From positions 2,980,750-3,039,789 of the forward strand of contig NC_068991.1 in the NCBI RefSeq assembly GCF_001194135.2: a stretch of DNA of 59,040 nucleotides, written 5' to 3'. The stretch is from Octopus bimaculoides. Lineage: Eukaryota. The notes below the pieces were generated by a model. It was not told where the DNA came from and ran no database searches. It saw nothing but the letters and a program-made list of their open reading frames with translations. This document shows positions 1 to 59,040 of this stretch, in pieces. A program made the position numbers and the translations under genes. The first letter of the stretch is position 1. Every line of letters begins with the position of its first letter.

Positions 1-35
<35 letters not shown>

Positions 36-642
36 ATGTAATAAAGTGATTTTTTTTTTTTGATGAGTCATTGGTATTTTCATAGAGAAGATACCCTAAT
101 TCATAACAGTAATAGTTTTTACATAACAGACATCAAATAATTTAATAAGGTAACATTTTCCCAGATACATGGAAGTATTGTTGATATTCTGTCTTACTTT
201 CTTATTCAAAAATCTCCATCAGTGATAGTGTTTTCTTGTTATGCTTGTTCTTTTATTTTTCTTTGTGTTTTATTTAAATAAGTGCCAGACTAGAGAAGTG
301 ACAGGTTTAATAAGAAAACATTGAATATTAAAGAATGTAGCAGTTGGCACTTTTCCTTGATCAGTCTATTAAAATGACTCTTATTTAACAATAAACACAC
401 ATTATTATGATAATCTAGTAGAGTGACATTTGACAAAAATTACATCACAATGGACGACTGACACGTAATGAAGAGGACACAATACCTGTCTGGAAGAGAG
501 GGGAGCTGTTTTTGATAAAAGAGAACACAAGAAATATGCATATATATATATATATATATATACACATAAATATACCTACATATATATATATATATACACA
601 CACATACATACATATGCCTATATATATATACATACGTATACT

Positions 643-741
<99 letters not shown>

Positions 742-1588
742 AAACTGAGTGCAACAATTTTGGACATTGGGACAACTTAAAAACACAAAAAATGAGACAT
801 GAATGGTGGTGGGGAGGGGTCTACAAATTTTGGAAAAACTGAATTCCATTATCTAAAAAGACAAAAAAAAAAATAACCAAAACATATGGCAAAAACACCT
901 GACACGTTAATTTGGATAAGAAATATTATTTAATTAAAGAAGTTTATATTATTAATGATGATGATAATAATAATGATAACAATAATAATAATAATAATTA
1001 TCATTATTATTGTGATAATTATTTAATAATTATGGTTTCTTTTATTTGCCACAGGGGTAATGGAGGAGGCAACATTACAGGGCAAATTACACATAAATTC
1101 TAGGGGTTAATTTTCAAGATAGATTATGGAAAAAAAAAGAAAATAATCTGCATGGATCATCTTCTGATTTACACAATCTCATTTTATTTTTGGGACATGG
1201 GTCTTTACCTAAGAACAAAAAATGTATAAACTTTATAGAAGCGTTCATAGAGTTTGATTAAAGTTGAATTGCTGTGAGATAGGAAGAAAATGTAACCAGC
1301 TTTTTTCCATTTTTTGGAACTTTATTCTAAAGACATCTTCAGTTCTTCACGCAACGTTGTTATTTCTTCAGTTGTTCTTTTCATATTGTACATGTACACA
1401 TACATACACACACACTGTCGTCGTCATCATCATCAGCATCGCACTTCCATGCATACATGCATCTACAATTCCGTTACCATCATACGCACACACACACACA
1501 AACACACCCACACACAATTTCTAGCACATATACCTCTCTCTCCAAATATATGTGTGTGTGTGTGTGTACTTATGTATGTATGTATGTG

Positions 1589-1629
<41 letters not shown>

Positions 1630-1812
1630 TAATAAATTGTATGGTGTAAACCTGGTAGCCTACTGGTAAAGCACATTCACTTTCCTGGTGTTTGTTGGGT
1701 ATTTGAATAATGAGAGAGATGGAAGATACGAATATGTCTATTAATCCCAACAGTTGTTTTAACCAATCTTGTATCTTCCATTTTGTATCTCACTCATTAA
1801 TCAAATACATAC

Positions 1813-1847
<35 letters not shown>

Positions 1848-3347
1848 TGTATATTAGTGATCAGAAATTACAGAATTGAGCAAATTTGTTAATGATTTGT
1901 GGGATCATAACCCACTGCAGACATTTCCCTCATTGTCTTTGCTTCGAGTTTTTAAGCAGTGCAGGGTTCGGATGGGAGAAGGGTTCCTTCAAAAGACGAG
2001 CATTCTATGTATGGGAGAACACGAGACTTCTATCTCTCTCTCTCTCCTCTCTTATTCTTTCTTTTTCTCCCCCTCTATTCACCCTCTTCCTTTTTCTTCT
2101 ATCTCACATTTTCCCTTTCTCCATCTGACCTTAACACTGCAGCTCCCTATAAGGTCCTTATCGGCTTCGTTGATCATGTAAACTTTATTGTCTTCCCCGT
2201 CCCCACTACACACATACACATATTCATCTGCATGATTTTTCAAAGAAGCCTATGACCCCTGCTGATCCTTTCCTAATGGATGAAGGGATGCATGGACAGG
2301 AAAAGGATCTTCATTTGTTGCCTTCATTAAAACTCTTCCCTGTTACATCTATGATGCATCAACTGCCTTGTACGAACCTGGCCAACATCCCTGTTAGTTT
2401 GTTCATTTGCAGCCTGGTGCAATGTTGAAATTTTGAAGTATGTGTGTAGGTATGTATGTATGTATGTTATTATGTAATAATATCTGTAATAACTTGATTA
2501 AACCATAAAACGCAAACTCCCGTTTGTGATTCTAGGCTTTGGAAGGAAAATATTTAATAATTATTTATAGAGTTGCTTACAAATTCATTTCATTCATAAT
2601 TTGAACTCTTTTAAAATATGTAAAAAAAAAATAAAAAGAAGTGTTATAATGGTGCTGATATACGAGTGTTGACAAAAAAAAAATGGGGGCATGTGGAAAG
2701 AGAAGTAAAAGGGAGACAGTTGAAGGGGTAGGTTTGAAAAAACGTGGAGTAAAGTGTGAAATTAATACTGTTGAAATTTATATTATGATGAAATCTGAAC
2801 ATAAATAGAGAAATGGAAAAGAACAGATGACGACATTTTGATTTACAAGGGAAGCAACTCATATTTGTTTCAAGCGGATTGGTTATGCAGAGCCGGAGTA
2901 GAGAGGGCGTGTCATTGACGAGGTCAAAACTGGTGATGAAAGGACTTTGACGAATCTAACTGATTGACTGATTGACTGGCCAAATGATTAATCAAACAAT
3001 CGATTAGTTAACTGGTGAAATAGTTAACCAATTGACATATACATTAAAAAAAAATAAAGAAGTGAAATAGAACCAGTGTGTGTGTTTATTATTGGCAGAA
3101 TGACCTTCCCAACATAACCAAACAAAAAAAAAGGTAATTCATATTCTTAAATTATATATGAATAAATTAGGGTGGGTTGAATTAGAACAAAAAAATAAGT
3201 TATAAAGCTTGTGACAGTAAAAAGCATAATTTTAGAGAATAAAACTTGGTCTAAATAAGAAAAAGTTACATCTGCTATTCCTTCCCTACCTGCATTTCAT
3301 AATTTACAAACTGTCTTGTACATGTTTCTGCATATCATTTTACCTAC

Positions 3348-3387
<40 letters not shown>

Positions 3388-3397
3388 NNNNNNNNNN

Positions 3398-3432
<35 letters not shown>

Positions 3433-3639
3433 CATGTATTTATGGATGTTTGCGATTATGCACATTTTATCACATTTAGGTATAAATATATATATTTTTG
3501 TCTGCATTTCTCTGTATTTTATGCACATTTTTATATTCTTGGGTGTACTTCTGAAAATCTATACATTCCATTCTGTACTTTGACTTTATTCTCCCCCACT
3601 TCTGTTTATCGTTATATGCAGATAATAATAATAATAATG

Positions 3640-3915
3640 AATAGTGTAACGGTTGTGCCTATAATAATTGGTGCATTGAGAACTGTAAGCAAAGTTACAG
3701 ACAAATGGTTGAAGGAGATTGGAATAGAATGCGATGTAGAGCTTCTACATAAAGTTTGCTTTTTGGAGACAAGAAAGATTACCAGGAGGGTCTTATGCAC
3801 TTGAGAGACTATTGAACGATTGGGGATACAGGTAGTAACCAGCTACCCCCATAAATTTTGCCAAGAATACGAATGAGCCTGAGTCAAATCAATGATGATG
3901 ATGATGATGATGATG
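3640..3915 (+). mobile_element. 3' end of an RLE-endonuclease (R4/Dong/HERO-like) non-LTR retrotransposon
   Basis: VTVVPIIIGALRTVSKVTDKWLKEIGI..LLHKVCFLETRKITRRVL* matches the C-terminal V.PIVIGALG....L...LGI....LQK..LLGT..ILR.VL motif; (GAT)n tail. Confidence 0.7.
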
Positions 3916-5904
3916 AGCTTATAGTATATAGTAGTGCTCGGAATGTCTTGCTTTGTTTTTTATTAGATGTACGCTCCTACACGTCTTTATATGCAGCTAT
4001 ATTTGTATAATTGGGCAGATTTCTCATTTCTTACAATCAGTTTCTAATACTACCCCATTCCTAATGAAATACCAACGTTTTCTCTCAGTTATTTCCCTTC
4101 CTTAACCACTCTCCAAACTTTAAACTTTCCACTTTTACCATTTCCTTCTAGTAGACACATTTCTCTCTCTCACTCTCTACATTATTTTAGTATAACTATA
4201 TGAAAATTTTTATTGTCGCTTACATTAATTAATACTGTTAATTGGTCCTTTATTTATATTTTGTCCTATACGAATCTCAGCAAAAAGAAATTTGATAACA
4301 TTTTACTGACATCAAAAGATTTATTTCATTTAACTCATTATTCTAAGTTTTTATTATATATCTAAACCTATGCCTTCTACTATCATAAACTTTATAATTT
4401 ATTCTTTGTTCTAACTTAACCATATGATATAAAAATTCATTCATATATATTGGGCTGTCAGATAAATTCGTTCATTTTCTTCTACTTGGCACTCCATTGT
4501 CATGTGACTGTAAAAGGGTAAAATTTATCCAAATTTCAAAAATGACCAATAATAGTTGTCGGGGATGAATTGAGCTCAAAGAACCATAAAAAAAACTTAG
4601 ATAAGAACATTTTTCATGTTAATTCAATATGGGAAAAGATCTTTGTTAATTAAAACCCCCCAAAAAACAGAAAAAAAATGAACGAATTTACCTGACTAGC
4701 TGTTCTTTTAGAAATGTAAGATACCTCCCCTTATCGTTACTCTTATCGTATTTGTGAATCGATCTCTCAATTGGCCTTCAGATCTTATTCACATGTATAA
4801 TATCATTGTAATTTCACATTTCACATCACCCTTTTATAAGGTCTGTCTTTCATTGTCACTCGGTTGACTGTTAATTATATATGAACATTTAAACATCATA
4901 AAAGGTTTCGGTGGTGGGTTAATATTACAAAAATTTCCAATGGAACCTAAGGAGCTATATTTTACACACACACACACACACACGTATACATATATGGAAA
5001 AAGATGGCAATGTGTAGCGTTAAACAGCTTTCGGGAACTCACTCACTTGTGAAAATATAGCAGAATGAGGAATAGCAATGGACGATAGTAATGGAATCTA
5101 GGAAGTATGATAGATTACATTCGGGTCTCCAATATATTTCTGTTTAAGTCCACTTTTGATATCATCTCGTTTCTCGGTCACTCTCGCTCTCATATATATT
5201 CATACATGTACATTTATACATATACACAGATATATTTGGTTCTTCTTTTTTTATCATCGTTGTTGTTTAACTATGATACTTGTCTTCAGTTGCCATGGAA
5301 ACAGACAAAGGTGTTCTGCCTCTTGCTATCATCACACTGCAGTTGGCAAAGAGAAATAAAATTGAGGTACTAACGATCGTGATATTGATGATGGTGATAA
5401 TGATGATGACAGTATGACCATGGGAAATATCAAGACATATGATAGACAGCCAGCTACTGTAATGATGATGATGATGTTGATGGTCAGTGATGATAGCAGC
5501 TGTGATGATTACAGGGATATTAATCATAATTGTAACAATGATGATGATGACTTTGTGATGATAATGACAAATATAAGACAAGTGATGACAGAAAACTGCT
5601 GGTGATGACAGTGAGCATGTCATAAGATTTATTGACATTGTTATAGATCTGAAGATTTTAAGAAATCATAATTAGACAATAAAAAATTTTAAATAGACGA
5701 GCTAAACATATTTTTTTAAAAATTTAATTTAAATATTTATTTATTTATTTAAATATTTATTTATTTATTCTCCTTTGATTTTCATCAGATGTTCTTTTCA
5801 AAAGTTAGAAAAGTTTCCCTGCACCCCCCCCCCACTTCACCCAAGCTACTTTTTTCTTACACTTCAACCACCACCACCACTACCAACAAGCCTCTATATG
5901 ATCG

Positions 5905-6090
5905 CTTGACCTGCTAGAAATAACAACCAAATTTTCTTCAAGTTACATGTAACTATCTTAAGTAATGAAAGGACACCTTGGAATATGCAGTCATAGATAT
6001 ACACAGCCTACCTTAGAATCACAGGATGGCCACGGCTGGAATGCCTTCAATCATAGGTCTACTCAATAAGACCTGACTTCTGGCTAAATA
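5905..6090 (+). repeat. Dispersed repeat family F
   Basis: gacctgctagaaata...ggctggaatgcctt..gatcata...gacct...aacaac; related copies at about 27370-27470, 39530-39770 (-), 45040-45120, 46540-46740, 49615-49805 and 56345-56430 (-). Confidence 0.65.
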
Positions 6091-6966
6091 ACTACTACTA
6101 CTACTACTACTACTACTATCACTGCCACCTCCAGTTAAAATAACTTTTATTTTTCACATGCTCCCTAAGTTCCAACAACCAATTAAGGATTCCAAACTGT
6201 ATATTTATAGATAGATAGACAGAATCATGTAAAGTCATGTTTAACACATTTGTGTGTATTTGGACATGATAAAACATTTCACTGCAGAAATAGTCACAGG
6301 AGAAAATTTTCTCTAGAGATTATTTCAGCAGTGAAAAGACTTATTGTGTTCAAATACACTTTAGCATGTTAAACATGACTTTAAGTGAGTATATTATATT
6401 CAAAGCTACTTTGTGTAATACACACACACACACATATTTGTATGTATGTATAATGTTTAGTTATTGTATATTTTGTTGTTTTGTTATTTGATTTATTTTC
6501 CTTGTATGTCAAAATTCTGTTTCACTCCCATAACTTCTACGAATTCAAAACATAATCATTTCCTCATATCCATTGGCCACTATCGGTGCTGCTGTTAGTT
6601 CTCTACCAACATTTTTCATTGATCATCATTGCCCCCCCCCCCCNNNNNNNNNNNNNNNNNNCCCCCACAGCTGTGCAACTTTGAAGATGATAATTGTGTT
6701 TTTGCTCCCTTACATCTTTTTCTTATTCTGTGAACCCTTCAGCATCCAGATTACTCTCTTAAATGTAATGCTTATTTAATCACATTGTTTTGAATTAATT
6801 ATACAGTATTTTGAAGCTACATGATGCAGTTGTTTGAATGACATTGTAAGGCATGTGTAAGAGGCCAGATATGGCCAGTTTGAACATAAAACAAAGAGAA
6901 TATTTGAGCTAGATATAATAAGAAAATTACTATTTCTAAATCTCACAACGAGAAATATTCAGCAAC

Positions 6967-7262
6967 AATATTTTGTAGTAAAGATTGTTTTGCCAGCATA
7001 ACATGGCATTCCTGGTTTAGGATGAATGTTGCTGTAATCTAGCCCCAGGAGATATTGTCTCCAGCTGGCTATACGGCACGATCTGCATCTTCATATTTTT
7101 GGATAAGTGGGGTGCTAAATTCCCTTGTACAAAAATATGAAGACACAGATCGTGTCATATAGCCAGCTGGAGCCGATGTCTCCTGGGGCTAAATTGCAGC
7201 AACATTAGTCCTAAACCAGGACTACCATGTTATGTTGGCAGACAATCTTTACTACAAATATT
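6967..7262. repeat. Long inverted repeat (arms about 130 bp, 30-nt spacer)
   Basis: 6967-7100 versus the reverse complement of 7131-7262: 15 mismatches and 1 indel counted by eye. Confidence 0.95.
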
Positions 7263-8489
7263 TATAATCAGTTTAAATATTAAAGGGTTAAATCTGGTCG
7301 GTAACTCTACCAAGGCCTACATTTTTTCATTTTATTATTATGGAAGGAGGGTTTTTTTCTAGTTTCATCTTATCAAAATTGGTTTATGATCCTCTTAAAA
7401 TTCTTATTTTATGGATTAGAATAAAAATTCAACCTATAGAGTTGTTTTGTGGCTCTATTCTTCCCCAACCAATGTTTTCTAGAATTTTTTAGGTTTCTAA
7501 CAAAAAAATCTTTGTTCTGTTCTGGTTTGTGATTCTACCTAAATTGTTATAGTTTCATAAACACCATCAAGTTCTGTTGTAGTTTTAAAAATATTAAACA
7601 AGCATGTACATACACCAGGGGTGGGGGATGGGGGGTCCAAAATATTGTTTTTTTTGTTTGTTGTTTTTTTTTTGTTTTATGCTTTTTGAAGATAAATTAT
7701 TTTTCTTTCTGTCTATGTGTTTGTTTTATTTAAGTTTTGTTTTTAAATTTTAATTTTAAATTTTAAATCTTTATCAAGACAAAATTTTCACAGACATCTC
7801 TTCTTTCTCTCTCTCTACCTCTCTCTCTTCTTTCAACAATATTAATTATAATAATATCTTTTATTCTTTTGCCAGTTCAGTCAATGGACTGCAGCCTTGA
7901 GGGCAGAGCCTCAGAACTTATCGTACTAATCTCTGTTTGGTCAAATCAGTAAAGTAACAAGACATGAAAGGAAAACAGCATAAACAACATCAGTTTTTAG
8001 ACCATAAATATTAAGATGGACTCACGTACACGCACACACACTTGCATACATAAATATATATGGGTAAAAGGAAGAGACAATTGAAGTCTGGACAGCTCTT
8101 AGCTGGCCAACTGCTGCCAAACTGTCCAACCCATGCCTGCATGAAAGACAGATGCTAAACGATGACAATGATGATGATGATGATGTTTATAAATGTGGAA
8201 CTAAAATAAACATCAGAGATGCTTTACCCCACACAGAAACCAGAGGAGGTTTTGCAAGCTCTTCTAAATTCACCAAAATTTCAGTCCTTGTGCCTATAGT
8301 ACAGGGGTTGTGAAGTCTTGGCAGGAGAGGGGTTGCGTAACCTTGCTAGAAGTGGCTTGGGATAATATTAATTAATTAAAATGTAAATCAAGCAGCTGAT
8401 AGTAGGGGGTTACATGGGTTTCAAGCTTTTGAGTAAGAGGTTGCAAGTGCAAAAACGTTGGGAATTGCTGCAATAGTAGAAAGGATTAT

Positions 8490-8855
8490 TATTACCTCCC
8501 CCTTAGCGAGGGCAGAGTATTGTTTTCAGTCATATTTGTTTGTCTGTCTATGGACAAGATATCTCAAGAACCGTTGGATGGATTTGGATGAAACTTTCAG
8601 GGATGTTTGGCCTCATGACAGGCACAAACTTATTAAATTTAGGGAATGATCCTGTACTGGACAAGGATTCTGGTTTATTTTTCCTGTTTTTTTTTTTACT
8701 TAATTTTTGAGAGCTGTTGGGTTCATTTTTAGTATTCTCGTTTGTGAGAGCAGTCGAGTTTATTTCAGATATTCTCATTTTAGAAATCATCTTTGGTTAA
8801 TCGTTGAAAGGACGTTGGTATTGCCTTGGTGGAGGTTTGCGCTCTCTGAGTGCTC

Positions 8856-8858
<3 letters not shown>
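8490..8858 (+). mobile_element. Helentron-associated (HINE/DINE-1-like) non-autonomous element
   Basis: 5' ttattacctccc and 3' ggtggaggt subterminal inverted repeats, a 3' stem-loop gcgctctctgagtgc, T-rich flanks, and a core shared with 17955-18130. Confidence 0.6.
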
Positions 8859-8893
<35 letters not shown>

Positions 8894-8895
<2 letters not shown>

Positions 8896-9405
8896 GGCAA
8901 TCAGCTGACAACATTATTAGTAGACTGGACAAAACACTCAGCAGCATTTCATCCATTTTTACATTCTGAGATTAAATTTCCAGTGAGGTCAACTTTGTCT
9001 TTCATCCTTTTCTGTGGTTGATTAGATAAGTACCAGTCATGTACTGGGGTTGATGTAATCAACTTCCCGCCACCCTCAAAAACTGCTGGCCCTGTGCAAA
9101 AATTTGAAACCATTATTACTATTACTATTATTATTATTATTATTATTATTAGTATCATTATTATCTTTTCTTGTAAGGCAACAAGCTGGCCGAATCATTA
9201 GCACATCAGGCGTAATGCTTAGCACTATTTCATCTACAGCTACGTTCTGAATTCAAATTCTACCGAGGTCAACTTTGCCTTTCATCCTTTCGCAGTTGAT
9301 AAATCATATACCAGTAAAACACTGGGGTCGATGTAATCGACTCGTCCCCCACCCCCATTCCCCCCAAAATTTCAGGTCTTGTGACTTTAGTAGACAGGAT
9401 TATTA
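8894..9405 (+). mobile_element. Two tandem SINE family B copies (8894-9110, 9174-9405) separated by (ATT)n
   Basis: aaggc..gctggc.gaatc.ttagc...ttctgagttcaaatt...gtcaactttgcctttcatcc...gatgtaatcgac...gccttgtg. Confidence 0.85.
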
Positions 9406-9722
9406 TTTCTTCTTCTAATTCATTATATATGCATGTATCGAGTGATGAGCTTCCATTCGGTGTAGTTAGTGTTGTGTTTGCGTTGCCTTGCTTTACCCAA
9501 ATCTTGTTTCATGGGCATGAGGAATATCATGCTTGGTTTAAAGATATTCTGCAATCGTTGCCATCATCTCTATCTTCCACCATCACAACTGCTTCACCGT
9601 TTACCTTACCTTTATATTACTACATGCCTGTAATAGGAACCTGTTTCTACCAGAATTTTTCTTATAAATCAGCGTTGGAGGGAAGGGATTATGCAATTGT
9701 CTTTGCATCACCACACACACAC

Positions 9723-9782
<60 letters not shown>

Positions 9783-9835
9783 ATATATATAAGTATATAT
9801 ATATATATAAGTATACATATATATATATATATAAG

Positions 9836-9868
<33 letters not shown>

Positions 9869-10200
9869 ATACATATAGACATATACAAACATTACCTCTG
9901 AAATGCCCTGTCTACAAAACGGGTAGGTTATACCCTAAAGTGCGGCTGTGAACCCCTTGTGTGAGGAGGGGGGTATTTTAATTAAGAAAAGCAACATCAT
10001 TAGAAATATACACAAAAAACCCCCAAAAACTAGAAATTAATAAATCTCTCTCTTTCATACATACACACACGTACACATGCACGCATTTGTCATATTCTCA
10101 TCTCCCTTTCAACAAACCATGCAATTTTATTGTAAAAACTAGTTTACCGGAAACAAAATGAAAAAATGCAACAACAGATATATTTATATTTATATATATT

Positions 10201-10231
<31 letters not shown>

Positions 10232-11215
10232 ATGCATATGAATGTGTGTATTTATATATCTATATATGTATGTGATTATATGCATTGGTGTAATTATTAG
10301 ACTGAACATCAAGGTCATCCATATACAGGGCACTCCACCAGCTGGTGGGTGCACTGCTTGAAAAGATTGTTTTCTTTTTAAACAAACCTCTTATATAAAT
10401 ACATTTCTGTCTGTGCGTACATATGTATGTGTGTATGTATGTATGTATACACATGTACAAAGAATCTCATAATGATGGAACACATTCTAAATGCTATTAA
10501 CAAGAATTTGGACATGCGTAGGCAAGTAACCATGGTCTTGTGTATTACAAATAAAATGTGACTAGTCAATATGAGACTTTGTGTGTGTGTGTGTGTGTCC
10601 GTCCATCCATGGCTTCGTAGTTGAGACTATAAAATATCTTTGAAAAGTAGGAAAAATAATTATTTTCACGATCATTTGAAATGGTAATTGATCCTATATA
10701 AAAACATTTTGTATATATACATGTGTGTGTGTTTATGTGTATACATAACAGAACAGACCTTGTGCTCAGAGTATGAAGATTGCTTGGAGACACAAGGTGT
10801 GTTATAAAAACCTGCCTAGACACATGTCTTCACAGCAAGAAACTATCAGTAACTTGTATCTTTATACTGTGTACCTTAAATGATGTGTATGTATGTATAC
10901 ACATGCAACACAGTGTTTATAATACGTATGTATTTTTTTCTTGAGACAAAGTATAAGGTACTTCATAAATATTGTGGAGTATTATACTTTACTTTTTTGT
11001 ATATTTTTTTCTTCTTTCTTTTGATGTTTGACTATCATTTCGTTCCTCCATATAATGTGTACCGTTTTGTAGCTCCTGGCTGTCTTCAGAGAGGTACAAA
11101 CATCTGCGTTATTGCTGTAACGGAATAATAGTCAACCTTAGTATAACTAACTTGCTCATCTACAGCTAGTGTATGTATGTCATCATCATGTATACAAATA
11201 TATATACATATATAG

Positions 11216-11249
<34 letters not shown>

Positions 11250-11449
11250 CAAAAGGATGTGTTATACATACATACACATATAAACTCTCAATACACATGT
11301 GAACATATATTAAAATACAATTTTCATTATGAATCCTACCCACACCTCATTTCACTAGTAATGATAATAATTATTAATTAATTAATTAATTACCACCAGT
11401 CTCTTTCACTTCAATCAATGCCTCTTGCCTGGCATCTTATTTCTCATTC

Positions 11450-12140
11450 CTGCCTCATTCGTTACCGATTCCAATTACGTCCATCCTGCCAAAACCATTC
11501 CCCTGTGAGTCCCCCCTCCACTGTCCCCACTGCCTTGTCTACATCCACCTAAGTTCCACTCAACTTGATATATTATGTCCATCACTTATTTACTCTCATT
11601 TTAACTCTAGACGAACTCACTTACCTCTAGGCCTTACTCCAAATTCAGCATTTACCAACTTTCACCCCTCCAGTTTATTATATCTTACTCAACTTGAGGC
11701 AAACTGCTCTAAACTCCACTCCACACCATTTAATTCTTCCTTGTTTGCCAAACTGTATTTTCTGCTCAAAGTGAATTCCTCATGTAACCCCATTTCAATC
11801 TTAGCCCTATTCCACCTCATTCAACTCCATTCCATCTCCTGCCAACACTAACTCGAGTGTTACTCTACTCCAAGTTCAGCTCTGATCCACCTCAACTTCA
11901 ATAATAGCCAAACTTGACGTTATTCTGCTCTGAGTCAAGTTTTACTACAATCCAACAAGCCTGGCCCTATTCCACCTCATCTCATCTCTGACCAATCTCC
12001 ACTCCACACGTTCAAGTGTCACTCTATCCCATCCATTTCCATGACGTCTATCAACCACCCAATTTTTTCCACCCCAGTTCCAATTCCATTCTACCATGAG
12101 TCTCACTCAATACTTTTCTCCCAGTCCAACTCCACTCTAG
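11450..12140. repeat. Degenerate pentamer-based (TTCCA/CTCCA-like) satellite tract
   Basis: Recurrent ttcca, ctcca and tccac units; G-poor plus strand. Confidence 0.6.
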
Positions 12141-12318
12141 TTGTTGTTAAATGTAAAATTTGAAAAAAATAAATAAATAAATGAAAACATCCAGAAATTT
12201 TTATTTTTTTAAATTTTAATCTAACAAATTCCGTCTCACATTACAATCCTCTTTCTCCTATCCATCTGCATCATCATCACAATTGTCTCTTATTTTATTA
12301 TTATTATTATTATTATGT

Positions 12319-12667
12319 AAGGCAGCGAGCTGGCAGAATCATTAGCATGCTGGGTAAAATGCTTAGCAGTATTTCATCAGTCTTTATGTTCTGAGCTCAA
12401 ATTCCGTCAAGGTTGACTTTGCCTTTCATCTTTGTGGAGTTGATAAATTAAGTACCAGTTACATACTGGGGATCGATCTAATCGACTGCCCCGCTTCCTC
12501 AAAATTTCGGGCCTTGTGCCTAGAGTAGAAAATATTATTATTATTATTATTATTATTAAGGTGGCGAGTTGGCAGAATTGTTAGCACACTGGACAAGATG
12601 CTTAGTGGCATTTCACTTATTAAGTTCTGAGTTCAAATTCTGCTGAGTTCAACTTTGCCCTATGTCC
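12319..12667 (+). mobile_element. Two tandem SINE family B copies (12319-12535, and 12558-12667 cut by a gap)
   Basis: Same consensus, with (ATT)n spacers. Confidence 0.85.
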
Positions 12668-13410
12668 NNNNNNNNNNNNNNNNNNNNNNNNNNNNNNNNN
12701 NNNNNNNNNNNNNNNNNNNNNNNNNNNNNNNNNNNNNNNNNNNNNNNNNNNNNNNNNNNNNNNNNNNNNNNNNNNNNNNNNNNNNNNNNNNNNNNNNNNN
12801 NNNNNNNNNNNNNNNNNNNNNNNNNNNNNNNNNNNNNNNNNNNNNNNNNNNNNNNNNNNNNNNNNNNNNNNNNNNNNNNNNNNNNNNNNNNNNNNNNNNN
12901 NNNNNNNNNNNNNNNNNNNNNNNNNNNNNNNNNNNNNNNNNNNNNNNNNNNNNNNNNNNNNNNNNNNNNNNNNNNNNNNNNNNNNNNNNNNNNNNNNNNN
13001 NNNNNNNNNNNNNNNNNNNNNNNNNNNNNNNNNNNNNNNNNNNNNNNNNNNNNNNNNNNNNNNNNNNNNNNNNNNNNNNNNNNNNNNNNNNNNNNNNNNN
13101 NNNNNNNNNNNNNNNNNNNNNNNNNNNNNNNNNNNNNNNNNNNNNNNNNNNNNNNNNNNNNNNNNNNNNNNNNNNNNNNNNNNNNNNNNNNNNNNNNNNN
13201 NNNNNNNNNNNNNNNNNNNNNNNNNNNNNNNNNNNNNNNNNNNNNNNNNNNNNNNNNNNNNNNNNNNNNNNNNNNNNNNNNNNNNNNNNNNNNNNNNNNN
13301 NNNNNNNNNNNNNNNNNNNNNNNNNNNNNNNNNNNNNNNNNNNNNNNNNNNNNNNNNNNNNNNNNNNNNNNNNNNNNNNNNNNNNNNNNNNNNNNNNNNN
13401 NNNNNNNNNN
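12668..13410. other. Assembly gap (largest). Other N-runs at about 3388, 6644, 16247-16908, 25382, 26574, 32523, 44358, 48401 and 50376-50725
   Basis: Runs of n. Confidence 1.
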
Positions 13411-13442
<32 letters not shown>

Positions 13443-14482
13443 GAGAGAGAGAGAGAGATGAGACTAGTTAAAGGATTCATCAGAATCTAGGCACATTAAC
13501 ACGTAAGATGCCAGAAATGGCTAGGTTCAATCATATAGGATTCACTTGGAGGTAAAACAACTATGAAGGTATCTTGCATTGGTAGGAGACTATAGATATG
13601 TAAGTACCAAATCCAGTTTAAATTGGATTTGGTGCTTATGTATGTAATATATATATATATATATATAAATATATTAGTATATGTGTGCAAGCCATACTGA
13701 GAAAATAACTAAGTGAATACAATTTTTTGAAATATTTCAAGAGAATCAAGCATAATTTTTGGTGCTAAATTCAAAATCATGACAACAAGTTAAGTGACAT
13801 TCCTTTTTGCAATTCTGCAGAGGCAAGATACAATCCTTATTTCACTTAGTTTTTTTTTCCAACCATGCTTGTGAATATATAGTGTTAATTTTTGTAGCTT
13901 CAGAGTGTTTTGACTCCTATTTTTAGCAAAGCAGGTGCTTAAAAAAGAGCTCTTATTATATATAATTCTTTTATATATATAAAGAATATAGTTTTAGTTT
14001 GCAGCCACTAACATTAATATCCCTCATATGTAAGGGTGTGTATACATTATATATAAAGTCCTAGGGTTGGTTTTCAAGGCAGTGCCCCAGTATGGGCACA
14101 GTCTAATGACTAAAGCAGATAGGACACAGCATGCTATGCAAGCTCATTCAATTTATTGTACTATTGAGGCATGGAACTTATAGCAACTTGTAATTAAATC
14201 CTGTGCTTATTAAATGATATCAATGTTATTCTTGAATAACTTCTGTTGATGTTTTCAATTTGAGGGGTGGGGCACCAATGCACTCCTCATCTAACAGGCA
14301 CTCTGTTGGATATGATGATGATGGTTCCAGTTGATCTGATCAATGGGACAACCTGCTCGTGAAATTAATGTGAAAGTGGCTGAGTACTCCACAGACATGC
14401 GTAACCATTAATGTAGTTCTCAGAGAGATTTGGTGCAACACAATGTGACAAGACATGAGGCCTGTATGGCTTCGTGTGTGTG

Positions 14483-14528
<46 letters not shown>

Positions 14529-14832
14529 TCACACTTGTATTGTTATAGAAAGAAATGTATACAAATGATTGAATGATGGTGTGTGTACATAGACAATCGA
14601 AGAGTAGATATTTATCTATGCATTTATGTATAGGTGTAATGAGAGATATATATTAGATATTGAATTATACACCTGTATTGATATGAATGATAATACAAAT
14701 CTACATACATTTATCAGCCTCATATGCATATATATATATATATATATATACACAGACTCACACTTATTTCTATATACACACAAGTATCTGAATAAGCATT
14801 AAGTTTTAATTATATATATATGTGTGTCTATA

Positions 14833-14993
14833 TTGTATTTTAACGTGTATAGGGAACCCCCTAATTTTGGGGGCTTAAAATTTAGAAAAAAGGTTTTGTA
14901 AGGGATTATAATACTATCCATGTCTAAGAAACTCCCACCTTTTGAACCTAATTTTTGACAGAAAAAGAGTCCCTTATACACATTAAAAGACAG
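14833..14993. mobile_element. Tc1/mariner-pogo-type MITE
   Basis: About 24-bp imperfect TIRs (ttgtattttaacgtgtataggga / tcccttatacacattaaaagacag) flanked by TA on both sides. Confidence 0.6.
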
Positions 14994-15244
14994 TATATAC
15001 ATACATATGTACATATACAAGTGTCTATGTATGGGTTTGTGAGTGTGACTATATATTTATATTTATGTATGTATTTATATACACATCCATACTGCTATAA
15101 CCATAATATATATGTATGTGTCTAACCCATGCCAGCATGGAATATGGATGTTAAATGACAATGATGATGATGACAATGTAAGTACATGTATGTGTGTGTG
15201 TATATATGTACATATATATATGTATATATGTACATATATATATG

Positions 15245-15321
<77 letters not shown>

Positions 15322-15815
15322 TTATCTATTTTCTGCTGTTATTTCTACTCAATTTGTTTCCACGAATTTTAAAACATACATACATACATATATACATACA
15401 TAAAAATAATAATAATAATAATAATCTTACTATTTATCTAATGTTGCTCATTCAGTCATGCCATCACTATTTCTTTCCCCCTCACGCTCTTTCCCTGCCC
15501 CGCTGCCCCTCCGTGAACTTTGCTCCTCTCCTCCCTTACTTAAATAACCTTGCGCTAATTGAAAAGAATTTTAAAAAAAACAAAATTTAAATTAAATAAA
15601 TTAAATAATTATAATTATGGATTAAGAGACACAAAACAAAAACAAAAAAAAAGATAAAGAAATAAAAAAACTAATTCCTCTACTTTTGTTTTGTTGTTGC
15701 TTTTTTGTATTTCTTTTTGGCTTTTTATTGATATTGTTATTTAGCACCGAGATGCCATGATCAGGCAGATGCGTTAGTGTACTTGTGTCTCAACCTCTAT
15801 ATATAAATATATATA

Positions 15816-16194
15816 GGTGCAGAAGTGGCTGTGTGGCAAGTAGCTTGCTTACCAACCACATGGTTCCGGGTTCAGTCACACTGCATGGCACCTTGGGCAA
15901 GTGACTTCTACTATAGCCTTGGGCCGACCAAACCATTGAGTGGATTTGGTAGACGGAAACTGAAAGAAGCTCGTCGTATATATATATATATTTATGTATG
16001 TATATGTTTGTCCCCAGCAACATCGCTTGAAAACCGATGCTGGTCTGTTTACGTCCCCGTCACTTAGCGGTTCGGCAAGAGAGCCCAATAGAATAGGTAC
16101 TAGGCTTACAAAGAATAAGTCCCGGGGTCGGTTTGCTTAACTAAATGCGGTGCTCCAGCATGGCCGCAGTCAAATGACTGAAACAAATAGAAGA
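15816..16194 (+). mobile_element. SINE family A (tRNA head, CORE-like ccttgggcaag segment, internal microsatellite, conserved 3' body), full length
   Basis: A-box gtggctgtgtgg, B-box ggttcagtc; near-identical copies elsewhere in the window. Confidence 0.85.
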
Positions 16195-16908
16195 ATATAT
16201 ATATATATATTTACATGTATGATGATGATGATGTATATTCATATATNNNNNNNNNNNNNNNNNNNNNNNNNNNNNNNNNNNNNNNNNNNNNNNNNNNNNN
16301 NNNNNNNNNNNNNNNNNNNNNNNNNNNNNNNNNNNNNNNNNNNNNNNNNNNNNNNNNNNNNNNNNNNNNNNNNNNNNNNNNNNNNNNNNNNNNNNNNNNN
16401 NNNNNNNNNNNNNNNNNNNNNNNNNNNNNNNNNNNNNNNNNNNNNNNNNNNNNNNNNNNNNNNNNNNNNNNNNNNNNNNNNNNNNNNNNNNNNNNNNNNN
16501 NNNNNNNNNNNNNNNNNNNNNNNNNNNNNNNNNNNNNNNNNNNNNNNNNNNNNNNNNNNNNNNNNNNNNNNNNNNNNNNNNNNNNNNNNNNNNNNNNNNN
16601 NNNNNNNNNNNNNNNNNNNNNNNNNNNNNNNNNNNNNNNNNNNNNNNNNNNNNNNNNNNNNNNNNNNNNNNNNNNNNNNNNNNNNNNNNNNNNNNNNNNN
16701 NNNNNNNNNNNNNNNNNNNNNNNNNNNNNNNNNNNNNNNNNNNNNNNNNNNNNNNNNNNNNNNNNNNNNNNNNNNNNNNNNNNNNNNNNNNNNNNNNNNN
16801 NNNNNNNNNNNNNNNNNNNNNNNNNNNNNNNNNNNNNNNNNNNNNNNNNNNNNNNNNNNNNNNNNNNNNNNNNNNNNNNNNNNNNNNNNNNNNNNNNNNN
16901 NNNNNNNC

Positions 16909-17062
16909 GTATATATATAAATATACGTATATATATAAATATACGTATATATATAAATATACGTATATATATAAATATACGTATATATATAAATATACGT
17001 ATATATATAAATATACGTATATATATAAATATACATATATATATAAATATACGTATATATAT
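16909..17062. repeat. 18-bp minisatellite (cgtatatatataaatata), about 8 copies
   Basis: Directly visible tandem units. Confidence 0.9.
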
Positions 17063-17380
17063 ATGCATATATATATATATATATTTACATGTATGATGAT
17101 GATGATGTATATTCATATATATACATGCAGATGTATATATATATATGCATATATATATATATGCATATGCATAAATATATATGCATATATATATATATGC
17201 ATATATATATATGCATATATATATATATGCATATATATATATATGCATATATGTATGTTCAGAGCTTCATTAATGATACTGCGCAATGATATGCAGACGG
17301 ACGAAACATTTGAAGAGAGAAGACATCAGAACACCTAGTGTTGTTTATATCAGAACACATAGTGTTGTTTATAAACAATA

Positions 17381-17386
17381 TTTATT
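17381..17386 (-). terminator. Candidate FCF1 polyadenylation signal AATAAA
   Basis: tttatt on plus, 45 nt past the stop codon. Confidence 0.5.
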
Positions 17387-17430
17387 AACAATAAGCATAT
17401 AAAGCTCTCTCACACCCACAACCTTGTCTT

Positions 17431-17479
17431 TCAAACCTTTGGAGCTCCATAGGCATCTGGCATTCTTTCTATTGAATAT
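17431..17479 (-). CDS. FCF1: FCF1 exon 8 (terminal)
   Basis: tttttcag|ATATT...GTTTGA; [15 protein letters not shown]. Confidence 0.95.
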
Positions 17480-18546
17480 CTGAAAAATATAGAAAGAAAA
17501 TAACAAAAAATTGCTCAGTTAATAATATTAATGACTGAAAGTATGTGCATATAAATATGTTTAGTGAAAATTAATGACTTTTGCCTGATTTCAAGCACAT
17601 TTTATTGGTGGGTGTCGGATAAGTTTGTCCATTTATTTTAATCCTTTCCAATATTATTTGAATTAATATGAAAAATATTATTATTGAAGTCATTTATGGC
17701 ATTTTCTTCTTTTTGGTATCTTGACTCTTTCTCTACGGCAGTACCGCTGTTTGATTTCTTTATCTATCGGTTTCTACTAAGATAGAGACGCGAGTAAAAT
17801 TAATAATAGAGCAATGAAAATAAAACTTTGCAAACAGCAATGCCACCATAACTAACGTGGAAACCATGAGCATGCTTTCAAGGGAGATAATAAGAGAAAG
17901 ACTTGAAAGTCAAAGTAAGATCATAATACTTCATGTAAAGTAAATATAACAAATAATTCAGAATCCGTGATCGGTACCAGACCAATCCAAAAATCTAATC
18001 AGTTTGTACCAGTCATGAGGCCAAACATCCCTGAAAGTTTCATCCGAATCTATTCAACAGTTCTTGAGATATCTTGTCCACAGACAAACAAAGAAACAAT
18101 ACCTCCATCTTCACTAAGGTGGAGGTAATAATAATAATCTTTTCTACTATAAGTGCAAGGCCCGAAATTGGTTGTCGATAACATCAACACCCGTACTCAG
18201 CTGGTACTTATTTTATTGATCCCAATTGGATGAAAGGCAAAGTCAACCTCGGTGGAATGCGAATGCAGAACGTGAAGACAGACAAAATGTTTAGTGGCAT
18301 TTCGTCTGATGTGCTAATTGTTCTGCTAGCAGGCCATCTTAATAATAATAATAATCCATTCTATTATAGGCACAAGGCCTGAAATATGGGAGGAGGGAAT
18401 TGGTTAATTACATTGACATCAGTGTTTCATTAGCATTTAATTTATCGACCCTGAAAGGATGAATGACAAAGTTGACCTCGTAGCGACAGAAGAAACACAG
18501 CTAAGCATTTTGCCCAGTGAGCTAACGATTCTGCCAGCTGGCTGCC

Positions 18547-18587
<41 letters not shown>

Positions 18588-21500
18588 TTGCAAAGCCAAT
18601 ACTCACCCTCCTTTCCGCAAGAACATTATAGGAACTCCAGGGATTTTGCGAATGCGCCGTTTTAAATCTTTATCACATGTACCAACAATGTAACATTTGT
18701 GCTGAGAATAGAGAAAGAAAAAAAAAAAGCACTTGAAAGCTATGCAACATCATTCTTCGATTCTTTCTTTATTGGTTTTCAATCCGAAGCCTCGAAGAAT
18801 ACTGAGAAACCTCATGACCAGCGTCAATTATTTTCACACCAGAAAATTGCAAAAAGGCAAAATAAATTCAGAAAATGAAATAAATTGAATATCAGGATGT
18901 TTTTCTCTAAACACTCTACAGATTTATTTCTGTGGCAGCTTTGGTGGTATTTTCACAGCCGGATGCCTTTCATAACACCAACCATCCAGTAGAGTGGACT
19001 TAGTGCTTTTTACGTGGCACAAGCACAGGCGAGGTAAGTTTTGGTAAGGTTTTTACAGCTGGATGCCCTTCCAAATGCCAACCACTTTACAATGAGGACT
19101 AGATGCTTTTCAAAATGCAGTAAAGCATCTTGCTCAGCAAGATAACAATTCAACCATCTCACCACCTTTTTAATAACAATAATAATTTCTTCTACTAAAT
19201 TATCAACCCAAAAAGGATGAAAGGTAAATGGCGTAGTGGTTAAGAGCACGGAATACTAAACCCAAGATTCTGAGTTCGATTCCAGGCAGTGACCTGAATA
19301 ATAATAATAATATTAATAATATTGAAAAATACCATAGGTCCGAAAATTTCCCCAAGACACCTGAGGAAGGCTGGAGGGTATATCAGCCAAAATGTTGTGT
19401 TAACAACAAACAAGATGAGGACAAATATCCGTCAAATGTAAATAATTCCACGTCTCTTAAATATAGAACTTGAACCTCGGTGGAATCTGAACTGAGAATG
19501 TAAAGACACACGAAATGCAGTTAAACATTTTCCCCAGCATGTTAACAATTCAGCCAGTTCACCACCTTTTTAATAATAATAATAATCACCTGAGTCACGT
19601 GTTGTACCAAGCAGTCATCAGCGTAGGTACCTTTGTGGAGACATGACAACCGTTCAATACGGGAATCTTTTAGGATTCTGAAATGGGAAAATAAGTAACA
19701 ATAATACATCAGATTCAAATTACGATGAAAGTAAACAAACAATATTTGCTTTAGAAGCGTTGAGATGTATTGAAAGATACAGAAATAATTTATTCTCAAA
19801 TTGCCCACTAACAAACAATTTTTAGGATTTATAAATCTAGCTTTATAAGACACTAAAGGTAAAATACTTGATGTGTAATCACAGGGATGTGAGTTCAAGT
19901 TACATGGCTGGCCGGTAACAAATTTTTCTGCAATATATGGATAGTTTATCCTGATCATGTTATTGTATTAGTATTATTGTGCATTTAAAAATAAATTATT
20001 TCTGTATCTATCAATATTTATATTACTGACTAGAGAAGAAACCTAAAATGTAGCAAAATACCACAAGGTCATGGAGCAATATAACCTTGCTTCGAAACAG
20101 GCATGGGTGACAGGAAAGGCATCCAGCTGTAGAAAATTTACCCCAACCAATTCTGTCCACTACCCCCCCCCCTGCAAATATAGAAAAGTGGGGTTTGATA
20201 ACCTACAATCCTTAAAAGACAAAGTTGATAAGGCTTTGGCTAACCCAGGGGTATAACAGAAGATACATGCCAAGGTGTCACACACAGAACTGAACCTGAA
20301 ATACATGATCAAGAAGCTAGCTTCTTACCACATAGCCACATCTATTTTAAAGGCCAGACAACACACAACATTAATTATTAAATGAAACAGGTAGAAAAAA
20401 GAGTAAAGGTCTTACTTTAAGGCAACTCTGTATTTGCTGCCAAGTTTTTCTAATTCTCCAAACACACAGTCTGTCACATATGGTATACCTGTAAAAAAAA
20501 GGTAAGATCTGGCGTTTATCTATGAGGTCACCTAAAACCAGCAAGACAAGTACTATCTAATTTTATACAGCAGCCAAAAAGAATAACATGGAGAAGTTAT
20601 AATCATCGTTTTGATCTTTGCTTTTCCATACTAGCATAAGCTGGCCAGAGTTCACCAAGGCAGATTTTCTGCAGCAGGATGCACTTCCTGTGGCCAACCC
20701 TCAACTACTTCCAAGCCTCTTTGGTAAGTAGGGTGGGATGAAAAAACCAAACCCAACAAAGGGCAGCGAAACCCAGGAGAGTCAATGACCATCCAATTAC
20801 GAACATTTATGAATCTGCATGAAGACTTAGAAATTTCTCATTTGGTGCATATTTAGCTTAACAGGGTGGGTTGAACAAGGTGCTTCACACTAGAACTGAA
20901 CCCTAAACCACATGGTTGCAAAGCAAATCTAAATATACAAATAACACAAAGAAAGGAAAACACTTACATTTAGCATAAAGACAATCCATGAGACCCTTGA
21001 AAAGGTCCACTTTGTTCTTGACTGAGAAATGTATGAAATTTGTGTCTAGCAGAACCCGATAGGGTGGACCCAATTGGGTGTTGTAAGTGAAAAATAATGC
21101 AGAAGAGGTCTGTGGTCTGCAAAAGAGAAAAAGATTAAGTGATTTCACACAGAGGGACAAATACATATTATCATCATTGTTTTAACATCTATTTTTTCAT
21201 GCCTGCATGGATTAGATTAGCAGAGTCCAAGAACACAACACACAGCCCAGTCCAGGAATTGAACTCAGTACCTCATGATTGTGAGCCCGATGCTCTCACC
21301 ACTGACTCAAAATACACACACACACATACTAAGGATTCTCAAGCTTTCTAACTTCATGGGACACTGGTGATCAAAAAGAAAATACCTTGATACACTTTGC
21401 ATGAAAATTTATAAAAAAAAAAAAATTATGAATTTGAAAACATCTGGAAAACCATTTCTGGCTTTGTTTCATTTTGCATTTATGAATAAAAAAAAAAAAG

Positions 21501-23364
21501 ATTATGAACAGCACAGAAAAATTACTTACGCATCTCGAACAATTATATCACTTTTGTCAATTTTCTTCTTTTTAGGTTTTTGCTGATTATGTTTTCTGTT
21601 TAAAAGAAAAAGATATACAACATATAATAAATCTCTGAGCGAGGTATAAACAGTAACTGCATGACATCATGAAGTATATTTGCCACCTGAATGTGGCTAA
21701 CCCTAAAAATACACTGGATGCCCTTCCTCATGCCAGCCACTTTACTGACTGTACTGGCTGCTTTTTACATGGCATGCATTACTGCTAATCTAGTCACATT
21801 AATCACACATCTTGTAACTTCGAGATTTCAATGGCATGTTTCTATATTTTTAGAATGACATTGTAGGATAGGTGTGAGAGTTGGGATCTGGGCAGGTAGA
21901 ATATTTCGGCCAGATTAAATTCTTCATTATTACCAAAATTAATTGAAACAAAAACAGCATACCTCAATAGAAATATCGTAACAAAAGGTCTAAGTGGACG
22001 GTGTGAATGACCACACTGTCCAGACTCTAGGCCCGAGACCCGAAATTTTTGCAGCAGCAGTGATAATAGTAATTAGAAAGATAATTACAAACACAAATTA
22101 GGCTCGGAGTACCAAAGTAATATAAGAGACACTTACATCCGAGCATCTTTCAAACTTATTATCCGTTTCATTGAAGCAAATTTCTTGTTACTTCCTGATT
22201 TTGTTTTCGCCTGAAACAACGAAACATAGAAATGTTGAAGACATGTTGTGCCAGTGGCACGTACAAAGCACCATCCAAACATGGCTGATGCCAGTACTGC
22301 CTGAAATTAGACTTTAAGACAAAAACACATACAACATTCAATTTTCAAAATAATAATAATTTCTACGTTAAGCACAAGGCTTGGAATTAAGGTGGGAGGG
22401 GTTAAGTCGATCACATCGACCCAGTGGTCAACTGGTACTTATTTCATCGACCCCGAAAGGATGAAAGACAAAGTCAGCCTCGGCGGATAATAATAATAAT
22501 AATGATGATGATGACTCCAGTATGTACACTTAGAAATACCGTTTAAGTATAAAAATATATTTAACAAGGATAGTATTGTGGAGTTACATGTAAGATCTGT
22601 TTAGTCGCTTCTACAAGAATCTTGTACTTAATACTGTTATTGGAATATACAATATCTCTCTTAATGTATATTTATAAATTGAAAAAAAAAATTAAATCTA
22701 CATATCTTCTGTTTTCCTGTTTATATTTTACTTGTGAATTTACGACCCAAATGAATCGGCGATGTTTGATTATTTTAACGAATAAACAACGTGTTGCTCG
22801 TATGAACATAGTGATAACAATTAGTACACAACATTAATTCACCAAAAACTTGTCAAGGCGATCTATCGTTTTGATTACATTTTACGTCATTTCTAATCTA
22901 CGTGCGTTTGTATATGTTTCTGAACAAGATCGTCGCTTTCCGTAAAAGGGTTTTAGGGTTAGGGACGACCGTAACCCTAAAACCCTTTTACGGAAACATT
23001 GAAGTCGATCTTCAACAATATTCGAACACAGAACAGCGAAACACTAAGATATCGAACTAAAAGGTATTACGTTAATGTATTGGCCTTAAAAATCAATTAA
23101 CGAAACCATAATTCATCGAAAAAAATCACCCTCATCTCCTAAGCGAACTCCATAAGAAACGAAACAAACAAATACATGGATACATGTAAAGGACCGTAAA
23201 CATGAGAAGAAACAGGGATATCTTATATTTTCTATTGCGAAATAATAGTAAACATAATATATCTTCCTCAAAAATAATATATTCTTCCGCAATAAGCAAG
23301 AAAACATCATAAAATAAGACATTAAAGAGAGAATTCCCAAGACATGTGCTCGCATACTCACCAT
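17431..23364 (-). CDS. FCF1: rRNA-processing protein FCF1 (UTP24, PIN-domain endonuclease), complete 8-exon gene, 198 aa
   Basis: Exons 23364-23362, 22210-22137, 21595-21530, 21116-20968, 20488-20416, 19677-19590, 18701-18607 and 17479-17431 sum to 597 nt. All introns are GT-AG with consistent phases. Translation: [198 protein letters not shown]. This is colinear with animal FCF1, and the PIN acidic residues (LDTNF, GELEK, YADD, TCD) are intact. Confidence 0.97.
17955..18130 (-). mobile_element. Second, shorter HINE-like copy in FCF1 intron 7
   Basis: Reverse complement of the 8530-8640 core (ggacaagatatctcaagaac...gaaactttcagggatgtttggcctcatgac). Confidence 0.65.
18135..18548 (-). mobile_element. 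Two tandem SINE family B copies in FCF1 intron 7
   Basis: Reverse complement of the family B consensus, with (AAT)n spacers. Confidence 0.8.
18607..18701 (-). CDS. FCF1: FCF1 exon 7
   Basis: ttctcag|CACAA...GGAGG|gtgagt; [31 protein letters not shown]. Confidence 0.96.
19229..19478 (+). mobile_element. SINE family C (tRNA head, (AAT)n, Penelope-like tail), nested in a family B copy
   Basis: tggcgtagtggttaagagc (A-box), gagttcgattcc (B-box); tail ccccaagacacctgaggaaggctgg... Confidence 0.8.
19590..19677 (-). CDS. FCF1: FCF1 exon 6
   Basis: tttcag|AATCC...CTCAG|gtgatt; [29 protein letters not shown]. Confidence 0.96.
20416..20488 (-). CDS. FCF1: FCF1 exon 5
   Basis: ttttacag|GTATA...TTAAA|gtaag; [23 protein letters not shown]. 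Confidence 0.96.
20968..21116 (-). CDS. FCF1: FCF1 exon 4
   Basis: tgcag|ACCAC...AAAT|gtaagt; [27 protein letters not shown]...MDCLYAK. Confidence 0.97.
21530..21595 (-). CDS. FCF1: FCF1 exon 3
   Basis: ttttaaacag|AAAAC...GATGC|gtaagt; [21 protein letters not shown]. Confidence 0.9.
22137..22210 (-). CDS. FCF1: FCF1 exon 2
   Basis: tttcag|GCGAAA...CGGAT|gtaagt; [24 protein letters not shown]. Confidence 0.93.
22360..22488 (-). mobile_element. SINE family B, 3' half, in FCF1 intron 1
   Basis: gcacaaggc...gtcgatcacatcgaccc...cgaaaggatgaaagacaaagtc. Confidence 0.75.
22937..22996. repeat. Perfect 25-bp palindrome containing TTAGGG motifs
   Basis: tttccgtaaaagggttttagggtta / taaccctaaaacccttttacggaaa, with a 10-nt loop. 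Confidence 0.95.
23362..23364 (-). CDS. FCF1: FCF1 coding exon 1 (ATG only)
   Basis: Minus strand reads tccaagATG|gtgagta, a strong donor directly after the start codon. Confidence 0.85.
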
Positions 23365-24497
23365 CTTGGATGTAATATTTCAGAGAAAGTCCTAAATTAA
23401 TTTCTGTCACAAAAGAGTTCCACTCTAATTAAAGCACGACACGGTTGCTTTTCTTAACCTCTCCACGCAGAAGAGTTGGAAAAGTTATGCGAAACAGGGG
23501 CAGTAATTTATATTGCCAGCCTCGAGCAGCCGATGTAATTGGCATGGTTTAATTGGTGGCAGGTGCTTGGAAGACTCGCACCTGACGTCTAGCATTTATA
23601 TCCGAAGTCGCCGCCGAATATCGCTTCCACTTTTATTAACGACGTCCATTAATTTACTGCAACGAAAATGCTGTGAAACTTCTACAAAGGTATTTCCTTT
23701 CGTCGTCTATCATTATATTTATGTTATTCTTTCATTTTTGCAGCGTGTGTGAGTGTATATATATACTTGCAATATATATGTTTTATGGCTATTCAAATAT
23801 ATTAAATGTATGTATACTTTGTATATGCATGTGTGTGTATTTTGTATGTTTGTGTGTATGTATATTTGCGCGCGCGCGAGCGCGTGTTGTACTGAACTCC
23901 CAATGTAGCGTGCATTATGAATGAATGCTTAGACGAATAATTATTGCATATGGATAAAAGAGAAAGTAGCGTGTTTGTTTATGTTTTTATGTTTAAGATT
24001 AGAAGAAATGTTGGGTGATCGATAGATGTTTTCGAGCAATAAACAATTGAATGGAGACTGTTTGTTGTATTTGACGGGCATGAAGAGGTGGGGGTGGGGG
24101 TAAGAGCGCTAACACCCACGGAATATTACATTTATTACATCCAGCTTCGTCTCTATCAGACGATCTCTGAGAAACTTGAATACATACGTTAAATGAGAAG
24201 CACTGCATAATCGCTCCCCCATCATGCAATGCACATATACAAACATTCCTGCATGTTATCTACATGCATGCATGCATATATACACACGTGTGTGCGTATG
24301 CATGCGTGCGTGTCCGTGTGTATGTTTGTGTGTGTGTCGTCTTTTCGTTTTTGTTTTAAGTGGTGAGGGTTGGCAGTTTCTCTATTGACCGTAAAAATGT
24401 GATGACGACTTACCGATGCCTGCAGTTAACTCAACATGTTATCACATATGACAGTGTGATAACGAGTAAATCAATAGCGGAGTGTAATCGTTTATTG

Positions 24498-24530
<33 letters not shown>

Positions 24531-25468
24531 TTTTTCCCAATCGTATTTTCCAAACAACCTGGCCAGTGACTATTCAACTTATATAATTGCATTTGAGGCG
24601 AAAATAAGAATATTTATGTCTACAAAAGTGTGTCATTGTTTCTTTCTTCTTTCATATGTTTAGCACGCGCTGGCCTTGAATATTCAACATGTAAGCTCAT
24701 ACGTACGTACATACATACGTGCATGCACTCTACATGTGTGTGTGTATGCAAACATATATGAATGTGTTTATGTATGTGTATATATAGATAAATAGATAGA
24801 TAGAGAGCGAAAGAGATAATTATCAGAGTATCAATACAACGTGGGTTATGAATAATAAATATGATTTATTGTCGTTCTATTCAAATGCAAGGAAAGCTCC
24901 GTCCGTCCGTCCGTGTGTGTGTGTGTGATTAAGAACGTTGCATGTTTGAATTAATTCATCTCTAAATTGTTATCGCCAGGGGTCTCCCGTTGTATTTTGC
25001 TTCTTTGCCTTCTTTTAATCCAAATAATTTATTCAGCAAATTCGTTTGATGTTTCATTCGGCTTTTGTTATTCTATTCGCTGGTTCTCTCAACCTTTTTT
25101 ATTTATTCATTTATTTTTTTTACCTCTGGACCCCTTTGATTACTGTTTTATTCTGGTGAACCCCCATAGTCATTCGATGTTTAAAAACTAGTTTTATGGA
25201 CACCTCTTTCAAAATCCCTATTTTGCTTTTCACATATTAACTCATGTAGGTTGACCTATGTAAAATGTCAGAGAAAGAAACCCAACGAACATTCTTTTTT
25301 CACGGGCACCTAAACTACAACTGTGGATCCTAAATTTACTATTTCGCTTGCGTGGCCCCCTTACATGAACCCCCCCCCCCCNNNNNNNNNNNNNNNNNNN
25401 NNNNNNNNNNNNNNNNNNNNNNNNNNNNNNNNNNNNNNNNNNNNNGAAACACTATTCTACACTTTATT

Positions 25469-25505
<37 letters not shown>

Positions 25506-25969
25506 TTAGAGAAACCATGAAAGCTCGACCTGCCATGTCTGTCAAATCCGAAAATATGCTCCAGTCATAAAAGGGCCATCGCCAAACTTACACATTTCGG
25601 TTGGGTTTAGTTAACCATTGAGCGTTGCCTCGTGAACGATACAAATGCATGTGCTTTCATTTCTTGAGGTAGGCGGGTTGAAATACTTGGATGAGGTTGC
25701 ACGCTTTTCCGAGTTGGCGGCCTGCACTTGTCTCGTTCCTTGATTCATGTGGCATGTCTGTGGACGGAGTGATATATTTGTACTTCTCAAGTGTCATTTA
25801 CTACACGATCGCAATTCGCTCGTACGCGATTACAATCATTACCTGGACGCGGTGGTGGGGGTAGGGAATGCGAAAGTTCGTTCCTGTTCTGGTAATTCTT
25901 GTGCATCTGGAGTTCACCTCAGCTTCACTCCGTTAGGGCAGGATGTAGTTTTTATGTTTTCGTTAACTT

Positions 25970-26326
25970 ACCTCAGTCATTTGACTGCGGCCATGATGGA
26001 GCACCATCCTGAAGAGTTTTTACTCGAATGAATCGACCCGAATACTTGTTTACTTATTAAAGCCTGGTACTAATTCTATCAGTTTCTTTTGCTGAATCAC
26101 TAGTTACGGGAACGTAAACATACCAACACGGGTTGTCAAGCGGTGATGGGAGACAAACACACACACAAATATCACGACTCCTTTCATTTTCTGTCTACAA
26201 GGCTTTGGTCAGCCCAAGGTTATAGCAGAAAACACTTGCCCAAGGTGCTACGCAGACGCAATGGGATTGAACCCGGAACCATGTGATTTGGAAGCAAACT
26301 CCCTACCACAGAGCCACGCCTGCGCC
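25970..26326 (-). mobile_element. SINE family A
   Basis: Reverse complement of 15816-16194. Confidence 0.8.
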
Positions 26327-26974
26327 CATATCAGTGCTTTTCTAATAATTACACTCGAATCTTGTGCATTTAAAACGATGAACTCCAAAACTGATCCTTC
26401 TTACTTTATGTCTTTAATTTTTTTTTCTCTCAGTAAGAATGAAACAATAACATTTGTTGCTCGTAGTTTGTTCTGATGTGGCTTCAAATGAGCTGCAACT
26501 GATGATAAAATGGTTCCTGTATTGGTAAGTTCTCTTAAATGATCGATGCAGGACATGCTACAATTGCTGCTAANNNNNNNNNNNNNNNNNNNNNNNNNNN
26601 NNNNNNNNNNNNNNNNNNNNNNNNNNNNNNNNNNNNNNNNNNNNNNNNNNNNNNNNNNNNNNNNNNNNNNNNNNNNNNNNNNNNNNNNNNNNNNNNNNTT
26701 GATAACCTATCAGGAAGTTGAGTTTATTACAGAATATTTTTATGCTTAACTGAAGAAACATGCTTTATTAAATTGGTTTTGTGAGCTCGTATTTCAACAT
26801 TATGCATTTAACATAAAGTTCTTTGATGTCCTGTTTATTTCTCTCACTCAATTTGAAAATTGGGGTTCGGATTTCCAGAATTTTTGTGAGTTTCCATTGT
26901 ATTTTGACCATTTACTTATTGTATAAATGAATGAATATGGAACCGTTGAAACGTGTAAGCTTTTCAATCATGTG

Positions 26975-27260
26975 CCACTGTGCGGCACGTTCCTTAAGCA
27001 AGTGTCGTCTACTGTAGCCTTGGGCCTACCAATGCTTTGTATGCATGTGTGCCTTCGTGTTTGTGTTTGTTCCCTCTTTAGCTTGACAACTGGTATTAGT
27101 TTGTTTATATCCCTGTAACTTGGTGGTTCGGTACAAGAGACAACTTGAATAAGTGTCAGATTTTAAAATCTAATACTGGAGTCGATTTGTTCGACTAAAC
27201 CCTTCAGTGTAGTTCTCCCGGCATGGCTACTGCCCAATGGCAGAAATAAATAAAATAAAA
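26975..27260 (+). mobile_element. SINE family A, degenerate
   Basis: Body matches 15880-16190. Confidence 0.7.
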
Positions 27261-27612
27261 ATAAAAAATAGATGTAAAAAAATATTTCTTACTTTTTTTA
27301 CACGTCCGCAACTGCTGCCAACAGCTTCCTGTTCAGTTTGATATACCAAAGAGTCTTTACATGGCTGCACAATAAGCAAGAAATAGCAGCTTTAATATAT
27401 CTCACTTCACACTTTACCGTCTTAGATATAGTGTTGAAAAATATTAGATCATCCCACTTTCTTTAAGATAGCACTAATATAAATTCATTAAGAAACACCT
27501 GTCACGACACCTCTACAGGTGAAAACTATCTCTTGAGGCAAACATTGACCAAGCACTACCACTATTACCTGCCTACCGGTGCTTTAAGCGTGGAATTCGG
27601 TCATTCGTTATA

Positions 27613-27982
27613 GGCGCGGGCGAAGCTGTGTGGTAAAAAGTTTGCTTCCCAACTACGTGGTTCCGAGTTCAGTCCCACTGCGTGGAACCTTGGGTAAATG
27701 TCGTCTACTGTAGCCTTGGGCCAAACTAAGTCTTCTGGGTGGATTTGGTAGACGGTAACTAAAAAAAAGTCCATTGTGTATGTGTGTTTGTGTGTGTCTT
27801 TGTCCCCCCACTACCGCTTGACAACCAGTCTTGAGGTTTACCTTCTTGTAACTTAGCAATTTGGTAAAAGAGACCGATAGAATAAGCACAAGGCTTCAAA
27901 AAAGTAAGTCCTGAAGTCGATTCATTCGATTAAAAATTCCTCAAAGCGATGCTCAAGCATGGCCGCAATCTAATGACTGAAA
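27613..27982 (+). mobile_element. SINE family A, full length
   Basis: ggcgcgggcgaagctgtgtggt...gcatggccgcaatctaatgactgaaacc. Confidence 0.85.
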
Positions 27983-28261
27983 CCAGTAAAAGATAAAAGA
28001 TATGTGAATGCTGTTTTAATATTGAGAATTATTAAAATATTTTATATAATAATTTGAAATGAAATTTCATCAGCATTTCAGTTTTACATTGTTTTTTATG
28101 AAAATATTTTAAACCATTAACGCGAGCATCTAATTAATTGAACAACAGTTCGTTCAGAATGTAATATCAATTAAAGTATTGGAGAAGGTTGCACTGCAAA
28201 TATCCTTTAATCTCTCTGTAAATTTTACTGATTGGCCAAAACTTTCATTAATATAAATTTG

Positions 28262-28550
28262 TAAATCATCATCATCATCGTCGTTGTCTTCATTTAACAT
28301 CCGTTTTCCATGCTGGCACAGGTGGGACAGTTTCACAGGAGCTGGCAAGTCAGAAGATTGTATCAATCTCTACTGTCTAGTTTCTACTGACATAGTTCCT
28401 ATAGCTGGATGCTCTTCCTGACGCCAACCTCTTTACAGTGTGTACTGGGTGCCTCTTACGTAGCACAAGCAGCAGTGAAGTCGCCAAGTAACTTGTAGGA
28501 CAAGACCCCTCAACTGAGGTGGGGACTAAAATCGAGGGAATTAAAAAGGC
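28262..28550 (-). mobile_element. Non-autonomous copy of the RTE LINE 3'UTR
   Basis: Reverse complement of the 50727-50952 3'UTR with (CAT)n tail. Other fragments lie at about 8110-8185, 15120-15175, 18920-19110, 20090-20200 and 51770-51830. Confidence 0.75.
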
Positions 28551-29149
28551 GTCTTGCATTAGAACGAAAACTTGACTGCCTGGCTGAATAAAAGTTTGTA
28601 ATGTGCATCAGAAGTAGTATTATATTAAAATAGCCATCTGTGTATCATGCTTAACGCATATACATCGCGAAAAAGTGCAAATTAATTGCAGTATTTGTCC
28701 AGAGATATCTCTGTTATGGACGCACTGTAGTTAAAATTACAAATATTTCAATTGTAGATGTTACTGTTGGATTGTAACTCCAGATTTTTTAAAATTAGCC
28801 ACAAATACAGCAAGTAGTCCGAATTAAAAAGAAAAAAGTACACAGCTGTCCTGGAAAGTAGGGCCATCCGCTAATTGTAGTCCAACTTGGACATTCTGTT
28901 CACTGAGGGCCAGACTCTATTTTACCCTAGTTGAACATTTTGGGGTTGGAAAATATGCTTGCTTTTTTATTCCTTACTCTCTCAACAAAAATTAAATTTT
29001 TATGGTACATTTATAAAAAGGGTTCCGTCAATGCATTTAATTTGAATTTAGAAAGCACTGAAACAACAAAGAGCCATTTTCTCTATTTTGGGTTAGAAAT
29101 TCCAAAATTTGTCCGAATCACAAGACCGAAGAGATTTCTTCTAATTCAC

Positions 29150-29910
29150 CTCGGCCGCAATCAACCGAATCTGCAACAGTTCCACAAACTTTCACTCCTT
29201 TGGCAGCTGATGTCGCGGAACCTACACAACTTGATATATTTCCCAAACTTGATTTGTATGGATTAGATATGATGCCATGTCAACGAGAATTAACAATGTA
29301 TCATCCTAAAGAATGCAGTAAATAGAGAAAAACGAGACTTCTGTGCTTCGTGCTTCAGTGGCTGACTTTGGTTAGAATTCTCAGTTCAGTCTAAGACTGC
29401 TTTCTGCTATTGTTGGCGTCGTTTTTGTACATCCCAGAATCTTGACAATCGTTTGAAGTCGAGGGATTTATTAACTGGTTCAATGCTTTGTCAAAACGGA
29501 TTAATGTCAACGCCTATTCATAGAGACTCCGACAACAAATACGTATTTTTAAATCGTATTTACAATAATATATTTCATAACGGCACCGAGGAACTCTAAT
29601 GTCGCTTTAATGAACACAACACAACGATATTTACTGTTGTAGAGGCTTTGTCTATTGAACCAGAAACATTTTTAGAAGTTTCAAATTTATTTCCTATTTC
29701 TGAACTCGTAAGCATAAACAACTTGGACAGCTCATTTTACTACGAGCTATTCATTGCCAAACTTTTACATTTTAGAAAACATTGCTTCTAAGAAGTTGTC
29801 AGATGTCTGTTCTTCCCTATATCCATTTAAGGCTGCTTTTCCAGACGTTTACAAATTGTATGCTGCATCCTCTCCATTCGCTGCAAAGAATGCGTCTTTC
29901 AAGTCTCTTT
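29150..29910 (+). mobile_element. Decayed, internally deleted hAT transposase (TTF-type zinc finger plus dimerization-domain remnants)
   Basis: Frameshifted PCQRELTMYHP..REKRDFCASCF..WLEFSVQSKTAFCYCWRRF..EGFINWFNAL, and FPDVYKLYAAS..SF. Confidence 0.65.
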
Positions 29911-30029
29911 CTCATATCGGCATTTTATGACACATTAACAAAATAGCAACCTTGTTATACTTATACACATAGATAGTGACACGAGTAAACTAAACCTTGA
30001 CAAGTTTTTTTTTTTAATATCTCTGTCCC

Positions 30030-30388
30030 GGGCGTGGCTGTGTGGTAAGAAGTTTGCTTCCCAACCACATGGTTCTGGGTTCACTCCGACTGCATGGCAC
30101 CTTGGGCAAGTGAGTTCTACTAGAGCCTCCGACCGACCAAACTCTTGTGGCTGAATTCAGTAGAGGAAACTGAAAGAAGCCCATTGCATATGTATGTCTG
30201 TGTCTGTGTCCTCCACTATCGCTTGACAACCGGTGTAGGCGTGTTTACGTGCTCGTAACTTAGCGGTTCGGCAAAAGACTGATAGAATAAAAGAAAGGAT
30301 ACTGGGTCGATTCTTTCGACTAAAATCTTTTAAGGCGGTACTCCAGCATGGTCCCCGTCTAATGACTAAAATCTGTAAAGGATAAAAC
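30030..30388 (+). mobile_element. SINE family A, full length
   Basis: gggcgtggctgtgtggtaagaag...ccagcatggtccccgtctaatgact. Confidence 0.85.
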
Positions 30389-30999
30389 ATAAGTCAAGTT
30401 AAATTAAATTAATTTTAACGCTTTTTTTTTATTTATCTAATAACTGTGTTAGTAATTGCTAATTAAGTTATTTTACAATCAGTTTATAAATTTCGTATAT
30501 CAGATTTTAATTGAATATAATTCATTTGATTAAACTAATTAAATTATTTTACAATTATTTTATAAATTTCGTCTACAAATTTTCAATAGCCTAACAAACT
30601 TTAGAATTCGTCTTACTACATTTGGTTTAAATATAGGGCAAACCTTCTAGATTATTCATACATTGATTAAAATATCGATGTTATTAAAAATTAAAAGTGA
30701 TTAAATAACGTAAACAAAAATCATCAACAAATATTTTTATCAACATAATATTTTAGAATTAGTGGAATTTCAGAAGTAGGACACCAAGTAGATTACCAGA
30801 ACCATCATGTTTTAGTTTCTTTCTTCAACTATTTCTTCCGATTCCTCTTGAAAACGATTGTAATTGCGATTTTAAAAGTACAGCCCCTTTTCATAGAACT
30901 CTAAATTCTGACCCGTAAATTCGAACCGTAAATCCTCGGCTTAACCCAAAACCTTAAACTTAAGACCATAAATAATAGTTCTAACTCTTAACTACATAG

Positions 31000-31228
31000 A
31001 CACGCGTACACTCTTAACGTAATTCTCAGAGAGATTCAGTGCGGCACAGAACGTGACAAAACTGCCCTTTTCAAATTACAGGTACAAATTCATTTTTGCC
31101 ATCTTCGTGGACTGGAGCAACGTGAAATAGAGCGTCTTGCTCAAGGACATGACGCCCTGTCGAATATCGAAATGGTGAACTTACGATTTCGAGCTGAATA
31201 CCCTAACCACTAAGCCACGTGCCTTCAC
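31000..31228 (-). mobile_element. SINE family E (tRNA-like head, tccttgagcaagac CORE-like segment)
   Basis: Minus strand gtggcttagtggttagggtattcag...; related segments at about 14230-14460 (-) and 21225-21310 (-). Confidence 0.65.
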
Positions 31229-31411
31229 AGCTTGGACGCACTGATGATGGTGTAGCAACAGTAGCAGTGGCATTGTTGTATTGGAGGCAGTAAAATGGTT
31301 CTGGTAGTTGCATAGAAGTGGTGTTAGTATGCAAGTATTGTGGCTAATACTATTCTATATTATTGGGATGAGGAATTATGTACATTATTTACAATGGACG
31401 GATATGCCCAC

Positions 31412-31678
31412 GGGCATATAGCGTAGAGGATTAGAGCGCGGGCTACTAACCTTCGGATTCTAAGTTCAATCCCAGGCAGGGACTTGAAAAAAATGATATC
31501 AACAGGAAAATAGCATCAGCAACATACTTTAGGAATGAGAACAGTGTACCCCATGAGTCAAAAAAAGGGTTGGGTTTGAAATTCCACCAGAACACCTGAT
31601 GAAGGCTGGAGAATACATCAGCTGAAACGTTGTGATAACAAACAAGATGAGGACACATATCTGTCCATTGTAAATAAG
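31412..31678 (+). mobile_element. SINE family C
   Basis: gggcatatagcgtagaggattagagcgcgggctactaacc...ctgatgaaggctgg...gaaacgttgtg. Confidence 0.8.
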
Positions 31679-32204
31679 TATTGTGGAATAGTGATGTTTG
31701 TAGATTTGTAGTGGTACTCAGGTGGTATAGTATGGGTAATGCTACTGTTGTGGTACTTACGGTTTTGTGATGTTGTTGTTGTTGGTGTTACAGTACTGCT
31801 AATGTGGTCGTACTAAGAGAATTAGTTTTGTGGTTGCTGTTGCTGTAGTATGTGTCGTAGCTGTAGTGTAGCTAGGGAGGGACCTAGGAGGCGGCCCGCC
31901 TCCGCCCTGAACGACGCTTTTATTTTTGGGTCTCCTGTATAATTTTGTACAAGCAGCGCAGGGCCGAGGGTGGAGAGGCAAACTCTAGAGCTGCCCCGGA
32001 CGGCACACACTCTGGCTGCGCCACTTTGTGGTGGCGCTTGTTGCTGTTGTGAGAGTAGTAATAGCAGCAGCAGCAGCAGTAGTAGTAGTGAGGAGCTCGT
32101 CTAGTATTGCTTGTTGCTGATTTTGGCAATGGATGTTGGTGGTGGTGGAGGTGATGGCGATGTTGGTGTGGTCGGCGGCGGCGGTGGAAGTGGTGACGTT
32201 GTTG

Positions 32205-32236
<32 letters not shown>

Positions 32237-32779
32237 AGATGAAGAAAAAAGTTAAATGCTTAAGTTGTCTGATCATGCTGAAACTTCTATAACGTCTGCG
32301 CTGGGGTACGGCACTACCCACTTCCCCACTCCATACACATGCATCTATAGACACACACACACACACACACATACCTACACATTTTCTACCCAACAATACT
32401 TTTAAACCACCTTCTTCGCCCTCCTCCAATTCACTCCACCGTTACCGCATTGATTTATCGATCACATGATATATACGATTCGATCTCTCCTGTTACAATC
32501 TACACCTCTTTCCCCCCCCCCCNNNNNNNNNNNNNNNNNNNNNNNNNNNNNNNNNNNNCCCCCGTCACTCTCCCTCACAGGCAAACACATACGTATAATA
32601 CATACATAGATACATACATACATATATACATATACATACACGGACACTTATATATGAACATACACATACACATGCAAGCACACATACACACACTCTCTCC
32701 TTCTCAACCTCCCCCATCACCTTTACTTTGACAACAAAATACTCCTTTTCAAAATGTTAAAGCAGACGTGTTTGGTTAG

Positions 32780-32794
32780 AGGTTATCTCTCTCT

Positions 32795-32831
<37 letters not shown>

Positions 32832-33150
32832 ACTCTCCCTTCCTCTCATCCTTTCGCTCCCCTTCTCGCTCTCGTCTTCTTCACACTATATCTCTCTTTC
32901 TCTTCCACACAAATCTATCTCTTCTCTCTCTCTTTCGTTTTCCTTCCCTTCACTTCCATTCTGTCTTTTCTATTTTCTTTTCCCTCCAGCTCTCTCTCTC
33001 TCTCTTTCTCTTCCTCTCTATTTCTTATCTTTAACTCTCCTACCCTCTTTTTCTCTCCTCATCCCTCTCTCTCTCCACCCCTCTTCTTTCTCATCTCTCT
33101 CTCTTCCCGACCCCCTCTCTCTCTCTCCTCTCCCCTACCCTTCACACAAT
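32780..33150. repeat. CT-rich low-complexity tract (representative of many TA, CA, CT, AAT and GAT simple repeats in the window)
   Basis: Directly visible. Confidence 0.9.
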
Positions 33151-33460
33151 AACTCAACGACTTTCTCCAATACATTTCTCTCCCGTCTAACTATTTGACT
33201 TCATTCCAGTCCAATTTTAGTTTCCAATACTATATTGATCTCTTAACTACAGAACACCTTCTCCGAAATTCCTTCTGTTTGGGGAACAACTTGACATCAT
33301 TATCATCATCATCACCATTATTATTATTATTATTATTATCATTTACGGTTTGATGGATGCGACAGTTGTTTCCTCTTCTTACACCTGATAAGAGTTAGGT
33401 GCAGTTTTGGAAAACATGCGCAGCTAAATTTTCAAGGTTAACAAATTCTTCGTAGGAATT

Positions 33461-33712
33461 CGGTAGCGTAGCTGGGGTGGTAGTGGTGGTGGTGGTGGTG
33501 GCGGCGGCGGTGGTGGTGGAGAAGTGCGGAGGGGCGTCATAACCCCCCCCTCGTCCCACCTCACCCAGGTGACAGATATATGGGGGGAGGGAGGGGTGTC
33601 ACTTATGAATCTGCGGTTTAAGCCTGTATAATACATATGGCTTGTTGGGGCCCGGGGTCCCCGCAAACTCAAAGGGCTGCCCCGGACTGCACACACTCTA
33701 GCATTGCCAATG
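33461..33712. mobile_element. Putative MITE with degenerate CANTGGCGTAGCTAG TIRs; related copies at 31861-32026 and 36966-37082
   Basis: A 36-37 bp subterminal core is nearly identical at 31978-32013 and 33663-33699; TIR-like ends. Confidence 0.45.
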
Positions 33713-34244
33713 TAAGTATCTTTTATCCTTTACTTATTTCAGTCATTAGAACACTCGTCGTCATAACCGACGGAGTGCCAGTTCTGTCTACAAGGTGTTG
33801 GTTGGGACGGAGTGCAATGTTTCGTCGCAGTCCTTTTAACTAACATGACGATGTCAGGACATCAGAAGCGATTGTATATCATTTTGGTTGTAACCATTAC
33901 AAAAGCGATGATTCTGGCACGTGTTTTCCCTTCTTTCTTTGCTTTTTAATGTCCATTCAGTGAAAAACCTCAATCATTCCGGTTCCTTTCCGTTTTGTTT
34001 TTCTCTTTTTCTGTGTGTGTTTTTTCTCTCCTTTTTCGACTTGTTTCCTCACACAATAGACATTCGGTGTTGATACGTCAATTATTAAAACACTGATCTC
34101 GGTGTTTTTGTTTGTTATGGAAAAATGAAGTCTGACTTATTGATTGATGTTTGGCACACACACACACACACATACATGTGTGTGTGTGTGTGCTTTCTGT
34201 TGTTTGTGAGCAAGTGTCATAGAATATTTTTATCTCTGAGGCGA

Positions 34245-34288
34245 AAGAGAGGTTCAGTAAGTAGACGGAAACTGCGTGGAAGCCCATC

Positions 34289-34331
<43 letters not shown>

Positions 34332-34540
34332 CATGTGTGTCTTTATGTTTGCGCTGTTTGTCTCTTACCACCGCTCGACAACGGGTGCTGGTTTGTTTAC
34401 ATCCCTGTAACTTAGCGTTTCAGCAAGAGAGACCGATAGAAATACACTGGTGGGGAGGGGGTCTATTTGTTCGATTATACCCTTCAAGGCAGTGCACCAG
34501 CATGGCCGCAGTCCAATCGCTGAGACAAGAGAATAAAAGA
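34245..34540 (+). mobile_element. SINE family A, 5'-truncated
   Basis: gtagacggaaactg...(GT)n...cagcatggccgcagtc. Confidence 0.8.
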
Positions 34541-34674
34541 AAGATTACAACAAAGCACATCCATCTTGTGTTGTTTTTGGAGACATCCGTATCGTCGAGA
34601 ACATTCCATTTGGCCATTTTGCCAACAACAACACTCACGCATACATTTATCTTTCATCTTTTACTTGAATCAGG

Positions 34675-34855
34675 CATTGGACTGCGGCCATGCTGGGGCA
34701 CCACCTTGAAGAACTTTTGTCGCACGGATCGAGCCAAACGCTTATTTTTTTAAAGCCTGGTACCTATCCTATCGGTCTCTTTGGCCGAACCGCTTGGTTA
34801 TGAGGAGGTAAACACATCAACACTGTCAAGCAGTGGTAGGAGATGAACACATCCA
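34675..34855 (-). mobile_element. SINE family A, 3' part
   Basis: ggactgcggccatgctggggcaccaccttgaag... is the reverse complement of the family 3' body. Confidence 0.75.
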
Positions 34856-36249
34856 CAAAGGCACACGCACACACACACTCAGCCGACCTGAGGTTAAACA
34901 ACAAGAATGGTTTCCTCTCTAGTCGAACTTGTATTCTGTCGTTTCAGTTATTGAGGGGTACCTCCTTAAAGGTTTTAGTCGATTAAATATATTGCTAGGC
35001 TTTGCGGTTAGGGTGTTGTGCTTACGGCTGCGAGATCGTAGGACGGTATTTTGTGTTCTTGAAGAAAACGCTTCATTTCACATTGCCCCAGTCCACTCAG
35101 CTGTAAATCTGTCACCCTGCGACGGACTGGCGTCTTGTTCAATGAAAACAATTGTGATTTCGGTTACTTACACGCCATAGAAACTGGATAACTGGCCCCG
35201 GGGCCCAAGACGGTGATATTTGCCAAGGAGAATCTGCTTCAATAAATCACATAAACCAGAAATGCGTCCTCTCCCATTCTGCTGGTTTTAAATTTCAACA
35301 AAATTTCAATTAATTGATCTTATTGGAATTATCTCCCTTCTTTGATGTTTCTTAGAGGGAGTCTTCGTCTGCTAAGTGTATAGATAATCGAATTTAATCG
35401 ATTTTTTTCAACTGACTCCATTACATATGTGAGACGCTACTGTATTTAGTTTGCGGGTCGCTACCCTCGAGTATTTTTTTCTCAACTTTGTTATTTTGTG
35501 TAATATTTTTATCAGAGTCTCAGAACTATGGTAATTGGCAGCGAAGAGTTGTAAGGGAGAGAAGGAAGGAGAGAGAGAGAGAGTGAGTTTATTAATGTCG
35601 CCACCATGATTGGGGAGGAAAAGTGAAGAGAAGAGGGGGAGCAAAAAGGGGGTGGGCGTGTATGAAAGTGAGTTAGTGATCAAAGAATATCTATTATTGG
35701 TAGAATTATGGTATCGATGGCGGCGAGAGGCAGAGAGAGAGAGAGAAAGATAGGAGGTAAGAGAGAGTGGTACGAAAGTGTAGTTGAGGTGGGAGAAAAG
35801 GAAGGGGGAGGTTTCTGTTATTGACATGGCAAGTGTTAGTGAGGTGGTGGTGGTGGGGGGGTTAAACCAGAGAAAGATTGGAACTGATAGGCGGGGGGAG
35901 GGGGACCCACTGAGAGGGTGTCTGTTCACTGATGAAATTCGAGTCTTAGAATATAGCAGAGTTCCATTGATTAGTTTTCCATCAGCTCCACTCGTTCCTT
36001 CTTTCCAATACAGAATGGTTTTTGCCTGCTAGATAGGCACCAATATCTGTGGATATTGATCAAATAGACATAGTTTATTGATCTCTGTCGGATAAGCACA
36101 GCCTATAAAAGATATCAACTGAATAGACACAGATTGTATATATATATATATTGTTCCTCTTCAACCGTTAGTTAGTGGCTGGTGGATGGTGACTGGTTGC
36201 ATGATGGACATGAATTATAAATCTCAGTTGGATGCACATGGTTTGTTTT

Positions 36250-36930
36250 ATTCAGCTAGATAGACACAGTGGATAAATGTTGTTTGGCTGGATAGATATT
36301 GTGTATGTGATACGTAGATAGGCATGGAGGCCAGATGTAGATGGGCAAATAGGCACGGTGTGTAGTTATTGAAACTGGCCAAACAGACACGGTGTGTAGA
36401 CATTGGCTAGACGAATCGGATATTGTATATATGATCTGTAGATAGGCAGGAAGGGTAAATATGGATGGGCAAATAGATATGGTGTGTAGATATTAACTGG
36501 CCAAACAGACACGGTTTGTAGATGCTGACTCGGCAAATAGAGTATGTGGATATTAACTGGGCAAATAGATACAGTGTATAGATATTTGCTAGTCAAATAG
36601 TTGCAGTTTGTTTATATTGGCTGGGCAAATAGACTCAGTGTACGGATGTTAACTGGGCAAATAAACACAATATATGGATATATGGATATTAAATGGGCAA
36701 ATAGACTTGGGATATAGATATTGACTGGGCAAACAGACACGGTGTGTAGAAATTAACTAGACAAATAGATGCAGTGTGTAGATATTTGTGAGACAAATAG
36801 GTGCAGTGTGTTTATATTGGCTGAGCAAATAAACACAGTGTATGGAAATTAGCTGCGCAAATAGACACAGTATGTAGATGTTGAGTGGGCTAACAGACAC
36901 GAGTGTCCATAATGGTTGGGCAAACATATA
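36250..36930. repeat. Degenerate minisatellite with a unit of about 32 bp
   Basis: Unit tgtagatattaactgggcaaatagacacagtg; gtaga recurs at 36486 and 36518. Confidence 0.85.
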
Positions 36931-37347
36931 TGATGGGTTGATAAATTCAGTTCATAAAAAGTGTACATGTTGCGTAACTAGAGAGAGATGTCATGTATAT
37001 CTGTCACGTGGCTAGGCAAATACATGGCATAGAGATGTCGTCTGGCTACCGCCCCCACCACCACTACACAGCTACGCTAATGCTTCTAGCAGCCTTTGTG
37101 ATACAATACTTCAATGTTGTTTAACAGCACGTGTTCAGGTCCAAAATTTTGTAATTGCAGGTTTGGTTGATGCAAAACTTTATGCCGAGAAAAACGACAA
37201 TTTTCAATTACATCATTCAGAAAAACGGTGTTGAAGGGACAAATTTGCTGTAGAACTAATGTTATGTTTATGTTCTCGGAATCAGTTTCTTGGAGGTCAC
37301 ATACGGTATGAACTGAAAATGTTGCTGAGATTAAAAAAAAAAAAAAA

Positions 37348-38051
37348 GGAATCAAAATATGTGGTTTGTAACCTAGTGAAATAGAGATACGACAAATAAA
37401 TGACTCGTTGTGATAAAACGTGTCTTGTTTTAAGACTAACTGAAACGAAAATTGATTCCACCGGTTACTGCTTCGACTGAGTTCTGTTGACATGAAAGAC
37501 ATGAAGGGAACGGCTTGATTTGAGAAGAGAGAAATCCTTGAGTTCCCGTTTATATAGTAAGTATCTAGTGAGAATTACCAAGCTCTGATTGGCCCAATAA
37601 GCTGGTGAAAATGGTGAACGGCTAAATCTTCACTTGACTGAATAGCAGTCGCTACATTAATCTCCCCTACTTCTTGATTGCTGGGAAAGAAGTATTCGAT
37701 AAAAATAAAACGAAAGCAGTGGTAGTGAAAATCGAATGATACAAATATATTCAAAGGAGTAAATGCTACAGCCAGTGAATCGGAAAATGGATTGGCAGAA
37801 ATGAACCTTGTGCGCGTGAGTAAGGTACAAGTGGAATCTACGTGTACTGAGAAGAACTCAAAGATTTCCCTCTTCCCAAATCAAGCCGTTTCCTCCAGGT
37901 CTTTCACCTCAACAAAACCCAGCTCAAGTTGTAGCCGACGGCATCAATTTCTGTTTAAATTAATCTTAAAATGAGACACGTTTCATCACAACGAGTCGTT
38001 TATTTTTCGTATCTCTATTCCACCAGGTTACAAACCACATATTTTGATTCC
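37348..38051. repeat. Inverted duplication with 198-bp ungapped arms (37348-37545, 37854-38051)
   Basis: 31 mismatches in 198 nt counted by eye (about 84% identity); 308-bp spacer. Confidence 0.93.
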
Positions 38052-40084
38052 ACCCATTTTCTTGTTTATTTATGTAGAAGTAGTATCATGTATAAGTTTT
38101 TGAAATATGCCCTTGGGGATCAGATGTGTGAACGGAAGATATTGCCGAGATAAAAGTAGTGAGAATCTGTGTTAGGAAATTTATTAAAAATCCGTTTTGG
38201 CGCCTAAACTCTTTACAGAGCGTAGAGAGCGACCTACTCAATCATAAATCTCTCTTCTTGCCAGGCAAAATGTCGAAGGCAGCTCAGCGACATGTTCCTC
38301 TATTCTTACCTCTCTAATGATTCCAGATATTTGTGCACACGGCCTAAGCCAGACAATCAAGGACTTTTGTCGCTACGAAGAGAACGCAGTGATTTCGTAT
38401 ATGTTAAACCGACATGTTGCTGTAAAGATAGCTTTCTGCAATCTCAGAACAGTGTCTCTCTGCCATTCTGTAATTATTAATATTGTTAACTGTAAATGCC
38501 CAACGACAACCTTCTTTATGTGCAACAATGAATATTTCAGTTAAATGTTCGCAGGTTTTACTTCAATTATTCATGCAATCAACGAAGTATATCTTCGTTC
38601 ACCTCCTCGACAAAATCAGTCAACCATACATACTGAACCATGGTGACGGGCTCTTTACGTTCTGAGTTCAAATGCCACTGAGCTTGGTTTGGCCTTTCCT
38701 CTTTTAGGAGTCAATGAAATAAGTCCCACCTGAACAATGCTGGTCGTGTGCCAGACACAAAGAATTATTACATTAGGAGATAAATTAAACTAAATGTAAT
38801 GAATGCATGCATCATAGCGTGGCGTTGAGTTTCTGAAGAGATACGCGTGGAGCTTGGATTCTGTTCATAAATGTAACCATTGGCCACACTTCAATCTCAC
38901 GCATGTGTTCAGCCACAACCAAAAGTGTGGCGATAGTTGGGTTAATTGCACGTTAGCAAATACTTTATAAAATATCTGTTGGGAGAGGAATTTATAGAGT
39001 AGGAAGGATTCTTTAGTTGAGACTTTTATCACATTTAGTATTGAGGCTTCTCTGTAATTAACTTGATATTTCACTGTTCTGAGTTCTAATTCTGCCTGGC
39101 TTCTGTGTGTTTTCCGTCCGCCTAAGATAAGTAGAATGGTTGGTGATATTTCGAGGTCGATTTGATTGCTTGTATTAAATAAAACCTATTACTCTTCACT
39201 AAAAACAAAAAAGGGGTTGGATTTGGAAAGGGACAATGTATCTCTTCGAAAGAATTCATTTTATATCTAACGAAGTGTAAACTTCCGCATCAACTTATGA
39301 AACACACAAAGTCTAACTGAATCACTGAATCTCATCCCTCTCACTGATACAAGGGAGCCAGGCGTGATCTTCCCATCCTTTTTTGTTTTCCAGAATCTAA
39401 AATTACTTTATCCTATGTTGCATTGCCTTTCTCAAGACAGGGAATACTTTGAAGAACATTTAGTTATTATTTCTAGCATGTTGAGTGAGGCCCAATAGAA
39501 AAGCCGCAAAGGTTTTAGTTGTAGCCCAGTTGCAATTGTTGTTTACCCCGTGGTCAGACCGGACCAAACAAACTTATGGATAAAGACATTCCAACCGTGA
39601 CATTTACATCTATTTCCCTATTGTTTCTCCCCCTCTTTTCGTTTATTTCAGACATAATATATCTAAGAGTATGTTATTAAACGTCCTTCTTCTTTTTTAA
39701 AACGGTTCCTTGCAATATGAGAGAGATTTAAGCCATTAATTCAACTAAGTCGGACGATCAGGTCAGAGACTCCCTTGTCGTTGTAGCAGAGTTCACTATG
39801 GTACAAGAAATCAGTCAGGTCTCTAATCTGGTATTACTCGGTGTTTTGGTATGTTACATCCTACGGCGGAGCAGTTTATAGATCGTTGTCATGGAAACCC
39901 CTGCAAAAGGGCGTGTCCAAAACCTATCCTTCTCTGAATAAATCTTTTAATAAAAATTTTAAAACAACGCGTGTGTGAAAACGTAGTTAAAGGGAGGAAA
40001 CTCTTTGGTTTATCCCCCCCCCTCTTTCCATGCAAAGGGGATGGTTTCTTCCCCTCTTTTTATAAATTATTTTTTTTTTCAGTT

Positions 40085-40400
40085 ATTGGACTGCTGCCAT
40101 GTTGGGACACAGACTTGAAGGGTTTGCTCCAACTAATCGACCCCAGTTCTTATATTTATAAGCCTGGCACTAATTCTGTCAGTCTGTTTTGACGAACTGC
40201 TCGGTTACGGAGACGTAAACATCGATTGTCAAGTGCTGGGGCGAAGATACACACGCACATACAATATATACAGGCTTCGACATAGTTTTCTCCAATCGAA
40301 TTCTCTCATAAGGCATTGATCGGCCGGGGGCTATAGTAGATGACACTTACCCTAGATGCCGTGCTGTGAGACTGAACCTGAAACCACGCGGTCACAAAGG
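40085..40400 (-). mobile_element. SINE family A
   Basis: Reverse complement of head and body. A further fragment lies at about 52085-52245 (-). Confidence 0.75.
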
Positions 40401-41227
40401 AATCTTCGTCTTCATTTGATGTTTATAATTAATCGTTTAGTTTTCTCTGAAAGTTTTTCCCTGAAATGAAAATTAATTTTGGCATTTTGAAGTTTTAATA
40501 TTACCATTTCCAAACTGCTTTTCTATTTTTAACCCTTTAGCATTTCAACTGGCCATATTCAACCCAAATATTCTATTTATTTTATGTTCAAACTAGCCAG
40601 ATGTGACCTTTCACACCTACCCTACAATGTCATTTTGTAGTCTTTATACCATCTTAGAAATATTTATTTTGCAATAGAACACTTACTGCGGAGAGACTTT
40701 TTGAACAGCCTGTATTTTGATGGTGTAGCTTCACCTTTCTGTGTGCTTCCCTAACAATGTGATTGTTCACTTAAGCATCAGGAGATTTACAGCTTTTCTC
40801 CACTGTTTGTTTATGTCCCTTCATTGAGAGTCTTTCAGGCAATTTACTGCTGTTTTCATTTATTATTTAAAGACCCAGTTTGAAAGGTTTTTTTTATATT
40901 CGTCCTGAATGACCTGTTTTTCCAGTTACGGTTTTGTGCTTGATGCAGCCTGCACCAATTCACTCGTAGAGTGTTTAAAAGGTTTTGGCATTCATCTGTT
41001 TGTTCAGCAAAATTCAGAATTTCTGAATTATTGTTGTTGATTAAGGGAGAATTGTTTATTTGTTTTTCTTTTCTGATGATTTTGTCCCAAGCAAGGCGAG
41101 AGGCCACCTTAACATAAAGGGCTTCACTGAAATAAAAAAAAAAGGGGTGCATACAAATTCCAAAGATGTCAGAGCTTACATGGGGGAATATCATAGACAA
41201 GAGAAAAACAAGACAATTGAAACTATT

Positions 41228-41395
41228 TCTAGAGATTTGGTCGGTTTTTATGTTTTGAGTTCAAACTCCGATGAGGTCAAGCTTTGCCTTTCACCCTTTT
41301 GAGGTCGATAAAATAAGTACCAGTTGCGTACTTGGGTCAATCTAAGTGACTTACCCCCTTCACTGAAATTACTAGCCTCATGCCCAAATGCATAA
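41228..41395 (+). mobile_element. SINE family B, partial
   Basis: ttttgagttcaaactccgatgaggtcaagctttgcctttc... Confidence 0.75.
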
Positions 41396-41578
41396 TTAAT
41401 TGATGAAAAAACCTAATAAACAAGTCATACATATTCTCTTTCTCTCTCTCTCCATTGAGTTCATCAAATCAATTTTTTTTCATGCATGTGAAATATTTTT
41501 GTATGTTTGCAATATATGTCCATCATAATGTGTATTTGATAAATATATTATGTATGTATGTATGTACGTATGTATGTA

Positions 41579-41609
<31 letters not shown>

Positions 41610-41644
41610 ATAAAGAATGTGTCTGTCAGGAATAACTAATTCAC

Positions 41645-41662
41645 TTTTCTTCTCTTTTACAG
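41645..41662 (+). promoter_or_regulatory. Splice acceptor of an intron upstream of the ASL-like CDS
   Basis: ttttcttctcttttacag|GTTG, preceded by a (TATG)/(TG) microsatellite. This makes the ORF-track start at 41617 likely intronic. Confidence 0.7.
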
Positions 41663-41874
41663 GTTGCCTGACCAACTGGAAGAAATTTGACCATCTTCAT
41701 CCTGTTATTGTAATAGTTTCATTTATTTCATTTTTGTTTTATTTTTCCATTTTATATTGTTTTTTTTTTAATGACCATTGTTTTGTCTTCCAACTCATTG
41801 TCTTGGAAACAAGCCATCACATCTCACTGATCCCCTCCGTATTGTGTTCGTTGTTCAATTCTACAAAAACCATC

Positions 41875-43524
41875 ATGCAGAGCCTTTACCGTTCTTTCAT
41901 GAAATCATTCATTATGATCATCTTCACTGTGACTCTGCTGCTGTTGATTTTCGTTCTGGGTCCAATGAGTGCTTTCTATAGCAAGACAAGAGTCTCAACA
42001 CAGACGTCGCCCGTCAAGAAGACTCCAAAATCAAATCTCACCAACAGCACCCGCTTCAGACATAATTTTACCAAAAGCTTCCATGAAATATTGCATTTGA
42101 CTCTGAAAGATGCCATCACTCAACCGTCTGTGGTAAATAGTTCCAAGTTCCATGGAACGCATCTCATAACTTCTCCAAAAGACAGTCTACAGAACTATGG
42201 CATTGCTCAAACTGTTGATTACAATCTCTTCAAAGAGGACATCGAATGCAGTAAGGCGTATGCCAAAAGCCTGACAAGGGTCGGTCTCCTCACGAGAAAA
42301 GAGTGTCATAACATTTTGGATGGTCTTGAAATGATTGGAATGGAGTGGGAAAATGGGACGTTCGACTTGAAGCCAGATGATAAAGATGTCCATGCTGCCA
42401 ATGAACGGCGCCTGGCAGAGTTGATTGGTTCAGCAGCAAATAAGTTAAATGCTGGCTGGGATCGCAATGACCAGTTGGCGACAAGTCTTAGACTGTGGCA
42501 AAAAAATGCCATCAGTGTTCATAAGAATGATCTTATTGAGCTGTTGGGTGTGATCACTGAGCGTGCAGAGAAGGAGCTTGGTGTTCTTATGGCTGGCTAC
42601 ACAGTAATGCAGCAAGCTCGACCAATCAGATGGAGTCACTGGTTGCTTAGCTTTGGTTGGAAAATCAAAAGAGATATTGAAAGACTTATGGATCTACTTT
42701 CACGAGTTGACTTGCTGCCACTTGGAAGTGGGGCTCTAGCAGGAAACCCTTTTGGGGTTGACAGAATGTTTTTGGCCAAAGAGCTTGGGTTTGCTGACAT
42801 CATAGAAAACAGCATTGATGCTGTCAACGACCAAGACATTATCTTTGAATACGTTGCCTGGGCGTCGATTATGGCAGCTCACTTCCACAATTTGGCTAAT
42901 GACCTTATTTTATACAGTACGAAAGACTTCGGGTTTGTTGAACTTTCCCATCCATTACACAATGTCCAAAATAATGCCAGTAGCTTTTCAAATGAGAATG
43001 CTCGCAGCTTGGAAGAAATCCGTGGTAAAACCAATCACATCTTTGGGGAATACACTGACATGTTGAGTGTCTTGAAGGAATTCTCAAACCTACACAACAA
43101 TGATTTTTTATCAAATGCCAAAGGAATGTTTGACATTTACAAGACAATTGTGAATGCTTTACCAATAACCAGAGCAATCCTTTCTTCTTTGAAAATAAAC
43201 CCAGACAAAATGGAAGCTTCCCTCAGTGAAGATATGTTATTGCCAGACTTGGAATATTACATGGTACGAAAGGGCTTACCTGCTGACAAGGCGCACAGCC
43301 TGGTTGGAATGTGTGTTAGATTGTCACAGAAAAAGGGGGTCACTTTTTCGAAACTCTCTTTGGCTGAGTTGAGATCTGTCAGTCCTGTTTTTGACCTCGA
43401 TGTAAAATCTGTATGGAATTATAACAACAGTGTAGAGCAATACACACTTCCAGGAGGGACGAGTCATGCCAGTGTACAGCTTCAAATAGATCAGTTGAAG
43501 AAATGGATGTCGTTCCAAAGATAA
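41875..43524 (+). CDS. ASL: Argininosuccinate lyase-like protein (fumarase/ASL superfamily), intronless CDS, predicted catalytically inactive, with N-terminal signal/anchor
   Basis: The ORF aligns colinearly with animal ASL (SKAYAKSL, DVHAANERRLAELIG, RNDQ, IRWSHWLLS, LPLGSGALAGNPFGVDR, DLILYSTKDFGFVELS, YMVRKGLP, SVEQYTLPGGTS). The start is placed at aaccatcATG 41875, the first in-frame ATG after a strong acceptor at 41662. It is an ASL-like paralog, not necessarily the ortholog. Confidence 0.92.
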   Translation: MQSLYRSFMKSFIMIIFTVTLLLLIFVLGPMSAFYSKTRVSTQTSPVKKTPKSNLTNSTRFRHNFTKSFHEILHLTLKDAITQPSVVNSSKFHGTHLITSPKDSLQNYGIAQTVDYNLFKEDIECSKAYAKSLTRVGLLTRKECHNILDGLEMIGMEWENGTFDLKPDDKDVHAANERRLAELIGSAANKLNAGWDRNDQLATSLRLWQKNAISVHKNDLIELLGVITERAEKELGVLMAGYTVMQQARPIRWSHWLLSFGWKIKRDIERLMDLLSRVDLLPLGSGALAGNPFGVDRMFLAKELGFADIIENSIDAVNDQDIIFEYVAWASIMAAHFHNLANDLILYSTKDFGFVELSHPLHNVQNNASSFSNENARSLEEIRGKTNHIFGEYTDMLSVLKEFSNLHNNDFLSNAKGMFDIYKTIVNALPITRAILSSLKINPDKMEASLSEDMLLPDLEYYMVRKGLPADKAHSLVGMCVRLSQKKGVTFSKLSLAELRSVSPVFDLDVKSVWNYNNSVEQYTLPGGTSHASVQLQIDQLKKWMSFQR

Positions 43525-43757
43525 TCGTTCTGCAGACCAATAACCAATCATTGGAATGCTCACACCTACCAACACCTTTCACTATTTGTTAGAAAAACTT
43601 TATAAGAATTTCTGACAAATTAATTTATTTATTGTGTTCACTCGTTATAGACTGGGTTTTCTTGTTCGTGTTTTTTTGAGAGTAACTTGTGTATGTGTGT
43701 GTGTGCGCGTGTGTTTATGTGTGCTTCTGTATATATGTATTTGAATGTCTGTGTGTG

Positions 43758-43795
<38 letters not shown>

Positions 43796-44166
43796 CACGT
43801 ATATACATACATATATGTATATTTATGTATGTAGCTATGTATACATAATTATGCATTTATGTGTGTGTGTATGCATATATATATATATATACACACTCAC
43901 ATATGCATATATTTATAATACCCACCCACCCACACTCACACACAATAGCTATATAACTAAACAAATAGTTTTCAGCAACCCTCACCCTGACTCTCACTGG
44001 AATTGAACCCACCTTTACGTGATTCCATTCTCTTCTAACATTTTACTGCTTCTATTATTTTGTTTTATAACCTCAGTAATTATTGTTGTTCTTGTTGTTG
44101 ATGTTGTTCTCTGTTGACTTCTTTATGGTGTTGCTTCCAGTTTTTTTCTCCCCACCCACCTCCTTT

Positions 44167-44200
<34 letters not shown>

Positions 44201-44234
44201 TGTGTTTGTGTGTGTGTGTGTATGTATATGTATG

Positions 44235-44275
<41 letters not shown>

Positions 44276-44304
44276 GTATGTGTGTATATATATATATATA
44301 TATA

Positions 44305-44357
<53 letters not shown>

Positions 44358-46829
44358 NNNNNNNNNNNNNNNNNNNNNNNNNNNNNNNNNNNNNNNNNNN
44401 NNNNNNNNNNNNNNNNNNNNNNNNNNNNNNNNNNNNNNNNNNNNNNNNNNNNNNNNNNNNNNNNNNNNNNNNNNNNNNNNNNNNNNNNNNNNNNNNNNNN
44501 NNNNNNNNNNNNNNNNNNNNNNNNNNNNNNNNNNNNNNNNNNNNNNNNNNNATATATATGTATATATACATATACATATATATGTGTATATATATATATA
44601 TATGTATATGTATATATATGTGTGTGTGTGTATATATATATCTGTATATATATATATGTATGTATATATGTGTGTATGTATGTGTGTGTGTGTGTGTGTG
44701 TATCAAAACAAGAGATTGGAAGAAATATTTGGTATTATTCACCATTACATATGTTTTATTTACTAATAGGAGTTACGAAATTATACATATAAGAAAAACA
44801 TGTAAGTTATCTCCTAGTTGGATTATAACCATATATATATATATATGTATATATATATACACCTGTTTTTCACTGTCTCTTTTGGTTTATTTTTTGTTTT
44901 TCTCCTTCCAAAGAATTCACCAAAACTGTAAGATATTAACCTTTGCATTTTTCGCAACTGTTTTCTGCTTCCAAAACCACCAAAACACTCCCAACAGCAT
45001 CGAACACATTTAAACATAAGCCGAAGACAAAGTTGAAAAAGATGGAATGGTCATCGCTGGAATGCCTTTTGATCATAAAGTCAGCCCCAACCATCTTACC
45101 CAGAGCTAAGCAACAACACACTTGAGTTATTTTTTTGCGCATGTTCTGTGTGTGTGTGTGTTTGTGTGAGTGTTTGTGTAAACCAGAAAGATACACAGCA
45201 AAGCTGACTTTGCAGGGTTCCAATTCAAAACATCAAGCTTCATAAATTCTGCTACAAGACACAAATCTAGAATATTTCTGCTGATAAAATACATAAGCAT
45301 TGAATTATTAAACGCCATTTTATTGGCTGTCCTCATCTGCCACATCTCTGGCCTTCTACCTAAATTATAATTCCTTATTTTACAAAAAAAGACATTATAT
45401 TCTCAACAAAGCCTGACCCCTTTTTTGTTTTTTCTTTATCTCTACTGTGGTTATTTCATGATATCTATTTTGCTAATAACTTGAAACCCCATTATTAAAA
45501 AAGAGCCCTAAACAACAGACTATCATGTTTTCTTGTCATATAAATTCAAAGCCTAGAATCTGTCTAAAAGAATTGTTCTTTCCACCTGGTTGTAATGTTG
45601 ATTGGAAATCTATTAGCAAACCACGTTTGAAACGGTTACAAATCCCAGTTGAAATTGCTTTGCATGAATATCTCATTGTTATTGTTGTTGTTGTTGTTAT
45701 TGCTGGTGTCATTATTGTTGTTGTTGTTGTTGTTGTCTGATATAAAGCTGTTTCTCCGATATGAAATTAATATTCATATCGTTAGAATGATTTCCCTTTA
45801 AAAAGAAAACAACAAAAAAATAACTTTAAAACTTAAATCTGCATTTATTTTGTTCCAACATTGCATGCTAGCAAAACACTGATCAAATTTTACCGTGCTC
45901 CCACTGCCTCTGTCTACAGGGATGAATTACAACCTCATCTAAGAATGTGGGGTAGAGGGATTGAGAAGAAGGTTTTCAGTAGATTTATTTTCCATCGACA
46001 TAATGCTAAATGGTTACACAATTGAGACAGATAATCTTGCTTCAACACAATCCTTTGTGAAATTCAACAACCTGGACCATTGTTCTTTTTTGTGTTTGTT
46101 TTTTTATTAATTTGGATTTATCTAGTTTTTGTATCTTTCAAATTATCAGCTTGTCAAGAGGTGAATAATTCCCTAAGCATTGCTCTCTGAATCTGCAAAA
46201 CCATCAAAGCCCCTCTACCCCTGTACAAAGGCAGCAGACAACTTCGGAGAGGTTTAATTGCGTTGCTAATAACCTGGTTTGTCAAAAAGGCCTGAAATTC
46301 ACATTGTCTTCCTAATTTTTGTTGCTGCTTCAAAGCATTTTCCACTTTTGTGTCACTCTTCAGAAAACCATGAATGTTACAGCTTCCTGTTTCTGTTCTT
46401 TCCAAAGAATTTTTTTCAACTTTCATGTCTTTGTATTCTTGGCTGTTGAAAAAATGCCTGATTGATGTGTCTTGTTATTTTTGTCTCCTCTTAAAAAAAC
46501 TTTTGACCGTTTGAGCCAACAAAGAAATCAGAGCTATGAGAAATATTCCAAATGTTCCTCAAAATCACACTGTACCATCTTAAAAAAATAAAGGACACAC
46601 TTTGCATAATGTAACCCTAGATACACCATGTCTGGAAGAATAAAAAAAATATAAAGACTGCACGATCATGTCTTGAGAGCCTTTCAATCATAGGCTAGCT
46701 GCGTATGGACTGGCTAGCAACAACAACTGCAACACCAACAACTACAAGGAAGAACATGCTGGAATATGTAATCTTAAATACACAGCTCTTTGCTGAGAAC
46801 CAAGGCCAGGATAGCCATTAATAATGGAT

Positions 46830-47334
46830 AGAAGACATTAGTTTACTAGTATTGACAGCGAAACTGAAGTTAGGGACTAGCTTAGATACCATTACTGACA
46901 ACTGTAATTGAAGTTTGCCAATAATGTTTTTGTTGCCCATCAGCTGAAATGAAAGAACCTATTTACCATTCTGACAGCCAAGACCAGAACAGGCTCCAGA
47001 TGACCACTGCTGACAACTGAGGTCGAGAATGACTGCAGTACACCATTTTTAACAGCTGAAATCCAGGTAGATACTGGACTATTTACAAATGACCACTGAG
47101 GTCAAGAATGCTGCCAGTAACTACAGACAATGTGATAATAGAAGGTACGAGTTTACTACTGAAAACAGCCGAGACAGAGATGAAGATGCAAGTGTACCAG
47201 TGATAACAGCTGATCGAGATGGGACAGAGTATGCCACTGCTGGCTACTTTCTTTAGACACAGTACTTGTTTAGTATTACTAACAGCCGATACGGAGAGGG
47301 ATACTAATTTGCTGCTGCTAAAAGCCAAGACACA

Positions 47335-47374
<40 letters not shown>

Positions 47375-47575
47375 TGCTAGATTGCTGCTGTTAACAGCCG
47401 AGTCAGGAAGAGAAAGACATTAGTTTGTCGTTGCTAACAGCCGACACAGAGAGGGACTCCAGATTGCTGTTGCTAACAGCCGACGTAGAGATGGGACATA
47501 GCCTACCACTGCTGGCTCCTTAGGTATGAGACACAGTACCAGTTTTAGCACTACTCACAGCCGAGGTTGTCCAGC
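46830..47575. repeat. Degenerate tandem repeat with a unit of about 40-45 bp built around ctaacagccga
   Basis: aacagccga-like core at about 47165, 47281, 47393, 47436, 47476 and 47556, plus a larger internal duplication. Confidence 0.75.
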
Positions 47576-49322
47576 AAAAGAAATTACAGAACCATTTCTC
47601 TCAGACTTGAAAGATGACCATTAAATCAAATTGAATATTGTTGTTGTTATTGTTGTTATTGTTGTGGCTATGACATTTTTGTGAATCAAGTATATGATTG
47701 AGTGTCAGTTCCAGGTTTAAACTGCTACATAAACCTTATATATTACTGGTATCTTTCTGCATGAACACCACAACATCTCGCTTGTTTTCCTCCATAAATC
47801 TTTGGTGTCATAACAAAGTAAAATACATCAATACTACTACTACTACCACTACAACAAGTTGTTGCTGCTGCTGCTGCTACTACTGCTACTACTACTACTA
47901 CTACTGATTTTGTGTGTGAACATTTTTTGCTTTATCAATTATGTATTAATTAATATATTTATTTATGCATTTATTTATTCATTATGGTTCTTCCAATCCA
48001 TGTTGCAAAATGAATTATAACCAATTCTACTTAATGTGTATATATTTCATTTTTTGTTTTGTTTTGGTTATATTATTTGTTTTTTGGAGGGTTAGGGGTG
48101 GGGTTGTTTGTCACATATGCCTGTCCAAGATTTGAACTCTGTCACACATGATTCACATGTCACAAGAATAAATTTAAAAAAAAAAAAAGAAGAAATGTAA
48201 AAATATGAAAACAAATTCTTTTCACTCATCTTCCATGAAATAAAGAGTGTTTAAAAAAGAAACTTGTTTTTCTTTTGTCTTTCTTTTCACCCCCACCCCT
48301 ACACACACATGTAAAAAGCACCATGTGAATGTGGTCGATGCCAGTACACAACAACCGGCTCCTGTTCCATTATGGTAAGATTGACAAAACAGTATTTGTA
48401 NNNNNNNNNNNNNNNNNNNNNNNNNNNNNNNNNNNNNNNNNNNNNNNNNNNNNNNNNNNNNNNNNNNNNNNNNNNNNNNNNNNNNNNNNNNNNNNNNNGG
48501 AAGGGAGATAACTCAAGAAAGTGAGGAAATTGAGTGTGACAAACTAACTCACACATCCTTGCAAGTAAGTTTTAACTCACACATGCATACATTGTTGATT
48601 TATTAATATTATATCCACCTCCAGAGGATATACCATAATTACCAAATGGCAATTAAGATAAGCTGCACTTGAGAAGGGGAGATAATCTCAAGATCTAAGA
48701 ATTCCCTAAAGTTGAGATGCCATTAAGGAGAAAGACAGGTTTATTGTCTGGAGATAAGGGGATGGTCATGTGTTTCTGGCTCAGTAGGTATCATCATCAG
48801 CTGGCCTGAGGCTGAAGGTTTTTTCAAAGCGAAGAGAGGATTGCAGGGGGGCCATTTCCGTTCTCTAAACAATTTAGGCATTTGTCAGAGAAGAAGAACA
48901 AGTCTACATCACTTGCTACAAATGAAGTTGTTGGTGTTGCATCAGAGTTTTCCATCTCCTTGTGAGATGTCCAAGCAAAGACTAGGGGTCTTTCACTCCC
49001 AGCTGTTGGGTGGTCCTTCATTCTGCTGAGTTCATCTGCATTTTCACAGGTTTTGTTTTTCATCCTACTGAGTGTGTCATGAAAACCACCTTCCTTACTA
49101 AATAATGTTGCCAGTTGAGTTGCTGTAAGAGGGACCTGACGTGTATGTAAGCTTCCATCCATCCATCTATACATAGAAAAGTTGAAAACTGCTGTTCTAC
49201 TTGCCCACCCAACCTTTTAGTAGTGATGGTCATTTCTCCCTCACACCAAAATCTTCCTGCCTAAGATAATGTCATTCCGGATTCACTGGGTCGGAAGAAG
49301 ATATAAAACAAAACAATATTAA

Positions 49323-49565
49323 CAAGGCAGAGAGCTGGCAGAAACGTTAGCATACCAGGTGAAATGCTTAGCGGTATTTTGTCCTATCTTTATGTTCTGA
49401 GTTCAAATTCCACCGAGGTCAACTTTGCCTTTCATCCTTTCGGGGTTGATTAAATAAGTACCAGTTGCATACTGGGGGTCGATGTAATTGACTTAATCCC
49501 TTTGTCAGTTCTTGTTTGTCCCCTCTATGTTTATCCCCCACCTGTGGTCAACAAAGAAATAAACA
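49323..49565 (+). mobile_element. SINE family B
   Basis: aaggcagagagctggcagaaacgttagc... Other copies lie at about 51245-51440 (-) and 55945-56095 (-). Confidence 0.85.
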
Positions 49566-50054
49566 TCAACAAGACTGACCAGGTATTACACAACAACAAT
49601 AATAAACATGTGCAAAAGCCTCCAAGAGGTTGGTCAATCTGCTAGCTATAGCTGCCAAATTTCCCTCAAAGTATACACCGATGTTATGTTAAAGAAAATG
49701 AATAAGACATGAGATAAATGTCTCAAATATGATTGATCATGGCTGGACTAATTTGATCATAGAATTCCTTGGTCAAGACTGACCTGGGGTTGAACAACAA
49801 CAGCAACATGAACAAGAGTTGATTTTTTTTAAATATGAAGGATTCTGTGACATGTGAACGCTGCTGATAAAGAAGGAAATGACAAAGTCCAAAATGTATG
49901 GTTGGTGCAGCCGCAACTTTATATTAAAGATATCGACAAATAATCAAAGTGCAAACTGATATTTCACAGAACAATACAAAGGCTTTGAGATCCAATGTAT
50001 TTCAGGTGCTTTCACTTCATTTACACCTGCTGATACCTGTGCAATAGACACATA

Positions 50055-50225
50055 CATTTCTATATTTAAGAGATGAGGAATTAAGTACATTATTTACATT
50101 TGACGGATATTTGTCCTCATCTTTGTTGTTAACACAACGTTTTGGCTGATATACCCTCCAGCCTTCATCAGGTGTCTTGGGGAAATTTCGAACCTGGGTT
50201 CTCATTCCTAGGGCATTTTTCTAAT
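50055..50225 (-). mobile_element. SINE family C, 3' part; its head appears at 50951-50979, beyond the LINE
   Basis: Reverse complement of 51100-51230. Confidence 0.8.
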
Positions 50226-50227
50226 GT

Positions 50228-50952
50228 GAATACCCATCAGAGTGTAAGTATCTTGAGAGAAAAGCTGAACATTAGAAACATCAGTTGTGGTGTGCAAGAG
50301 AGACGATTGCGCTGGTATGGACATGTGGTGAGAATGGATGAGGATAGCTGCGTGAAAAAGTGCCACACCCTAACANNNNNNNNNNNNNNNNNNNNNNNNN
50401 NNNNNNNNNNNNNNNNNNNNNNNNNNNNNNNNNNNNNNNNNNNNNNNNNNNNNNNNNNNNNNNNNNNNNNNNNNNNNNNNNNNNNNNNNNNNNNNNNNNN
50501 NNNNNNNNNNNNNNNNNNNNNNNNNNNNNNNNNNNNNNNNNNNNNNNNNNNNNNNNNNNNNNNNNNNNNNNNNNNNNNNNNNNNNNNNNNNNNNNNNNNN
50601 NNNNNNNNNNNNNNNNNNNNNNNNNNNNNNNNNNNNNNNNNNNNNNNNNNNNNNNNNNNNNNNNNNNNNNNNNNNNNNNNNNNNNNNNNNNNNNNNNNNN
50701 NNNNNNNNNNNNNNNNNNNNNNNNNGGCACATAAAAGACACCATTTCGAGCGTGGCCGTTTTCGTGCGGGTGACACGTAAAAGCACCCACTACACTCTCT
50801 GAGTGGTTGGCGTTAGGAAGGGCATCCAGCTGTAGAAACTCTGCCAAATTAGATTGGAGCCTGGTGTTGCCATCCGATTTCACCAGTCCTCAGTCAAATC
50901 GTCCAACCCATGCTAGCATGGAAAGCGGACGTTAAACGATGATGATGATGAT
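50228..50952 (+). mobile_element. 3' fragment of the same RTE-type LINE family, spanning an N-gap
   Basis: ERRLRWYGHVVRMDEDSCVKKCHTL before the gap; 3'UTR ggcgttaggaagggcatccagc...gttaaacgatgatgatg after it. Confidence 0.85.
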
Positions 50953-50979
50953 TAATAGCCCACGCTCTTAACCACTATG

Positions 50980-51225
50980 GGCATATGGCATAGTGGTTAA
51001 GAGAGCAGGCTACTAATCCCAAGATTCCAAGTTTGATTCTAGGCAGTGACCTGAATAACAACAACAATAATAATAATGATAATAATAATAATAATAATAA
51101 CATTGAAAAATACCTTCGAAATTTCCCCAAGACACCTGATGAAGGCTGGAGGGTATATCAGCCGAAACGTTGTGTTAACAACAAACAAGATGAGGACAAA
51201 TATCCGTCAAACATAAATAATGTAT
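50980..51225 (+). mobile_element. SINE family C, best-preserved copy
   Basis: ggcatagtggttaagag...gtttgattctaggc...(AAT)n...cacctgatgaaggctggagggtatatcagccgaaacgttgtgtt. Confidence 0.85.
51131..51176 (+). ncRNA. Putative minimal type I hammerhead ribozyme motif inside SINE C
   Basis: GACAC-CUGAUGA-A-GGCUG(loop)CAGCC-GAAA-C-GUU-GUGUU: stem I GACAC/GUGUU, a 5-bp stem II, and a palindromic ACGU stem III. Confidence 0.5.
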
Positions 51226-51459
51226 CAGAATATTTATTTCAAATTTTTGCACAAGGCCAGCAAGTTCATGGAGTGGGGAAGGTAAGTCAATTACATTGAC
51301 CCAGTGTATCACTGTTACTTATTTTATCGACCCTGAAAGGATGAAAGGAAAAGTTGGCTGTAGTTGGAATTTGAACATAAAGATAAATGGAATGCAGCTA
51401 AGTATTTTGCCTGTGAACAATTCCGATCGCTTGGTGCCTTAAATCATTGGAATATTACC

Positions 51460-51620
51460 AAGAATTGCATGCGTGCTTTGTTGACCTTGGAAAAGCAGAT
51501 GACCGCGACTGCATGCCATGAGACAAGCTGCAGAAGGATTTGCAGGAGTTTGAAATTAAAGGGCAACTTTTGGTTGCCCTGTTTATCATCACACCCCGCT
51601 CCCCACATAACTGCAGCAAA
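51460..51620 (+). mobile_element. Highly decayed non-LTR RT fragment
   Basis: ACFVDLGKADDRDCMP*DKLQKDLQEFEIKGQLLVA matches the FVDLEKAYDRV..W..L...GI.G.LL motif. Confidence 0.6.
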
Positions 51621-52282
51621 GTCCCTTCTGTTACAAACGTGGATCAAATCTCAGAGGCCCAAAGGGTCATCATGAATGCCACCATTTCTCCTCTAAGCCA
51701 TTAAAAAAAATGTTATTAGCATATATGTTACATGAGATTATAAATTAGTGTAGCATTGCTGCTATTATACATGCATCATTTAATGTCCATTTTCCTTGCT
51801 GACATGGGTTGGATGGGTTGATGAGCCAGGTTCTGAGTTGGCCTGTGCTATCAGATGCTAATCATCACATCCTCTGCTACAAGGGGGAGAACAATTTCAC
51901 AAAAGACCTTTACCTTATCATCCCTCTCTAACATTGTTGAGGGTTTGTTGTTTTCAGCCCCAGCTGGAGAAAAGGCAACAGGAGCTGATGATTCCCCACC
52001 CACACATTTATGTTCGCTTCAGTCATTGGATTGCGGCCACGAAAGGGCACCGCCTTCAATGGTTTAGACGAAAAAGAAAGAAAAAAAATCAACCCCAGTG
52101 CTTCTTTTTTTTTTGTAAGTCAGGTATACATTCATTCTATCGATCCCTAAACCCAAACTGCGAAGTTATTAGCACGTAAACAAACCAACACCCGTTGTCA
52201 AACGGGGGTTGGGGAGACAAATGCACAGACACACATATAAGTATAGATATTTCTGACTCATGGATGGTTCGACGATATATAG

Positions 52283-52339
<57 letters not shown>

Positions 52340-52892
52340 ATGTATATAAGGCAGTTTATCTAAATCGTATGATCGCTTAAAGGAGGCAGTAATGCAATCA
52401 AAATATTTTATCTGAGGATAATCAGTCATAAAATCAAGATTTCCAGCGATGGCTGAGCTAAGGATTTAAGGGGAAATAAAGTTGCTGATGTTTATATCTT
52501 CCGCGCCTGGACACTGGCGGGGTCGGAATTGAAATTAAATAAGCACAAGCAGGAATTAATATTTGATCACGACCTGTTTTCGCTAAAAATTAACATTTCA
52601 CAGTGTTCGATCCCATATATATTGAATACATATATATATGCCATGTGTTCCGAGTGTCATGTTTACGAATATAAAAATGCTGATTTGATGGGATATCCTC
52701 TATGTTCTGTGCATATGTGTGTGCTATATATATTTTCGTTCTAAGGTAGACTTCTACCACCCCCGCTTTTTTTTTTTTTTTTTAACCAAAATACCCTGAA
52801 AAACGAGTTATTCACAAACATGAAATACGCCTCATAAAATATATACTTCCCGATTTAAAAAAAAAATTACAATATCTTTCCAAATGATCGTG

Positions 52893-52929
<37 letters not shown>

Positions 52930-53412
52930 ATGTGTGTCTATATATATATATATAATGTTTGTATGCATGTATATCCTAATATATATGGAAAGGTTGACGA
53001 CTCATTACATATCCTGTTGATAAAATTTTGCGCCAGTTATGGATAGTTTCCATTTTTATTAATATACATTAAAAACGCATTAAATGCTCCCTATCTCTGC
53101 ATAATATATATCTATATATACACATGATGTATGTATGTTTAGTGTGTTTTTTGTATAAACTGCGTAATAATGAAATGATTACAAGGTTGCTTTCGTTTTA
53201 CGCTATAATCACAATGGATGCGTATTTGTCTTCTCGTTCCATATATCCCCCTGTTTCCTGTTTTTCAGTCGTGTATATATGCTCATAAAACATTTATATA
53301 TATATATAAATATATATATAAACAGAATTGCGAATCGTACCTAGCAAATGGTATGCACATACAACTATATGAAAAACAAAACCCGCTCTTTTAATCTACC
53401 ATAATATATACG

Positions 53413-53450
<38 letters not shown>

Positions 53451-54224
53451 GGAAATAAGAGAACGTATGTACTGAAAATATGGTATATACGTTTAAACTA
53501 GCCCCGTATTATCGAAATATCGTGGAAAATATGATAAATGAAAATTTAAGGATCGAGGACTTGAGATCACCGGGATGGATCTTAAATAAAATAACCATGA
53601 GATTTGTAAAGGGAAGAACAAAAGAAGGGAAATGTAAGACGTTCGTGTCTTTTTCTGCGAAGAATAGTAACAGTAGTTCACATTTATAGGTTACTATATT
53701 ATAGTATAAATATTAAATATATATAATATTAATTTCCTATTATTCGTAAACGCCTTGACAGGTGCTACTACTCCTAGTAAGCGAAGATCTGGGAGTAGTA
53801 GTGGCTACGTGGTGGTTCTACCATCTCAAAACACTGGAGCTACCGAACCAATACCTCACTACAGAAAGCAGTTCGTAGTTATACGGGGTTAAATAGCATG
53901 GAACCACCCGAGCCCAGGGCACACTGAAATCACGGGATGCAGAATGGTGAATGTGGATTATTTCGGCATGGCGAATAACGCTAGATGCTAAGAGGATGAA
54001 CAGACAACGGCCAGGATCATCAGCTAGTTCAGTTAGAGAACTAGCCATCGTGTGCGTAGATGAGATATTTAAACTAGCAAACGACCGATATGACTAAAAG
54101 CCAGACGTGACATTCATGCCTGATCATTCGATCGGGACATCTGGCATGGAAGGGTTACATCAATCAGGGCAAATCGCCCGATTGAAATGATTTTTAAACA
54201 ACCTCCCCTACAGTCAGCCACCAA

Positions 54225-54428
54225 GTGCCACCATCTTGCCATTTAAACTACGCCCCCGTCTTCGGCCTCACCTCCCACTACTCCTCGCTCAGTGTTTCGT
54301 CGGCAACCTCTTCCTTGACTTCCGCTAATCAGCTTCTACTTCCGGCAGCGCTGCCATTGTGGAGCGCCGGCCAAGTTGAGCTGAGCTGACTTGAAACTGT
54401 TTTGGTCGGAAGAGAGGAACTTGTATGT
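54225..54428 (+). promoter_or_regulatory. CpG-rich housekeeping-type promoter and probable non-coding first exon
   Basis: ETS-like ACTTCCGC (54318) and ACTTCCGG (54338), YY1-like CCATCTT/GCCATTT (about 54230-54244), and a donor gaactt|gtatgt at 54423. Confidence 0.5.
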
Positions 54429-55162
54429 ATATATAGAAATATATTATTATATATATATCGCTGGCTATAACCTTTTTTTTTTATTTGTCTGTTGTATATA
54501 TAGAAACAAGTACGTCAATCAGTACAAACATACACACACAAAGATACATATATATGTGTATATATATATATATATATGTGTGTATATATATATATGTGTG
54601 TGTCAGACTATATAACATTGTGTATATGAATGTGTGTTTCCTTTTCCCCCCCCTATCACCATGCTCTGGTACACATAACTACACACACTCTTGATGTACC
54701 TCATTCTCTCGTTTTTATAAAGAGTGGAACCCTTAACCCCGTTGTGGATTCTGTGTGCGTGTTTATAATAATAAAAAAAAAAAACATTATATACCTCAAC
54801 GGTAGATTTTATTTAAAAAAGAATAATAAAAGAAAAACCTCAACGAAAGACAATTGTGGTGGCGTATTTGGTGCGTGATTCACAATAACATCAACAATAA
54901 ACATTACAACATATATTATGAATCAGAAGAAATCACCTCTGGTTTATAATAATAATAATAATAATAAACAGCATCATCATCGTCATCAGCACAATGAAAG
55001 GATAAACCTATGAAGCTGCTACGACGGTTATTATTATTACATAAATAATAACAAGATATTATTTCAAGAGAGACAGAAAGACACCTTGGTGGTTATTTAG
55101 GAAACGTGCTGCGAACTTCATTGAATAAAGTCAAACAGCAAAACAACAACAGAAGCACCATC

Positions 55163-55228
55163 ATGTCCAAAAGAAAGATTGTTATAGAATCGGACAGTGA
55201 TTCGGACAGTGATGATAATTTTGATGAG
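55163..55228 (+). CDS. RTF1: First coding exon of probable RNA polymerase-associated protein RTF1 (PAF1 complex); gene continues beyond the window
   Basis: accatcATG MSKRKIVIESDSDSDSDDNFDE|gtaagt resembles the animal RTF1 N-terminus (KRK..VIDSD..SDENLDQ, followed by a phase-0 intron). Only 22 codons are visible, so the identity is tentative. Confidence 0.6.
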
Positions 55229-55337
55229 GTAAGTTCAATTCAAACTATCTTCACTTTGAATGTCTGTCTGTCTATCTATCTATCTATATATCTATCTCTC
55301 TAACCATCCACCCATCCATCTATCTGTCCGTCTCCCC

Positions 55338-55370
<33 letters not shown>

Positions 55371-56854
55371 CATCTCTCTCTCTCTCTCTCTCTATTCACT
55401 TATCTATCTATCTATCGTTATATTTAAGAGTACTTGTGTTAAATTACACACATACACATGTATATATATGAAAATATATAATAAATGGGCGGAGGTAAAG
55501 AATACGTACACCACCCGTTTTCGGCGTAACCCTAACCCTAAACCCCGGATGTGCGTATTCTTTACCCTCACCAATAAATGTGTAATGTACAAAAAGATTT
55601 GTGAATTTTTTTTGTATAGATATCTGTTTATATATGTAGATAGTATTTTTGGGTGTGTAGATATATGTACATATATACGCGCACACACAACCCATGTCAA
55701 ATTGACCACATGTCTGTCTACATGTCTATTCTCTCTGACTAGAAGCTATTTTGTTATGTAGTTGAACAATGTATAGGTATTTTCATTATCGATTTTATAT
55801 CATGTAAGCATGGGAAATTCCCTCGTCATACTTCAGCCTCTGTATCAAATCGGTGCTTTTGTCAAATTATTCCCGCTCTACCGGGTTCGATCCTGCATCG
55901 TGTTATAAAATCGTTATTGATTTCTGATATAAAACACAGTATCTCGAATTGGAGGAAAGATATCAGTTTGTTCAATTCCAGCACTTGACTGGTTTCTTTT
56001 TTTTTCTTTTATCGGTTCCAGAGGAATGAAAGATTAAGTCGACCTTTGGTGGAATTTGAGCAAAGAGCTTAAAAGCACTTACCTAAATATCTCATTTACA
56101 TTCTAATCTTAGTTGCATTTCAAATCTAAAGGCGGCTTGTTGCTGTCTGTGTTTCGTTTTCGTTATACTGATGTCAGGAGTGGAATGGTTGTGTGTGGTG
56201 GAGTCTCATCCTCCGAAGTTACTCAATCGCCAATGGATACCTTCGAATGCCATCTTGAAATCCTCACTACATCAGTTGTTGCATGGGTTCGCTTCCAGAG
56301 TTAGTCACTAGCCTGGCCTATCTATGTACATGTGTATATCGCACGTGTTGCTGTTGCTGTTTAGATCATGGTCACACTTAATCATGCAGACCCGCGATCA
56401 AGAGCAATCCACTGGTGGCCAACAGGGCCGGCCCCACTGTTGCTGGCGTCCCGGGTAAGCTGAACTTCGACGTGTACAAGCTGCCGGTTGTGGAAATTTC
56501 CTTGTCTTTGTCACGTCCCGGGTGACTGCCCGAGTTGCCAGTACCTTAAGCAGGCCTTGATGGTCAACCCTTCTATTTTTGCATATTAAGGGACTGCATT
56601 GTCCAATGTATATAGCAGTCGTTATTTAAGACAGTAGGGTGTGATTTGAAGGCGATTTCACTGCTATATCTGGTTGGTACAACAATCATGTTGGTCCTTG
56701 CTACATGTGTCCACTGTACACGTATGTATATAAATAATGATACTCGTCTGTTGAATAGTTATATACACGTTTCCCATGGAATATACACATAGTGTGAGAA
56801 TGAAATGTGTGACAAAGAAACTGGCTAGAAATTGCAGTCAAAATGTATTTTGAT

Positions 56855-58945
56855 CCTCATCATCATTTAACGTCTGCTTTCCATGCTGGCATGGGTTGGA
56901 TGGTTTGACTGGAACTGGTTCCAGTCTGATTTGGCATGGTTTCTATGGCTGGATGTCCTTCCTAATGACAACCACTCTGAGAGTGTAGTGGGTGCCTTTT
57001 ATCTGTCATCAGCACCGGTGCTTTTACGAGTCACTGGCAACAACTACAATTTCACTTGGTTTGACGAGTCTTCCCAAGCACAGCAAATTGCCAAAGTTCA
57101 TGATCACATACCATTCCCTCCGTGAGACCTGACATTTGAAGATCATGTTTCATCGCTTTGTCTCATGTCTTCCTGGGTCTACCTCTACCACAGTTTCCCT
57201 CCACAGTTAGAAATTGGCTCTTCTTCACACAGCTTTCCTTGTCCATACGTATCACATGACCATACCAGTGCATTCATCTCTCTTGCACACCACATCTGAT
57301 GCCTCTTATGCCCAATTTTTCTCTCAAGACACTTACACTCTGTCTTACATGCACATCCTGTGGAGTATACTATATTTCTGTCTTTCGAGCATTTGCATGT
57401 CCTCTGCAGTCACAGCTCATGTTTCACTGCCATGTAGCATGGTTGTTTGCACACAGGCATCATACAATCTGCCTTTCAGTCTGAGGGGAAGACCCTATTT
57501 GTTGTCAACAAAGGTAGGAACTCTCTCAACTTTGCTCAGCCTATTCTAGCAGCTATGCTCTCAGAGCATCCCCCTCCACTGCTGATTTGGTCACCTGGGT
57601 AACGACTGCTATCAACTACTTCTAGGTATTGCCTTGGCATTTCATGGAATCTGTTTTCTGTATATTTCTAGTGTTTATTGTACCTATGCATCTGTCACAC
57701 ACAAAGACTATCTTCCCTGTTAACCTTCCTTTGATATTACTGCACATCTTATGTATCCATAGCTTGCACCAGGTACACCTTATGGGGTCTCTACCTATGC
57801 TTTTTCTACATGTCAAGCAGGGCCATCTACCCTGAAGGGATTTGTGATTTGACTGCTTTCCTACTAAGACTTTGGTCTTTGCTAAATTACCTCTAAGGCC
57901 TTTTGATTCTAGACCTTGCTTCCCCTCCTGAAATTTTTGTCTCCAGTTCTGGTAGTGATTCAGCTATAAGAACAGTCATCAGCATAAAGGAGCTCCCAGG
58001 GGCAACCCAACTTAAAATTCCTCTATTATTGCCTGAAGGACTATGATGAACAAAAGGGGGTTGAGGACTGACCCATGATGAACTGAATTCATTACAATTC
58101 TTGTTGCCAACCCTCACCTTATGAACAGCATCCCTGCACATGGCTTGTACAGCTCTCACCAGCCACTCCTCTATCCCTAGTTTCCACAGTGACCGCCAGA
58201 TAAAGGAGCAGGTGACTCTGTCGAAGGCTTTCTCCAAGTCAACAAAAGCCAAGTACAGGGGTTTATCTTTGGCTATGTATTTCTCTTGCAGCTGCCTTAC
58301 CAGAAATATAGCGTCAGTGGTGCCTCTCCCTGGCACAAAACTAAACTGCATCTCATCTAGACTAACTCTCTTCCTAATTAGTTGAGCTAAGACCCTCTCC
58401 TTAACTTTCATCACCTGATCCAACAATTTGATACCTCTGTTATTATTTCTATCTAAATCATCACCTTTACCTTTGTAGCAGTTGACTATGGTGCTGCTAC
58501 ACCAGTCATTGGGCATGATTCCTTCGTGTACAATCTGATTAACTATATGGTATCAAGCTACAGTCTATACGGATAGCTGGTCTTTCTCTTGGACCCACTT
58601 TAGGCAAACTCTCCTTCTGCCATGAGTTCTCTACATTTAGCAGCCTTTTGTAGTGGCACTTCCAAGACTCTTTCTTTGCAGTCACCAGCTGCAACTGAAC
58701 CATCATCCGTGTGAATGCACTTCTTTCCAACAACATCATAATTTTACTTGGCACACTCTCTTGCAAACCGAAACACTTCAAGCTGCTGGCCCTCATGCTG
58801 CAGAACATTGGCAAACTTCTTCCTTTCTGCTTCCCCTGTGGCTGAGTATACCTGTTCCTAGCTTACCTTCTTGCTACTATCACTCTTCCAGTCCCACTTC
58901 TTTGCTCTAATAGCCCTATCAACTACACCGTTCCGCCACCATCTC
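56855..58945 (-). mobile_element. Degenerate, 5'-truncated RTE-type LINE (RT, Cys-rich segment, C-terminus, 3'UTR, (GAT)n tail)
   Basis: Frameshifted peptides WWRNGVV; YKGKGD..RGIKLLDQVMKV..QFSFVPGRGTTDAIFLVRQLQEKY..LAFVDLEKAFDRV (57893-58516); IRCTWCKLWIHKMCS..FVCDRC; and RLRWYGHV-like C-terminus. The 3'UTR ends in catcatcat on plus at about 56857-56866. Confidence 0.92.
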
Positions 58946-59004
58946 ATTGGTAGATGGAAACTGAAAGAAGTCCATGGTATATATACATACATATATATAT
59001 ATAT

Positions 59005-59040
<36 letters not shown>

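What the first reader, a model, noticed from the sequence alone, without database searches (positions are those of the whole stretch)
42448..43125. Intact argininosuccinate-lyase ORF with its active site systematically dismantled: candidate pseudo-enzyme, a delta-crystallin-like co-option in a cephalopod
Seen versus canonical ASL: HTGRSRNDQ becomes NAGWDRNDQ. GYTHLQRAQP becomes GYTVMQQARP, with the catalytic His (human His160) replaced by Val at 42604. The signature STGSSLMPQKKNPD becomes NVQNNASSFSNENAR (about 42961-43005), losing Met-Pro and the invariant Lys (human Lys287) and placing an N-A-S sequon in the catalytic Ser loop. STYNKDLQEDK becomes NLHNNDFLSNAK. Structural motifs (LPLGSGALAGNPFGVDR, WSHW, the helical core, SVEQY..GGTS) are kept. 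Known: these three regions from different subunits form the ASL active site, and bird delta1-crystallin is an inactive ASL paralog used structurally. Inference: selection keeps the fold and tetramer but not catalysis, pointing to a structural, refractive, scaffold or ligand-binding role.
Basis: partly seen in the sequence, partly recalled or inferred. Interest (0 to 1): 0.9.

Follow-up and report, generated by a model that had tools for sequence, protein, structure and literature searches.

The report
Membrane-anchored dead argininosuccinate lyase copy

Summary
Window 41875-43524 (+) is one uninterrupted 549-codon gene in Octopus bimaculoides, chromosome CM046611.1. It has a full ASL fold but lacks catalytic His160, the Ser-loop/Lys287 signature and most substrate-binding residues.

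It is not decaying. dN/dS is 0.02-0.04 against another Octopus species and Argonauta. The rebuilt C1 and C2 motifs show zero amino-acid changes beside 15 synonymous ones. Only the former catalytic loop and the N-terminal arm are relaxed.

- **Membrane anchor.** The protein starts with a perfectly conserved 22-residue hydrophobic anchor, then a disordered Ser/Thr-rich stem with conserved N-glycosylation sequons.
- **Retrogene-type copy.** Its coding sequence is one exon. The canonical octopus ASL has at least 16 coding exons on another chromosome.
- **Intact cuttlefish-type ortholog.** Decapodiforms have the same anchored, single-exon gene with every catalytic motif intact, and spliced transcripts show it is expressed.

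So an anchored ASL retrogene predates the octopus/cuttlefish split. It was remodelled in a burst on the octopod stem and then frozen.

The pseudo-enzyme reading is supported. The soluble, delta-crystallin-like refractive reading is not. My best guess is a membrane-tethered, probably lumenal or extracellular, glycosylated tetramer that binds or scaffolds something. I found no literature on it.

The parts
41875..43524 (+). Complete single-exon coding sequence (549 codons plus TAA) of the anchored ASL paralogue
   Evidence: It is identical to P0001 and to GCA_001194135.2 CM046611.1. Intronless orthologous CDSs are found in Argonauta and in two decapodiforms.
41875..41910 (+). Short N-terminal tail MQSLYRSFMKSF with conserved Arg6 and Lys10
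   Evidence: Alignment. No non-synonymous changes among octopods.
41911..41976 (+). Hydrophobic signal-anchor / transmembrane helix IMIIFTVTLLLLIFVLGPMSAF
   Evidence: The highest Kyte-Doolittle 19-residue window is 2.79, against 1.09 for the next best. AF2 predicts a helix over residues 2-34 with pLDDT 79-93. Against Argonauta there are 0 non-synonymous and 16 synonymous differences. The segment is nearly identical in decapodiform orthologs.
41977..42207 (+). Disordered Ser/Thr/Lys-rich stem with sequons at N54, N57, N64 and N88, including the degenerate remnant of the ASL N-terminal arm (SKFHGTHLI, 42142-42168, in place of KLWGGRF)
   Evidence: pLDDT is below 50 over residues 36-63 and 77-111. 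dN/dS is 0.12-0.20. Two sequons keep their positions in all 7 paralogue sequences. N-arm pN/pS is 0.26.
42208..43521 (+). ASL-fold domain (Lyase_1 plus ASL_C2)
   Evidence: dN/dS is 0.008 against Octopus sp. and 0.025 against Argonauta.
42352..42360 (+). NGT sequon conserved as NKT in decapodiform orthologs
   Evidence: the same alignment column holds a sequon in all 7 paralogues and in 14 of 168 canonical ASLs.
42448..42474 (+). Remodelled C1 motif NAGWDRNDQ (canonical HTGRSRNDQ)
   Evidence: Against Argonauta the C1 segment has 0 non-synonymous and 8 synonymous differences.
42595..42624 (+). Remodelled C2 motif GYTVMQQARP (canonical GYTHLQRAQP); His160 is replaced by Val at 42604-42606
   Evidence: 0 non-synonymous and 7 synonymous differences against Argonauta.
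42943..43005 (+). Former catalytic Ser loop / fumarate-lyase signature, replaced by an Asn/Ser-rich loop of variable length (NAS sequon at 42973-42981)
   Evidence: The signature is absent. Sequence and length differ between Octopus and Argonauta. pN/pS is 0.50. pLDDT is below 50 over residues 360-374. Argonauta has an NKT sequon in the same loop.
43087..43122 (+). Remodelled '320s' substrate-binding segment NLHNNDFLSNAK (canonical STYNKDLQEDK)
   Evidence: pN/pS is 0.05.
41655..41662 (+). Candidate 3' splice acceptor (TTTTACAG|G) for a 5'-UTR intron. This is inferred, not shown.
   Evidence: The sequence is conserved in Octopus sp. L004. It parallels the acceptor that spliced and unspliced contigs demonstrate in the decapodiform ortholog.

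Best explanation
This is a functional, cephalopod-specific paralogue of argininosuccinate lyase. It arose as a retrogene-type copy (one coding exon, on a different chromosome from the 16-exon parent) and gained an N-terminal signal-anchor helix and a flexible stem before octopods and decapodiforms split. In decapodiforms it is still a catalytically competent-looking, membrane-tethered ASL. On the octopod stem lineage the active site was rebuilt in a burst. His160, the Ser loop/Lys287 signature, the N-terminal arm and most of the cationic residues that bind argininosuccinate were replaced. The new state was then fixed under very strong purifying selection. The octopod protein is therefore a membrane-tethered ASL-fold pseudo-enzyme that can no longer run the canonical beta-elimination. 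I infer that it still forms the ASL-type tetramer. I infer that it is held on a membrane by four long stems, most likely with the domain on the lumenal or extracellular side as an N-glycoprotein (type II topology). I also infer that it works by binding or scaffolding through its conserved, remodelled pocket and surfaces. Shown here: gene structure, homology, loss of motifs, selection pattern, the hydrophobic anchor, and transcription of the decapodiform ortholog. Inferred: topology, oligomeric state, lack of any activity, and the binding or scaffold role.
For: Homology and fold:
- Pfam Lyase_1 and ASL_C2 hits.
- PDB hits at about 1e-120.
- AF2 pLDDT above 90 over most of residues 112-549, with Foldseek TM 0.89 to duck delta2-crystallin.

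Loss of catalytic residues:
- 67 of 166 near-invariant ASL columns are changed in octopods, against 11 in decapodiform orthologs.
- The GSxxMxxKxN signature is absent.
- The PDB titles call H162N delta2-crystallin an 'inactive mutant' and list an S283A mutant structure.
- Changes concentrate in active-site segments: 45 of 67 invariant columns there against 19 of 99 elsewhere (Fisher p = 6.5e-10).

Selection:
- dN/dS is 0.022 (dS 0.32) and 0.038 (dS about 1.5).
- 52 of 64 replaced residues are identical in Octopus and Argonauta.
- C1 and C2 have no non-synonymous changes. The former active-site segments have pN/pS 0.047, against 0.046 for the rest of the domain.
- Octopus-Argonauta protein distance is 0.084 for this gene and 0.125 for canonical ASL.

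Burst on the octopod stem:
- Tajima relative-rate test gives 84-89 octopod-unique against 21-30 decapodiform-unique changes (p at most 4e-7).
- The NJ tree shows a long stem branch, with 100% bootstrap for the paralogue clade.

Retrogene structure:
- The CDS is one exon in five genomes or contigs.
- Canonical ASL spans 16 tblastn segments over about 14 kb on CM046625.1.

Anchor and stem:
- (details under 'parts').
- Sequons number 6-7 per octopod protein against a canonical mean of 1.9. Three are positionally conserved across all paralogues.

Expression of the ortholog:
- Decapodiform contigs exist in both spliced and unspliced 5'-UTR forms.
Against: - No direct evidence of transcription or protein in any octopus. 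The only Logan contigs for an Octopus species are collinear with genomic flanks and end in microsatellites.
- Topology is uncertain. In octopods the C-terminal flank of the helix carries more positive charge (+3/+4) than the N-terminal flank (+2), which by the positive-inside rule argues against a lumenal domain. Only decapodiforms show the type II charge pattern (+3 against +1).
- No new cysteine pairs are seen.
- Conservation of the remodelled motifs could reflect only structural or tetramer-interface constraint, not ligand binding.
- dS against Argonauta is near saturation, so that ratio is imprecise.
- Loop alignment around residues 357-377 is uncertain.
- A novel chemistry using other residues cannot be excluded from sequence alone.
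Confidence: 0.6

Rival explanations
1. A cytosol-facing, membrane-tethered scaffold or regulator. The helix anchors the dead ASL domain on the cytosolic face of the ER, mitochondria or plasma membrane. There it organises an arginine/citrulline-NO metabolon, or forms hetero-tetramers with canonical ASL to localise or damp its activity.
For: In octopods the charge is greater on the C-terminal flank of the helix, which favours an N-out/C-in orientation. Mammalian ASL is described as having a structural, non-catalytic role in the NOS complex of the citrulline-NO cycle (PMC10296609). ASL active sites are built from three subunits (established knowledge), so mixed tetramers would be regulatory. 80 of the 99 invariant columns outside the active-site segments are kept, so the assembly surfaces may be intact. 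No lumenal-type disulfide pattern was gained.
Against: Two stem sequons and one domain sequon keep their positions across all paralogues, in a stem that otherwise evolves fast. A sequon also persists in the hypervariable former Ser loop in both Octopus and Argonauta. That is hard to explain without glycosylation. Decapodiform flanking charges fit type II. The paralogue is only about 47% identical to canonical octopus ASL, so hetero-tetramer compatibility is doubtful.
Confidence: 0.2
2. A neo-enzyme. The remodelled but strictly conserved pocket catalyses a different reaction, or binds and processes a different, less anionic substrate, using relocated residues.
For: The replaced pocket residues are as conserved as the fold core, with C1 and C2 showing no non-synonymous change. 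Arg113, Asn114, Asp115, Gln116, Thr159 and Glu294 are retained. The burst-then-freeze pattern is typical of neofunctionalisation. The pseudoenzyme review notes that some 'pseudoenzymes' have migrated catalytic residues (PMC10211241 abstract).
Against: The mobile loop that carries the superfamily's catalytic Ser is the least conserved part: pN/pS is 0.5, it has indels, and AF2 predicts it disordered. The general acid/base candidates His160 and Lys287 are replaced by Val and Asn. No alternative catalytic constellation can be identified from sequence.
Confidence: 0.12
3. One reading: a soluble, delta-crystallin-like structural or refractive protein recruited in lens, cornea or skin.
For: The fold is shared with delta-crystallins. 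There is precedent for ASL recruitment as a crystallin (PMC10211241). The gene is inactive for catalysis yet conserved.
Against: A conserved transmembrane anchor and a roughly 75-residue disordered stem are not features of crystallins. Delta1-crystallin keeps the catalytic motifs almost unchanged, unlike this protein. From memory, the known cephalopod lens crystallins derive from GST and ALDH, not ASL. The origin is independent and retrogene-type. No literature links ASL to the cephalopod lens.
Confidence: 0.05
4. A decaying processed pseudogene, or an assembly or annotation artefact.
For: It is a single-exon copy of a multi-exon gene. It is flanked by microsatellites and retroelement debris. 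No octopus transcript was found here.
Against: The ORF is intact in O. bimaculoides, O. sinensis, O. vulgaris, another Octopus species and Argonauta. dN/dS is 0.02-0.04 with dS up to about 1.5. It evolves more slowly than canonical ASL.
Confidence: 0.02

Closest known systems
Canonical metazoan argininosuccinate lyase (EC 4.3.2.1), e.g. human ASL (PDB 1AOS) and O. bimaculoides ASL (P0012)
   Same: Same three-domain helical fold, with Lyase_1 and ASL_C2 domains. About 47% identity. Retained residues include RNDQ, GYT, LPLGSGALAGNPF, WSHW, Glu294 and the SVEQY..GGT C-terminal motifs.
   Different: It has an N-terminal membrane anchor and stem. The coding sequence is a single exon, against at least 16 exons in the canonical gene. 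It lacks His160, the GSSLMPQKKN signature, Lys287, Tyr321, Lys323, Gln326, Lys329 and the WGGRF arm. 40% of near-invariant positions are replaced.
Decapodiform ortholog (Acanthosepion/Sepia pharaonis 'argH' CAE1276449.1 cluster; P0003, P0129, P0130)
   Same: Same N-terminal anchor (RSFMKSF-LMLIFVITLLLLIFVLGPMSA), stem, conserved sequons and single coding exon. It is the sister clade with 100% bootstrap.
   Different: It keeps every catalytic motif. Only 11 of 166 near-invariant columns are changed, none in a known catalytic position, and the signature is present. It is about 61% identical to canonical ASLs, against 47% for the octopod protein. Spliced transcripts are documented.
Avian/reptilian delta1-crystallin (PDB 1HY0, 1I0A, 1U15)
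   Same: An ASL paralogue that is not an active ASL, kept by selection for a non-catalytic role. Same fold.
   Different: Delta1 retains the C1, C2 and C3 motifs nearly intact, scoring within 2-4 bits of delta2. From memory, its inactivity maps to the N-terminal arm and a loop, which fits the 'double loop mutant' entries 1U15 and 1U16. From memory, it is soluble, cytosolic and part of a tandem intron-containing duplicate. The octopod protein has a membrane anchor, wholesale motif loss, retrogene structure and an independent origin.
Non-catalytic structural role of mammalian ASL in the NOS / citrulline-NO complex
   Same: Precedent that the ASL fold can act as a scaffold independent of catalysis (PMC10296609).
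   Different: In mammals the same active enzyme moonlights. Here a dedicated, anchored, catalytically stripped paralogue exists. No link to NOS has been tested.

Membership tests
Fumarate lyase / aspartase superfamily (Pfam Lyase_1) | Significant match to the Lyase_1 profile and the superfamily fold | tested here: met
   Lyase_1 at 8.7e-57 (193 bits, cut-off 27). Foldseek TM 0.89 to 1HY1.
Fumarate lyase / aspartase superfamily (Pfam Lyase_1) | Signature GSxxMxxKxN (as recalled, PROSITE PS00163) in the mobile catalytic loop | tested here: not met
   The regex is absent from all 4 octopod copies and present in 175 of 176 other hits, including the decapodiform orthologs.
Argininosuccinate lyase (functional enzyme, EC 4.3.2.1) | ASL-specific C-terminal domain (ASL_C2) and closest similarity to ASLs | tested here: met
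   ASL_C2 at 9.6e-15. The best PDB and database hits are all ASL or delta-crystallin.
Argininosuccinate lyase (functional enzyme, EC 4.3.2.1) | Catalytic His160, the Ser281/Ser282 loop and Lys287, plus the substrate-binding residues Arg111/Ser112, Tyr321, Lys323, Gln326 and Lys329 (human numbering) | tested here: not met
   H160V, K287N, R111W, S112D, Y321H, K323N, Q326L and K329A, with the loop replaced.
Argininosuccinate lyase (functional enzyme, EC 4.3.2.1) | Cleavage of argininosuccinate to arginine and fumarate | not testable with these tools
   Needs a recombinant assay or argH complementation.
Delta-crystallin-type recruited lens protein | Soluble cytosolic protein without targeting or anchor sequences | tested here: not met
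   A conserved 22-residue hydrophobic helix and a stem are present.
Delta-crystallin-type recruited lens protein | Very high, lens-preferred expression | not testable with these tools
   No expression data are accessible. No literature was found.
Delta-crystallin-type recruited lens protein | Common descent with the sauropsid delta-crystallin duplication | tested here: not met
   The paralogue clade is cephalopod-only and separate from vertebrate ASLs. It is a single-exon copy.
Pseudoenzyme (homolog of an enzyme that lacks catalytic motifs but is maintained) | Loss of conserved catalytic motifs together with purifying selection | tested here: met
   (motif loss). (dN/dS 0.02-0.04). This matches the definition given in PMC10211241.
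Retrogene (processed, retroposed gene copy) | Intronless coding region while the parental gene is multi-exon and lies elsewhere in the genome | tested here: met
   One coding exon on CM046611.1 against 16 tblastn segments on CM046625.1.
Retrogene (processed, retroposed gene copy) | Poly(A) remnant and target-site duplications | tested here: inconclusive
   No AATAAA or ATTAAA occurs within 1.7 kb downstream of the stop, and the flanks are microsatellites. These remnants would be expected to have eroded in a gene older than the octopod/decapodiform split.
Type II (signal-anchor) membrane glycoprotein | Single N-terminal hydrophobic segment long enough to span a bilayer, with no good signal-peptidase site | tested here: met
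   Kyte-Doolittle 19-residue mean of 2.8-3.0 at residues 11-29. AF2 helix over residues 2-34. GPMSA|FY has Met at -3. The peptidase-site judgement is heuristic, since no SignalP or TMHMM was available.
Type II (signal-anchor) membrane glycoprotein | Lumenal orientation of the C-terminal domain (N-glycosylation, positive-inside charge pattern) | tested here: inconclusive
   Conserved and enriched sequons support it. The charge rule fits decapodiforms (+3 against +1) but not octopods (+2 against +3/+4).

The most novel reading that the evidence does not exclude
Coleoid cephalopods invented a membrane-tethered, secretory-pathway or cell-surface form of a urea-cycle lyase. Octopods then converted it into a glycosylated, tetrameric ligand-binding or scaffold protein whose remodelled, charge-depleted pocket recognises a new partner. 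This would be an ASL-fold 'receptor', a class with no described precedent. The catalytically intact cuttlefish ortholog would serve as a natural before/after pair.
Probability: 0.3. Interest if true: 0.75.

Novelty: new variant of a known kind. Interest (0 to 1): 0.6.

Why it matters
ASL is the textbook example of an enzyme recruited for a non-catalytic job, as delta-crystallin. This locus is a second, independent recruitment that went a different way. The steps were retroposition, gain of a membrane anchor, then lineage-specific demolition and refreezing of the active site.

Cuttlefish-type species keep the anchored copy catalytically intact while octopods do not. The pair is therefore a natural experiment on how an enzyme becomes a pseudo-enzyme. 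It also shows which residues the ASL fold needs apart from catalysis.

There is a practical point too. Genome annotations label the gene 'argininosuccinate lyase-like'. Metabolic reconstructions of octopus arginine, urea and NO metabolism should not count it as an ASL.

Tried and rejected
- **Literature.** Searches for ASL with cephalopod, octopus, 'argininosuccinate lyase-like' or pseudoenzyme found nothing on this gene. One search was badly framed and returned only generic cephalopod papers. A search for text on the inactivity of delta1-crystallin found nothing, so I compared PDB sequences indirectly instead.
- **Origin of the anchor.** A search with the N-terminal 111 residues gave no hits at all. 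The word-index tool is insensitive here, so the origin stays unknown.
- **More family members.** The exhaustive representative search found nothing between the query cluster and canonical ASLs. Presence in squids, Vampyroteuthis or Nautilus is unresolved.
- **Octopus expression.** Logan contigs L004 and L005 looked like possible transcripts. I rejected them as evidence because they are collinear with genomic flanks, keep the unspliced acceptor and end in microsatellites.
- **Synteny.** Comparison of the Argonauta flanks with the window showed only dispersed repeats.
- **Tree building.** The first attempt with Biopython's distance calculator timed out. I redid it with Kimura distances and NJ. 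The deep position of the paralogue clade outside Bilateria is probably long-branch attraction, and I do not interpret it.
- **Pseudogene and artefact readings.** Rejected on the basis.
- **Upstream ATG at 41617 as the start.** Rejected, because L004 has an in-frame TAG.
Full report
**What is in the sequence**

The finding sits inside the longest ORF of the window (41617-43524, + strand). No other N-free ORF exceeds about 210 codons, in DNA of 36-40% GC. The conserved start is the ATG at 41875. The in-frame extension upstream carries a TAG in a second Octopus species, and the 549-residue product equals database protein P0001.

The window is Octopus bimaculoides assembly GCA_001194135.2, chromosome CM046611.1, near 3.02 Mb. 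The protein matches Pfam Lyase_1 (8.7e-57) and ASL_C2 (9.6e-15). It aligns end to end with human ASL and duck delta2-crystallin at about 1e-119.

**How far the active site is dismantled**

I aligned 168 canonical metazoan ASLs, using human numbering taken from the 1AOS alignment. 166 columns are at least 97% invariant.
- The four octopod copies (O. bimaculoides, O. sinensis, an unnamed Octopus species, Argonauta hians) differ at 67 of these columns.
- The decapodiform orthologs differ at 11, none of them a known catalytic residue.
- Octopod replacements include R12H in the WGGRF arm, H108N, T109A, R111W, S112D, H160V, Q165R, R236Q, the whole Ser loop, K287N, K288E, D291R, Y321H, K323N, Q326L, K329A and R385D.
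- The superfamily signature GSxxMxxKxN is missing from all four octopod copies and present in 175 of 176 other full-length hits.
- The changes are concentrated in the N-arm, C1, C2, C3 and 320s segments: 45 of 67 invariant columns there, against 19 of 99 elsewhere (odds ratio 8.6, p = 6.5e-10).

PDB titles call the single H162N substitution in duck delta2-crystallin an 'inactive mutant' and list an S283A mutant structure. From memory, S283A was used to trap the substrate. The canonical beta-elimination is therefore very unlikely here. That last step is inference from established enzymology, not a measurement.

**It is not decaying**

Orthologous coding sequences came from Argonauta (L001), a second Octopus species (L004, L005) and two decapodiforms (L002, L003).

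| Comparison (Nei-Gojobori) | dN/dS | dS |
|---|---|---|
| O. bimaculoides vs Octopus sp. | 0.022 | 0.32 |
| O. bimaculoides vs Argonauta | 0.038 | about 1.5 (near saturation) |
| Catalytically intact decapodiform pair | 0.031 | 1.33 |

- The ASL-like domain alone gives 0.008 and 0.025.
- Over the same species pair the paralogue has diverged less in protein sequence (0.084) than the bona fide ASL (0.125).
- 52 of the 64 replaced invariant residues are identical in Octopus and Argonauta.

Regional analysis against Argonauta:

| Segment | Result |
|---|---|
| Remodelled C1 | 0 non-synonymous, 8 synonymous differences |
| Remodelled C2 | 0 non-synonymous, 7 synonymous differences |
| Former active-site segments without loop and arm | pN/pS 0.047 |
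| Rest of the ASL domain | pN/pS 0.046 |
| Former catalytic loop (residues 357-371) | pN/pS 0.50, plus a 5-7 residue indel |
| Old N-terminal arm | pN/pS 0.26 |

So selection keeps more than 'the fold'. It keeps the new pocket walls as tightly as the core, while discarding the two mobile elements that served catalysis.

*Membrane anchor.* The protein begins MQSLYRSFMKSF-IMIIFTVTLLLLIFVLGPMSAF.
- Its 19-residue Kyte-Doolittle mean is 2.8, against at most 1.2 anywhere else in the protein.
- AF2 predicts a confident helix over residues 2-34.
- There is no amino-acid change among octopods at saturated dS.
- The anchor is followed by about 75 disordered, Ser/Thr/Lys-rich residues (pLDDT below 50; dN/dS 0.12-0.20).

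*Sequons.* Octopod copies carry 6-7 N-x-S/T sequons, against a mean of 1.9 in canonical ASLs. Three sequons keep their alignment position in all seven paralogue sequences: two in the fast-evolving stem and NGT/NKT at residue 160. The hypervariable former Ser loop has a sequon in both Octopus (NAS) and Argonauta (NKT).

*Gene structure.* The coding sequence is a single exon in every genome examined. The canonical O. bimaculoides ASL is split into 16 tblastn segments over about 14 kb on another chromosome, CM046625.1. That is the signature of a retrogene.

*An intact ortholog.* Decapodiforms (the Acanthosepion/Sepia pharaonis cluster and a second species) have an ortholog with the same anchor, stem, sequons and single exon, but with HTGRSRNDQ, GYTHLQRAQP, GSSLMPQKKNPD and STYNRDLQEDK all intact.
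- The octopod and decapodiform paralogues form a clade with 100% bootstrap.
- They share derived residues at otherwise invariant positions: N25G, F242Y and T352S.

**Evolutionary history**

The decapodiform copy is about 61% identical to canonical ASLs of any phylum. The octopod copy is about 47% identical. Tajima relative-rate tests with four outgroups give 84-89 changes unique to the octopod copy and 21-30 unique to the decapodiform copy (p at most 4e-7). In the tree, nearly all of the excess lies on the octopod stem branch.

The sequence of events I infer is as follows:
1. Retroposition of an ASL mRNA.
2. Gain of an anchor and stem, with a 5'-UTR intron.
3. Persistence as an anchored, probably active lyase in the coleoid ancestor.
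4. A burst of active-site remodelling in stem octopods.
5. A freeze under strong purifying selection.

**Expression**

For the decapodiform ortholog, Logan assemblies from many runs contain contigs of about 2.3 kb. In L002, L006, L009, L011 and L014 an upstream exon is joined 41 nt before the ATG, and there are two alternative first exons. L010, L012 and L013 instead carry the unspliced ...TTTTTCAG|ATCCGAGC acceptor. The ortholog is therefore transcribed and spliced.

For octopus I found no such proof. The only contigs are unspliced and look genomic. A matching acceptor-like site, TTTTACAG|G, lies at 41655-41662. Function in octopus therefore rests on the selection evidence.

**Mechanism**

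I commit to a membrane-tethered ASL-fold pseudo-enzyme.
- *Tetramer.* I infer it still forms the ASL-type tetramer, since 80 of the 99 invariant columns outside the active-site segments are retained. The long stems would allow all four N-termini of a D2 tetramer to reach one membrane. This is inference.
- *Orientation.* It is most likely type II, with a lumenal or extracellular, N-glycosylated domain. The sequon conservation supports this, and the decapodiform flanking charges fit (+3 on the N side, +1 on the C side). The octopod flanks (+2 and +3/+4) argue the other way. I give the lumenal orientation only about 55-60%.
- *Role.* The pocket has lost about nine cationic residues that would hold a tricarboxylate substrate and gained Trp, Val, Leu and Ala. 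Together with its strict conservation, this suggests binding of a different, less anionic partner, or a purely architectural role.

The rivals are:
- a cytosol-facing scaffold, for example for the citrulline-NO machinery, for which mammalian ASL has a described structural role (PMC10296609);
- a neo-enzyme;
- a pseudogene.

**Comparison with what is known**

- It belongs to the fumarate-lyase superfamily by fold and profile, but fails the signature test.
- It is an ASL homolog, but fails the catalytic-residue tests.
- It is not a delta-crystallin by descent, architecture or motif state. Delta1-crystallin chains score within 2-4 bits of delta2 across the C1-C2 and C3-320s segments, so they keep those motifs.
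- It fits the general definition of a pseudoenzyme (PMC10211241).
- Databases list it only as 'argininosuccinate lyase-like' or 'argH', and I found no paper on it.
- No further relatives appear in an exhaustive scan of 1.84 billion representative proteins.

**Verdict**

The pseudo-enzyme interpretation is supported and strengthened. The crystallin-like co-option is not supported.

The novel content is the anchored retrogene architecture, the intact-versus-remodelled ortholog pair, and the conserved new pocket. This is a new variant of a known kind. I rate interest at 0.6: a clean and testable case of enzyme-to-pseudoenzyme conversion, but not one that overturns a concept.

**Caveats**

- dS to Argonauta is near saturation.
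- The tree uses simple NJ on Kimura distances.
- The loop alignment is uncertain.
- No signal-peptide or topology predictor was available.
- There are no octopus expression data.

Noticed in passing
L002, L006, L009, L011, L014 versus L010, L012, L013 (5' 270 nt): The decapodiform ortholog has a 5'-UTR intron ending 41 nt upstream of the ATG, and at least two alternative first exons. Spliced and unspliced forms both occur in public read assemblies.
   Followed up: partly
window 41617-41874: An in-frame ORF extension lies upstream of the true start (86 codons, Phe/Ile/Ser-rich). It is not conserved, because Octopus sp. L004 has a TAG in this frame. It makes mechanical ORF callers report 635 aa instead of 549.
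   Followed up: yes
window about 43260 (ATG|GTACGA), O. vulgaris protein P0122 (CAI9730668.1): An annotated 631-aa O. vulgaris isoform leaves the ORF after ...LEYYM and continues into a 13-residue tandem repeat (IAVANSRHREGLQ)n. This is probably an annotation artefact rather than a real alternative C-terminus.
   Followed up: no
window 57893-58516 (-): A reverse-transcriptase fragment (Pfam RVT_1, 3.8e-11), a remnant of a retroelement (non-LTR type is my guess).
   Followed up: partly
window 50142-50375 (+), next to the N gap at 50376-50730: An ORF ending ...RRLRWYGHVVRMDEDSCVKK. From memory it resembles the C-terminus of LINE ORF2 proteins. No Pfam hit.
   Followed up: partly
window 41549-41609, 43762-43891, 44170-44357, 44552-44703; N runs near 12.7-13.4 kb, 16.2-17.0 kb, 44.3-44.55 kb and 50.4-50.7 kb: The gene is bracketed by (TATG)n and (TA)n microsatellites. 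The window holds several assembly gaps inside such repeats. These repeats are also where the short-read contigs of the orthologs break.
   Followed up: partly
window 31920-32429 (-): A 169-codon ORF with long His and Gln runs in a locally GC-richer stretch (32-36 kb, 43-44% GC). It could be an exon of a neighbouring gene or just low-complexity DNA.
   Followed up: no
L001 9720-10000 (Argonauta, upstream of the ortholog): The region immediately upstream of the Argonauta start codon is a roughly 42-bp tandem repeat (TTTACCACAGTATCTGATCCTTCCTCCATATTTAACCCTCTC). It cannot be aligned to the Octopus 5' region, so the 5'-UTR or promoter has turned over while the CDS is frozen.
   Followed up: no

What the first reader, a model, noticed from the sequence alone, without database searches (positions are those of the whole stretch)
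41875..42135. ASL homolog with a novel signal/anchor and glycosylated stem: a cytosolic enzyme fold routed to the secretory pathway
Seen: about 87 residues precede the point where ungapped ASL similarity starts (SKFHG aligned to GKLWG). They comprise a short basic N-terminus, a 17-residue hydrophobic helix (FIMIIFTVTLLLLIFVL, 41908-41958), a possible GPMSA|F cleavage site, and a Ser/Thr/Lys stem with sequons NLT, NST, NFT and NSS. Three more sequons (NGT, NAS, NNS) lie in the ASL domain. Known: ASL is a cytosolic homotetramer without a signal sequence. Inference: a type II membrane or secreted protein displaying an ASL tetramer in the lumen or outside the cell. I know of no described example.
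Basis: partly seen in the sequence, partly recalled or inferred. Interest (0 to 1): 0.85.

Follow-up and report, generated by a model that had tools for sequence, protein, structure and literature searches.

The report
Membrane-anchored, enzyme-dead ASL retrogene in octopus
An intronless octopus copy of the arginine-making enzyme argininosuccinate lyase has a conserved N-terminal membrane anchor and sugar-site stalk shared with cuttlefish, and in octopuses it has lost its catalytic residues yet stays under strong selection, so it probably has a new, undescribed job.

Summary
Window 41875-43524 (+) is one uninterrupted 549-codon ORF in Octopus bimaculoides. Residues 1-88 are a basic tail, a 17-residue hydrophobic helix, GPMSA and a sequon-rich stalk. 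Residues 89-549 are a full animal-type ASL fold.

The leader is translated. It is 35/35 identical between Octopus and Argonauta, with 16 synonymous and 0 non-synonymous changes. It is 77% identical to cuttlefish. Spliced cuttlefish mRNAs show this ATG as the first one, with an in-frame stop at -9.

The coding region is intronless in three genomes, whereas the canonical ASL has at least 16 exons on another chromosome. This points to an old retrogene.

It keeps only 102 of 167 near-invariant ASL positions. The catalytic His, the GSSxMPxKxN loop and the substrate-binding residues are gone. Cuttlefish keep 156 of 167. Octopod dN/dS is still about 0.03.

Lumenal routing is favoured but unproven. 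The evidence is positive N-flank charges, two invariant stalk sequons, and loss of the universal FNASI sequon. A cytosol-facing tether and a cleaved signal peptide remain open. I found no literature on this protein.

The parts
41875..43524 (+). Complete single-exon coding sequence (549 codons plus TAA) of the anchored ASL-like protein (P0001; O. bimaculoides CM046611.1).
   Evidence: ORF. Pfam Lyase_1 plus ASL_C2. PDB ASL/delta-crystallin hits at E about 1e-120. Record identity. Octopus-Argonauta nucleotide conservation spans 41871-43524, almost exactly ATG to stop.
41875..41907 (+). Residues 1-11, MQSLYRSFMKS: short basic N-terminal tail. R6 and K10 are invariant, and there are no acidic residues.
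   Evidence: net +2 in octopods, +3 in Sepia.
41908..41958 (+). Residues 12-28, FIMIIFTVTLLLLIFVL: 17-residue hydrophobic segment, a candidate signal anchor.
   Evidence: KD19 mean 2.79 and summed Hessa scale -4.2. AF2 helix 2-33 with pLDDT 76-93. 0 non-synonymous versus 16 synonymous changes over codons 1-35 against Argonauta.
41959..41973 (+). Residues 29-33, GPMSA: invariant helix-breaking motif. A33|F34 is the only position compatible with the (-3,-1) rule for signal-peptidase cleavage.
   Evidence: Invariant in all orthologues. Cleavage itself was not testable here.
41974..42138 (+). Residues 34-88: Ser/Thr/Lys-rich stalk that evolves fast and is predicted to be disordered.
   Evidence: pLDDT below 50 for residues 33-112. 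dN/dS 0.215 against 0.029 for the domain. 27% identity to Sepia.
42034..42042 (+). Sequon N54-L-T. N and T are invariant in Octopus, Argonauta and Sepia.
42064..42072 (+). Sequon N64-F-T. N and T are invariant in Octopus, Argonauta and Sepia.
42043..42051 (+). Sequon N57-S-T, octopod-specific.
42136..42144 (+). Sequon N88-S-S, specific to the genus Octopus.
42139..42210 (+). Residues 89-112: degenerate N-terminal arm of the ASL fold. WGGRF has become FHGTH and FNASI has become YGIAQ. It is only 16/24 identical to Argonauta.
42454..42474 (+). Remnant of conserved region C1: GWDRNDQ in place of GRSRNDQ (duck delta-2 R113 to W, S114 to D).
42595..42624 (+). Remnant of conserved region C2: GYTVMQQARP in place of GYTHLQRAQP. 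The catalytic His (delta-2 H162) is replaced by Val.
42946..43014 (+). Remnant of the C3 'SS loop': SHPLHNVQNNASSFSNENARSLE in place of SDAYSTGSSLMPQKKNxDSLE. K289, the Pro and the Ser pair context are lost. There is an indel relative to Argonauta, and identity to Argonauta is only 11/26.
   Evidence: AF2 pLDDT below 50 for residues 361-371.
43075..43125 (+). KEFSNLHNNDFLSNAKG in place of KGxPSTYNKDLQEDKEA. Substrate-binding residues Y323, K325, Q328 and K331 (delta-2 numbering) are replaced.
41640..41662 (+). Candidate 3' splice site (pyrimidine tract plus CAG) for a 5'-UTR intron. Unverified in Octopus. It would remove the fortuitous in-frame upstream ATG at 41617.
   Evidence: Sequence. The analogous, RNA-verified acceptor lies 37 nt upstream of the ATG in Sepia. 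The upstream ORF extension is not conserved: in-frame stops at -168 in another Octopus species and at -39 in Argonauta.

Best explanation
The gene is an ancient, coleoid-cephalopod retrocopy of the cytosolic enzyme argininosuccinate lyase. It gained a new N-terminal module: a short basic tail, a 17-residue very hydrophobic helix, a GPMSA motif and a roughly 55-residue disordered stalk.

Most likely mechanism (inferred):
- SRP (the signal recognition particle, which routes nascent proteins to the ER) recognises the helix, and the protein inserts co-translationally into the ER membrane with the N-terminus in the cytosol. This is a type II signal anchor.
- The stalk is N-glycosylated at N54 and N64.
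- The ASL-fold domain, presumably still a tetramer, sits in the lumen of the early secretory pathway (ER or Golgi; the helix is short) or on the cell surface.

Order of events (inferred from sequence states):
- The anchor was acquired while the enzyme was still active. Cuttlefish orthologues keep every catalytic residue.
- In the octopod lineage, including this window, the catalytic machinery was dismantled while the fold, the anchor and most of the surface stayed under strong purifying selection.
- The octopus protein therefore works as a non-catalytic binding, scaffold or structural module, not as a lyase.

Shown: the architecture, its conservation, the start codon (RNA evidence in Sepia), the intronless structure, the loss of catalytic residues, and the selection.
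Inferred: ER targeting, orientation, glycosylation, retention of the anchor, tetramer formation, and the non-catalytic role.
For: Fold:
- Lyase_1 plus ASL_C2. E about 1e-120 to human ASL and duck delta-2 crystallin. AF2 core pLDDT above 90.

Retrogene:
- The CDS is a single exon in Octopus, Argonauta and Sepia.
- The canonical O. bimaculoides ASL has at least 16 coding exons on a different chromosome.

The leader is translated and conserved:
- Octopus-Argonauta DNA conservation begins 4 nt before the ATG and ends at the stop.
- Codons 1-35 show 16 synonymous and 0 non-synonymous changes.
- 27/35 residues are identical to Sepia, against 27% in the stalk and 56% in the domain.
- At least 15 spliced Sepia RNA contigs share one 5'-UTR junction, with an in-frame TAA at -9. 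The 179-nt UTR examined in full has no upstream ATG.

Hydrophobic segment:
- KD19 is 2.8-3.0. It is unique among the retrieved ASL homologues.
- The leader profile hits only this family among 1.84e9 representative proteins.

Orientation and lumenal exposure:
- The N-flank is +2/+3 with invariant R6 and K10. The 15-residue C-flank is -1 in Sepia.
- N54xT and N64xT are invariant in an otherwise 27%-identical stalk.
- Stalk sequon density exceeds shuffles (P = 0.005 to 0.04).
- The N160 sequon is shared by all anchored copies but by only 8 of 96 canonical ASLs.
- The FNASI sequon, present in 94 of 96 canonical ASLs next to the active site, is removed in every anchored copy. That includes the otherwise canonical Sepia one, which has FGDSI.
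- The stalk is disordered in the AF2 model.

Pseudoenzyme:
- Octopods keep 100-102 of 167 positions that are at least 95% conserved in 96 canonical ASLs. Sepia keeps 156-157; the canonical minimum is 157.
- H162 is Val, R113/S114 are W/D, and the SS-loop, K289, Y323, K325, Q328 and K331 are lost.
- The two mobile catalytic elements are the only relaxed parts (67% and 42% Octopus-Argonauta identity, against 94-95% elsewhere).

Still functional:
- dN/dS is 0.022-0.038 in octopods.
- The octopod plus Sepia clade has 100% bootstrap support, with a roughly fourfold longer octopod branch.
Against: - No topology, signal-peptide or glycosylation predictor was available, and there are no experimental data.
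- In octopods the charge difference across the helix is about 0 (+2 versus +2 within 15 residues). By established knowledge, very hydrophobic N-terminal segments can insert in the opposite orientation.
- ASL substrates are cytosolic, and no lumenal use for a still-active (Sepia) ASL is known.
- No new cysteine pairs were acquired: 2-3 Cys, at sites where canonical cephalopod ASLs also tend to have Cys.
- The sequon statistics are modest (P about 0.005-0.05) and partly post hoc.
- The N160 sequon also occurs in 8 of 96 cytosolic ASLs.
- There is no RNA proof of the Octopus transcript structure. Contigs L004 and L005 are collinear with the genome.
- Tetramer formation was not tested.
Confidence: 0.47

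Rival explanations
1. Cytosol-facing membrane tether. The hydrophobic helix inserts with the N-terminus out and the C-terminus in (like a cytochrome P450 anchor), or into another organelle's outer surface. The ASL domain stays in the cytosol, pinned to a membrane. In cuttlefish it would channel arginine production locally. In octopods it would keep only the known non-catalytic scaffolding role of ASL in arginine and nitric-oxide metabolism.
For: - ASL substrates and partners are cytosolic (established knowledge).
- Mammalian ASL has a documented structural, non-catalytic role in a nitric-oxide synthase complex (PMC10296609). This would explain why an enzyme-dead copy stays constrained.
- The helix is extremely hydrophobic, which by established knowledge favours translocation of the N-terminus.
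- The octopod charge difference is about 0.
- No disulfide-type cysteines were gained.
Against: - The N-flank carries invariant R6 and K10, and Sepia has +3 versus -1. This predicts the N-terminus in the cytosol.
- Two invariant N-x-T sequons in a fast-evolving stalk, and removal of the universal FNASI sequon, would be coincidences.
- There is no basic cluster directly after the helix, as is typical of P450 or mitochondrial outer-membrane anchors. The first K/R comes 9 residues after the helix, and Sepia has none within 15 residues.
Confidence: 0.23
2. Cleavable signal peptide. Residues 1-33 are removed by signal peptidase after A33, and a soluble, glycosylated ASL-fold tetramer is secreted, for example into a gland product, matrix or body fluid.
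For: - The layout resembles a signal peptide: a basic n-region, a hydrophobic core, then an invariant helix-breaking G-P followed by M-S-A, with small residues at -1.
- The stalk sequons lie downstream of this site.
Against: - The hydrophobic core (17 residues) and the total length (33) are long for a signal peptide, and Met at -3 is unusual (established knowledge).
- The segment is the most conserved part of the protein: 35/35 identical between Octopus and Argonauta at saturated dS, and 77% identical to Sepia. Signal peptides normally evolve fast. This argues that the segment stays in the mature protein.
Confidence: 0.2
3. Dead retropseudogene or annotation artefact. The ORF is a decaying processed copy of ASL, and the N-terminal extension is untranslated 5' sequence that happens to be open.
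For: - The copy is intronless.
- Catalytic residues are lost.
- It is flanked by microsatellites and retroelement fragments.
Against: - The ORF is intact in at least 4 octopod and at least 2 Sepia species.
- dN/dS is 0.02-0.04, with zero non-synonymous changes in the leader.
- Conservation is confined exactly to ATG-stop.
- Spliced mRNAs appear in many Sepia RNA-seq assemblies.
Confidence: 0.02

Closest known systems
Canonical metazoan argininosuccinate lyase (EC 4.3.2.1; fumarase/aspartase class II superfamily), e.g. human ASL (PDB 1AOS, 1K62) and O. bimaculoides ASL (P0012)
   Same: - Same three-domain, all-helical fold and the same Pfam architecture.
- 44-48% identity over residues 89-549.
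- The cuttlefish orthologue keeps all catalytic motifs and 61% identity.
   Different: - An N-terminal hydrophobic anchor and stalk, absent from all other retrieved ASLs.
- A single coding exon, against at least 16.
- In octopods, 65 of 167 near-invariant positions are lost, including the catalytic His and the SS-loop.
Delta-1 crystallin of birds and reptiles (enzymatically inactive ASL paralogue recruited as a lens structural protein; PDB 1I0A, 1U15)
   Same: An ASL duplicate that gave up catalysis but is kept by selection for a non-catalytic role. The PDB hits are equally strong.
   Different: - By established knowledge, delta-1 is cytosolic, arose by tandem duplication with introns, and keeps nearly all active-site residues. 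Its inactivity lies mainly in the N-terminal region and the loop.
- The octopod protein is membrane-anchored or secretory, retrogene-derived, and has a thoroughly rebuilt cleft.
- Lens expression was not tested here.
Type II Golgi/ER-resident enzymes (glycosyltransferases, sulfotransferases), and cytosolic enzyme families with one re-routed member, e.g. the Golgi PAP phosphatase gPAPP/IMPAD1 and Golgi glutaminyl cyclase isoQC (comparison from my own knowledge)
   Same: The same layout: a short basic cytoplasmic tail, a signal anchor of about 17-20 residues, a disordered Ser/Thr-rich glycosylated stem, then a globular catalytic-type domain.
   Different: - There is no sequence relationship. The leader matches nothing else among 1.84e9 representative proteins.
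- Localisation, glycosylation and activity are untested.
- No member of the ASL/fumarase superfamily is known to me in this class.
Retrogenes that gain new targeting sequences (relocalised retrocopies)
   Same: An intronless copy on another chromosome, with a newly acquired 5'-UTR exon and intron and a new N-terminal coding extension.
   Different: - It is very old: shared by Octopoda and Sepiida, so the poly(A) tail and target-site duplications are no longer recognisable.
- The parent lineage is only weakly indicated.

Membership tests
Argininosuccinate lyase (enzyme, EC 4.3.2.1) | Lyase_1 plus ASL_C2 domain architecture and full-length similarity to solved ASL structures | tested here: met
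   Pfam E 6e-57 and 7.5e-15. PDB 1K7W and 1AOS at E about 1e-120 over residues 89-548.
Argininosuccinate lyase (enzyme, EC 4.3.2.1) | C3 signature loop GSSxMPxKxN with the catalytic Ser and K289 (duck delta-2 numbering) | tested here: not met
   The window protein has NNASSFSNENAR, with no Lys or Pro. The loop differs by an indel from Argonauta and is 42% identical to it. The feature is met in the Sepia orthologue (GSSLMPQKKNPD).
Argininosuccinate lyase (enzyme, EC 4.3.2.1) | C1 (SRNDQ with the preceding R) and C2 (GYTHLQ, catalytic His) motifs, and the substrate-binding Y323/K325/Q328/K331 | tested here: not met
   GWDRNDQ, GYTVMQQ and HNNDFLSNA in octopods. Only 102 of 167 near-invariant positions are kept, against a canonical minimum of 157.
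Argininosuccinate lyase (enzyme, EC 4.3.2.1) | Cleavage of argininosuccinate to arginine plus fumarate; homotetramer | not testable with these tools
   Needs recombinant protein, a 240-nm fumarate assay, and SEC-MALS (size-exclusion chromatography with light scattering).
Argininosuccinate lyase (enzyme, EC 4.3.2.1) | Soluble cytosolic protein without a targeting sequence | tested here: not met
   N-terminal segment with KD19 of 2.79. All other retrieved ASLs score 2.03 or less, none at the N-terminus.
Type II single-pass membrane glycoprotein | N-terminal hydrophobic signal-anchor segment of about 17-25 residues | tested here: met
   Residues 12-28; KD19 2.79; Hessa sum -4.2; AF2 helix 2-33.
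Type II single-pass membrane glycoprotein | Positive-inside charge asymmetry (N-flank more positive than C-flank) | tested here: inconclusive
   Sepia +3 versus -1 (met). Octopus +2 versus +2 and Argonauta +2 versus +1 within 15 residues.
Type II single-pass membrane glycoprotein | Anchor not cleaved by signal peptidase | not testable with these tools
   SignalP and DeepTMHMM were not available. Extreme conservation of residues 1-35 argues for retention. The invariant GPMSA is compatible with cleavage.
Type II single-pass membrane glycoprotein | Lumenal or extracellular stalk and domain carrying N-glycans | tested here: inconclusive
   Sequons are present, enriched and conserved: N54 and N64 are invariant, and N160 is shared. 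The FNASI sequon is removed. Actual glycosylation is not testable here.
Processed retrogene | Intronless coding region versus a multi-exon parent, at a different locus | tested here: met
   One exon in three genomes, against at least 16 exons in the canonical gene. Chromosomes CM046611.1 versus CM046625.1.
Processed retrogene | Identifiable parent lineage; poly(A) remnant; target-site duplications | tested here: inconclusive
   The NJ tree leaves the clade's position unresolved because of the long branch. Sepia shares 7 of 51 octopod-canonical-specific residues, against 0-1 for most control clades. Poly(A) and target-site duplications were not searched for, since they are unlikely to survive at this age.
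Delta-crystallin-type recruited ASL | Catalytically inactive ASL paralogue under purifying selection | tested here: met
   (sequence-level inference of inactivity).
Delta-crystallin-type recruited ASL | Abundant soluble lens protein; sauropsid tandem duplicate | tested here: not met
   The protein is from a cephalopod, is retrogene-derived and carries a membrane anchor. Tissue expression is not testable here.

The most novel reading that the evidence does not exclude
Coleoid cephalopods have a lineage-specific, roughly 300-million-year-old membrane-anchored, lumenal or extracellular glycoprotein built from the ASL tetramer fold. It is the first secretory-pathway member of the fumarase/aspartase superfamily. 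It is still a lyase in cuttlefish, acting on argininosuccinate or a related guanidino-succinyl compound outside the cytosol. In octopods it has been converted into a non-catalytic receptor, scaffold or structural protein.
Probability: 0.4. Interest if true: 0.75.

Novelty: new variant of a known kind. Interest (0 to 1): 0.6.

Why it matters
This would be a clean natural example of three steps of protein innovation in one gene, each still visible in a living lineage.

1. Retroposition of a housekeeping urea-cycle and arginine enzyme.
2. Gain of a de novo targeting and anchor module that moves a cytosolic tetrameric enzyme to a membrane, probably into the secretory pathway.
3. Later conversion to a pseudoenzyme that stays under strong constraint.

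The cuttlefish (active-looking) and octopus (enzyme-dead) orthologues form a ready-made comparative pair. They can be used to ask what a relocated ASL does and what the fold is used for once catalysis is gone. This parallels delta-crystallin recruitment and the non-catalytic scaffolding role of mammalian ASL.

Public annotations hide the feature. The octopus and Argonauta entries are labelled only 'argininosuccinate lyase-like', and the Sepia pharaonis entry is 'argH' and is truncated before the anchor.

Tried and rejected
- Leader-only profile search in the 5.8e9-protein word-indexed database. It returned nothing, not even the query's own protein, so it is uninformative. It was replaced by the exhaustive HMMER search of representatives, which found only this family plus two weak low-complexity hits.
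- Biopython BLOSUM bootstrap tree timed out. It was redone with a numpy Kimura-distance NJ tree. The clade is solid, but its placement among metazoan ASLs is unresolved. No maximum-likelihood program was available.
- Extended 635-codon ORF from the ATG at 41617: rejected. It runs through an intron-like acceptor, is not conserved, and has in-frame stops in the other Octopus species and in Argonauta.
- Octopus RNA evidence: contigs L004 and L005 are collinear with the genome across the candidate intron and end in microsatellites. They are probably genomic, so they give no splice information.
- Conserved upstream block 33216-33342 as a candidate first exon: it is mostly (ATC/ATT)n repeat, so not convincing.
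- Literature lead on a 'secreted ASL' in Colletotrichum: this is a horizontally transferred bacterial ASL, not a secreted one.
- SRA run numbers could not be linked to papers or tissues.
- Squid and Nautilus orthologues: none appeared. That means not found in this database, not that they are absent.
- Mitochondrial bipartite presequence and di-arginine ER-retention motif: considered and judged unlikely from the sequence. The n-region is 11 residues, the core is very hydrophobic, and there is no RR at positions 2-5.
Full report
**1. What is at the coordinates**

- Window 41875-43524 (+) is one uninterrupted ORF of 549 codons. It is by far the longest non-repeat ORF in the 59-kb window. The rest is microsatellites, assembly gaps and retroelement debris.
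- The product is identical to a protein of Octopus bimaculoides assembly GCA_001194135.2, chromosome CM046611.1.
- Residues 114-360 and 458-521 match Pfam Lyase_1 and ASL_C2.
- Residues 89-548 align without large gaps to human ASL and duck delta-crystallins at E about 1e-120.
- The hydrophobic segment has a 19-residue Kyte-Doolittle mean of 2.79. The best window in the canonical octopus ASL scores 1.08, and the median of the per-protein maxima over all retrieved proteins is 1.22. No other ASL among those retrieved has such a segment.

**2. The extension is translated and old**

- Orthologues with the same leader exist in Octopus sinensis, O. vulgaris and a fourth Octopus species. They also exist in Argonauta hians (88% identity) and in cuttlefish (the Sepia/Acanthosepion cluster, 53% identity).
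- The leader is the best-conserved part of the protein. Residues 1-35 are 35/35 identical between Octopus and Argonauta, with 16 synonymous and 0 non-synonymous differences. They are 27/35 identical between Octopus and Sepia, against 27% for the stalk and 56% for the ASL domain.
- DNA similarity between the Octopus and Argonauta loci starts 4 nt before the ATG and ends at the stop codon.
- In Sepia, many independent RNA-seq assemblies share one splice junction. It joins a non-coding 5' exon to an acceptor 37 nt upstream of the ATG, and unspliced or genomic contigs show the TTTTTCAG acceptor. In the spliced contigs the in-frame codon at -9 is TAA, and the 179-nt 5'-UTR examined in full has no upstream ATG.
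- Argonauta has an in-frame TGA at -39 and no upstream ATG within 400 nt.
- The 635-codon ORF from 41617 in this window is therefore accidental. It crosses an intron-like acceptor at 41640-41662 and is closed in the other species.
- I could not obtain RNA evidence for Octopus itself.

**3. Origin**

- The coding region is a single exon in Octopus, Argonauta and Sepia genomic DNA.
- The canonical O. bimaculoides ASL (P0012) is split into at least 16 coding exons over about 14 kb on another chromosome.
- A canonical ASL is also expressed in the same Sepia run series.
- The anchored proteins form a clade with 100% bootstrap support. The octopod branch is about four times longer than the Sepia branch. 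The clade's position among animal ASLs is not resolved by my NJ tree.
- A weak excess of residues shared with canonical cephalopod ASL hints at a cephalopod parent.
- The simplest reading is one retroposition before the octopod-decapod split, followed by recruitment of a 5' exon and gain of the leader.
- A profile of the leader finds nothing but this family among 1.84 billion representative proteins. The leader was therefore not borrowed from a recognisable gene.
- No squid or Nautilus orthologue appeared in the protein searches. This means not found, not absent.

**4. The octopus protein is not an ASL enzyme**

- Against 96 canonical metazoan ASLs, 167 alignment columns are at least 95% identical. 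The Sepia anchored proteins keep 156-157 of them, where the canonical minimum is 157 and the median is 166. The octopod proteins keep only 100-102.
- Octopod losses, in duck delta-2 numbering taken from the alignment:
  - WGGRF and the FNAS motif of the N-terminal arm.
  - R113 and S114 (GRSRNDQ becomes GWDRNDQ).
  - The catalytic His162 (GYTHLQ becomes GYTVMQ).
  - The whole GSSLMPQKKN loop, including K289.
  - Y323, K325, Q328 and K331.
- Sepia keeps all of these.
- The octopod gene is nevertheless under strong purifying selection: dN/dS is 0.022 between two Octopus species and 0.038 between Octopus and Argonauta.
- The only relaxed parts are the two mobile elements that close over the substrate in ASL. 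The N-arm is 16/24 identical and the SS-loop 11/26, with an indel, against 94-95% identity elsewhere.
- Membrane anchoring therefore came first, on a still-active enzyme. Catalysis was abandoned later in Octopoda, while the fold kept a selected function.

**5. Where does the domain face?**

No signal-peptide or topology predictor was available, so this section rests on indirect evidence.

For a lumenal or extracellular domain:
- The N-flank is net positive with invariant R6 and K10. In Sepia the flanks are +3 versus -1.
- Two N-x-T sequons (N54, N64) are invariant across Octopus, Argonauta and Sepia in a stalk that is otherwise 27% identical. By my rough estimate, chance retention of two of the four sequons has a probability of about 0.03.
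- Stalk sequon density exceeds composition-matched shuffles (P = 0.005, 0.018 and 0.042 in the three lineages).
- The stalk is predicted to be disordered, as in Golgi-enzyme stems.
- The N-A-S sequon of the FNASI motif is present in 94 of 96 cytosolic ASLs and lies next to the active site. It has been removed in every anchored copy. That includes Sepia, where only about 11 of the 167 invariant positions changed. This loss is expected if the site would otherwise be glycosylated.

Against:
- The octopod charge balance is neutral.
- By established knowledge, very hydrophobic N-terminal segments can insert with the N-terminus out.
- The substrates are cytosolic.
- No new cysteines were gained.

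On cleavage:
- The invariant GPMSA motif is compatible with signal-peptidase cleavage after A33.
- The 17-residue core, the Met at -3 and the extreme conservation of the segment argue for a retained anchor.
- By established knowledge on transmembrane-domain length, the short helix fits ER or Golgi residence better than the plasma membrane.

**6. Verdict on mechanism**

| Reading | Probability |
|---|---|
| Type II signal-anchored glycoprotein with the ASL-fold domain in the secretory-pathway lumen or at the surface; enzyme-dead in octopods | about 0.45-0.5 |
| Cytosol-facing tether, attractive because ASL has a known non-catalytic scaffolding role in nitric-oxide synthesis (PMC10296609) | about 0.23 |
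| Cleaved signal peptide and secretion | about 0.2 |
| Dead pseudogene | effectively excluded |

The pseudoenzyme status of the octopus copy (about 0.85) and the retrogene origin (about 0.8) are much firmer than the topology.

**7. Comparison with what is known**

- By fold and ancestry it belongs to the ASL branch of the fumarase/aspartase superfamily. It fails the defining catalytic-motif tests, so it should not be filed as an ASL enzyme.
- Functionally it resembles delta-1 crystallin, an ASL duplicate kept for a non-catalytic role. It differs in origin, topology and the depth of active-site remodelling.
- Architecturally it resembles type II Golgi enzymes and re-routed members of cytosolic enzyme families such as gPAPP/IMPAD1 and isoQC. 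That comparison is from my own knowledge and is an analogy only.
- Full-text searches for ASL with cephalopod, octopus, Sepia, transmembrane, signal peptide or secreted found no description of this protein.
- Databases label the octopus and Argonauta proteins 'argininosuccinate lyase-like'. The Sepia pharaonis entry is labelled 'argH' and is truncated before the anchor.

**8. Limits**

- Topology, cleavage, glycosylation, oligomeric state, activity and tissue of expression are all untested.
- Hessa-scale values and delta-2 residue roles come from memory of the literature.
- The phylogeny is distance-based only.
- The sequon statistics are modest and partly post hoc.

Noticed in passing
window 57893-58516 (-) and 50142-50780 (+): The first ORF matches Pfam RVT_1 (E 3.8e-11), so it is a LINE-type reverse-transcriptase fragment. 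The second carries an 'RRLRWYGHVVRMDEDS' motif next to an assembly gap and has no Pfam hit; it is probably another retroelement tail.
   Followed up: partly
window ~3390, 12690-13440, 16250-16900, 44270-44560, 50370-50730; microsatellites at 41550-41612 and 43690-43800: Runs of N (assembly gaps) sit inside (TA)n, (TG)n and (TATG)n microsatellites. The ASL-like ORF is bracketed by such repeats, which is also where the Logan contigs L004 and L005 end.
   Followed up: no
window 31920-36000; block 33216-33342: This is the only GC-richer stretch of the window (0.43-0.44). It contains a His/Gln-rich ORF on the minus strand with no Pfam hit. A short block is collinear with Argonauta about 8 kb upstream of the gene in both species, but most of it is (ATC/ATT)n repeat. 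It is a possible promoter or 5' exon, not demonstrated.
   Followed up: partly
window ~43261-43269 (codons M463/V464): The O. vulgaris isoform CAI9730668.1 (P0122, 631 aa) leaves the ORF at a donor-like ATG|GTACGA. It continues into a 13-residue tandem repeat, (IAVANSRHREGLQ)n. This looks like an annotation artefact or a minor splice form.
   Followed up: no
L002 9665-9954 (Argonauta, directly upstream of the ATG): A 42-bp tandem repeat of 6.9 copies at 96% identity abuts the start codon region. A second array with an 18-bp unit lies at 9001-9348.
   Followed up: no
P0012, P0019, P0014 (canonical cephalopod ASLs), N-terminal 25-60 residues: Canonical cephalopod ASLs carry their own acidic N-terminal extension with a conserved NLS-like KRPR motif, which other molluscs lack. 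MAFFT aligns it with the invariant 'KKxxRSN' of the anchored protein's stalk. This may be remnant homology that would tie the retrocopy to a cephalopod parent.
   Followed up: partly
P0125 (Acanthosepion pharaonis CAE1276449.1, 'argH', 472 aa): The public gene model starts at an internal Met (MEAVTQQ...), so it omits the anchor and most of the stalk that the transcripts and the genomic ORF encode.
   Followed up: yes
window 41771-41830: A short out-of-frame upstream ORF starts at an ATG at -104 and ends before the main ATG. It lies in the candidate 5'-UTR of the Octopus gene. Argonauta has no upstream ATG within 400 nt, and the 179-nt Sepia 5'-UTR examined has none.
   Followed up: partly
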